A DNA stretch of 56,949 nt from assembly GCA_943704425.1 (NCBI GenBank), contig CALSCP010000121.1:1-56949 (forward strand), read 5' to 3'. Positions 1 to 56,949 of this stretch are shown here, piece by piece. Positions within the stretch are counted from its first letter, which is position 1. Each line of letters begins with the position of its first letter. This stretch comes from Ministeria vibrans ATCC 50519. Its lineage: Eukaryota > Protista > Filasterea. A program made the position numbers and the translations under genes. The notes under the pieces are model-generated. The model was given only the letters and a program-made list of their open reading frames with translations. It was not told the DNA's origin and ran no database searches.

Positions 1-1
1 C

Positions 2-3000
2 AAGAGCGTGGCGATTGCACGCGCAGGCGCAATTCAGCCGATTGTTGCGCTCCTTTTGGTTGGAACCGACAGCGCAAAAGAGAAGGCGGCGGAGACGCTG
101 CTCAACCTGTCTCACAACAAGGACAACGAAGTGGCCATTGCACGCGCAGGTGCAATTGAACCGCTGATTGCTGTGTTGCGCAGTGGAACCGACACCGCCA
201 AGGAGAAGGCAGCAAGTGCACTGTGGAGCCTGGCTGTCAACGACGACAACAAAGTCACCATTGCACACGCAGGTGCAATTCAACCGCTGATTGCTCTTTT
301 GCGCAGTGGAGCCGCCGGCGCCAAGGAGTACGCCGCGGGTGCGCTGAGGAATCTGGCTCGCAACAAGGACAACAGAGTGACCATTGCACTCGCAGGCGCA
401 ATTCAGCCGATTGTTGCGCTCCTTTTGGTTGGAACCGACAGCGCAAAAGAGAAGGCGGCGGAGACGCTGCTCAACCTGGCTCACAACAAAGACAACAGAG
501 TCACCATTGCACGCGCAGGTGCAATTGAACCGCTGATTGCTGTGTTGCGCAGTGGAACCGCCGGCGCCAAGGAGTACGCCGCCGGTGCGCTGGGGAACCT
601 GGCTCGCAACAAGGACAACCAAGTGACCATTGCACGCGCTGGTGCAATTGAACCGCTGATTGCTGTGTTGCGCAATGGAACCGACAGGGCCAAGGAGGAG
701 GCGGCCGGTGCGCTGTCCAACCTGGCTGTCAACGACGACAACCAAGTGGCCATTCCACGCGCAGGTGCAATTGAACCACTGATTGCTGTGTTGCGCAGTG
801 GAACCGACAGGGCCAAGGAGAAGGCGGCCGGTGCACTGTGGAGCCTGGCTGTCAACGACGACAACGAAGTGGCCATTGCACGCGCAGGTGCAATTGAACC
901 GCTGATTGCTGTGTTGCGCAATGGAACCGACAGCGCCAAGGAGTACGCGGCGGGTGCACTATCCAACCTGGCTGTCAACGACGACGACCAAGTCACCATT
1001 GCACGCGCAGGTGCAATTGAACCGCTGATTGCTGTGTTGCGCAATGGAACCGCCGGAGCCAAGGAGTACGCGGCGGGTGCGCTGTCCAACCTGGCTGTCA
1101 ATGACGACAACAAAGTGACCATTGCACGCGCAGATGCAATTGAACCGCTGATTGCTGTGTTGCGCAATGGAACCGACAGTGCCAAGGAGAAGGCGGCCGG
1201 TGCACTGTGGAACCTGGCTGTCAACGACGACAACCAAGGCACCATTGCACGCGCAGGTGCAATTGAACCGCTGATTGCTGTGTTGCGCAATGGAACCCGC
1301 AGCGCCAAGGAGAAGGCGGCCGGTACACTGTGGAGCCTGGCTCGCAACGACAACAACAAAGTCACCATTGCACGCGCAGGTGCAATTGAACCGCTGATTG
1401 TTGTTTTGCGCAGTGGAACCGCCGGAGCCAAGGAGTACGCGGCGGGTGCGCTGTCCAACCTGGCTGTCAACGACGACAACGAAGTGGCCATCGCACGCGC
1501 AGGTGCAATTGTACCGCTGATTGCTGTGTTGCGCAATGGAACCGACAGCGCCAAGGAGCACGCGGCGGGTGCGCTAGCCAATCTGGCGGGCAATGACGAC
1601 AACCAAGTGGCGATTGCACGCGCAGGTGCAATTGAACCGCTGATTGCTGTGTTGCGCAGTGGAACCGAGTGTGCCAAGGAGGAGGCGGCGGGTGCGCTAA
1701 GGAACCTGGCCATCAACGACAACAACGTCGTGGCCATTGCACGCGCAGGTGCAATTGAACCGCTGATTGCTGTGTTACGTAGTGGAACCGACAGCGCCAA
1801 GGAGTACGCCGCTGGTGCTCTGGGGAACCTCGCTGTCAGCGATGACATCCAAGTGGCCATTGCACGCGCAGGTGCAATTGAACCGCTGATTGCTGTGTTG
1901 CTCAGTGGAGCTGACAATGCCAAGGAGAGGGCGGCGGATACGCTGAGGATTCTGGCTCGCAACGACAACAACAAAGTCACCATTGCACGAGCAGGTGCAA
2001 TTGCCCCGCTGATTGCTGTGTTGCGCAGTGGAACCGACAGCGCCAAGGCGAACGCGGCGGGTGCACTATCCAACCTGGCTGTCAACGATGACAACGAGGT
2101 GACCATTGCACGTGCAGGTGCAATTAGACCGCTGATTGCTATGTTGCACAGTGGAACCGATAGTGCGAAGGAGAAGGCGGCAGGCGCGCTGTCCAACCTG
2201 GCGGTCAATGGCTACAACAAAATCACCATTGCACGCGCAGGTGCAATTGCCCCGCTGATTGCTTTGTTGCGCAGTGGAACCGACAGCGTCAAGGAGGAGG
2301 CGGCAGGTGCGCTCTCCAACCTGGCCGGCAACGATAACAATGAAGTGGACATTGCACGCGCCGGTGCAATTGTACCGCTGATTGCTGTGTTGCGCAGTGG
2401 AACTAACAGCGCCAAGGAGAAGGCCGCGGGTGCACTGTGGAACCTGGCCGTCAACATTCATAACAAGGTGTTAATTGCACGCGCAGGTGCAATTGAACCG
2501 ATGATTATTGTGTTGAGCAGTGGAACCGACAGCGCCAAGGAGTACGCCGCGGGCGCTCTGGCCAACTTGGCGGTCAACGGCGACAACAAAGTGACCATTG
2601 CACGTGCAGGTGCAATTGGACCGCTGATTGCCGTGTTGCGCAGTGGAGCCGACAGCGCTAAGGAGATGGCGGCGGGTGCGCTGTCCAACTTGGCGGGCAA
2701 TGACGACAACGAAGTGGCCATTGCACGCGCAGGTGCAATTGAACCGCTGATTGCTGTGTTACGCAGTGGAACCGCCGGCGCCAAGGAGAACGCCGCGGGT
2801 GCGCTGAGGAATCTGGCTGTCAACAAGCACAACAAAGTGGCCATTGCACGCGCAGGTGCAATTGAACCGCTGATTTCTCTTTTGTGCAGTGGAACCGACA
2901 GCGCGAAGGAGAAGGCGGCGGGTGCGTTGTCCAACCTGGCCGTCAACGTTAACGATGACAACAAAGTGGCTATTGCACGCGCAGGTGCAATTGGACCGCT

Positions 3001-3937
3001 GATTACCGTGCTGCGCTACGGAAGCGACAGCGCTAAGGAAAACGCGGCGGATGCGCTGTGCAGCTTGGCCCTCAACTACGACAACAAAGTGGCCATTGCA
3101 CGCGCAGGTGCGATTGAACCGTTGATTTCTCTGTTGCGCAGTGGAACTAACAGGGCCAAGGTGGTGGCGGCGGGTGCACTGAGGAACCTTGCTTTCAACG
3201 ACGACAATTACAACAAAGTCACCATTGCACGCGCAGGTGCAATTGAACCGCTGATTGCTGTGTTGCGCAGTGGAACCGACAGCGCCAAGGAGGAGGCGGC
3301 GTGTGCGCTGTCTAACCTGGCTGGCAACGACGACAACGAAGTGGCCATCGCACGCGCAGGTGCAATTGAACCGCTGATTGCTGTGTTGCGCAATGGAACC
3401 GACAGCGCCAAGGAAAAGGCGGCGGGTGCGCTGTCCAACCTGGCTGTCAACGACGACAACAAAGTGACCATTGCACGCGCAGGTGCGATTGAACCGCTGA
3501 TTGCTGTGCTGCGCAGTGGAACCGACAGCGCCAAGAAGAACGCGGCGGGTGCGCTGTCCAACCTGGCTGTCAACGACGACAATGAAGTGGCCATTGTACG
3601 TGCAGGTGCAATTGAACCGCTGATTGCTGTGTTGCGTAGCGGGATCGACAGCGCCAAGGACTACGCGGCGAGTGCGCTGAGGAACCTGGCGTTCAGCGAC
3701 GACGCCCAAGTGACCATCGCACGCTCAGGTGCGATTGAGGCAGCGGTGGCTCTTCTGAACAGTGAGAGTGCACCCGATCAGTCAAAAGAGACCATTGTGC
3801 GGCTCTTACTCCGATTGTCAAATGGCAATGGTATCAACAAGTCGGCCATCCAACAGAGTGGTGCCCTGGCCGCTCTGACCAACATGGCTATTGCAGGGTC
3901 CGCGTTAGCCAAGGAAGCTGTCATTCGTCTTCTTTGA
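2..3937 (+). CDS. Armadillo-repeat protein with about 30 near-identical 41-aa repeats plus a divergent C-terminal cap; 5' end lies outside the window
   Basis: The frame is open from base 2 to TGA at 3935-3937 with no intron. Repeat consensus IARAGAIEPLIAVLRSGTDSAKExAAGALxNLAxNDDNxV fits ARM helices H1-H3 with the conserved H3 Asn. Confidence 0.93.
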   Translation, partial: KSVAIARAGAIQPIVALLLVGTDSAKEKAAETLLNLSHNKDNEVAIARAGAIEPLIAVLRSGTDTAKEKAASALWSLAVNDDNKVTIAHAGAIQPLIALLRSGAAGAKEYAAGALRNLARNKDNRVTIALAGAIQPIVALLLVGTDSAKEKAAETLLNLAHNKDNRVTIARAGAIEPLIAVLRSGTAGAKEYAAGALGNLARNKDNQVTIARAGAIEPLIAVLRNGTDRAKEEAAGALSNLAVNDDNQVAIPRAGAIEPLIAVLRSGTDRAKEKAAGALWSLAVNDDNEVAIARAGAIEPLIAVLRNGTDSAKEYAAGALSNLAVNDDDQVTIARAGAIEPLIAVLRNGTAGAKEYAAGALSNLAVNDDNKVTIARADAIEPLIAVLRNGTDSAKEKAAGALWNLAVNDDNQGTIARAGAIEPLIAVLRNGTRSAKEKAAGTLWSLARNDNNKVTIARAGAIEPLIVVLRSGTAGAKEYAAGALSNLAVNDDNEVAIARAGAIVPLIAVLRNGTDSAKEHAAGALANLAGNDDNQVAIARAGAIEPLIAVLRSGTECAKEEAAGALRNLAINDNNVVAIARAGAIEPLIAVLRSGTDSAKEYAAGALGNLAVSDDIQVAIARAGAIEPLIAVLLSGADNAKERAADTLRILARNDNNKVTIARAGAIAPLIAVLRSGTDSAKANAAGALSNLAVNDDNEVTIARAGAIRPLIAMLHSGTDSAKEKAAGALSNLAVNGYNKITIARAGAIAPLIALLRSGTDSVKEEAAGALSNLAGNDNNEVDIARAGAIVPLIAVLRSGTNSAKEKAAGALWNLAVNIHNKVLIARAGAIEPMIIVLSSGTDSAKEYAAGALANLAVNGDNKVTIARAGAIGPLIAVLRSGADSAKEMAAGALSNLAGNDDNEVAIARAGAIEPLIAVLRSGTAGAKENAAGALRNLAVNKHNKVAIARAGAIEPLISLLCSGTDSAKEKAAGALSNLAVNVNDDNKVAIARAGAIGPLITVLRYGSDSAKENAADALCSLALNYDNKVAIARAGAIEPLISLLRSGTNRAKVVAAGALRNLAFNDDNYNKVTIARAGAIEPLIAVLRSGTDSAKEEAACALSNLAGNDDNEVAIARAGAIEPLIAVLRNGTDSAKEKAAGALSNLAVNDDNKVTIARAGAIEPLIAVLRSGTDSAKKNAAGALSNLAVNDDNEVAIVRAGAIEPLIAVLRSGIDSAKDYAASALRNLAFSDDAQVTIARSGAIEAAVALLNSESAPDQSKETIVRLLLRLSNGNGINKSAIQQSGALAALTNMAIAGSALAKEAVIRLL
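11..3720 (+). repeat. Coding tandem repeat, 123-bp unit, about 30 copies (two units carry 6-bp insertions)
   Basis: The block ccattgcacgcgcaggtgcaattgaaccgctgattgctgtgttgcgc recurs every 123 bp. Confidence 0.95.
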
Positions 3938-4780
3938 TTCGAAATCGTCTGAGAGAACAGCATCTTTTATCATTCGGATTGAGTATATGTATTATAATAC
4001 AACAGAGAGTAATGGTATTTTCAATGCACTTAAATAAAAAACAACCTTTGTCCTGAACGACACAACGAATTCATCCTGACGTGCGACACCAAGGAAACAC
4101 AACAGTGCCCTCTTGGCTATGATGTGTGCTTTGCTGAATGCGTATAGAACGGAAGTTCGGATCTTTCTTGTCTTATTCCTTGCTTGAGTAATTGTTTTGC
4201 GACGCACGGAAGCGCAACGTAAGCCGTAGAATATCTGTGAATTTCAATCACCTGATTTGTGACTATACGTCTTTAGAATTAATTGTTGGCAACTATCTGT
4301 TTCTCTTCTGATTCCTCCAACTCAGCTGAGGCTCTCGGAGAATCCGCGAAGCACGGACGCGTCATGCAGCGCGCGTCAGCCGTAGTTACATCTGTTTCAC
4401 ACACACGCACACAGTTTCTTCCTCCTTCTTCTTTTGCTCCCTCCAACTCCGCCGAGGCTCTCGGGGAATACGACCAAGCCGATCTAGATTCTAGTTGACT
4501 AATATGTATGCAATCCTGAATGGGAGGCTTTAGCGCATAACGAGTCGCGTTGGGCGAACATTTTGGAGTCTTTATTTGATCGAATGAAACTCTAAGATAT
4601 AGCTGTTCTATGAGTTAACGACGAGTATATGGCGTATGCGGTATGGCGTATGTCTTTATTGAGGTGATGTTTTTGGATGCTTTTGATACTGTGATACCGT
4701 CATTACGTCCGTCTGTGGAGTCAAAACAGTGCCAACTTATTCGAAAGGTCAAAGATCAATCAGTATTAATTCTTGATTCT

Positions 4781-5247
4781 ATGCTGGCCCTGGCCCTCGT
4801 CCTCCTTGTTGCCTCGTCCATCTCGGAGTCCGCTCCCATTTCCTATCCGCGTTTCATGCAGGTCGGTTGAAATCGTAAACCGCAATGCTCATCCATTTGC
4901 TCTTTCCCCTCCTTACGACAGTGCGACCCTCAATGGGGTCCCGACGCCATGGGAATCGTTGGAAAGGGTCATCGTTCGACTGTGTGTGGCGAAGGATGCG
5001 CCATGTCATGTGTGGCAATGGCTCTCTCCGCTCTGGAAGTCAAAATCGACGGCGACGAATCGACTCCGGGCTCTCTCAACGCATTCCTCGTCAAGTACAC
5101 ACACACACTCAGCACACTCAGCACATTACGCACCCACAACGAGCACATACTAATCACACACGATGCACAAGGCACATGCTAATCACACACACACCACATA
5201 CGTACATATATATATATATACAAAAACACACTAAGCACATACATATT

Positions 5248-5287
<40 letters not shown>

Positions 5288-6208
5288 TATATATACAAGC
5301 ACTGATGCATTGTTGCTCACATTTACCGTAGAGAATCTTTGTACACTTGCGCCGGCGGTGATTGTGACAATCTAATTTTGCAAGCACCGCAAGTTTTGAC
5401 GGACCGCTTGCAGTTTGTGAGCGAATCTCGCACCTTGCCGAGTCTCACTACGATTGCACACGATGTGAACAACGCCAAGCGTGTCTATCTGGCGCACGTG
5501 CGCAACGGAACTCACTTTGTGCTGGTGACAGGCGTCAACGAGGCGAGTGCCGGTCGCGAACTCACCGTCAACGATCCTTTCTACAATACTACCACCTACG
5601 CCTATGGCGACGTCCTCGACTTCATTATCTACGACATTCTCGCCGCACCCTCACCCACCGGCACAGTGTCACACGACTACCCGCTTTACAAGCAGGTAAA
5701 AGGATAATATTATCATGGTTTCACTGAAACATATTCGCAGTGTGATGCAAAGTGGGGTGGCGACGTCATGGAAGTCAAGACAGTCTGCGACGTAGGGTGT
5801 CTGATGAGCTCAGTCTCCATGGCGCTGCACGGGTGGGGCATTTCTATTGAGGGAGCGCCAGCCAACCCGGGCACGCTCAACGCCTGGTTGCGCACCCACC
5901 AGGGCTACGTGGGTGGCGACGACCTGGACGAGGCTGCCGTGCCGCGCATCAACTCATCGTGGATCCGCTGGCCGCAGGACGGCATGCACCCCACCAACGA
6001 CCTGCCCCTTGAGACCATCCGCGCCTACCTCGTCCGCCAGCGCGTTGTCATTGCCAACGTCGACCATGGCCACCACTTTGTTCTTGTGACCGCCTTCCAC
6101 GCCAACAACGAGACGCTCTTTGTCAACGACCCTGGCTTTGCCCGCACCACCTACTCCTACCACGACGACGTTGTTGGCTGGCGCATCTACGACATGGGTC
6201 CCCAGTAA
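4781..6208 (+). CDS. Secreted protein with two tandem peptidase C39-like (papain-fold) domains; exons 4781-4861, 4922-5094, 5332-5695, 5741-6208
   Basis: Signal peptide MLALALVLLVASSISES. Domain 1: QCDPQWG...GCAMSCVAMAL...HFVLVTG...VNDP. Domain 2: QCDAKWG...GCLMSSVSMAL...HFVLVTA...VNDP. Cys/His/Asp triad is present in both, and the GT-AG introns keep frame. Confidence 0.8.
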
Positions 6209-6330
6209 AGACGATACAGAAAAATACTTTTTCAACTGAGCTGATCTGAACTTTGAAGGAAGTAAACTTTCTGAATAATTAATAAGATGATTGCGAATTC
6301 TGAAAAATTAATTTTTTTCAATTTTCTCTC

Positions 6331-7274
6331 ATGTCGTTCTCTACTTCGCCCCCCGCGGCCCCAGGCGACGCTTCGGCTTCAACATCCACCGATGCACCTC
6401 TCGTCGCAACCACAAGGTAACTTTTTTTCAGCTCAGTTTGAACTTTTTTTTTTTTTTTTTTTTTTTTTGAAATTGATTACGAACTTTTTTCCTTTCTTTT
6501 ACGTTTGTAGCGTAAGCGTCAAGGTGGGCATCGTCGGCGACAGTGAGATTGGCAAGACCTCCTTCATGGTCAAGTATGTGGAGGACGTCTTTGACAAGGA
6601 ATACACGCAAACGCTCGGTAGGACGCAAAACCCATTTCAAAAAAACGCGAGAGAGAAAAACTTACTCTCTTGTGTCGTCGCCAGGAGTCAATTTCATGGA
6701 AAAGGCGATCCTGGTGCGCAGCTCGGAGATCAATTTCTCGATCTGGGACCTGGGCGGGCAGCGTGAGTTCATCTCGATGCTCCCGTTTGTCGTCAATGAA
6801 GCGATTGCCATTCTGTTTCTGTTTGATCTGACCAACAAGGAGACGCTCGACGCCGTCCGCGAGTGGTATCGTCAGAGCCGCGGCTTCAACAGGGTATGCG
6901 CTGGGCGGTGGCGTCCACGACCCCTTTTTTGCACAAACTGTGTTAAAAACATAACAGTGCATTAATTTTCAACTCACTGACTGTCTCTTTCGCTTTTTTT
7001 TTTCCTCTCTCTTTTTTCTCTTCAGACGGCCATTCCCATTCTCGTCGGCACCAAATACGATCTCTTCATTGACAAAGACTTTGAGTTCCAAGAGGAAGTC
7101 ACCAAGCAGGCGCGACGCTATGCACGGGCCATGAGATCCCCTCTCGTCTTCTGCTCCTCCATGGTCAACATCAACGTGAGCAAAATCTTCAAGATTATCC
7201 TCAGCAAAGCCTTTGGACTCCGTTGCGTCATTCCCATGATTCACGACATTGGCGATCCCATCCTCGAGTACTAG
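6331..7274 (+). CDS. spg1: Spg1/Tem1-family small GTPase (septation initiation / mitotic exit network); exons 6331-6416, 6511-6617, 6685-6893, 7026-7274
   Basis: [14 protein letters not shown] (G1), [23 protein letters not shown] (G3), ILVGTKYD (G4). C-terminal IGDPILEY with no CaaX, as in Spg1/Tem1. Confidence 0.9.
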
Positions 7275-7350
7275 TCACACACACACACACACACACACAC
7301 ACATAAGAGCCGTACACTATGTAACAGAATTGAACACAATAATAGTTATT

Positions 7351-9482
7351 TTAATTTTGGTCTTTCGTTTTCTCGTCTTCCTCCTTTTTCTCCTCTTCCT
7401 CCTCTTCCTCATCGTCGTCCTTGAGCATCCCCGTCGTCACAGCCCCCTCCAACGGCACTTCAGTCGAAGACAATGTTGACGAGACGGGTGCAGGAACCAC
7501 CACCACAACCTTGGAGCGACGCGCCTGCTCCTCCAACGCAGCAGATCGCTCACGATCCACTCGCTCCACCTCACGCAACCGTTCAAGGCGCGCCTGTTCC
7601 TGCGCCTCCGCGAGTTCCCGCTCCGCAGCCTGTGCCGCGCGATGGCGCTCCACCTCCGCATCAAAGAAAAGCACACTGTCTCGTCCCAGCGAGTCCAGCA
7701 GATTGCCCAGTGTCCAGTACGACCCAATGCGATGCGATTGGTCCACCATCAGCGTCAGCTCCTGCACATACGCCTCCACTGTCGCATCGCTCACGTGCGC
7801 CGGCGCATACAGACAGCTCCATGACACAGAGTCCACCACAGACGGAATCAATTCTACAGTTTAAGTGAGAAGTGAATAAAAGAGAAACAGAGGAAAGAGA
7901 AGAAGAAGGGAAAAAGAAAGAAAACGATGCACAGAGAGAAAGAGAGAGAGATAGAGATGAGAGCATACCAAAGTAAGCGGGCACAAAAGAGGTTGTGCCG
8001 TGGGCAATATGAACACCCGAAAGAGTCACGTCGGGCCCATATGTGCGGTCGGGGAAGGGGAAGGCACCCGCAGAGGCGAGGGTGACGGGAGCCAGAACGG
8101 CGGAGGGAAGGTCGTGAAGAAGACGGGCGCAGGCGGGAATGTCGCTGGTCAGCGAGTGCCACGCGCGCTCGTTGACAGCGATGCTGTTAGGCTGTTCGTT
8201 GCGCGTCAGGGCTGTTTGAATGATGGCAACGACGTCCCAAAATCGACTGGAAGGGTTCAGCGTGACGCGGACCAGACTCAGAGGGACTGTAAGAGGTGCA
8301 ATGGCAAATGGGGGCAGTTTAGCGGGAGTAGCATTGCCGCGCAGAGACACGGGAACATTGATGGTCATGGTAAACTCTGGGCCGTGTGGCGTCGGCTTGG
8401 TTGGACCATGGCGAATGTGGTGAGGGGCGCTGAGGAAGCACACGGCAGCAGCCATGACGGATGCCACATGCACGTTGCGCTGCATGCACACTTGGAGCAC
8501 CTGGAACGAGACAAAAGATTTTTTTTTAAAACAAAATGAAGAAGAAGAGAGAGAAGAGGTTTGAGCAGTCTGATAATAATTAATATCTCGTTGTGTGACT
8601 TGAATACTTTTGTAAAGTTCTCGGGAGTCCCTTGCGTAAAGTGATGCGCAATGCACACGTCGGGGCCTGTGCTGACCGAGTGGCGCACGGGAAAGGACGG
8701 TGGACTGTGCAGAGTGCGTTCGAGAAAGAAGCGAGCGGTTTTGCTGGCAAAGAGTTTGACGAGAGGAAGTCCGGTGGGAAAAAGAAGCGCCTCGGGAGTG
8801 GGCGGCACAGGGTACGTCGTGGCGGCGTCGCGCGCCTCGTTGCTCATAGCACACGCGGCTGTTAGCAGTTCGTGGATAATGGTGTGGCCGGAGGAGGCGT
8901 CGGCGAGCACCGAGTGAAACACAATCACCAGTTGGTGTGCGTTGTCGTGCGCCACAGGGACGACACGCCACAGCGGACCGCTGAGGTCGGAGAAGCCGCG
9001 TGAGAGCTCTTCGCTCACGACTGCACGCCACGGTTTGGGTACCACCGGCAACACCATAGAGGCACAGTCCCAGTTGGTCTCGGGAACGGGCACAAAGGTC
9101 GCCGGGGGAAGCACCGGTGGCGGCGGCGGCTTGTCATCGCCAAACAGTCGCGCAAGGCCCGTCTTAGGCGCTGGCGGTGGTGCACGCGCCAACATCTCGC
9201 GATGGTGTTGCTCGTTCGCCGCACGGTCCTCGTCGTTCGTCACGTGTACACCCACGCGCAGCATGGGGTGGCGGCGCATGCAGTAATGCACGGCAGTCAC
9301 GAGCTGTTCGCTCGACGGCAGCGACGAGACGTGCGCCACCGCAATCGACGCAACCGGGTCGGACTCACCGCGAATTTGCGCCTGCCACGCAGGAACATGC
9401 TGCGGATAGATGTCGCCAAAGATGCTGATGAGCTCGGGACCCGTCAGCGGGCGTGTCACCTCGCGCGCAATCGGAGGTCGCA

Positions 9483-9517
<35 letters not shown>

Positions 9518-9786
9518 GCCTCAGGGTGAACTACCGACGCTGGCATGGCCGCCGTGGTCGCCGGCGCCACTGCCGCGCCACTCCCTGGCGCCACGGCAGC
9601 TGCAGCAGGGGCCCTGGCAGGCGGTGTGGCCTCACCTTGCGCTGTCGTGCTGCTTTTCTCTTCGTCTGAAGTTTCGTTTTGTTCTGTCGTCTCCGCATCG
9701 ACATTCACCGTGTCGTCCAGCGACACCTCAACAATAGACGTATCAAGATCGTCACCGCTCTCATCCTTAGCCTCGGGGTCCATCAT
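7351..9786 (-). CDS. Condensation-domain / alcohol acetyltransferase-fold protein with acidic low-complexity termini; exons 9786-8608, 8500-7969, 7853-7351
   Basis: MRRHPMLR, GPLWRVV and LVIVFHSVLADASSG (degenerate HHxxxDG) occur in the order typical of CoA-dependent acyltransferase folds. Two GT-AG introns join three ORF-track frames. Confidence 0.65.
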
Positions 9787-10125
9787 GCTTTGTCACACAA
9801 ACAATGAAAATAATTTTGATTTTTATAATTATATTATTTTTTTTCTTTGGATGACTCAAGATAATCAAAGTCAAAATATAACAAAACGTTAAAATAAACC
9901 CCTTCTTCAATACATCTAACATCCTCGAACTTCGACACTTTGACAGCTTTGTAGTTTGTACCACTTGGCTGTCTGTCTGTCTGTCTGTCTGTCTTGGCAG
10001 TGAGAGTTGGCACTTGTTTGATGCAAGCGAATGATTTACTCGCTTTCGTCAATGAAATATAATAATAAAATATTATTATTATTTATTTTATTAATTAATC
10101 ATAATAATAATAATACAATATAACT

Positions 10126-13100
10126 TTACAGAAAAAGCGAAAAAGGTTGATCATGCACAAAGGCCAGCTCGTCCTCATTCGTCTCTGTCTCTCCCTCCTC
10201 TTCCTTCTGCCCTTCTTCCTCCCCCTCCTCTTCCTCATACAGTTCAAACGGATCCACAGAGTCCTCTTCCCCCGCGGCGACTGCAGCCGCCGCAGCCGCC
10301 GCCCCAAGACACGGCGCACCGACAACCTGAGCGAGAAAGTGCTCGCGCTCCTCGTACGACGTCTTGCTGGAACACAGATTCCGCGGACGCCGTGCATCGC
10401 CTGTGTAGTTGCCGACACGCTCGCAAAAGCCAATGAAGCGACGCCAGAGAGGGTCGACCGAGAGCACGCGCGCATTGCCCACGACGATAAGCAGACACTG
10501 ACTGCGCGTGATGCTCACATTGAAACGCTTTGGTTGGTGCACCAGACCCACATTGAGACGCACGTCGTGGGTCACCCGTGACACTCGCGACCGTGTCGTC
10601 GACACAAACACAATCTCACGCTCTTGCCCTTGCAAATCCTCTGCGGTGCCCACATTTACTTGACCCGCACCCGCTCGACGCAGTAGCTCACGAATACGCT
10701 TGACCTGCGATCGAAACGGCGCAATCACTCCCACATTGGTGGCCGTGAGCGGCAATAACACACCCAATTGCTGCTGCTGTTGCTCTTTTTGATGTTGTTG
10801 TTCGAGGTGCTTGAGAACGTCCACAACGAGCCGCGACACGGCAGACGCTTCAAAGATGTTGAATGCAGAACGGTCCGACTCGTCGCTCATACAGTCTCCT
10901 TCCACATGATAGAAAAGCACCGGCACACGGCCATTGCTGAGCTGAGGCCAGTCACAACAGCGGTCCGTCAAGTGAGCGGGCGCATGGCACTCAAGCGAGC
11001 GTGCACCACCGTAGAAGAGATCCGATGGCAACGCAAGCATGGCTGGGTGGTTGCGGTAGTTGTGGCGCAGTTGCGTAAGACTGCGCAATGTCGCTGTTGT
11101 TGACATGTCGACGGCTCTCGACTCTTGATGACTGCTGCGATTGCTGGTGCCTGTGGTGCTGGTGCAGCGACGGACATAAAGCAGCTGCTGTTGGTAAACG
11201 GGGAGGTGCATAAGGCGCTCCTGCAGCGACATCTGGAAGCCACAGGCAACGGCTTGAGGCGAACGCACATTGGGACCCAGCTGGAAGTGATCTCCGGCAA
11301 GGACCACCTGACAGCGCAGATCAACAATGGAGAGCGGCACGAGAACCTCGGGCTCCGTCGCCTGTGCACACTCGTCCACGAACAAGTGTGTAAAGTGCTG
11401 AGACGACAGTCCTAGCGAGCGCATTGTACCGGAATCGACACAGGTGGCAACAACAATGCGGAACCCGACGAGATCGGCAAGCGGAGCACACACGGGAAGG
11501 TCAAGGCCAGCCTCGTTGACGAAGCGCGTGTAGGCTTGTACATAGGCTGGAATGCTAGATTTGTCACGTGAGGCGTCAAAAAGACGAAACATGTCAGCAG
11601 GAGAGAAGAAGCAACTAAGACGCGCGACAAGGACATCGGCTGCGGCGTGCGAGGGTGCCGTGATGAGCACACGCGTTGTGGTGCGACGGCACACGCGACG
11701 CACTGCCGCCACGACAGTTGCTGTCTTGCCACTGCCTGGCGGGCCAAAAACAACGTAGGGAAGCACACCGTTGGTGTGTGCGTCAATGTCACAGACGGCG
11801 CGTCGTTGCGAGTGGTTGAGCAGCACAGTCGCATCGTTGGCTGCCATGGCCATAGAGTACTGTGGCTGTTCTTGCTGTTGTTGCTGTACAAGAAAAGGCG
11901 CAGAGCGTCCATTTGTGGAGGGCGTTGACTTGTGTTCGTCTTCCACGCGACTCTGTTCGTCGCGAATGCTTCTGTCGTGCACCAAGAGGGACACTGCATT
12001 TGAAAGGGGTATTGTGAGCACGTCGATGGTGGGAAAGAGACGCTGGCGCATGCCACTGCTGCGACCCCCAAGAACACGTCCTATCAGTGCACTAGCGCGC
12101 TTCATTTCGGCCATAGGTTTGCCGCTGAGGGTGAAACGGAGGACGCAGGGAAAGGTGGGAGGCGGATCGAGTGTGTCTGTGGTGTGTGCGTGTGTAATGT
12201 TCATGCACATGACAATGTCGCCTGTGCGACGGTTCACGGCCGACACAACCCCTTCATACTCGTAGATGGGAATGTTGTGAAAGCGGACGAGCAGACGGTC
12301 GCCGTGGTAGACGGGCGGGTGGTTCTCGAGGATGCCCGGCACGTTGAGGGTGTACGACGTGCACTGGGACGGCGTTGCGCCCGCCACGGCCGTCAGAGTC
12401 GTCTGGAAAAGCGTAAACATACGCAGGTCACGCTCCAGTTGACGCTCTTCAAACCACAACATGTTTTGTAGGTGCTTTGGGTAGACGTCGGGTGTGAGCT
12501 CGGTTGGCGAGCACCCCGCCACTTTGGTCAGTTTGACGGGGTTGCACAGCGGTGGCACAATGCGCAACGGTGTCTGTAGCACGTCGAAAAGCGGCACAAA
12601 TTGTGGAAGTCTCAACGTGGGATCCGGCGGAGGTGGGCCGTATACCATCACTGGCTTAGCCTCGATGAGTCGGAGAATCCTGGCTGGGATAAACTCGGGA
12701 GCGTGCGGATTGAGCATGGACTGCGCATCGAGCGTGTCCACCACCGAGGCACGCACCGAGCGCACAAAGATGGAGGCGTTGTTAAAGCGGAGGACAAGCC
12801 AGGCACGGAGCGTGCCCAACGGAACGCGGTGCCAGTCAATGCGCACACGACACTCAGCGGACGTCTCACCCGCAAGCACAACAGGCGGTGTCTGTCTTGT
12901 CCCGCCATCCCCCGTCCCAATGCAGACATGCAGCGCCGGCACATTGGACACAATCAGACAGTTTTGCACCGTGGCTGGCCGGACCGTGAAAAAGGCCAAT
13001 GCGCTGGCGCGACAGAGATAGAAAAGAAAACAGACAGTGAGTGAAATAATATTATGTTATTTTTTTCTTTCTTTCTTTCTTTTGACGCGAACCGTTCGGC

Positions 13101-13372
13101 TGTGCAAGGTACGCTGCTTTTGTCGGTGCGAACATGTGTACCAAAGTCGACACTCTCGGATACGCTGACCCCGTCGTGCGATGAAGCGCGAGCAGTGACT
13201 GGGAGTCTGAAACAAATGTCAAGTTCGACCAAAGACTTTAGTTTGTCGCTTACTCTCTCACTAGAGAATACGCACGTCGGGCAATCAAGAGGGCATCCTC
13301 ATCATTGTCTCTGCCAAACTCTCCTTCAATGGTATTGGTCAGCAGTTGGAGATGTTCCACAATATCTGACAT
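10126..13372 (-). CDS. MOV10: MOV10/SDE3/Armitage-like UPF1-family SF1 RNA helicase with two short 5' introns
   Basis: LWFEE, LNVPGILENHPPVYHGD, PYVVFGPPGSGKT (Walker A), APSHAAAD, FTHLFVDECAQATEPE, LAGDHFQLGP, NYRNH, EDLQGQER, KRFNVSITRSQ. ATG at 13372 is inferred from upstream spliced exons. Confidence 0.88.
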
Positions 13373-13677
13373 GATGTAACAACAATAATAATATAATAAT
13401 GATTATCAATCAGTGATCAATCATAAATAATTGGAAATGTCTTCTTTTTCTTCGTAAATTGACGGCTGCCAAGAATAATGCCAACTGTCGACTACTCGAC
13501 TGTCGAGTGGGGCGTATTTCTCAGACTGAGACGACTCAGAGAAAAGATCCACTTCAGTCAACGTCGAATAATAATTAATAGAAGAAGAAGAATACAACTT
13601 TTAACTTTACAACTTTTATGTTCAGTTTTACGCGCTTGGCATTTTCTCGCAGCGTTCCTTTGATACTGTCTCGAAAC

Positions 13678-15332
13678 ATGTCGCCGAAAAAGGTCAAGGC
13701 GAAGCGGGCCTTTGACTTTTCCAAATATTCGACACGTCGAGTCGCATTTCGGTAAGCGATCGTCTCTCTCTTGAATTGCTCATTCCCGGCTTATCCTTCG
13801 CTTGCCGTGTGTTCCTTTGTGCACCAAAGGGTCGCCTACCTTGGATGGTCGTATCGGGGCGTCGCAGCGCAGCAGAATGTCGCTGATACGGTTGAGGTAC
13901 AAGGAGACACAACTTGCGCTTTTGCCATCGTCTGACTTTTGCCTTGTGTGACGCAGGAACACTTCTTCAATGCACTTCTCAAGACACGCCTCATTGAGGC
14001 AAAGGCCACGTGCAACTTCTCGCGCTGTGGGCGCACCGACAAAGGCGTCAGTGCAATGGGCCAGGTGTTTGCGCTGACTGTTCGCTCCGGTCTCACTGCG
14101 GGCCCTGGCATCATCCCCCCAGCCAAGACCCTTGCAGACGACGAGACCGCGGCGGCGTCATCAACATCATCAACAGCAGCAGTAGCAGCAGTAGCAGCAG
14201 CAGCAGCTGCAAAATCAACGGAGAACGTCTCTGAGATTAGCTATTGCCATATGCTCAACGGTGCTCTCCCTAAAGACATTCGTGTGCTCGCTTGGGCACC
14301 TGTACCCGAACCCACCGCCGAGTACCCTTTTAGCGCACGCTTTAGTTGCACCCAGCGCGAATATCGCTACTACTTCCCGCTGGGCGCTCTCAATCTCGCT
14401 CGCATGCGCGATGGCGCACTCCGTCTCACCGGCGATCACGACTACCGCAACTTTTGCTTGCCCGACATTCAAAATGGCGTCCGGTCGTTTCGTCGCAAAA
14501 TTACCTCCTTCACCGTCGAGCCGTGTGACCTTCCAGGTGCCCCTTCGGCGCCTTTGCCCTCCTCTCCTTTTGCCATGCACCAAATGGTCATTTGTGGCTC
14601 GGGCTTTCTCTATCATCAAGTAACAATTCGGACATTGTATACCCACTAGCTCAATTTTTTTTTATTTGTTTGCCTCAGGTGCGCTGTATGGTTGCGGTTC
14701 TGTTTATGATTGGAGAGGGAAATGAAGAGGCGTCGTTGATTGACGCCATGTTGGATGTGGAGCAAATGACGGGAAAGCCATCGTATGGGATGGCATCTGA
14801 GCTGCCACTGGTGCTGCACGAGGCACAGTACGCCGTTGTGGATGGGGAGCGGGTGCGGATGTTACAGGGTGACGATGATGGTGAAGATGTGAATGATGCG
14901 ACTGCTGCTGCTGGTGGTGCTGCTGCTGGTGGTGGTGGTGGTGGTGCGCGGGGCGTGTCGAGCCCGTTGGAGTGGCAGGTGGATGCGGGTGCTTTGCAGC
15001 GCCTTGAGGCAGTGTCGATGGAACTTTGGCGTGAACATGCATTGCGCTCGACCATCATTGCGAGTCAACTTGCCCTCATTCGATCCCTCGCCCCTCCACC
15101 ACAATCAGCCACATCCACTACGACGACGACAGGCGTCTCGCACAAACCAATGCTAGAGCGTGGTCGCATGGGCTCCCTTGACGACCGCATCCGTCTCCTT
15201 GATGACGACCTGCGTCAACGTGGGCTCCCCGTGCCTGTTGCTGGGGGTACCAAGCGTCCTGCGTCGCCCCCATCAGACCCCGATGGGTCCACAGGGGCCG
15301 TTGACGATTCAAAACGTCACAGACCAGACTGA
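13678..15332 (+). CDS. PUS3: tRNA pseudouridine(38/39) synthase (TruA family, Pus3/Deg1), 4 exons
   Basis: KRAFDFSKYSTRRVAFR, AYLGWSY, FSRCGRTDKGVSAMGQV (catalytic Asp), FSARFSC, GDHDYRNFC, GSGFLYHQVRCMVAVLF. Start codon is uncertain. Confidence 0.9.
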
Positions 15333-15403
15333 AATAAAAATGAAAAAATAAACGCGTTGTACAAAACTTTTTTTTTACTACTGTTGAAGACATTTTTATA
15401 TTA

Positions 15404-16783
15404 TTATCCGAGGTTCGTGAGAATGGAGCGAATGTTGAGTGCGTGAAGGGATTGTGGCGGGAGTGCGGCAAGAGAGTCACGGAGGCGAGCGGTGAGTGAG
15501 GAGGAGGCAAAAAGGCGGTGAGAGGAGGCGAGACGCGAGAGACGCTGAAGGACAATGGAGAGGGACTCAAGCGCCGACGAGTTGGAATTGTCACTGTAGA
15601 GGGCAGCACAGGCACGGAAGAAGCCCGTGTGGTGAGCGGCCTGGTCGAGAAACTGCGCGAGAAGTGGGTCGGGTTGTGCAGGTGGTGGTGGTTGCTGTGG
15701 GCTCTGGATGAGTTGGAGCGCAGCGTCGGCAGCGACACGTGCCATTGAGGGAGAGCCTGAGTGGAGTGCGCGTGAGAGAAGGTCGAGGCCATGTAGTTGA
15801 AGGAACAGCGATTTGGAAGGAGCGCTGGTAAGGTCGCGTGCAAGCACTTGAAGTGCAGAAAGAATACGATCGGTGTGAACACTAGAGCGGAGGAGACAGA
15901 GTGCGGAGACAACGCGGATGGGCGCTGAGTCGATGTGTCGCATGAAGCGTCCGGCGGTGGCAGCACCCGTTCCTGCCAGCTGGTCACCCAGACGACGGTG
16001 TGTCACTGTAGTGCTGGGTTGACTATTGTCAATGACAAGCAAGACACGGTGAAGCACACGTGCAGTTGAGAGGTCGCGTTGAGGAGGAAGCAGCAGCAAA
16101 TGTTCGGCAAAGAGTGGAAAGAGTGCCTGTGCTATTTCACCATTCATATCGTCACAGACAGCGCCATTCCAGTCCAGCAGTGCGCCGCTCATTTCCACAA
16201 AGGCACGCAAACGAGCACGCGTCACTTTCAATTGCGCCGCCAGCTGGTCGTTCTTATCGACATCTGGTGGGGGTGGTGGTGGTGCGTGTGGCGTTGACTC
16301 AGCAGCCACCGATTGCCTTTGTTGTTTGATACTCCGACGCAGCGCCGCGACTTCTCGCCGTTCGCTCTGCAAGCAAACTTCCAGCGCATCATGATTCGCC
16401 TGCATTTCGATCCGTTGCGCCTCGGAATCGGCCAGCTTCCGCCGCAGTCCGTCGCGCAATTGCCGAAGATTGTGTATAATGCGCGCCGAGTCGTCTGCGC
16501 GCGATTCCATCCGCTGACGCACTCCCTCTTCCACGAGTGCACTCACATGTTCATCCAACGTCCGTTCGCGCTCCATCAACAAGTCTCGTTTCCGTCGGAG
16601 CGCTTCGGCGATTTCTCGAAATTCGTCCATGACACAAGTCATTTCCGTCGCTGTCGCCGCCACCGTCGTCGTTGGCGCAGCCGGTGACCGGCTTTGTCGT
16701 CCACTACGAACTTTCCGATGAATCTCCGAGATGGACGCCTCGCCCTCGTCCCCATCGTTGTCGAGTAGAAGATCAAAAAGCAT
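15404..16783 (-). CDS. CCDC138: CCDC138-like coiled-coil protein (centriolar satellite / cilia-associated family), intronless
   Basis: Resembles recalled CCDC138 motifs along its length: AEALRRKRDLLMERE, LFPLFAEHL, RRLGDQL, DLTSAPSKSLFLQ, FFRACAAL, LESLSIVLQRLSRL, LNIRSILTNLG. Confidence 0.72.
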   Translation of the reverse strand: MLFDLLLDNDGDEGEASISEIHRKVRSGRQSRSPAAPTTTVAATATEMTCVMDEFREIAEALRRKRDLLMERERTLDEHVSALVEEGVRQRMESRADDSARIIHNLRQLRDGLRRKLADSEAQRIEMQANHDALEVCLQSERREVAALRRSIKQQRQSVAAESTPHAPPPPPPDVDKNDQLAAQLKVTRARLRAFVEMSGALLDWNGAVCDDMNGEIAQALFPLFAEHLLLLPPQRDLSTARVLHRVLLVIDNSQPSTTVTHRRLGDQLAGTGAATAGRFMRHIDSAPIRVVSALCLLRSSVHTDRILSALQVLARDLTSAPSKSLFLQLHGLDLLSRALHSGSPSMARVAADAALQLIQSPQQPPPPAQPDPLLAQFLDQAAHHTGFFRACAALYSDNSNSSALESLSIVLQRLSRLASSHRLFASSSLTARLRDSLAALPPQSLHALNIRSILTNLG

Positions 16784-16790
16784 GAATAAA

Positions 16791-16803
16791 TTTGGGCGCC
16801 AAA
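16791..16803. promoter_or_regulatory. Near-palindromic E2F-type site in the 56-bp bidirectional promoter of CCDC138/TIPIN
   Basis: TTTGGGCGCCAAA; the minus strand reads TTTGGCGC, matching the TTTSSCGC consensus, directly upstream of a replication-fork gene. Confidence 0.5.
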
Positions 16804-16839
16804 ATTGAAAATTATTCACATTAATTTCCCCTTCTCAGT

Positions 16840-17485
16840 ATGATGACCACCGCTTCTGTCGCTGCGGCAGCATCTGCTGCATCTGCTGCTGCATCTGCTG
16901 CTGCCAGCACTGCAAACCTGTCGACCACTGCAACTTCAGCTGCTGACGAAGATGTCGCGGCGTACTTGACGGCGTGGAACAACGACGACGACGACGACGA
17001 CGACATGGCCTTGCCGCCTTTACCGCCCGCCCTCTCGCCTCCTCGCCTCGAAGACCTCACTCGCGCCGTCACCGCCGCGCCTGCATTGTCGTCGACGACA
17101 ACCACTACAGCGACAGCGACAAAAGCAGCTGCTGCCGCCGTAGCAGCAGCAGCAGCGTCAGGCACCGCCAAAGCCAAGGCGAACAAAGCTTGGAAAACAA
17201 CCGGCAAAATCACCAAACAGAGCTATGCCCCCAAGCCAGTGGCGTCTACGAGTACTGACGCAGAGGGTGGTGGGGGCGCAGGAGGGGCGGCGGCTGCCGA
17301 AGGCGAAGAAGAGCCAAAGGTAAGCAATTGAGTACAATTGTGAGTGTCTTCGTATGGCTCATTGCATCTCAAAACGCGCCACTCACACATACTCTCTCTC
17401 TCTATCACTTTGTTTCTCTCTCTCTCTATCGCTTTGTTTCTCTCTCTCTCTCTATCGCTTTGTTTCTCTCTCTCTCTCTATCACT

Positions 17486-17527
<42 letters not shown>

Positions 17528-17556
17528 CTTNNNNNNNNNNNNNNNNNNNNNNNNNN

Positions 17557-17607
<51 letters not shown>

Positions 17608-17925
17608 TAGCTGAACTGTTTTTTTTCTACTTCTTAACCTTGTTCGATCTCTCTTGTAGGGAAAGGACACGAAGCATCAGACTTAAAACGTCTGTTGCAG
17701 TACTACGCACTGTGGGCACACTCGTTGTACTCAAAAATGGCATTTGAAGACTTTGCGGAGCGACTAGAGACACTGGGGAGCAAAGGGGAAGTGAAAAACT
17801 ACGTGTCACGCCTGGTGCACTCGGGGGTCGCAGACGATGGACTCGTACACTCAAGCGACGAAGAAGACGACGACACTGCACCACCCACCACAACAACTAC
17901 AACAACAACAGCACCTGCGCCAGTG

Positions 17926-17966
<41 letters not shown>

Positions 17967-18216
17967 GGCAGTAACAACAGCAGTGGCTCCCATGGACGTA
18001 CCCGAGGACGACGAGCTGCTCATGGCCATTATGGAAGAGCAAGAGCACATGCGCACCATTAACAACAACAACAACAACAGTAGCAGCCATCATGGTCGCG
18101 AGGACGACCCCGAGGAGCCTGATTGGGAGGATTTTGATGGGGACATTGTGATGAATGAGACGCGCAACGCAGAGTCCACTGTCGTTCCAACTGCACTCAA
18201 TTTTGACGAAGAATAA
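16840..18216 (+). CDS. TIPIN: TIPIN/Swi3/Csm3 replication-fork protection protein; exons 16840-17319 and 17660-18216, with one exon probably lost in the N gap
   Basis: KGHEASDLKRLLQYYALWAHSLYSKMAFEDFAERLETLG is the Swi3 domain core. Confidence 0.82.
17531..17556. other. Assembly gap (26 N) flanked by (CT)n and (CA)/(TA)n microsatellites
   Basis: Run of N in the sequence. Confidence 0.99.
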
Positions 18217-18243
18217 AATAACAGAATATACTCTTTCACTTTT

Positions 18244-19511
18244 TTAGCATTTGTTTTGGGAGGCAAAGATGGTGGCAGGCTCTTTGAAGTCGATGGTGAG
18301 ATGGCCGCGGTTGGGACCGTGGTAGGAAGGGCCAAGAGGAGTGGTACAAGTGAGGGGAGGGGACGCACTGGGAGCACTGGTGGCCCACATGACGAAGAAG
18401 GGGATGTTGTACTCGACGGGAATATCGTGGTGGCCCGTGTGAAAAGGCCGAGTAAAGGCAACGGTGCGGCGATGTGTGATGGGGTCGTCATGGATGGAAG
18501 TCTGCGAGAGGATCATAGCGCTGTTGTCGGTAGGCGCGCCGACGTAAACGTCATCGACAAACATAGAGCGAATGCAGTCGGCGCCCGTTTGTGCGTCCTT
18601 GTAGCCCAGCACAATGTCGGTGTTGTTCATGCCCGGGAAGGTCATGCCAAAGCCAAAGGCAACAAATCCGTTGGTTGGCGCACTGATGGCCATGCGCAAC
18701 TCCTGCTTTGCCTCGTCAAAGTCCCACGCCATGCGGTAGTCGAGAGCGTGGTTAAGGACGTAGCAGTGCTCGTAGGCGGCCAGGTGCTGGTGGCGAGGGC
18801 TGTTTGCAAGCGCCTGGTAGACGGGCTCGGGTGCCGGCGGAGTTTGCAGGCGCCCATTCTTGAAGGGACAGCCACCGCTGCGCCGCACCTTGCTATGGCC
18901 GTCCTTGTCCTCCTTCAACGTGCACGGCGGCGGCAGCGGCGTGTACTGCACGTCGGTCGGAAGCTTCCTGGTCGTGCGCTTAAAGAAGCTGTGCATGTGG
19001 ACGACCGGCTCGGCCAGCAGCACCTGAGACTGGAGCGTGTCGGTCGTCTCGTCGAGGGCCAGCGTCCACTGCAGCAGGTGACAGCCGCCAATGCGGACCG
19101 GCGCACACCACACATAGTGTGTCTCGTTCGTTCGGTCCGCCTGCACTTCGAGCGTCGTCACAACGCGTGCAGCCTCCGGAAAGAAGTCTGTTTGTTGTTT
19201 TTTGAGAGAGAGATAAGGGGAAATTTTGGGAATTTTTCAGACGTACGTCGAATAATTCCACAATAGGTAAGCGTTGTCTCGTTGACCCAAAACTGCTGTT
19301 GGGAGCCCGGAATCATGTATTCGGTGGCGTTTAAGGTGTCGCTGATGAGATGGCCGTACGGCACGGCTGCAATGTGCAGATCAAAACTTCGCAAAAACGG
19401 TCCAAGTGTCGTCTCGTCAGGAGTTCCCTCCCACACGCCCTCAAATTTGGGCGACAGTGCCGCGATAGACGGAACCAACGAGAGGAGTGCAGCAAGCGGT
19501 AATGCCAGCAT
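18244..19511 (-). CDS. Secreted protein with a C-terminal DOMON domain (heme/catecholamine-binding type), one intron near 19190-19245
   Basis: Signal peptide MLALPLAALLSLVPSIAA. YRMAWDFD...GFVAFGFG...GMNNTDIVLGY...VAFTRPF...VMWA...YHG, with the Met and His heme-ligand positions retained. Confidence 0.72.
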
Positions 19512-19704
19512 TCCAAAAAAAAAACGAAGAAAAAAAGTGACTGAATTGAAAATTGAAAATTTTAATCATTAAAGTTTGGTCACACACACACTTTTTTTTA
19601 ACCTCATCTCTTTCTTCCTCCCATCGGTGTAGTTGGACTCGTTATTTCAGTGCGCGGGAGATTTTTTTCCCGAGAGTGAATAGTTTTGAAGTGATCGTTT
19701 GGAA

Positions 19705-22063
19705 ATGGCCATTTCGGTGGCGGTGTTTGTTGCTGTTGTGGTGAGCATCAGTGTGGCCGCACTGACGCTTCTCATTGTGGCGCTGTGCCTCCGTCGCCGG
19801 TTTGAGTCGAGTTTGATGGCTCAGACGGCGCGGGCGGAGCAGGCAGCGGAAGTGGCGCGTCAGGAGACGGAGATGAAGTCGAGCTTTCTCGCAAACGTCT
19901 CGCACGAGATCCGCACACCACTGCACGCCATTCTCACGTACGCACGCGATCTGCTGAGCGAAGGCAACGGTATGGACCGACGCGAGACGGCCGAAACCGT
20001 CTCCATGGTTGTGGGGAGCGCTGAAAACCTGTTGGGTCTGGTCAACGACATCCTTGACTACAGCAAGATGAGTGCAGGCAACATCCAGCTGAATCTCCAG
20101 ACGCTCTGCATGTACGAGGTGGTCGACGAGGTGGTCGAGCTCCTCTCGGCCCGTACCCTCAGCAAGGGTGTCGAGATTATTGCGTCTGTCAACCTCAGTG
20201 ACTTCCACTTTCCCATAACAGGCGACGCGCTCCGTCTCAAGCAGGTCATTACCAACCTGCTGGCAAACGCTGCCAAGTTCACCGAGTCGGGCCAGGTCAT
20301 TGTTGAAGTGGACCTGGTCGAGATGTACGACGACAAGTGGAAGCGCTCGTCGATGCGCATGCCCTCTGCCACGCGCGTGCCCGTCACACGCACCTACTCG
20401 GCACCGCGAGCACCGCGCGCGCCTCGCAAACAGTCGGGCGAACTAGACGCAATCACGCGCAACACAGTTCAGTGCCATTTTATTCTAGTGCGCATCATCG
20501 ACAGTGGCATTGGTCTCGAAAAGTCCGCCACCTTCCGTCTCTTCCAGCGCTTCTCGCAACTCGATGGCTCCAACACACGCCAGTTTGGTGGCACAGGACT
20601 GGGCCTAGCCATTTCGGCCGGTCTCGTCGGTATCATGGGTGGCCGCATCGGCGCCATCAGCGACGGTCCTGGCAAGGGCTCCGAGTTCTTCTTTTTCATT
20701 CCCACTCACATTACGGGCTCCGACGTCACGCGCAACTACGCTCGTCAGCTCGAACTCAACCAGCTCTTCTCAACCACTGGTTCGCAGAGCGCCCTCAACA
20801 TGAGCTCATCACCACACGTCTCCCAAAGCAACAGTCAGCACCAAAGCCATCAACAACATCATCATCATCGCCACTTGGGCGGTCGGTCATCCACCGACCT
20901 CCTAAACCCCTCCGCGTCGGCCACTCATCAACAACACTTGTCGACAAGCGGTGCCTCTGGATGGGTTTCGAGTAGCTCCTCCGTGGGCTCTGGTCGCGGA
21001 CGTAACGGCCAGGCAGACCCCAAGAAGACGCGCCAGCAACAATTGATGCGCCAGCAGCAACAGCAAGAACACGACTCTGTCGAGTCAATGCAGCGGACAC
21101 CCCACTCGACCACGCGCACTTCGTCGGCCATTGGCGCTCGCATTACCTCACCCTCGGACCCTTCCGCTGTTGACAGTGTCGTTACCAACCTAGATTCATC
21201 ATCGTACATTCAACAACAACAGCAACAACAACTGAAACGAGAACAACATCATCATCAGCATCAACAGCAACAGCGTTGGCGGCGGCTATCACCATCGCCT
21301 CAGCGACGGCAGCGCGACGAGCCAACGAACTCCCCTACCACTGGTGACCCTGATCGCACAAGCTCACCTGAGACGGACACTCAACAACAACAGGAGGACG
21401 ACGAGAGTGCGGCAGCCGTTGAGGAAGAAAGCCACATTGTGCTGCGTCCCTGGTCAGCCATTGCACGTCGCGTAGCAGTCCCGGGCGACCACTGTGCCGA
21501 CCTGCCACAGACCACCCGTGTCATGATTGTGTATCGCAACACAACAGTACGTGCTGTTCTCGCGCGCTGGTTTGCCTCGTGGAATGTTGAGTATCTAGCG
21601 GTGGGCACAGCCGAGGAAGGCTTTGACGCACTGGCGCGCTGTGGCCAGGATCATTTCAACGTGGTCATTGTCGACATTGACAACGAGACCATTCCTCACA
21701 TGTCAGGCTCGTTGCTCACCGCCGAGTCATTGGACCTCTTGCTCCCGCCTGGGGTTCGCTTTGTTCTCGTCTTTGACCGTAACATGCGCTTCCATCGCAA
21801 CGCGAACGCGCCTCTTGACGAAGCCTGGTTCCAACGCCCAAACTGCAGCGGTCTCTATAAGCCCCTGCGCAAACGCACCCTCTGGACCGCCGTGCTCGGA
21901 GACGATCAGCCCAATCCGCTTGCACACCCCCTCTACCGTCCCGTCCCCGCCACTGCCGACAAGCGACTTCATCGTTCCAGCTCCCGTCGCAAAAGCTCAC
22001 GTCGTCGCCGCGCCATTCAGCAGCAGCTCCAACTCCAACAACAACAACAGCAGCAACAACAGC

Positions 22064-22128
<65 letters not shown>

Positions 22129-24348
22129 CGTCGTCAGCTCAACAAGGACTCCTCTCCATCGCCATCCTACACCGAGAACAACATGCTGTCCACGGTAGCA
22201 TCCCCTCCTCCCACAACTCCCGTCCTCCCCGAGTCTAATAGCGCGACCACACTGTCTATTGCGTCGCCCACACCCTCCCAGCGTGTTTTTGTTGCCCCCA
22301 CCGCCCATATCCTGCTTGTTGAAGACAATGTAGTCAACATCAAGATTGCCGAGCGTCACCTCAAGCGCGGCGGCTACATGGTTTCGGTGGCGACGGACGG
22401 ACAGCAGTGCGTCGAGTCCATTGAGCGCGGTGACGCCGTCAATCTGGTTCTGCTTGACTGTCAAATGCCCGTCATGGACGGCTTTACAGCAGCCCGTCGC
22501 ATCCGCCAGATGGAGAAGGGCACCGACGACCACGTTCCCATTGTCGCCATGACCGCCAACGCTATGAGCGGTGACCGCGAGAAGTGCTTGGCCGCCGGCA
22601 TGGATGACTACATCTCCAAGCCCTTCTCCAAGGAACAGCTCCTTGCCATCGTCTCCCGTGCCCTTGAGATGTTTACCAGTGGCGCCGCAACCACCTCTAA
22701 CACACATTTCAACAATGCAAACAATATCAACAACGCGACGACGATGACGACGACGACAACTACAACGACGACCACAAACACCAGCGGCAACACAACGACG
22801 ACGGTCACTCCGGGTGTCTCATCCAATGCGTCGCAGTCTCTCATGTCCCCATCGCCCTCCCACTGTGCCATCGCACTTGCTCAGTCGCCCCTCTCCACTT
22901 CCGCGTCGTACACAAATGTTTCTCTAGAGACCTTCCGCACAAGCCCTGGTCAAGTGGTACGCAACAGAATTATGGTCAATTTTTACATTTTGAATTTTAT
23001 ATTATTATGATCGTGTGTTTTGTAGTCTTCTCTGACTGTGGGTCATCGACCGGCCGTGAACCTATCGCGGCAGTCGACGACAGGTGCAGCAGTGGCAGCG
23101 GCAGTGGCGCGCAAGGGTGGTTCGTCTGAAATGGACATGCGACTGGTGTCGCGATCCACATCGCAGCCCGTGAGTGCGACGCCCAAGGACAGCACGGCAA
23201 AGGAACGCACCACACGTCGCCCGTACATGTCCATTGGCGCCGACGGTGCCACGCAGCTGGGCGCCACGCGCACGCCCAAGAAGATGGAGCGCTCGTCGCC
23301 ACTTGTGCGGTCGCCACTGTCACTTTCTACCTTTCCAACGGTGGTGGTGGACCATTTTGATGAGCTCAACGCTGATGCTGCTGCTGCTGCTGCTGCTGGT
23401 GGGATGGGCGATGATGACGGTAGAGTGTTTGATGATGAGAACGACGACGAAAGTGACGACAACGACGACGACGATGATGATGATGATGATGATGATGAGG
23501 AAGAGGAGAGCGATGATTACGATGAGGGAGAGGGAGAGGGTGAACGGCGTGTGGAGGATGACGGAGCGGGTGTGGATAGGCATACGACGACTCTGTCGCC
23601 TGATGATATGCGGCGCGCTCGCAATGGCTATGCCGCCCAGGAGGCGCGCATTAACATGGACAACATGGGGACAAGCAGTGGCAAATCCCATCACCACCAC
23701 GCACGACCCCGGCATCTTGTTGGCACACGTGGTGTTGTCTCACTACCAACCACACCCACACACACGTCTACTACTGCTACGACAAGTGCACCCACCAAAG
23801 AGCCCTGGTCCGGCGCTACCATCCGCCCTCCGCCATCGGCGCGGCGTGTCTCAGCTGGCACCTACGCGGTGCCTTATCTTCCCAGTGCCAACAGCCACAC
23901 CTCAGGGTTCTTGTCTCGTCTCAAGTTGCTTCGCCGCAACGCATCCATGCCCGCACCCCGCTCGCGTCCACCCGTCCTCAACATGGAGGTCATCTCACCG
24001 CGTCTTCACACACTTACAAATCCCCCAGCCACTATGACCACCACCACCGCCACCACCACGACGACGGCTACTAGTAGCAACACACTCACAAACAACGCCG
24101 CTCTCCCTCGCTCCTCCTCTATTCTCTCTTTGGAGGGCCTTCCAGCAAGTGCCGAGATTGTAAGCGAAGACCTTGGTATCTGGCTTGACCCGGGGATTAA
24201 ACCAGCCGCTGTGGTACCATCGGCAGCAGCAGCAACAACAACAACAACAACAGCAGCAGCAGCAGCAATACAGTTGCCTGATATCATTGATGAACTTGAC
24301 GACGACTTGGACGATTACCACATGCCCTGGCATGAGTCTGTACTTTAG
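19705..24348 (+). CDS. Membrane-anchored hybrid histidine kinase (TM-HisKA-HATPase-pseudoREC-REC plus low-complexity tail); exons 19705-22956, 23026-24348
   Basis: FLANVSHEIRTPL (H box), LKQVITNLLANAAKFT (N), DSGIG (G1), FQRFSQ (F), GGTGLGLAIS (G2), LLVEDN...LLDCQMPVMDG...AMTANA...DDYISKP (receiver). A phase-0 intron joins the two ORFs. Confidence 0.92.
22018..22128 (+). repeat. (CAA/CAG)n polyglutamine tract in the histidine kinase
   Basis: About 30 consecutive Gln codons, mostly CAA. Confidence 0.95.
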
Positions 24349-24552
24349 TAAAAATTCTGTTCAGTAATCACAACCCCATATCATATAAATTATTATTAAA
24401 GTTTCAGTTTACGGTTCCCCCTAAAAAATTCTTCGAAACGCTCCTTGCGGTGGGCGAGAACCCGTCCGTAATAAAGAGAGAGAATAACAGGTGCGTATAT
24501 GGGTGTTGAATACTGTGTGGCGTTGCATTCTGAATGGAAATCGAATATTTCA

Positions 24553-26102
24553 CTACTCAAGCACCGTCAGCGTTCCAGTGTCACCATTGAGCTCAACCAT
24601 GACACCCGACTGAATGCGTCGCGTCGCATCGCCCAGGCGCACTACACACGGAATGCCATACTCCCGTGCCACTACTGCCCCGTGTGACAGCAGTCCCCCA
24701 AGGTCTGTTGCAATCCCAGCAATGACTGCGAACAGTGGAGTCCATCCTATGTCCGTGTACTCGCAAATCTATAATAAAAAATTTTCGTCACACACCACCC
24801 AATCTCTCTCTCTCTCTCGCTCTCTCTCTTTTTGAACGTACCATAATGTCTCCAGGTAAAATCGCGCCGGTATCCTCCAGTCGACAGACAACGCGACAGG
24901 GACCGCGTACAATGCCACGGCTGACAGGAAAGCCAGAGAGCACGAGACGGTCCGAGGAATCGTTCTTGCTGGTATCACTCGCTGCTCCTCCTTCCTTGTT
25001 GTTGCGGTCGTCGTAGGGAATGGGCACACCGGCAGAGACGGCAGGAAAGCGCAAGGTGGCCTGCACCGCAAGAATACGTCGACGATGCACTGCTTGAGCG
25101 AGAAGACTGGCGCGCAACGCGTGTCCACGCGCATGGACAAGCTGGCCGACTTCACGATGCGTCAGAAAGAAGATGGCATCGGCATCGGGCAAAAGCTGCT
25201 GCTTGACCAGACACGCTGCAAGCTGCCGGTAGGCAATACGAAAGCGTGAGACGGACCAGCACGCAAGCGACTTGCCCAACTCACGTTGGGCAACGGCAGC
25301 GCGAGCCCACGGCACAATGCGACGCAGCACTGCCTTGCCGACGGTCGTCATGGGCGACATGAGCTTGTCCAGGACCTCGTCAATCGAGGGCGCACTCGTA
25401 CTGCCAGACCCACCATCATTGCTGCGACGGGTGCGCACAATGCTCTGCAATGACGGTACAAGCTTCTCGGGTGCTGCAGCCCAGGGTGCCTCGCGCAGTT
25501 CACTCTCACGAATGCATCGGTGGCCATAATTGACAAGGAACTGTTCAAAGGCGGCGCGGATGGGCTCGGGTGCGCGCGTGCGCAGCCACTCAAGGGCACC
25601 ATCCACATCAGGATCGTCTTCAAAGAGCACATGGCCCGCCCGAGGTTGGCTACGGGTTAGCTCAATAATGAGATCGGCAAGGCGATCCATTGCAGTGGGC
25701 ACTCCCGCACTAATGACATTGCCACAGTCAGCCAGGAGTGCAGCCATATCAGCATAATGCGTGCTGGTCCATGCCTTGCCCTGCGACAACACCTGCAACA
25801 ACACTGTGGGCCACACTGCCGACTTGGCCGACACCATTGTATGCACTGTCCACGCTTCAACTTGCTCCGGCAAGTGCTTGTCAATTGCATCAAATTGTCG
25901 CCGAGCCACGGCCACTTCGTCTCCATCGTCCACCTCGTCTTCTTCAAAATGAATGGGGTCTCCTTCACGACGGTACTTCTCTTGAAGCGCAATGGTCGCA
26001 TCGCGACGTTGGTTCACGTCCCACGCAAGTAGTCGAAGGAAGCGCATTGAGCAAGCGAGACGCTATCAGAATTATTAATATTAATAATTATTATTATTCT
26101 TA

Positions 26103-26147
<45 letters not shown>

Positions 26148-26174
26148 TTATTATTCTTATTCTGTTTCTTATTC

Positions 26175-26207
<33 letters not shown>

Positions 26208-29113
26208 TTATTATTCTTATTCTGTTTCTTATTCTTATTCTTATTCTTATTCTTATTATAATTCTTATTATATTATTATTATTATTATTATTCTTATTCT
26301 GTTTCTTATTATATTATTATTATTATTCTTATTCTTATTATTATTCTTATAATATTACTTTCGGAAGGGATTTTCGACCAAGATACTCAATGACAGACTC
26401 GACAGAGAGCTCCTCTGGCATGACACGACCGCAAATGCTCAAGGCAGACACATCAATGCGCTGCTTGAGTTCAGTCGTGGTGGTGGCGACAGCAGCTGAG
26501 ATGAGATTGACGGCGTGCAGGCAGATGAAGCCTTGGTTGTAGTGGAACTGTCAAGTGATACAAAGTGGTTAATAGAAACAATAAAATCATTAAAATTATT
26601 ATTGTCTTTATAACGTATACCTGGAGGGACTTTGGCGCGGCGGGAACGTAGTCAATGGCACCGCAATGATGGCTGAGATGCGTGATGGCAAGGTCGACGG
26701 AGCGGAAAACGGTGGACATACTGAGGGGCGAAATGGCACCGGGAAGCATCTCACCAATGTTGCAGGTGGTGTTGTACTCGCGCGGCCACGAGCCGGGCGT
26801 GTCAAATTCGTGCATAACACGCTCGTCGGCCTCGAGAGACGTGATGGGCCGTGCCTGGAGCACATAAAGGACGCTATCGAGCAACGCAAACTCAATGTCG
26901 CGTGGCGACCCGAAAATGTGCTCAATGTGAACCGCGGCGCGAGCGAGACGCAACACTTCCTTGTCGGTGAGACAGAACTTGCGTGCATCGTCGGCACTTA
27001 CGCGGTGGCGCGACGTCCAGGCTGTAACGTCGACGAGTGGCGCTGGTGCGGCCGACTCACCCTGCTGCAGACGTGTCGAGCGTCGACGTGTCGTGTCGGA
27101 AGAAGTGGAATCCGTCGCGGTGGGCGTGTGCTTGATGGCATCAACACGCATCTGTTTGGTGCCCAAAGAACGCTGCACAATATCAAAGGTAGCGTCGTCG
27201 CGTGCAACCACAAAGGTGTCAGGATCAACGGAACCGTCGACGACAGACTCGCCCAGACCATAGTTGGCGGTGAGCACAATACGCGAGCGATCGTTACGCA
27301 GAGGGTCGGCGGTGAAAAGCACACCTGCAACGCGCGACGACACAAGCAACTGTACAGCAACACCAATGCGTGGTGTCTCAACTGCGCCGCTGGTTGCATC
27401 CTCTGTTGCTGCTGCGTCAAGACCCCTCTGAGCACGGTAGTTGGTGGCACGCACACTGAAGACGGACGCCCAGCAGCGCATCACGGCACGCGTCACTTCT
27501 TCGACACCGCACACGCCCAAAAAGGTCTCGTTCTGACCGGCCGACGAGGAGTCTTGCGTGTCCTCCGACGCGGCCGACGAGCGCACAGCAACCATAGGAC
27601 TGGTTGAAGCGGCGCCTGAGCGCTTGGCCAGTGCAACATAGGCATCACGAATGGCCTGCGCCACTGGTACGTGCATTGCTGCGCTCTCGTAGACGTGAGC
27701 GAGTTCGGCGGCCGTGTCTTCGCGCACCGCACCCGAGATGGGGTCATGAAGATGAAGCAGCAGCTTAAGAATACGTTGGCCAGCCTCGCTCTCGCTCAGA
27801 TGCAGCTCGTGCGCAGCAAAGGTAATGCAAAAGCCATCAGGAATGGAAAAAGAGGCGTCGTCGTCGTCGGTGGATTTTTGCTTTGTGTTGCGTGTGCGAG
27901 TACGCAGATGGGCGGTCAGCAAGGAGAGCTGCTGGCATTTTGAGCCGACCTGAGAAAGATCAGAGGCATCATTGTCGCCAAAGGGTGCCACAAGACACGG
28001 CGAGGACAAAGAGGAAGCGACAGGGCGAGTGGAGGAGGAGACCGAAGAAGGGTGTTTGAGGAGAACCCCGGCGCCGCCAAGTGACGGACCTTGACCGCGG
28101 TGTACGAGAACGGAGACTGCGGTGAAGGGCGACTGGTTGGTGTTGCCAGTGAGGGTTGCCGAGACGAGCAGATCACCGTCGATGCAGACGCCCAGGTCGG
28201 CGCGACTGGCGTAGTCGGAGACACTCGCAAGGTGAGGTAGGCCGCTGGGACGCCAGACAAACGCGGTGCGGTCCGCTGCTGTAGGACGCAGCCAGGAGGG
28301 CATGGAGCCCGAGGAGGGTTGTGAGAGGAGCGCAACGCCCAAGTGGTTATCGAGATAAAGTCCGAGAGTTGTCAGAAGCGAATGGGCGTCCACTGTGGGA
28401 CGGCGGAGTCGTTGGCGCAGTGAACGTGCCTTTACTGTGTAGACGAATCCATTGACGGTGACCGTGCCAAGCAGGTGGCCCCACTGCAGCACTTGCTCGG
28501 TCTGTGCGACGTCCATGCGCAGACGATGTTGTCGCGATGCATCACGCTCGACAATGACGGCATCACCATAGGCAACCCATCGCAGACGCGCCGACACGCG
28601 CGCCTGCTGAGACTCCTTGAGCAGACAGGCACGCTCCTCGCAGCTGGGCGGTGTCGACGAGGGCGCCACGACGGTCGCAAGCGAGTCATCAACGGCGACC
28701 TGCCAGCGCGTCATGGGCTCGAGACAAGTCGCCGAGAAAGACGACGCACGCAGCACGGACGCGACAGTGTCGTCCTCGCGGTGTTCGCCGTCCCCTTCGC
28801 TGCTGATGATCAAGTCGACAGGCGGATTGGCTGGCACTGTGAATCGAAAGGACGCTGAGCTGCTCCCCTGCGCATTGTCGATTGAGATCGCCAGCCCCTG
28901 CGCCGAAAACGCCACGCTGTCGCATCCAATACGATCCACACGATCCTGGTGGGCCCACAGACGAAACAGATCGTGTGTGCGAAGCTCAGCACGGCCGGGG
29001 CGACGAGAGTAAATAAGCGAATACAAAGCGACCGCAATTGAACGCCACCGGAACAAAAGGGCAAGACTGACAACGCCAATCACTGCCGCCCAAAGCAGTT
29101 CCACTGGATCCAT
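24553..29113 (-). CDS. PEP-utilising enzyme with rifampicin phosphotransferase/PigC architecture (N-terminal TM + unknown domain, ATP-grasp, central domain, phospho-His swivel domain), 3 introns
   Basis: VGSKCQQL, IPDGFCIT, VAVRSSAASED...SAGQNETFLG, AGVLFTADP, ANYGLGESVVDG, DIEFA, LQARPIT, YGHRCIRESEL. Last exon TDIGWTPLF...GGLLSHGAVVAREYGIPCVV ends at TAG 24555-24553. Confidence 0.87.
26071..26356. repeat. Intronic (TAT)n/(TATTCT)n microsatellite
   Basis: AT-rich simple repeat inside a GT-AG intron of the minus-strand PEP-utilising gene. Confidence 0.93.
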
Positions 29114-29206
29114 CTTGGTGACAACGAAGTAAGTCAAAAAAAGTCAATTCGGACTCAAGTAAAATTAATAGTAAATTTCAACATTTTTCAGCTTCTCTCC
29201 CACAAA

Positions 29207-30486
29207 ATGAAGCTTTGCATTGTTCTCGCTCTCTGTGTTGCCGGCGCCTTTGCTGCCCCCAAGTGCGACGTCAAGGACTTCGCCGCCATGGCCTCCAACT
29301 ACTGGTAATGTCTCTTTCTCACCAAAAGTGCCTTTTTCATCGCCGTTCGCTTGCTTTCGCGCCCAATTCCGTCTTTTATGAGCACCCCCTGCTGTGTTGG
29401 AGGTGTTTCCGGTCCATTCGTCCACCGGTGGCTTATTTCTCTTGTTTTTTGTCGTTTTTTTTTTCTTCGTTTTCTTCTTTTCTCCTTTCCATCGCGGTTG
29501 TTTCGTCGATTTGGCCGATGCGCACACTTTGTCGTGGTGTACAATAGATGTTAGGACGCATTGGAAGTGTCGCAGTGACTCGCAGGCGCCTCCTTCATGG
29601 TGAACTTGGTGTGTGTCATCCAAAGTGCATAGCAAAAAAATAAAACAACAACAACAACAACAACTTCCGACTGCTCGCTCCGCTGGGGCTAGCCTAAGGT
29701 GGTGTGTTTTTGCGCATGCGTGCTATTGCTGCCCTCCCTTCATCACATATTGTTGTTTATTTTTCTCACTTAATTTTTATATTAATTATGTTTTCTCCCT
29801 TTCCACTTTCGCTCTTCAGGGTCCGCCAGGTTGGTCCGGTACGCAACGCGAATGCATCATTATGACCCCTCCATCACCTCGTCCTCACCGCCCTGTCTCT
29901 TGTTCTCTCCTTTGGGTTTTCGTCATAGGCTTCCGATCTGACAGCGTTCAACACGGAAGACACATTCACCGGCTCGTTTGGCGCCACCAAGATGGGCATG
30001 CTCACTGGCGATCAGTACATGTCGGGCGGTCTCCAGATGCAGAAGTGTGGTTTTGCCAAGACTTTTGGCGCTGATCTTGAGGGAGCTGTGCAGTACCTCA
30101 ACGAGCTGTCGGGTCAGACTTTCGAGTCGCTTGAGAAGTTTCAGAAGTGCGCTATGGACAAGGACTGCGACGAGGCGATTGCCTCTGACCCTGCTCTTGT
30201 GGGCCACAACGTGACCGTTGTCAACGTGAACCGCATCATCGACGGCCTCAAGACTGTCCGCTGCCACTTCCACGAGACCGGCTCGTGGTGCCACAGCAAG
30301 GTCAAGGAGTTCAACATGGGTACCTTTTACCTGGCCGACGTGACCATTGACGGCGACGAGACCAAGACGCTCCACCAGGGTCTCTTTATGTGCCACGAGT
30401 TCTCCAACGAGCACAAGGAGATGTTCCTCGCGCGTGACACCAAGTGCCACACCATGCCCAAGGGTGTTGCTGTTCTCCTTAAGTAA
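29207..30486 (+). CDS. Secreted ~224-aa BURP-domain-like protein (four Cys-His dyads; putative copper-dependent peptide cyclase); exons 29207-29304, 29820-29838, 29929-30486
   Basis: Signal peptide MKLCIVLALCVAGAFA. C-terminus reads CH-x7-CH-x32-CH-x16-CH, and YLADVTIDGDETKTLHQGLFMCH resembles the plant BURP segment before the third CH. Strong C/G-ending codon bias. The splice phases require the microexon. Confidence 0.7.
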
Positions 30487-30499
30487 ACAAACGTGTTGT

Positions 30500-30696
30500 T
30501 TGTTTCACTTGAAGTACACGTGTGTGGGGTGCGCTGGTGTTTAGTAGGATGCGGTGAGCGAAAGAGCGGTCAGGTACTGCGTGCAGGCGCAAATGTGTTG
30601 TTTCACTTGAAGTACACGTGTGTGGGGTGCGCTGGTGTTTAGTAGGATGCGGTGAGACGGGCATCGGAAGAGCGGTCGGGCACTGCAGCAGGCGCA
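30500..30696. repeat. 98-bp-period tandem duplication covering the stop codon and 3' flank of the DUF218 gene
   Basis: ttgtttcacttgaagtacacgtgtgtggggtgcgctggtgtttagtaggatgcggtgag is identical at 30500-30558 and 30598-30656; the following ~35 bp are similar but diverged. Confidence 0.92.
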
Positions 30697-31500
30697 TAGG
30701 CCCCGTGACGCATAAAAACGTACTCGGCGAGGTCGCGCACGGTGAGCAGTTGTCGCATGTGCTCCCTCACAGTCTCCATGCTCTTGTGTTCGCGCTCGAG
30801 ACGCACCTGACGCTGTTCTGCCGTCAGACTCGTCGATGTGTCGAGTGCTTCCACTTGTAAATTGAGAATGCGATAGGTACTCTGAGGACTCGGCAACGAC
30901 AGGATCCATTGAAACAGAGTGCGAGTGCGCTCAACGTGCACATCGCTTGAGATGAGAAGCACTCGCCTAAGATCCAGAGGCTCCGCAAGAAACTGCCGAA
31001 AGGCAAACGCATTGCCGAGCGTGTCCAGAGACCAAGATTCACAGAGGATTTGCTGTTGCGTGACGCCAAGTCCAATGAGAAACTTTGCAGCGGCAGCCGA
31101 CTCATCAATGGGGTAGCCAGCGCTGTCGCGAGGCGGCGGGCGGTGCACAGTGGCACGTGACAAGACGATGATGAAGCGTGCCTGGTCTGTGCGCTTTGCA
31201 GCGTAGCGCAATCGCTCTACGGATTAGGGAAAGGGTTAAGGGTCTGAGGGAGACGCAAATGGTTTGAAATTCTCGACCTTTGATCCACTCACGGGGGGTC
31301 CCATCTGGCTCAAGACCACCGCCAGGTATTACAATGGCATCCCACTCGTAGTCACTGTAAGGAGCCGGCGAACGGAAGCTGTATAAGCTGGCGAAAAGAA
31401 GAAGAAGAAGGAGCAGCGTGCAAAGGACGGCTTGAGCAACGCGATTCGCTTTCACGCACACTTTTGGCGGTGGGCGAGGCTCGCGTGACAAGGATGACAT
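30639..31500 (-). CDS. DUF218/YdcF (ElyC/SanA-like) protein with N-terminal membrane anchor, one intron
   Basis: DAIVIPGGGL, ESAAAAKFL, ILCESWSLDTLGNA, LLISSDVHVERT. Confidence 0.82.
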
Positions 31501-31683
31501 GATACATAAAGAGCTTAAAAGGGAAAGGAAGAGGTCTGATCACTCTGACAGCTGACTCGGTGACTTTATCGAGGCTGATCACCGTCGCGATCGATTACTC
31601 ATGATTATTGAAAAGTCAAAAGTAATTTTTATTATTTCTACGCTACCTAGCCCCCTCTTGCTGACTTCTCACTTATCTCCACT

Positions 31684-31943
31684 ATGAGTGCACCGGCGGA
31701 TGATCGTATCTTGTCGAAAAACCTGCTGAAAATGAAGGTTTCCGACTCTCAATTTAGCGAATGCTGTTCTGATAGCTTTCCTTGCTCTCCTCCTTCTCTA
31801 TCCTCGCCAGTTTATGGCCAGAAAGCAAGAAGAAGAGCTGCGTCGAAGGCTTGAGGCCGAAGAGGAAAAGAAAATCGACGAGAGTCATTGGCACATTGTG
31901 GAGACGGAAACGGACGCAACGAACGCAACTGCAGTGTACAAAC

Positions 31944-31975
<32 letters not shown>

Positions 31976-32679
31976 AGGATACACATTGCTCAACACACCA
32001 CGAAGACACCACTCACGCACATCACCCAACACACATTGCTCAACACGTCACAACGACACCACTCACACACACCACGAAGACACAACTCACACACATCACT
32101 CTCACACACCACAAAGACACCACTCTCACACGTCACTCACACACACCACGACGAAGACACAACTCACACACGTCACTCACACACATCACAAAGACACCAC
32201 TCTCACACGCCACTCTCACACCACTCTCACACGTCACTCTCACACACACCACTCACATACACCGACATGCAAAAGCTGACTATCTCGTTATTTTGCCGTA
32301 GTGCCCACTTGGTTGAGGTTGAAGACAGTCTGTTGCGATGCGAGGAAGGCGATGTCACTGGTCGGCGAAGCTACCGTCACTTCAACGACGAAGTAGAGGT
32401 AACAACACCCTTTCATGCAAGTTCGTCTTTCTTAATTGATTTGTCGTTTTTTAGAAAATGTACGCTGAACAGAACCAAAGTGAGGCGGTGGCGGGTGCGG
32501 ATGCCTACGACAAACACACGGGGGTGTCAGAGGCGGAAATGACGGCGCGATACACAACCTACGTGGGAATGCGCGGACCAAAAAGTAAAGGCGGAGGCGC
32601 TGGAGGAGGAAAGCGCAAGGGAGGCAATGCGAGCGAGGCAGGCGCCAGCGAACGTCCCAAGAAGAAGCAAAGAAGGTGA
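31684..32679 (+). CDS. MPHOSPH6: M-phase phosphoprotein 6 (nuclear exosome cofactor MPP6), 4 exons
   Basis: LSKNLLKMK|FMARK, ESHW, GRRSYRHFNDEVE|KM, VSEAEMTARY, and a basic C-terminus. Confidence 0.8.
31945..32262. repeat. Degenerate CA-rich intronic minisatellite (cacacaccacRaagacacMactc-like units)
   Basis: Imperfect units recur within MPP6 intron 2. Confidence 0.8.
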
Positions 32680-32789
32680 TGATGGAACAATGTGTTCGTG
32701 TAATACGTTATGTAGAAAAAATAATCGTTTTGTTCTTGTACACGATCGGAAAAAAAAAGAGGGGGGGGGGACAACAAAATGGAACGCGA

Positions 32790-33210
32790 CTAGTCAGAGA
32801 AGTCATCGGAATCGTCGTCTTCGTCGTCAGTTTCGGCGCGAGTAGGGACTTTAGGAAGGATCATGCCAGACTTGCTGACGGTGGAGGAAGCGACGGGAGC
32901 AGGGGCAGCGAACACGGGAGAGGCGTCGTCGTCAGAGGACGAGTCAGAGTCAGAGTCCGAGTCGCTAGTGTCATCTTTCTTGGTGGTGGTGGTGATGGTA
33001 GCGGGTTTGGCAGCGGGGGTGTCGTCACTGTCATCGCTGTCGTCACTGTCATCATCATCATCACCGCCGCCAAAGAGCGCAGAGGGTTTGCTTGCAGTCG
33101 GCATCCCATCGCCATCATCACTGTCGTCACTGTCGTCACTATCGTCACTCCCGCCCTTGGCAGGTGCTGCACCCATCCCAGGCAGTCTCACCGGCGCGGC
33201 CTTGGGCCCG

Positions 33211-33246
<36 letters not shown>

Positions 33247-33342
33247 CTGTCATCCTCCTCTGCACTTTCTTCCTCCACTGGAACGGCACGCGCACTCGAT
33301 GATGGCGCTGGCACATCATCATCATCATCGTCGTCGTCGTCG

Positions 33343-33381
<39 letters not shown>

Positions 33382-34642
33382 CTCTCATCGTCATCGTCAG
33401 TCTTTTTGGCCTTCATGAGCATCTGTGGAGGCAGCACGAGTGCCACAGGCGCAGCAGGTGCCGCTGGGGGAGCACTGTCCTCCTCATCGTCATCGCGTGA
33501 AGAAGCCGGGATGGGCGGCATCATGGGCGCTGCTGGGGCGCTGGCGGGCGCTGTCCCGTCTGGTGACTCCAGAACACTGGGATCCAGTCCTTCCATGCTC
33601 ATTTTCATTGCCACTTGGCTCATGGGAACGCCGACCTTGAGCATTTTGAAAAACTTGCTGTAGCGCGGGTCGTCTGCGTACGACGGGCCCGCCTCCACTC
33701 CTGCGGGCGGTGCGGGTGCCGCTGGTGCATCGCCACTCCCTGGCGGTGGTGGGGGAGGTGGCACCCCATCTCCACCCGGCGGGGGTGGAGGAGGAGGCAC
33801 ACTAAGACCATAACAACAAAAAAAAAATACAAGACACAAATAATGTAATCAGTATTTTAGTTGATACGCTTGTCACTGTGTCTGCTTACCCTTCGCCAGG
33901 CGGTGCTGGTGCAGCGGGCGCGCCAGAAGCAGCGGCAGCAGACGACGCGTCTGATGATGCTGCGGGTGCGCCCGACGACGTGATCATGTCGGCGGTGACA
34001 GAGGCCTTTGGGAAGGGCGAGACGTAGTCTTCGCCCTTGACATCCTCCATGCCAGGAATGGACGACAGCTACACGCACGAGGGTGTGGAGGAGCGGGTGA
34101 AGGTTAGGGTGGGACACTCTCTGGTGTGCAGCGGTACCTTTCCCTCGAGAATGTTGAGAGACACATCAATGCGCTGAATTCGTTGGTGGACATCCGAAAG
34201 CTGAGTGTGTGTGTTTGCAAACACAAACGAGCGAAAAAAATCAAACAAAGTCAGTGTGAATACGACGATGGCTTGGCCGTCATCGCAAGAACAGCAGACA
34301 GCCAAGCGGTTGGGGGCGCAGTGCGTTGAAACAGTCACGTGAGTTGATGTCGATTTTGAGTGAATTGCGAAAAAGTTGAGTTGAGAGAAGAAAAAAAAAA
34401 AGTGTGTGACCGGAAAAAGAGGTACAAGAAATGCAGATACAATTGCGTGGTCTTCATCACACAAACGCGGCCCCTACCTTTTTCTCTGTGATGGACGCAA
34501 AGCGGTTGAGGAAGGCGCAGGTAGAGGTGAGAAAGGCGTTGCAGTACGCCAGAGTTTTCTTGGCCGGCAGCGGCTCAACTGTCGTGAAGTCAACACCGGG
34601 CCCGACCAAGCCAAAGCCATAGGCTGCTGACTGATCTGTCAT
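32790..34642 (-). CDS. WASHC3: WASH complex subunit 3 (CCDC53) with a long Pro-rich and Asp-rich C-terminal extension, multi-exon
   Basis: GPGVDFTTVEPL..KKTLAYCNAFL...FLNRFASITEKK|LSDVHQRIQRIDVSLNILEGK|LSSIPG and DDPRYSKFFKMLKVGVP...EGLDPSVLESPD. Confidence 0.9.
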
Positions 34643-34787
34643 AAAGGAAAGAGGGCTAAATCAGTGTTCACTGTGTCCTGATCGAAATTATTCAAAGTGG
34701 TTTGAATTGAACTCTGGTTGAAAAAAACAATAGAGAAAATCATTTTCATTCGTTCCAACTTACTCACTTCACAGTTCACACAGAACA

Positions 34788-37714
34788 ATGGCTTTCCGAT
34801 TTGATCCCGATGAGCTCACCACCTTCAAGGCAGTGTTTGCCGAGGTAATAAAATAGAAACCAAAAAAAAAAAAAAAAAAAAAAAAAAACCGCGCGAGTAA
34901 CAATCTCGCTTGGCCGTTGCACCGTCCATCGACGATTGTGCGGTGTGGAGCAGCATGGCTTGGCCTGCGTATTCTCACTAGATCCCATCTCCTTTTCGCA
35001 AAAATGCTCTTTTTGCTTCGCTGTCGCTCCAATCGCCGACGGGCGCCGCTGCCCCTCGCCTCCATGTGCACGACTGCCTTTACCTCAACAACCTCCTCTC
35101 ATGCGCTTTCCTACCGTCTCTCTCTCTCTTTTGTTTGTCTCTCTCTGTTTTTGCATTTTTTTTTTTGCTTTTTTTTCGCGTTTGCTCTGTTTTCGTATCA
35201 AGAACGCACTTTGCGCGATTCCCTGGGCGTATTTTCTCAGTGTGGATGGGCACTGCGATGGCACGCGGACCTGCTACTAACGGCGAGAGTGTGTCTGGGC
35301 GTAGTTTGACGCCGATGGCTCCGGAGCAATCTCCACGCAAGAACTTGGGACTGTCATGGCCAAGCTCGGAGAGACCGTCGACCCCGAGACGCTCCAGAAG
35401 ATGGTCGATGCTGCCGACACGGACCGTTCGGGAGAGGTCGACTGGAACGAGTTTCTCAGTGTAAGGGAAAAAGAGAAGAAGAAAAAACAGGACGTTTGAC
35501 GATCTTATTTTTTTATCTTTTTATCTATTTGTGCTGTTTTCTCACTTTCCTCTGCTCTGCACCAGATGATGTGGAAAGCACGCAAGGCGAACGGAACAAG
35601 TGCCAAGCCAGTGGGCTTTGCGGCTGTTGCCAAGAAGGTCGAGAAAGTCCAGCGTCTGGGCGGTACGTCGAAGAACTCGGCAGAGGGCACAACACACTCG
35701 TACTCGCAAGAGGAGAAGGTACAAATCTTTTTTTTTTTGTCTCCGTACTCATGTCTGCAACACACACGCGCACTCCTCTTAAAAATAATATAGGTTGCTT
35801 TCTGTGAGTGGATCAACGACTCGCTCTCTGGCGATCCGGATCTGACGATGCTGCCTCTGTCAGTCGACGACGACTCGCTCTTCTCCGGCATGCACAACGG
35901 AGTGTTGCTCAACAAACTCATCAACAGCGCCGTGCCGGACACGGTGGACTACCGCGCTCTCAACCTCAAGGGCCTCAACGTCTACAAGATCCACGAGAAT
36001 CACACGCTCGCCATCAACTCGGCCAAGGCCATTGGCTGCAACGTTGTCAACGTTGGCGCCGATGATCTCATCCAGGGATCGCCCACACTGGTCCTTGGCA
36101 TTGTCTGGCAGATTATCCGCATCGGTCTTTTTGCTCAGATCAACCTTCATGTACCCTAGACATACGAGAGGAGATGGAGAAATGATTTTTTTTTTTCGTT
36201 GTTGTTGTTGTTGCTTAGGCCTGCCCGGGACTCATGGTTCTGCTGCATGACGGCGAGACACTCGAGGATCTCATGTCCCTGCCGGCTGATGCCATCCTTC
36301 TGCGTTGGTTCAACTACCATCTCCAGGAGGCAGGCTCGTCTCGCCGCGTCCACAACTTCAGTGGTGACATCAAAGACTCTGAGGCTTACACCATCCTTCT
36401 CGCTCAAATTGCTCCTTCTGTAAGCATACTAAGCGCGCAAACTGAGCACATACACCGCACACTTAGCACACACATATATATTTACAACGTGATTTGGTTT
36501 TCTTGAACTGCTTCTGTTTTGTAGGAGCTTGGCATTACTACGGCTCCTCTTTCGGACACGGACCCCACGGGCCGTGCCAACAAGATGCTTGACAACGCTG
36601 AGAAGATGGAGTGCCGCAAGTTTGTCCATGCCGTCGATGTTGTCAAGGGCAACCCCAAGCTCAACCTGGCCTTTGTCGCCAACCTGGTACGCTACAAAGA
36701 CACACTAAATGACACGCGCCAAGCAAACAATATTGCCCGCTCGCTTACTCTTTTTTTTTTTTTCCTCGCTCTCAGTTCAACACGTACCCGGCTCTACAGC
36801 TGGAGGCCAAGCAGGCAATGGAGATTGAGGAGTTCGTAGCGGGTGCCGAGGAGACTCGTGAGGAGCGCACCTTCCGCAACTGGATGAACTCGCTCGGCGT
36901 CAAGCCGTACGTTAACAATCTCTACCAGGTACAGCCATCTCTTTGCTCTGTCCTCCTCTCTTGTTTGTTTCTTATCAAGACTTTTTTTCTTTTAGGATCT
37001 TCGTGATGGCCTGGTGATTCTGCAGCTGCTGGACAAGACTGAGCCGGGCTGTGTCAACTGGAAGCGCGTAAACCAGCCGCCGTACAAGCGTATTGGCGGC
37101 ATGATGAAGAAAATGGAGAACTGTCAGTATGCGCTTGACATTTCGCGAACCATGAAGTTTTCGCTCGTCAACATTGGCGGAAAGGACATCTTTGACGGCC
37201 ACAAGATGCTCACGCTGGCGCTCATCTGGCAGATCATGCGTGCCTACACCCTCAGTGTGCTCAACAAGCTCTCGTCGGGCGGTCGTCGCATCCAGGACAA
37301 GGAAATCGTCGTTTGGTGCAACGAAACGCTCACACAGGGCCAGAAGCAATCGTACGTATATTCTTCTTTGCAAATTTATAATTCTTTTTTATTTTGTTAC
37401 GAGAATCTTATGCTATACGACTTCGCTTGTACACCTATAGGCAAATCAAGGACTTCAGGGATTCGAGCATTGGCACATCGCGCGTCGTCTTTGACCTGGT
37501 CGACTGCATCCAGCCCGGCAGCATTGACTACAGCTACTTTGATGCAGACACGAGTGAGGAGTCGCGCCTCTCCAACGCCAAGTACGCCGTCAGCATGGCC
37601 CGCAAGATTGGCGCCGGCGTCTACTGCCTTCCCGAGGACCTCGTCGAAGTCAAGTCCAAGATGGTTCTCACCGTCATCGCCTGCTTAATGGCCAAGTCTC
37701 TCGGTGCCGCCTAA
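34788..37714 (+). CDS. Fimbrin/plastin (2 EF-hands + 4 CH domains), multi-exon
   Basis: [23 protein letters not shown]|[91 protein letters not shown]. Confidence 0.95.
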
Positions 37715-38685
37715 GCTTCCTTTTACCCCTTCTCTTTTCTTCTCCTGTGCGTCTATTTTTACTTTTATTTTAAATAAACTCCCAAACTCAAATACCCAAA
37801 CCAAAACACTCCCCCAGCCCAAGCCCCGATTCCTGCACCAACACTCGAGTGAGTCGAGTCTCTCAAGTCAGTTCACTTCGAAACGAATCCACAACAAGCA
37901 CTTCAATCGAACGACTCGCGCAAATGAGAATTGAGACATAAAAATAAAAATCGCATTTTTTTATTGCTCTTCCTTCGTACGTCCTATAATAACCACTCAC
38001 ACGATCACTCCTCCTCGCTGTCCTACACACGATCATTGCAGTGATCGCACCGCTTTTCGCGCGCTCTCTCTCTCTCTCTCTCTCCCAAAACTCACACACA
38101 TAAAAAAAAAAAAAAAAAACGCAAGAAAAACCGCTCCGCCTAAACGTTTGCAGTGCACACTCCCAACGCACGCTCCTTTGACCGCTGTCGCCGCATCCGC
38201 ACCATCACACAATTGCATTCTTCTCCACACCCCCCGCGCGCTGCATTGTCTCTAGTGCGTTTGGGCGCTTGTGCTCTGAGATGTTTATGTGCCATATTGA
38301 AGAATAAAAAAAAAAAGAAGATAAAAAAAAAAGTAGACGTCGCGACTTTGCTGAGCGTTGTGGGGAAATCGCTGGGTTTTGCGCACCTGTCTGCGCCGCA
38401 TACGGTTTGTATGGATCGCATTGAGATCGTCCCCTGCCGCGGCTGTGGTGCGCTTGGAACAAGATGCGCTTGCGGTATTCTTGGCGTTCTTGTGTTCGCC
38501 ACTGTTGTCGGTTTCTCACCTCACGGCCCCGCTGCTTCATCGTTCGTTCTCTGCGACACATATTCTTGTTGGAAGACTGGTTCCAACAGCATGCCCTCCT
38601 GTGGAGTGTCGTTCGTGCATATCTGAGGGTGTTGCGCTGACGCGATCTTTTTTTTTCCCATTTCACTTTTGCAGAGCCAACGAAG

Positions 38686-39702
38686 ATGAGGATGCCGGTT
38701 GTTCTATTCGGCGTGCTCAGTGTCATTGTAAGCATGATGGCCGTCGATGTGCAGGCGGCTCAGATCATTACAATGACGGCAAGAGCTCCCATCGCGAGTG
38801 AAGTGTACTGCCCGACCAATCTTGCTACGCAGCTGGGCTTCAACAGCTACACTTGCTACCGCAACCCAGGCACCAGTTACTACGGCTCCATGCTCTACAC
38901 CGTTGCCGGCCCCTCTTCTTCCGAGGCGTGTACAACTGTCGGCTGTGCCGGGACAATGATGCTGCGAAACCCTGCAAGTGGCAACGCATTTCAGTTTGAG
39001 TTTGCTGTGCCCGAGAAGCTCGCCATTGTTCCGCGTCAGCTCCTCGACCGTACCTCTGCCGAGGTTCGCATGCGTCTGAGTCTCGTGCTCACACGCGTTG
39101 AGTCTTCCAGCTGCACCGCATCAAGCGAATCTTTTACGCTTGCCTCAGTGACGCTGCCCACCGGCATGAGCCTTGTCGCAAACGCTGTCACAGGCGCTTC
39201 CTACATCGACTCACTGGCGCCGGCATTGTCCATCGCACAGGCGTCTACGGGTCCCAGCCAGTGTACTACTACTATTTCGCTCTCGGCAGTCTTCTCGTCT
39301 CAAGTGGGCATTCTTGTTCTCAATGCGGGCTCGCCCATTGTCATTAGCAATGTCGCTCCCTCCGGCAGCACTGTGCTCACCACAACGACACCAGTTCAAT
39401 TTACATACGCCTTTACCTTTGACGATGTCTCGTCAACCGGCTACCTCAACTACGATGTAATTCAAGGCGCAACTGAGTTTGGAATGCACACATTTGACAG
39501 CGAAGACGCCATTGTGGCTCCCGAAATCGTCGCTCCAAACCCAGTCACGATCGCTCTGATATTTGCTCCGGTGTCGTCCACAAACTGCATCGTCGACCTC
39601 ACCACCCGATTTTCACCCGCCAACACTGTTTGTGCACATACCGCCGCCAACCAGCAGTATTCACAATTCGGTTTGACCTCAACAACGGAAGGTACATAGT
39701 TA

Positions 39703-39759
<57 letters not shown>

Positions 39760-42700
39760 GATAATTTTTTTCTTTTTGTTTTTGTTTCTACTCTGTAGGT
39801 GCCACTACGATATCACTGAATTTCGGCCAGACAGCCGCTGTTGCTGTTGATTTCTTGACGACAGCCCCCATTGAAATATACGGTCCGGCTCGCGAGTACG
39901 GAGTCAATTACGGTGTGCTTCTACTGAAGTCCGTTATGGAGACAACCTCCTCGTGTCCCACTCCCTATCGTGTAAAGATGTTTCCCACATCTATGGACTT
40001 TCCTATTACCGATGTGACAAGTTCTGCAGATGAAGTTGGTAAGAAGCGCAGTCACATGATTCGTATTAAAAATAACTAACCCCCACCCCTTTTTATTGTT
40101 ATTACAATGTTCAGCGAACGCGAACAACTTTCAACTGGCCTTCCGCAACAGTTTTGGTCCTGTCAACTACACGTCGCCTAGCATGTTGTTTACACCGACG
40201 GCTTCTGGGTGCCAACTGGAGATGCAGTACTTGCTGACGCTGGGCACGTCAAAGGAGGTCATTTTTGAGGTGACTGTTGGAAACATTTTCTTTGAGGCTG
40301 CCAAGAGCACCGGCGGACTCTATTCGTTTGACACGTTGGAATGGTCTGCCAGCGTCATGTACGGCGGAAAGGGTCATTACGTACACTATCCCGCGGAGGG
40401 AGGCGTACCGTTTGAGCCAATCGACTTGCCGCTGGTGCCAACAACCCTTACGGGCACGAGCCTTTGCGCAGGCGGGAGCATCTCCAGCGACGGCTATACC
40501 TGCGTCAAGTCAAACACTCTCTCCGAGTATGTCCTGGCATACGCCGACAACGGATACCGCGTTGCCAGTGCGTGCACCTCCACCGCTTGTGCCGGCTCAT
40601 ACTACGGTCTCAAGCCTGACGTTGCTGACACTCTGAGTGTGTCTTTCGCCGCCCCCGCCGGCAAGTTTTTCTTCGTCGACGTTCCCACCGGCGTTGGCTA
40701 CCTGTTTTTCAAGGGAACACTTGTCAGCAATGGTCTTGCATGTCCTGCAAACATTGGGAGTGCCGTTCACAGCGCTGTGGGCGTTGTGGACTCGGTGGTC
40801 ACCGTGGATGGCACGCTTGCCGGCAACGTCACCCTTGTCTCGGCGACATCCACGTCGCCCGTGCGCGCCAGCAGTGCTCCCGGTGTAACAGCGAGTCGAA
40901 ATGCCGTCACAAGCAAGTGTGAGATTGCTGTTGAGCTGACGTTTGCCGTCAATGGCGACGTCGTCTTCAGCAGTCTGACGGCACAGATCAAAAATCTAAC
41001 CATGGCATCGGGAATGAACCAGCGACAAAACTACGAGATGGACGGAACGTGGCAACTCATATGGGATGGAAGTGCGAGCCCTGGCTCGACCGTGGCCGTC
41101 AATGCCAAGAGCTATACACCCAAACTAGTGTTGATCAACTCGGATACCTCTCGCAAGGGCCGTCTCGAGGTCACAAACCCAACCACGGGCGTGTCTGGTC
41201 TCGTGTGCAACGTCGGTTTTGACGCCGCCGATGCCGAAGTGGCCTGCCGCAACCTGGGCCTCGCGACCGATTCTGCCACGGTTTCGTCCGATCTTATGCC
41301 GGGCAGCCAGTCGCAGCCCATTTTCTTGTCCAACCTTGACTGTAGCGGCAACGAGGCGTTGCTCCAGACCTGCACCAACGGTGCGCTCGGTGGCGCCATC
41401 AGCTCATCGTGTACCACAAGTACCACCGTCGTCATTGACTGTCCACCCCGCGCAGACTTTGTGCCGCCGCCAGACTCGACCAGTGCGCCCTTTAGCCTGC
41501 GCCTGGCGAGCGGTGCAAATGCCTTTGAAGGTCGCGTCGAAGTGAGTGTCAACAACCGTTGGGAGAGCATCTGCGACACGGGCTCGACCAACGACAACAC
41601 CGCCTTCGTTGTGTGCCGCGCCTTGGGACTTCCCTCAACCCAGGCATCCATCATTCCGTCCATCGGCGACATCGGTCAAGACAATGCCATCTGGGCCAAA
41701 AACCTGGACTGCTTTGGTGACGAAAGCTCCATCAACAACTGCGCTCACAACCTCACCACAACTGGCTGTACCAATGCCAACGATCTCACTGTCAAATGCT
41801 CCGGTGTTTTCGCCACTTTGCTTCCCGATCTTCTCTCCCTTACCTCCAGCCTTCCTCGTAAGATTTCAAAATGATACCAATATTATAATAATATTAATAA
41901 TACTCTTTTTAATTTCTCTTCCTGAAAAAAAAAACAAAAAAAACTGCAGAGCCTCAAGCTACCCCCTCTTGGGGTGCGCTAAAGATCACTACAGGCGACG
42001 GGACAATTGGCGGCGTGTGCAACGAAACGTTCAATGACAACTCGGCCAAGGCTGCGTGTGCCGAGATGGGACTGCCAACGGCTCTGGCACGCTCCTACAC
42101 GGGACCCCGTCGCGTGATGAACCCCAGCACCTTCCCCAACATGTACTACGCCAATGGTGTGTGTACCGGTAGTGAGACGGTGCTCTCTTCCTGTCCGGGT
42201 ACTGAGAAGAACGCATCCGCCTGTCCTGTCACAAACGAGGCCTGGGTCGTGTGCACACAAGACTTCGGCACGGGCAACGCTATTGCCCGACTCGCCGATG
42301 GTGGCGATGCAAATTCGGGACGTCTCGAAGTGTTTACCAACAATGCTTGGGGTACAGTCTGTAACAAGGGCTTTGACAATAACGATGCCGTTGTTGCCTG
42401 CTTTACCATGGGACTTCCTTCAACACAGGTATGCACATAACAAACAATAAAGGAACAAGAATAAGAGCAACAATAATAATAAGACGTATTATTGTTATTC
42501 CTATTAATTTATAATAAATTTATATTATTTTTATTATTATTTTGCTTAGGTGAGCATTTTCAACATGCCTGAAGGATCTCTCCCCATTGCGGCGTCTGGC
42601 ATCCAATGTGCTGGCAGTGAAGCGTCTATTCTGGACTGCCCTGCCGACACCGTTGTTGACGTTTCATGCCAGCGTTTCCAGGACGTTGGGATCAGTTGTG

Positions 42701-45700
42701 GTGGACAAGTACTAAAACACAAAAACAAACAAAACAAAATTAATCATTATTAAATACTTTTCTTCTTTAGGTTCAATCGGCTCTGCCCGAACCCACTGGG
42801 GATGTGGTTGTGCCCACCATTGCGAGTTTGGCATTGCGCCTGACCGGAGGTCCGAGCAACAACGAAGGACGCTTGGAGGTGTTTGACACGACGTTGAACG
42901 CGTTCGCGACCGTCTGCGTCGATGGATTCACCCAAGAGACAGCCGCCTCCCTCTGTTCCATGCTGCAGCTGCCCGCGTCGGGTGCGACCTTTGAGTCGAC
43001 CACGTCGGCCGGTCTCTCTGACGCAACCAACACCGTTGGTTTCAACCAGGTCGTTTGTCCCTCGACCGCCACTTCGTTCAGCGGCTGTGCTCGCCTTGCA
43101 GGTGGTGGTCCCTGTTCGCACGCCGACGATGCATACCTTACGTGTGTGCAGGCGGAGTCGACGGCCATCTACCGACCTATTGCAACTGCGCCCGCTGGCA
43201 CTCTTCGCCTTGTCAACGACAAAGGTCCCGTTGAGCTGGGCTTCAGCGAGAACGGCGGCACCATTGCGGCGGGTCGTCTCGAAATGGCCTCAGGCGGTGT
43301 CTTTGGCACCGTCTGCATCATTGGCTGGGGCCTGGGCGAGCAGCTCAATGCGCGCATTGCTTGTCAACAAATGGGCTACCTTTCAAACGACGCCTCGGCC
43401 TTTCTTGCCTCCGACAACTCCTGTGCCTATGGTTGTGCCCCTATTTCGCAGGACGTTGTTGCCACCAACATTGCTTGTGACGGCTCGGAGACCGATCTAC
43501 TCCAGTGTCCGGGTCAGTTTGGTCTCACCGACGCGTGTGCACACTCCTTTGATGTGTCCATCATTTGCAACGGAACTCTCACACTCACCACGTCGATTCC
43601 GTTCACAACACAATTGCCGCCGGAGACAACACAAATCGCGGTTGAAACGACGGCCGCCTACGAGGCGGGCAACACTGGTCTGCCCGAGGGTGAGCTGCGC
43701 ATCATTTACGGCGACAAGGTTAATTCGGGGACTCTCGAAGTGCTCTACCAGTCTGTGTGGCACCCTATTTGCGATGACAACTGGGACACGCCCGAGTTCA
43801 ACCGAACCAATGCGCGTGTTGCTTGTCGCCAACTCGGCTTGCCCTCGACCGAAGCCTACTCGACCGCCAACAGCTTCTTTGGGCGTCAGTCGGCCGCATC
43901 GCTCGCCCTCGATGACGTTGCTTGCGTCGGCTGGGAGGCAAATCTCGTGGATTGTCCCCACGCTCCGCTTGGCACAAGCGACTGCACGCAAAGCCTCGAA
44001 CAAGTTGGTGTAGTCTGTGCCGGTGTGGTCGAGACAGTGCTTCCGCCATCACCCACCGCCACGTTTGTCTCGGAACAACCCGCGCCGACGTCTCAGCTCG
44101 CTCCCGAATCCACCTTGCCCGCCGGCACGCTACGCCTCTTCAACGACGGTCAGGGTTCCTCCAACGAAGGTCGTCTTGAGATTCTCGAGAATGGTCGTTG
44201 GGGCACCGTCTGTGACGATGGCTTCTTCGACCCGGGCGCCACGGCCGCTCAACTCGCCCAGAACATCAAAGTTGCCTGCACCCAACTCGGCCTGCCCTTC
44301 AGCGCCGGTCGTCTCACCTCGCAATTTGGCGGCGCCAACCCGGCCACGTCGAAGATTGTCCTCGACGATGTGGAGTGTACGGGCACGGAGGCTCTGCTCA
44401 CAGACTGTCCGCACGTGACCACGAGTGATTGCGATCACTCGGAGGATGTAGGTCTCGTATGCGAGGCGCTACCGGAGACCACCATTATCCCTGCTGCGGA
44501 GACGACAACCCTCGACAACGTGGGTGTGTCTGGTCAAGTGCGTCTTGTGGACGGAAGCAGCGCAGACAATGGTCGTGTGGAAATCTACTTGAATGGTCAG
44601 TGGGGTACTGTGTGCGACGACAACGCCGACATCAACTCGGGCCGCGTCATTTGTCAGTCGCTCGGTTTGCCGTCGAGTCAGGCTGAGATCATCTCGGACG
44701 GCCGCTTTCGCACTGCTTCCGCGTCGCAGCCGGTCCACTTGCGTGGCATGATCTGCACCGGGTGCGAAGATGCGCTCATCAACTGCACAGAGAATGCGGG
44801 AGCGTCCTGCGCTCACGACGAGGATCTTGTGGTTCAGTGCAAGGGTACGCTTACTTACGACAAGGCTTACTGTACGTCAGAGACCACAGCAGGCGCACCG
44901 GCCGCCGAAACCTCGGCAGCGCCTGTCAGTTCTTTTGCCAGTGACGAACCCGTCGGCTCGCTGCGTCTCGTCGGGGGCACGTCCACTTCGGGTCGTCTGG
45001 AGATCACCACGGAGCTGGGCACCTGGGGCACCGTATGTGACGATCCTCTGCCGTTCACTCCCGAAAATGAACTTCCCATGGTCGCTTGCCGACAAATGGG
45101 CTTGCCCTGGACCACCGCTACCGCCACGACGGTCGCCGCCAACAACCAGGGGGCGGCCGGTCAGGCCATTTGGCTCGATGATGTTGACTGTGTCGGCACG
45201 GAAACGACAGTGTCGCAGTGCTCGTACCGCGACAAGAATCGTCAGGCTCCCTACAACCCCGCTGGCTATTCCAATTGCCAGCACGATGAAGACCTTGCCG
45301 TTACGTGCTCCGGCGGTTTCGAGCTCACCACGGTGATTCCGTCACCGTCGCCGCACGCCGCCGAGACCACCGTCCTTGCCGGTGTCGAGACAACGGCCGC
45401 CGGTGCGTCTGCAGACACTGTCACCGTTCAATTGTGCTCAACTTTTAGTGCCGCTTGCCTTGGGGAAATGAACAAGTGCATTCCGGACGGCACCATCAAC
45501 ATTCGTTGGGAAGTGACCCAAGAGAATGCCTTTTACTTCCTGCAATTTATCGCGCCGCCCGACCTCGTTTCCCCTTTCATGTTTATTGGTGGCGATACGT
45601 CGTACACCCTGCCCGTGGACAGTAGCACGCCCTCGGTGATTGTCTATTCTGACGCCGCCGCTGCCACAGGCGCCACTTTCAACATGCCCTACAAGACGTG

Positions 45701-48700
45701 CACCAGCGCCAACCTGGGCTGCTTTGCTTCTCCCTGTGCCAACGGTGCCACCTGTGTGGACAAGTCAAACCAGTGGGGTTTGTTCACCTGCACGTGTGCC
45801 CCAGGATTCTCCGGCGAACTCTGCGATGCGCAGGTGAATGAATGTGCGTCGTCTCCCTGTCGAAATGGTGGCATTTGCACCGACCAGTCGGGCGTGTTCT
45901 CGTGCGCATGCATTGGCGGTTTCAGTGGCAGCACTTGCTCATTTGCACCCAGCAGTTGCGTGTCGAGCCCGTGTCAGAGCGGTGCGTGTGTGGGCGACGA
46001 GACGGGCTACACGTGTGCTTGCCATGCGGGTTTTACGGGTACACACTGCGACGTGAACATCGACGAGTGTCTCTCGTCACCCTGCTCCAATGGTGGCACT
46101 TGCACCGACGGCACTAACTCGTTTGCATGCACGTGTGCCACCGGCTACTTTGGCGATCAGTGTGCGTCGGATGTGGACGAGTGTGCTTCGTCGCCTTGCC
46201 AGGCGCAGGGCACCGACAGCTGCATCAACGGTCCCAATTCGTGGTCGTGTGTCTGCTTGCCTGGCTTCACGGGCTCCCTCTGCGACGTCAACGTCGACGA
46301 GTGTGTTTCGAATCCGTGTCACAACAATGCAGGCTGCACGGATTCCGTAGATGGCTTTACCTGCACATGTGTGCCGGGTTTCACCGGAATCGTGTGTGAT
46401 GTGAATATCGACGAGTGTGTCTCGTTGCCGTGCGCCTTTGGCGGTACATGCATCGACGAAGTGAATGGCTTCTCGTGCACCTGTGTCCAAGGCAAGTTTG
46501 GTGCGCAGTGTCTTGTGGACACCAACGAATGTGCTTCGACCCCGTGCACCAATGGCGCCACGTGTGTCGACGAGTCCAACGGCTGGTCGTGCCTCTGTGT
46601 CGCTGGATTTGGCGGCGATATTTGCGACACACTGATCAACGAGTGCGCGTCGGACCCATGCGACAACGGCGGTACTTGTTTCGACGGTCTTGGTTTCTTC
46701 TCGTGCGTGTGCTCCGCTGGATACACGGGTGCGACGTGCGCAGAGGACATCAACGAGTGCAGCTCATTCCCCTGTCGCAACAGCGGCCTGTGTTCGCAGC
46801 CTCAGCTGAACATGTTCAAGTGTACTTGCCAGAGCGGCTTTACCGGCACCCTCTGTGAGTCGGCCGTTGACGAGTGTGCCTCGAGTCCCTGTCTCCACGC
46901 CGGCACATGTGTCGATCAGGCCGACGGCTTTGTGTGTATGTGTGCCGCCGGCTACCAGGGTCTCGAGTGCGCCGATGACGTGCTCGAGTGTGCGTCGGGG
47001 CCCTGTCGCAATGGAGCCTCCTGCATCGAGGGCACCAATGGCTTTTCGTGTGCGTGTCTGTTGGGCTACACCGGTGCTGCGTGCGAAACGGATATTAACG
47101 AGTGCGCGAGCTCGCCGTGCGTCAACAATGGTGTCTGTTCGAACCTTGTGGGCTCTTTCCAGTGCGCGTGTCCCACTGGGTTTTCGGGCGCCACGTGTGA
47201 CGGCGACATTGACGAGTGTGCTTCGAGTCCCTGTACGAATGGTGCCACATGCAGCACGTCGGGTGCTGTCGGCACGTTCACGTGTCTGTGTCCCACCGGT
47301 TTCAGCGACCGTCTCTGCTCCACCGACGACGACGATTGTGCTTTTGCGCCGTGCCGCAACGGTGGAACTTGCACCGACTTGCCCAATGCCTTCTCCTGCA
47401 CATGCGTCGCGGGCTTCCAGGACGCTACCTGCACCACGAACATTGATGATTGCGCATCGAGTCCCTGTCAGAATGGTCAATGTATCGACGGCATTGAGAG
47501 CCACGAGTGCAACTGCCCACCGGGCTTCCTGGGTGACGCGTGCGAGACCAATATTGACGAGTGCTTGAGTTCGCCCTGCTCCAATGGTGCCACCTGTGTA
47601 GACGGCAGCAACTCCTTTACCTGCATCTGCGCAACGGGGTTCTTTGGGGCGGACTGTGGGCTCGATACAAACGAGTGCATTTCCAATCCGTGTCTCAACT
47701 TGGGCGTATGTGTCGATGCTGTAGGCGGATTTCAGTGTAATTGTCCCACCGGCTACACAGGTGCGCAGTGCGAGTCAGACATTGAGGAGTGTGCGTCGTC
47801 GCCGTGTGTGCACGGTGCGCCCTGCAGCACACCACAGCTGGGCATGTTTCATTGTGCTTGTCTTGCGGGCTACACCGGCGTCCAGTGCGAAACGAACATT
47901 GACGACTGCGGTCTGCAGCCCTGTCTCAACGGCGCCTCCTGTCAGGATCTGGTAAATGGCTTTCGATGCACGTGCGCCGCGGGTTTCACTGGAAATACCT
48001 GTTCGAACAACATGAACGAGTGTGGCTCGAACCCGTGTCGCAACGGTGGTAACTGTGTCGACGGCGTCGACCTGTACTCATGCGTGTGCCTCGGTGGTTT
48101 TACGGGCACCAACTGCGAGACGAACCTCCCCGACTGCACATCTACCTCGTGTAGCAATGGTGCCACATGTGTGGACGGTGTGGAATCGTTTGTGTGCGAG
48201 TGTGTGCCTGGCTGGACTGGGGCGACATGTGCGGACGACATTAACGACTGTTCTCCGTCACCCTGTGCTCTCCACGGCCTCTGCATTGACCAGCTAAATG
48301 GCTTCACATGCCAGTGCACTACGGGCTACACCGGCACGCTGTGTGAGACCAACTTTGACGATTGCTTCCCGAATCCCTGCAAGAACGCGGGTATTTGCAT
48401 CGATGGTCTCGACTCGAGTTCGTGCACCTGTGTGAATGGGTTCACTGGCACTCTGTGCGAGACTGACATTGATGAATGTGCGGCAACTCCCTGCGGTACC
48501 GGCAACACCTGTGTAGATGGTGTGGGCAGCTTCACGTGTCGCTGTCAGGCGGGCTTTACCGGAACCCAATGTGACCAGAACATCAACGAGTGTGAATCGT
48601 CGCCCTGCGTCAACGGTGGCACCTGTTCGGACCGCGACAATCGCTTCTCGTGTCAGTGCGTAGATGGCTTCATCGGTGTGCGCTGTGAGACGGAAGTGAA

Positions 48701-51700
48701 CGAGTGTGATAGTTCGCCGTGCGTCAACGACGCTCCCTGTACCAATGCTATTGGAAAATTCACTTGCGCATGTCTCCCTGGATATGCGGGCGACACCTGT
48801 TCAGAGAACATCAACGAGTGCATTGGCGTGGATTGCCGAAACTTTGGTTCGTGTATTGACCTGGTAAATGGGTTTGTGTGCAGCTGTGCTCCAGGCTTTA
48901 CTGGAGTTGTGTGTGAAAGTAACATAGATGAGGTAACAGATAAGAATAAACAATAAATAAACAATAAAATAATAATAATAATTATTTTCACCTGAACACA
49001 ACCACTAATGTTTTTGTGCGTCTGTTTTTTTTTTTTCTTTTTTTTTTTAGTGTGCTAGCTCGCCGTGTATCAATGGAGAGTGTCTGCAGAGCGACGGATT
49101 TTTTGTGTGCAACTGCACGACTGGTTGGTTTGGTGCTCAATGCGACGTGGAGACCAACGAATGTGCATCGAGTCCGTGTCGAAATGGTGCCACATGTTTG
49201 GACACGTTGGGTCAATTTGAATGCATTTGTCCCGACGGCTTTGAGAACATTGTGTGTGGCAACCGTACGGATGTGTGCCAGTCGAGTCCGTGCATGAATG
49301 GCGCGTCGTGTCTTGACTCATTTGGCTTCGCGGAGTGTACCTGTGCCGAAGGCTATGTGGGGTCAATTTGCGAGTCGTCGGTCGATGACTGTGCCACTCA
49401 GCCTTGCGATCATGGTGTTTGCATTGACGGTCAGCTGTCGTTTACGTGTCAGTGTCTTCCTGGCTACACCGGTTTCCTGTGTAACGTGGACATTCAAGAG
49501 TGTGCTTCGTCGCCCTGCTCGAACGGCGGCACTTGTCTCGAGGGTGTTGCAAGCTTCCTGTGTGAGTGTCCACCGGGATTTTTGGGCTCGACATGCGAGT
49601 CGAACACGGACGAGTGTGCCTCATCGCCCTGCTCAAATGGCGGTACGTGCACCGACTCGACAGCCGGCTACGTTTGCACGTGTTCTGCGGGATTTTCGGG
49701 CTTTGAATGCGACCAGAACATCAACGAGTGTCAGTCGGATCCGTGCCGCAATGGTGGCACATGTGTCGACAAGATCGCTTCGTGGGAGTGCGTGTGCCAT
49801 ACGGGCTTTGCAGGCATTATCTGTGCGTCAAACGTGGACGAGTGCGCTTCCATGCCCTGTTCCAATGGAGGCACCTGTGTCGACGGAATCAATGGCTTTA
49901 GTTGCACCTGTGCCAGGGGCTTTTTGGGTGTGCAGTGCCAAGAAAATATCAACGAGTGCCTGTCGAATCCGTGTTTCAACGGTGGCACTTGCTTGGACGG
50001 CGTCGACCACTACGTGTGCGCGTGTCCATCGGGCTTTTCGGGAGCCCGTTGCAACGGCGAACTCAACGAGTGCGACTCATCGCCGTGTGCCAACGGAGGC
50101 GCCTGTACCGACGTCATTGATGCATTCTCGTGTGCGTGTCCCAGTGGCTTCACGGGTGCCTCTTGCCAGACCAATGTCGACGAGTGCGCCTCGCGACCCT
50201 GTCTCAACAATGCACTTTGCATTGACGAGGTTAATGGTTTTACTTGTCGCTGCAACTCAGGATTTGTTGGTATTGAGTGTGAGACGGACGTCGATGAGGT
50301 AACAAACAAAAGAAGGCAAAAAAGAAAAGAAAAAAAATCAATAATTTTCATCATATTTTATAGTGCCAATCTTCGCCGTGCGCGAATGGAGGAACTTGCA
50401 AGGATAAGGTGGATGGATTTGAGTGTACGTGCTCCTCGGGTTGGTTTGGTAATGTGTGTGACGAGAATAGCAACGAGTGCTCGTCGTCGCCCTGTCGCAA
50501 TGGCGGCACGTGTGTTGACGAAGTGGATGCCTTTACGTGTGTTTGCAGTCTTGGCTACACCGGAGTGGTGTGCTCTGCCGATATTGATGAGTGTCTTTCG
50601 TCGCCGTGTGAGAACAACGGTGTGTGCTTGAATCAGCTTGCAGGTGTGTTTGCGTGTGAGTGTGCCGCCGGCTTCACTGGACCAACGTGTGCTGTCAACA
50701 TTAACGAGTGCCAGTCGCCCAATGCACAGTGCCAAAATGGCGGTGTGTGTCAGGATGGTATCAACTCGTTTGAGTGCACGTGCGTGAGCGGATTCACCGG
50801 TGTGCTGTGCGAGGCGAACATCAACGATTGTGCCTCGTCGCCATGCTCGGTCAACGGTGTGTGTGTGGACGGTGTTAACAGCTACTCGTGTGCATGCTCA
50901 TCGGGTTTCGAAGGTAGCTTCTGTCAGACGGACATTGACGAGTGTGCCTCGTCGCCGTGCATTGCGGGCGGTACTTGTACCGACAATCCCAATGGGTTTA
51001 CGTGCACATGCACGTCAGGTCGATTTGGTGCCACATGCGATACGTTCACCAATGAGTGCGCCTCGTCGCCGTGTGCCGCGACCGGCGCCTGTTTTGACTC
51101 GGCCGTTGTCGGCTGGACATGTACTTGCGTGTCAGGCTACAAGGGCACGCGTTGCGACGAGGATGTGGATGAGTGCGCGTCGTCGCCTTGCCAGAGTGGT
51201 GGCACGTGTGCAAACCAGGTGGGCAAGTTTGAGTGTACGTGCGCCCCGGGTTTCACTGGCGCCCGTTGCGAACTCGACGTGCTCGAGTGTCAGTCGTCGC
51301 CCTGTCTCCATGGCCAGTGTGTTGAGGGAGTCAACTCGTTTACGTGCATCTGCTCAGGGGGTTTCACAGGCACCACTTGCGACGTAAACGTGGACGAGTG
51401 CACGTCGATGCCCTGTCGCAATGGTGCCACCTGTGTCGATGGTGTGGCCACTTTTTCGTGCGTGTGCGTAGCGGGGTTCACGGGTACCTTGTGCGCGGCC
51501 AACATCAACGAGTGTCTGCCAGTAGAATGCCTGAATGGAGGTGTGTGTATTGACCTTGTGAACGCCTTTGAGTGTCAGTGTGTTGGAGGTTACACGGGCA
51601 CGCTGTGCGAGACCGATATCAATGAGTGTTTGTCGTCGCCGTGTCTGAATTCAGGTGTGTGCGCTCAACTTGTAAACGGCTTCCGTTGCGACTGCACCGC

Positions 51701-54700
51701 CGGCTACACGGGTGCAACGTGCTCCATCGACATTGACGAGTGTACCTCATCGCCATGCGAGCAAGCGGGCACATGCTCGACGGCACAGAGCGCTGTGGGC
51801 GCCTTTGACTGCGACTGTCCTCAAGGCTACACGGGCCCAAGATGCGAGGTGGATATTGACGAGTGCGAAAGCAGCCCATGCTCGAACGGTGGTACGTGCG
51901 ACAACAAGCCAGGTCGACACGAGTGTCTCTGTGTGCAGGCATTTACTGGCGACAATTGCGAAGTGAACCGCGACGAATGCTTTATCGAGCCCTGCCTCAA
52001 CGGCGCTACTTGCATCGACGGCCTTGCGTCGGTGGTGTGCGTGTGCGCCACAGGCTTTCAGGGTACCACCTGTGCAGAAGACATTAACGAATGTGGTTCG
52101 GGACCGTGCAGCAATGGTGCAACGTGTCTCGATCAGCCTGGGCAATTCCAATGCGTCTGCGCCAGTGGCTGGTTCGGATTGCGTTGTCAAACGAACACAG
52201 ACGAGTGCGCATCGTCGCCTTGTCACAACGGTGGCACCTGCCAGGACGATGTCGACGGCTACATTTGCGTCTGTCCCGAAGGCTACACTGGCACTATTTG
52301 CACGGGCGAAGTGAACGAGTGCTCGTCGACACCGTGTCGCAATGGCGGTACTTGCGTTGAGCAATTCAATGGCTACGCATGTACTTGTGCGCCTGGCTAT
52401 ACGGGTACGCTCTGTGCGGAGAACATCAATGAGTGTACTTCGTTGCCTTGCCACAATGGCGGCGTGTGTGCCGACGGCGTGAACAGCTACACATGTACGT
52501 GTGCATTGGGCTATTCGGGCGATGCGTGCCAGGTGGACAATAACGAGTGTATTTCGCGACCCTGCCAAAATGGTGCAACTTGTGTGGACGCAGTGAACCA
52601 CTTTACGTGTGTTTGTTCCAGCGGCTACTCTGGTCAGCTGTGTGAGAATGATATTGACGAGTGTGCGTCGTCGCCGTGCCAGAACGCCGGGCTCTGTACG
52701 GACGCCATTGACGGCTTCTCGTGTCTGTGCAAGGCGGGCTTTGTCGGCGTCGACTGTGCTCAGAATGTCAACGAGTGCGCTTCGTCGCCCTGCGGCAACG
52801 GCGGCACCTGCATCGATGGGGTGAACAGCTACCGATGCTTTTGTCGTGCGGGCTTTACCGGTCCCGTTTGCTTTGTGGACATTGACGACTGTCTTTCGAC
52901 GCCCTGCCTGAATGGCGGTACGTGCCGCAATCTTGCGGGTGCCTTTTCGTGTGATTGTCCCATGGGCACTCTGGGTGACACGTGCGAAACGGAAGTGAAC
53001 GAGTGTGACAGCTCGCCGTGCAGCAACGGCGGTGGTTGCACCGATCAACCGGGCTCCTTTGTGTGCAACTGTACGGAAAGCTATACGGGTGACACATGCG
53101 AGAGTGCCATTGATTTCTGCGCTGGTGAACCCTGTAAAAACGGAGGCTTCTGCTTCCAGAACATTGGCAATTTCCAATGTGGCTGTCTGTCGGGCTTTAC
53201 CGGAGAGGTGTGTCAGACCAACGTGGACGAGTGTGCGTCGTCGCCGTGTTCCGCCACGGGCACTTGTGTGGACGGTGCCGGCTCGTACCACTGTGCGTGC
53301 GTTCCCGGCTACACTGGCGATGCGTGTGACGAAGATATTGACGAGTGTGCTTCGTCGCCGTGCGAGGAAGGCGGTACTTGCTCTATGCCCTTGCTTAACG
53401 GCTTCGTTTGCGAGTGTCCATCCAACTTCTTTGGCCTCACATGTAATGCCGAGACCAATGCGTGCGCATCGAATCCCTGCTCGACGGGCAGCACGTGTAG
53501 CGATTTGGGCGAAAACGCGTGGGCGTGTGTGTGTCCAGCGGGCTTTACAGGTCCTCTCTGTGACCAGGTCTTTGACTTTTGCGAAAGTTCCCCGTGCCTG
53601 AATGGTGCTGGGTGTACCAGTGACAATGTGAATTTCCTGCCGGTATGCACATGTCTTGCAGGCTACACTGGCGAGCATTGTGAGACGGACATCGATGAGT
53701 GCGGCTCGAACCCGTGCTCTAATGGCGCGACGTGCTTGCCACGCCAGCGCAAACGACACAAGCTTGCCTGGTGTCTTCCCGTATGTCAGACGTTCCCGCT
53801 CATTACGCAAGGTGTCGAGGTGGGCGACGAAGTCGAGTGGACCGTCTCGGGCGGTCCCCATACTTTGACATCGACCAACATCTCGTCGTTTTTTATTGAG
53901 TCGGGTAGTCTTGATCAGGATAGCCAGTTTCAGTTTCGACCGTTGTACACCGGGACGCTTGAGTACCAGTGTGATTTTCATCCGACAACCATGGTCGGTT
54001 CGATTACGGTAATGCCTGCGTCGGGACCCGTTGATCGGTTCACGTGTACGTGTCCATCCGGCTTCACCGGAGTTCACTGTGAGACGGAGATTATTGCGTG
54101 TAGCGCGGCGCCGTGCGCCAACGGAGGAACCTGTGTCGAGGGTGTTGGTTCTTTTACGTGTCTGTGTGCAACTGGCTTTGCGGGCACAAATTGCTTGGTG
54201 GATATTGACGAGTGTGCGTCGTCGCCGTGTCTCAATGGTGGTACTTGTGTTGACCAGGTAGGCGCCTACTCGTGCGTGTGTCCGACTGCGTACACAGGCA
54301 GTGTGTGCACCGGGGACATTGACGAGTGTGCTTCGTCGCCGTGTCTGTCGCCATCCATCTGCTCGCAAGGGGCCCCCGGCACCTTTGTGTGTACCTGTGT
54401 GCCCGGCATGACGGGTCAGTTGTGCGACGAGCCCATCAATGAGTGCACGAGTGAACCCTGCGCCAACGGCGGTACGTGCACTGACAAGACCAACTCCTTT
54501 TCGTGTGCATGCGCCGCTGGCTTTGAGGGCAGTCAGTGCCAGGCAAATGTCGATGAGTGTTTCAGTCAGCCGTGTTTGAATGGCGCTTCATGCAACGACG
54601 GTCAAAATTCGTTTACTTGCACGTGTGCGTCGGGCTTTGGAGGCTCCCTTTGCGCGAGCAATGCCGACGACTGTGCTAGCTCACCGTGTGCCAATGGTGG

Positions 54701-56949
54701 TGTGTGTCACGACGGCGTCGACTCGTACACGTGCGTGTGTCCCGTGGGCTTTTTCGGGGCGGACTGCACGACGAATACGGATGAGTGCCAGTCATCGCCG
54801 TGTGCCTTTGGTGCGACCTGTGTCGACGGAGCTGGTGGCTACACATGCACTTGTGCGCTTGGTTTTACTGGCACCACTTGTGACGTTCCCATCAACGAGT
54901 GCGCGAGCTTGCCTTGTCAGAACGGCGCCACGTGCCTGAACCAGCTGGACAAATTTACGTGTGTCTGCGCCGCCGGATTCAACGGTCTTTTGTGCGAGGT
55001 AGACGAGGATGAGTGTGCGTCTGCACCGTGCCAGAACAGCGGGACGTGTGTGGACGCTGTCAACGGATTCGCGTGTGTGTGCAACAGTGGTTTCACCGGT
55101 GAGCTGTGTGCCGAGAATATCGACGAGTGCCGCTCGTTGCCGTGCCGCAACGGCGGTACTTGCACGGACGACGTAAATGGATACGTGTGTGTGTGTGCGT
55201 CGGGGTTCACAGGTGTCTTGTGTGCTGTTGAAATCGATGAGTGTGCCTCCTCGCCTTGTGAGTCGGGCGGTACGTGTACGGATTCCGTCGATAACTACTC
55301 GTGTTTGTGTGCAATTGGCTTCCTCGGCGACTCGTGTGAAATTAATCGCGATGAGTGTGCGTCGCAGCCGTGCCGCAACGGCGCGACGTGCAATGATCAA
55401 GTGAATGGCTTTACCTGTACGTGTGCAGACGGGTTTGGGGGTTCGCGTTGCGGCACGAATGTTGTTGAGTGTGAGTCGTCGCCGTGTGTCAATGGTGTCT
55501 GCACCGATGGTGTGGGTCAATTCAAGTGTGTATGCGAGGCGGGCTTTACCGGCAGCTTGTGTGACGCGGAGCTGAATGAGTGCTTGTCGGCGCCCTGTCA
55601 CAACGGAGGAACGTGTATCGATGGTGTCGATCAATTTACGTGCACGTGTGTCGCCGGATTTGAAGGCGATCTGTGTGCGGACAGTGTCGATGAGTGTGCG
55701 AGTCAGCCTTGTCAGAATGGCGGTACTTGCACCGACGGCCAGCTGGCCTACTCGTGTGCCTGTGTTGCTGGCTTCGTGGGTGTGGAGTGTGCGGCGAACA
55801 CTGATGAGTGTGCGAGTTCGCCGTGCCAGAATGGCGGAACGTGCACTGATGATGTGAACGGCTTTACGTGCGCCTGTGTCTCAGGTTTTGAGGGCACCTT
55901 GTGCGCAACAAACACAGACGATTGCTCGAGTTCGCCCTGTCAGAATGGCGCTACATGTGTCGATGGCATCAACGGGTTTACATGCACGTGCAACAGTGGG
56001 TTCTTTGGTGGACGATGCGCGTCGAACACGAACGAGTGTGCGTCGACCCCGTGCCAGAATAGTGGCACCTGTGTAGACGCCATTGATGGCTTCTCGTGCA
56101 CTTGCGCCTCGGGCTTCACCGGCACGCTGTGTACGGCGGACGTGGATGAGTGTGAGAGCACCCCATGCCAGAACGGTGGCACTTGCACCAACAGTGCCGA
56201 TGCATACTCGTGTGAGTGTGCATCAGGATTTGTAGGCGACAGCTGTGCGGATAACGTTGATGATTGTCCTTCGTCTCCGTGCCAGAATGGTGCCACGTGT
56301 GTTGACGGTGTAAACAGCTACACGTGCACGTGTGCCAATGGATTTGGTGGTACACACTGCGAGACGCTGGTGCTGGTGTGCCAGTCGTCGCCGTGCATCA
56401 ACGGTGCGTGTACGTCGGCTGCAGGTGGTGGCTATGAGTGTGTGTGCACGACCGGGTACGCGGGTGCGGCATGCGAGAGCGAGATTGACGAGTGTGCGAG
56501 TTCGCCTTGCGCCAATGCCGGTACATGTACGGACGCTGTGGGTGCATACTCGTGCGCGTGTGTGGCTGGCTTCACAGGCAGTGCGTGTGGCGTGAACATT
56601 GACGAGTGTGCGAGCACACCGTGCCAGAACGGCGCGACGTGTGTGGATGGCGTTGATCAATTTACGTGTACGTGTGCTGCTGGCTTCACTAACAGCCTGT
56701 GTGACACGAACATTGATGAGTGTGCGAGCACACCATGCCAGAACGGCGCAACGTGTGTGGATGGCGTTGATCAATTTACGTGCACGTGTGCTGCCGGATT
56801 TACAAACACTCTGTGTGAGACGAACATTGGTGAGTGTGCAAGCACACCGTGCCAGAACGGCGCAACGTGTGTGGATGGCGTTGATCAATTCACGTGTACG
56901 TGTGCTGCTGGCTTCACCAACACTCTGTGTGACACGAACATTGATGAGT
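38686..56949 (+). CDS. Giant secreted/surface protein: signal peptide, ~700-aa unknown N-terminal region, ~10 SRCR domains, ~90+ mostly Ca-binding EGF repeats and one inserted cupredoxin; 3' end beyond the window. Approximate exons 38686-39691, 39799-40038, 40115-41857, 41950-42428, 42550-42708, 42771-48932, 49051-50298, 50364->56949
   Basis: SRCR motif LRLxxG...GRLEV...WGTVCDD...ACxQLG; EGF motif DIDECxSxPCxNGxTC. The last exon is open from 50364 to the window end and is missing from the ORF track because it has no stop. Introns are short, AT-rich and GT-AG. Confidence 0.9.
39700..39760. repeat. Intronic (TAT)n microsatellite
   Basis: Pure ATT repeat in the first coding intron of the giant gene. 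Confidence 0.9.
53737..54035 (+). other. Plastocyanin-like cupredoxin domain (type-1 Cu ligands His/Cys/His/Met) inside an EGF module
   Basis: In-frame translation VEVGDEVEWTVSGGPHTLTS...SGSLDQDSQFQFRPLYTGTLEYQCDFHPTTMVGSITV. Confidence 0.82.
56595..56949 (+). repeat. Three near-identical 114-bp EGF-coding units
   Basis: gagtgtgcRagcacaccRtgccagaacggcgcRacgtgtgtggatggcgttgatcaatt recurs at 114-bp spacing. Confidence 0.88.

Follow-up and report, generated by a model that had tools for sequence, protein, structure and literature searches.

The last exon of a gene of Ministeria vibrans ATCC 50519, a non-plant microbial eukaryote, encodes a 185-residue region that we consider very likely to adopt the BURP fold, with about 140 to 150 residues of the predicted model aligning structurally. 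In the structure searches the model matched significantly only AhyBURP, a USP-type BURP-domain peptide cyclase of peanut (PDB 8SY2, apo, and 8SY3, the Cu complex). The protein also carries the four Cys-His (CH) dyads and the two further cysteines of that family, and upstream of them a short Tyr-Trp unit that is repeated in several relatives. Taken as a whole, our explanation is that of a remote non-plant BURP-fold protein in which two stapled bis-His copper sites would cross-link an aromatic residue of the protein's own N-terminal part; arguing from the plant enzymes, we see the chances of this complete picture as evenly balanced.

The gene and its transcript

The window, that is, the whole stretch of DNA analyzed, comprises positions 1 to 56,949 of the forward strand of contig CALSCP010000121.1 (assembly GCA_943704425.1). 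Sequence reading and a script gave a three-exon gene on the + strand (29207-29304, 29820-29838, and 29929-30486), with 675 nt corresponding to 224 codons and a stop. Exon 1 (29207-29304) contains the start codon, the signal peptide (residues 1 to 17), and the first part of the N-terminal unit (..DFAAMASNYW), whose Trp codon is split TG|G at the junction with exon 2. Intron 1 (29305-29819; 515 nt, GTAATG..CTTCAG) is of the GT..AG type and is marked by the joints of RNA contigs, and the first junction (29303/4 to 29819/20) was present in all 4 runs aligned. Exon 2 (29820-29838) is a microexon of 19 nt that encodes (W)VRQVGP, the center of the Tyr-Trp unit; it was recognized from contig pieces 29819-29837, which in record 18 of run X9 and record 9 of run X11 are flanked by the pieces of exons 1 and 3. 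After intron 2 (29839-29928; 90 nt, GT..AG, GTACGC..TCATAG), exon 3 (29929-30486) supplies 185 codons and the TAA, and it encodes the last residues of the unit (ASDL) together with the entire predicted BURP-fold domain.

The untranslated regions, likewise on the + strand, are short. The 5' UTR is placed at 29180-29206, the transcript start being approximate, since RNA-type contigs begin at 29180-29192, and the 3' UTR extends over 30487-30513 to the poly(A) site, with contigs ending at 30507-30513 and a poly(A) loose end after 30513 in run X1. All three exons are joined with zero mismatch in the X9 record (721 nt) and the X11 record (714 nt), which come from two different studies. The original prediction of a spliced gene for a protein of about 224 residues was therefore confirmed by RNA contigs from independent studies, which give three exons and 224 codons. 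Contig depth, a poor measure of expression, was about 6,800 over the exons in X1 versus about 70 for both neighboring genes, and about 1,600 to 3,400 in X5 versus 8 for the neighbors. The gene is clearly expressed, and probably strongly so.

Beyond the stop codon, the DNA contains a perfect 59-nt direct repeat (30500-30558 and 30598-30656), followed by a 29-nt stretch of 79% identity (30552-30580 and 30658-30686). This tandem duplication, located in the spacer before the convergent downstream gene, takes in the last part of the 3' UTR together with the poly(A) region, and the transcripts stop in its first copy.

Read by eye, the signal peptide in exon 1 follows the classic pattern (MK, a hydrophobic core, and AFA|AP), and the 224-residue protein is probably secreted. 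An N-x-T sequon (GHNVTV, 30208-30216, +), whose G-x-N-x-T has a near-invariant G and T in alignment A4, is consistent with passage through the secretory pathway and putative glycosylation.

Conserved Cys-His dyads in a protist family

A full HMMER scan of 1.84 billion representative sequences recovered 15 relatives, with P0001 (224 aa, E 3e-43, 46% identity) as the best match, and profile searches added P0016 to P0020, P0028, and P0029. A word-indexed search with exon 3 alone returned no match, so the full HMMER scan was needed to reach the family. One member comes from Mucochytrium quahogii, a thraustochytrid stramenopile, another from an EST set in EukProt, and one from a fragmented NCBI assembly, while the remaining members are from metatranscriptome or run assemblies. 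None of the members has a Pfam domain or a functional name, and two short family patterns found no prokaryotic relatives in 185,579 genomes. Judged by these searches, which included the protist homologue search that the original prediction had proposed, the relatives form a small protist family without annotation, to which the protein belongs and of which at least one member is from a thraustochytrid.

Several members carry additional segments. A weak Pfam match to Toxin_12 (E 0.013) in one member was taken as the knottin-like Cys-rich tail of what is presumably P0006; P0002 and P0028 have a Cys-rich spacer of about 65 aa between repeat units; and P0002, P0007, P0009, P0028, and P0029 share a short C-terminal extension (..FCAxHDCRAAWT..).

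The conserved core of the family lies in the CH region (residues below are numbered within exon 3; all sites are on the + strand). Dyad 1 is R-C112-H113, followed by H115 (30262-30267), and its R-C-H is invariant in alignment A4; dyad 2 is W-C121-H122 (30289-30294), dyad 3 is M154-C155-H156 (30391-30396), and dyad 4 is C173-H174-T-M176-P (30445-30450). Our script recovered exactly the four dyads of the original prediction, with Cys codons at 30262, 30289, 30391, and 30445 and a spacing of CH-x7-CH-x32-CH-x16-CH. In 200,000 shuffles of 185 residues with 7 Cys and 8 His, the chance of at least four CH dyads was 4e-5. The R-C-H and the three other C-H pairs are the sole invariant residues among 14 members, with identities down to 18 to 25%, and none of the full-length homologues found departs from the four dyads. 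In the close subgroup (alignment A5), H115, W120, M154, T175, M176, and P177 are invariant as well. Two further cysteines upstream of the dyads, C74 and C80 (C-x5-C, 30148-30168), are conserved in at least 90% of A4.

The BURP domain has been defined by two Cys and four CH in the arrangement CHX10CHX23-27CHX23-26CHX8W (PMC6102523). The four conserved C-terminal dyads (exon 3 residues 112, 121, 155, and 173) and the two additional conserved Cys upstream of them are both present in the window protein, so at the level of sequence motifs the conserved core of the family corresponds to the BURP hallmark in count and order, but the spacers differ. The window protein, with x7, x32, and x16, does not match the published spacing, and the Trp at +8 after dyad 4 is absent. 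Across the family, the spacers are x7-9, x29-38, and x15-34 (the third x15-26 in all members but one), and those of a distant subgroup (x9, x32-34, and x25-26) come nearest to the published consensus.

Beyond this motif, the sequence searches gave no link to BURP proteins. The Pfam scan against PF03181 suggested with the original prediction came back negative: at E<=10, hmmscan of exon 3, exon 1, and 19 family members gave no BURP match, just scattered chance matches, and the protein stays below the PF03181 gathering score of 27 bits. Searches with the family profile at E<=10, over 8,000 scored candidates, returned family members only and no plant BURP protein. Phmmer and hmmsearch runs against PDB sequences (exon 3, profiles A2 and A4, and P0019) produced nothing relevant, exon 3 matching designed helical proteins only, and ESM Atlas look-ups with exon 3 and P0001 gave no usable match. 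A six-frame scan of the genome with PF03181 found nothing at the gene (29207-30486). The sole genomic match of that scan (G000:C1078:26512-26625, 14.7 bits, E 0.26) was judged to be due to chance; its frame is short, looks non-coding, contains two CH dyads, and stands beside a ribosomal-protein gene.

The Tyr-Trp unit and the proposed chemistry

The order of parts in the protein, namely, a signal peptide, a variable or repeat region, and a C-terminal CH domain, is that of BURP proteins. Upstream of the domain lies a unit of about 23 aa (..MAxxYWVRQVGPxDD..), which occurs in 1 to 4 copies in the relatives. The window protein has one (..DFAAMASNYW|VRQVGP|ASDL..), split over all three exons, and the unit is conserved in P0001, P0003, P0005, and P0006. 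P0002 has three copies, seen in six independent metatranscriptome sequences; P0028 has two copies around the Cys-rich spacer, and P0029 has two tandem copies. In the metatranscriptome contig of P0029 (L005:76-577), two more upstream copies stand in another frame, giving four recognizable copies in all; a frameshift, a retained intron, or an assembly artifact may account for the out-of-frame copies, and the true count may be four. On the genomic contig L004, two copies form separate exons. These two copies differ by 10 synonymous and 2 non-synonymous codons of 23, so the peptide sequence itself is under purifying selection, and in L006 the amino acid differences are confined to the edges of the unit.

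Plant "fused" burpitide precursors carry one to many Tyr/Trp cores before the BURP domain in the same open reading frame, and these are cross-linked in cis. SkrBURP, with four VLFYPSY cores, and the lyciumin and moroidin precursors have repeated aromatic units N-terminal to the CH domain, as do the relatives of the window protein with 2 to 4 units. In contrast to those precursors, the window gene has a single unit that is split over three exons by the 19-nt microexon, and the unit of about 23 aa centered on YWVRQVGP resembles no known core peptide. We regard the N-terminal YW unit as the best candidate for the substrate. Going by the aligned ranges of the superposition, the first 30 or so residues of exon 3, with a conserved segment (..SFGATKMGMLTGDQY..), lie roughly opposite the AhyBURP core peptide (residues 79 to 86), and the YW unit does not. 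The position of the SFGATKMGMLTGDQY segment, in place of the unit, makes the identity of the substrate segment uncertain.

In AhyBURP, the CH cysteines staple each histidine pair, which has Met residues at its side (PMC12164859), and the mechanism we propose is drawn by analogy with this peanut protein. The cysteines of dyads 1 and 2 and those of dyads 3 and 4 would form two disulfide staples, each of which would hold a His pair toward the cleft and thereby create two Cu(His)2 sites, with Met154 and Met176 flanking the second. With O2, the copper sites would oxidatively cross-link a Tyr or Trp side chain in the same polypeptide. The putative target is the ..MASNYWVRQVGPxDD.. unit, present once here and 2 to 4 times in relatives, and the protein would then be a "fused" burpitide-type precursor. 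A parallel to the CuM site of peptidylglycine alpha-hydroxylating monooxygenase (PHM), which is of the His2Met type with a disulfide staple, has been noted for AhyBURP (PMC12164859); the M-C-H and C-H-T-M contexts of the window protein would fit this parallel, and the PHM fold is unrelated. On these analogies, a copper site at the CH histidines is somewhat more probable than its absence, and copper-dependent self-cyclization of the precursor is plausible but tentative, being somewhat less likely than not.

The same features could belong to a secreted protein that has the BURP fold but no peptide cyclase activity, such as a metal-binding, matrix, or cell-surface protein, in which the unit would serve as a structural element, a pro-segment, a sorting signal, or an interaction motif. 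The fold and the CH hallmark also fit such a protein, which would resemble the many plant BURP proteins that have no known enzymatic function. To our knowledge, indeed, most of them lack a known cyclase activity, so the fold is no proof of chemistry, and a review advises keeping "burpitide cyclases" apart from BURP domains whose function is unknown. Modeled in P0001, the unit is helical in part (pLDDT 75 to 93), so that it may pack against the domain. Members of the distant subgroup (P0011, P0012, and P0016 to P0020) have kept the four CH and are without the YW unit. A search of the genome with a degenerate DNA pattern found no contiguous YWVRQVGP elsewhere and, with it, no sign of split, stand-alone precursors. 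A non-cyclase function is, however, hard to reconcile with 1 to 4 copies of a short, constrained Tyr/Trp unit immediately before the domain, which are difficult to explain structurally and typical of multi-core RiPP precursors, and the conserved Met beside dyads 3 and 4 speaks more for a redox-active copper site than for simple storage of metal. We take a BURP-fold protein without cyclase activity as a distinct possibility.

Predicted fold, host genome, and significance

An AlphaFold2 model of exon 3, built from 19 sequences of the protist family only, with no plant sequence and no templates, reached a pLDDT of 88.3 and a pTM of 0.83. Among 350,542 PDB chains searched with Foldseek, the only matches at E<=1e-3 were the four AhyBURP chains of 8SY2 and 8SY3 (E 1e-4, probability 0.99 to 1.0; TM 0.43 to 0.46 for the best-superposed chains, rmsd about 4.5 Å over about 160 columns, 16 to 18% identity), and the next match, at rank 5, had an E of 0.2 and a probability of 0.03. 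VIA-align run on the Foldseek list gave Z scores of 9.1 (rmsd 3.5 Å, 140 aligned) and 8.9 (rmsd 3.5 Å, 148 aligned) for AhyBURP, with residues 1 to 185 of the model aligned to 55 to 242 of the chain and the next match at Z 3.7. When 48,161 representative chains were searched without recourse to Foldseek, 8sy2_A was the sole chain with Z>=5 (Z 8.3, rmsd 3.3 Å, 139 aligned), although a best Z of 7 to 8 is typical also of models without clear relatives, according to the search tool's own note; the runner-up had Z 4.5 with 60 aligned. A separate model of the full-length homologue P0001 (41% identical; pLDDT 88.6), which stood in for the joined 224-residue protein, found the same unique match, with Z 8.8, an rmsd of 3.8 Å, and 150 aligned residues (model 36 to 224 versus chain 51 to 242). 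[quoted passage not shown] The comparison with plant BURP structures foreseen in the original prediction accordingly ended in a single significant match, 8SY2/8SY3, over the whole domain.

In the model, strands 109 to 115 and 118 to 122 form a hairpin that carries dyad 1 on the one strand and dyad 2 on the other, strand 149 to 156 ends in dyad 3, and dyad 4 is on 173 to 175. In the plant enzymes, dyads 1 and 2 pair as HH-A and dyads 3 and 4 as HH-B (PMC12186524), and the modeled strand positions agree, indirectly, with this pairing.

The likeness to AhyBURP (Z 8.3 to 9.1 across the searches) extends beyond the fold. Both proteins possess a signal peptide, four CH dyads, and two Cys, with Met near the His sites, and stop 11 to 16 residues past the last CH; in both, a conserved Tyr/Trp-containing segment precedes the CH region within the one polypeptide. 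They differ in that the window protein has no detectable sequence or profile similarity to AhyBURP, with 13 to 18% identity in the superposition, and in that its first and third CH spacers are shorter (x7 and x16), its second is longer (x32), and the terminal Trp is missing. Compared with the PF03181 model, the window domain is about 40 residues shorter. Unlike AhyBURP, the protein belongs to a non-plant microbial eukaryote, and its copper or cyclase role is putative.

A structural match of this kind could also arise if the protein were an unrelated, lineage-specific, Cys-rich secreted protein, whose CH pairs would be disulfide cysteines with incidental or independently evolved His and whose likeness to 8SY2 would reflect a common beta arrangement, with no shared ancestry or mechanism. 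Such convergence would account for the lack of any sequence or profile signal to BURP and for the deviating CH spacing, and it would suit the weak points of the match, namely, a TM below 0.5, an rmsd of 3.3 to 4.6 Å, a structural identity of 13 to 18%, and the best Z of 7 to 8 that models without clear relatives also typically reach. However, the AhyBURP fold has been described as unique among experimentally solved folds (PMC11253845), which makes a chance match to exactly this fold, over the whole domain, unlikely. In the Foldseek-independent search, AhyBURP stood 4 to 5 Z units above everything else, and the second, independently built model led to the same match. The match coincides, moreover, with a rare conserved motif (four CH and two Cys) and with the same order of parts. 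The alignment given to AlphaFold2 held neither plant sequences nor templates, and 8SY2 was released only in 2024; this date and the uniqueness of the fold together leave the shared fold well supported. Convergence is therefore improbable in our assessment, and descent of the BURP-fold domain from a common ancestor with plant BURP proteins is likely.

Of the claim that the protein is a divergent BURP, the predicted fold and the four CH with two Cys were upheld, and the Pfam profile, the CH spacing, and the terminal Trp were not. The protein is a variant outside PF03181 membership: because it fails the Pfam profile and the spacing, and agrees in fold, motif count, additional cysteines, and domain order, we did not file it in PF03181.

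Contamination with plant DNA, or a plant BURP gene acquired by very recent transfer, has only the motif resemblance in its favor and is extremely improbable, and contamination is refuted by genomic context and splicing, as the original prediction had argued: the gene is transcribed, spliced, and polyadenylated in runs containing the Ministeria organism, it stands as a single copy midway along a 57-kb contig of the host assembly (29.7 Mb), its homologues come from a thraustochytrid, a EukProt EST set, and unlabeled metatranscriptome or run assemblies, and plant BURP proteins are undetectable from it by sequence. The genome search found no second family member in the assembly. An ancient transfer of a BURP gene is possible.

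The spliced transcript or the locus was also found in public runs X1 to X20, which carry nine coded organism labels from 12 studies, and 2 of the 4 runs aligned showed zero mismatch over 714 to 721 nt. Because the transcript occurs without mismatch in runs under other organism labels, it seems that Ministeria or a near-identical strain occurs, whether as a culture companion, a parasite, or a contaminant, in samples that bear other names.

The upstream divergent neighbor (window 26474-29137, - strand) is an 888-aa open frame with a PPDK_N domain at residues 397 to 772, and the convergent downstream neighbor encodes a DUF218 protein. PPDK_N is a PEP-utilizing, ATP-binding domain, and the N-terminal 390 or so residues of that neighbor have no Pfam match. 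Since neither neighbor has a tie to BURP biology, a biosynthetic cluster is unsupported, and the idea was dropped.

BURP proteins have repeatedly been called plant-specific; they are said to be missing from green algae too and to date from the time when plants colonized the land (PMC6102523, PMC9121072). An incomplete full-text literature search found no report of BURP proteins or burpitides in stramenopiles, algae, or other non-plants. The copper-dependent peptide cyclase chemistry of BURP proteins was discovered only in 2022 to 2024. By analogy with the plant systems, similar peptide chemistry may exist outside plants. If our explanation is true, the origin of the BURP fold would be pushed far back or an old transfer would be revealed, RiPP chemists would gain new candidate cores and a minimal scaffold of about 185 aa, and an abundant orphan transcript would be explained. 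There is a distinct possibility, as a tentative extension, that a heterotrophic protist lineage of thraustochytrid-like stramenopiles and relatives makes burpitide-type cross-linked ribosomal peptides from self-processing precursors, with an ancient, diverged BURP fold and cores of the YWVRQVGP type. It would be the first pathway of its kind beyond the land plants, and it would overturn the view that BURP proteins originated with the move of plants onto land.
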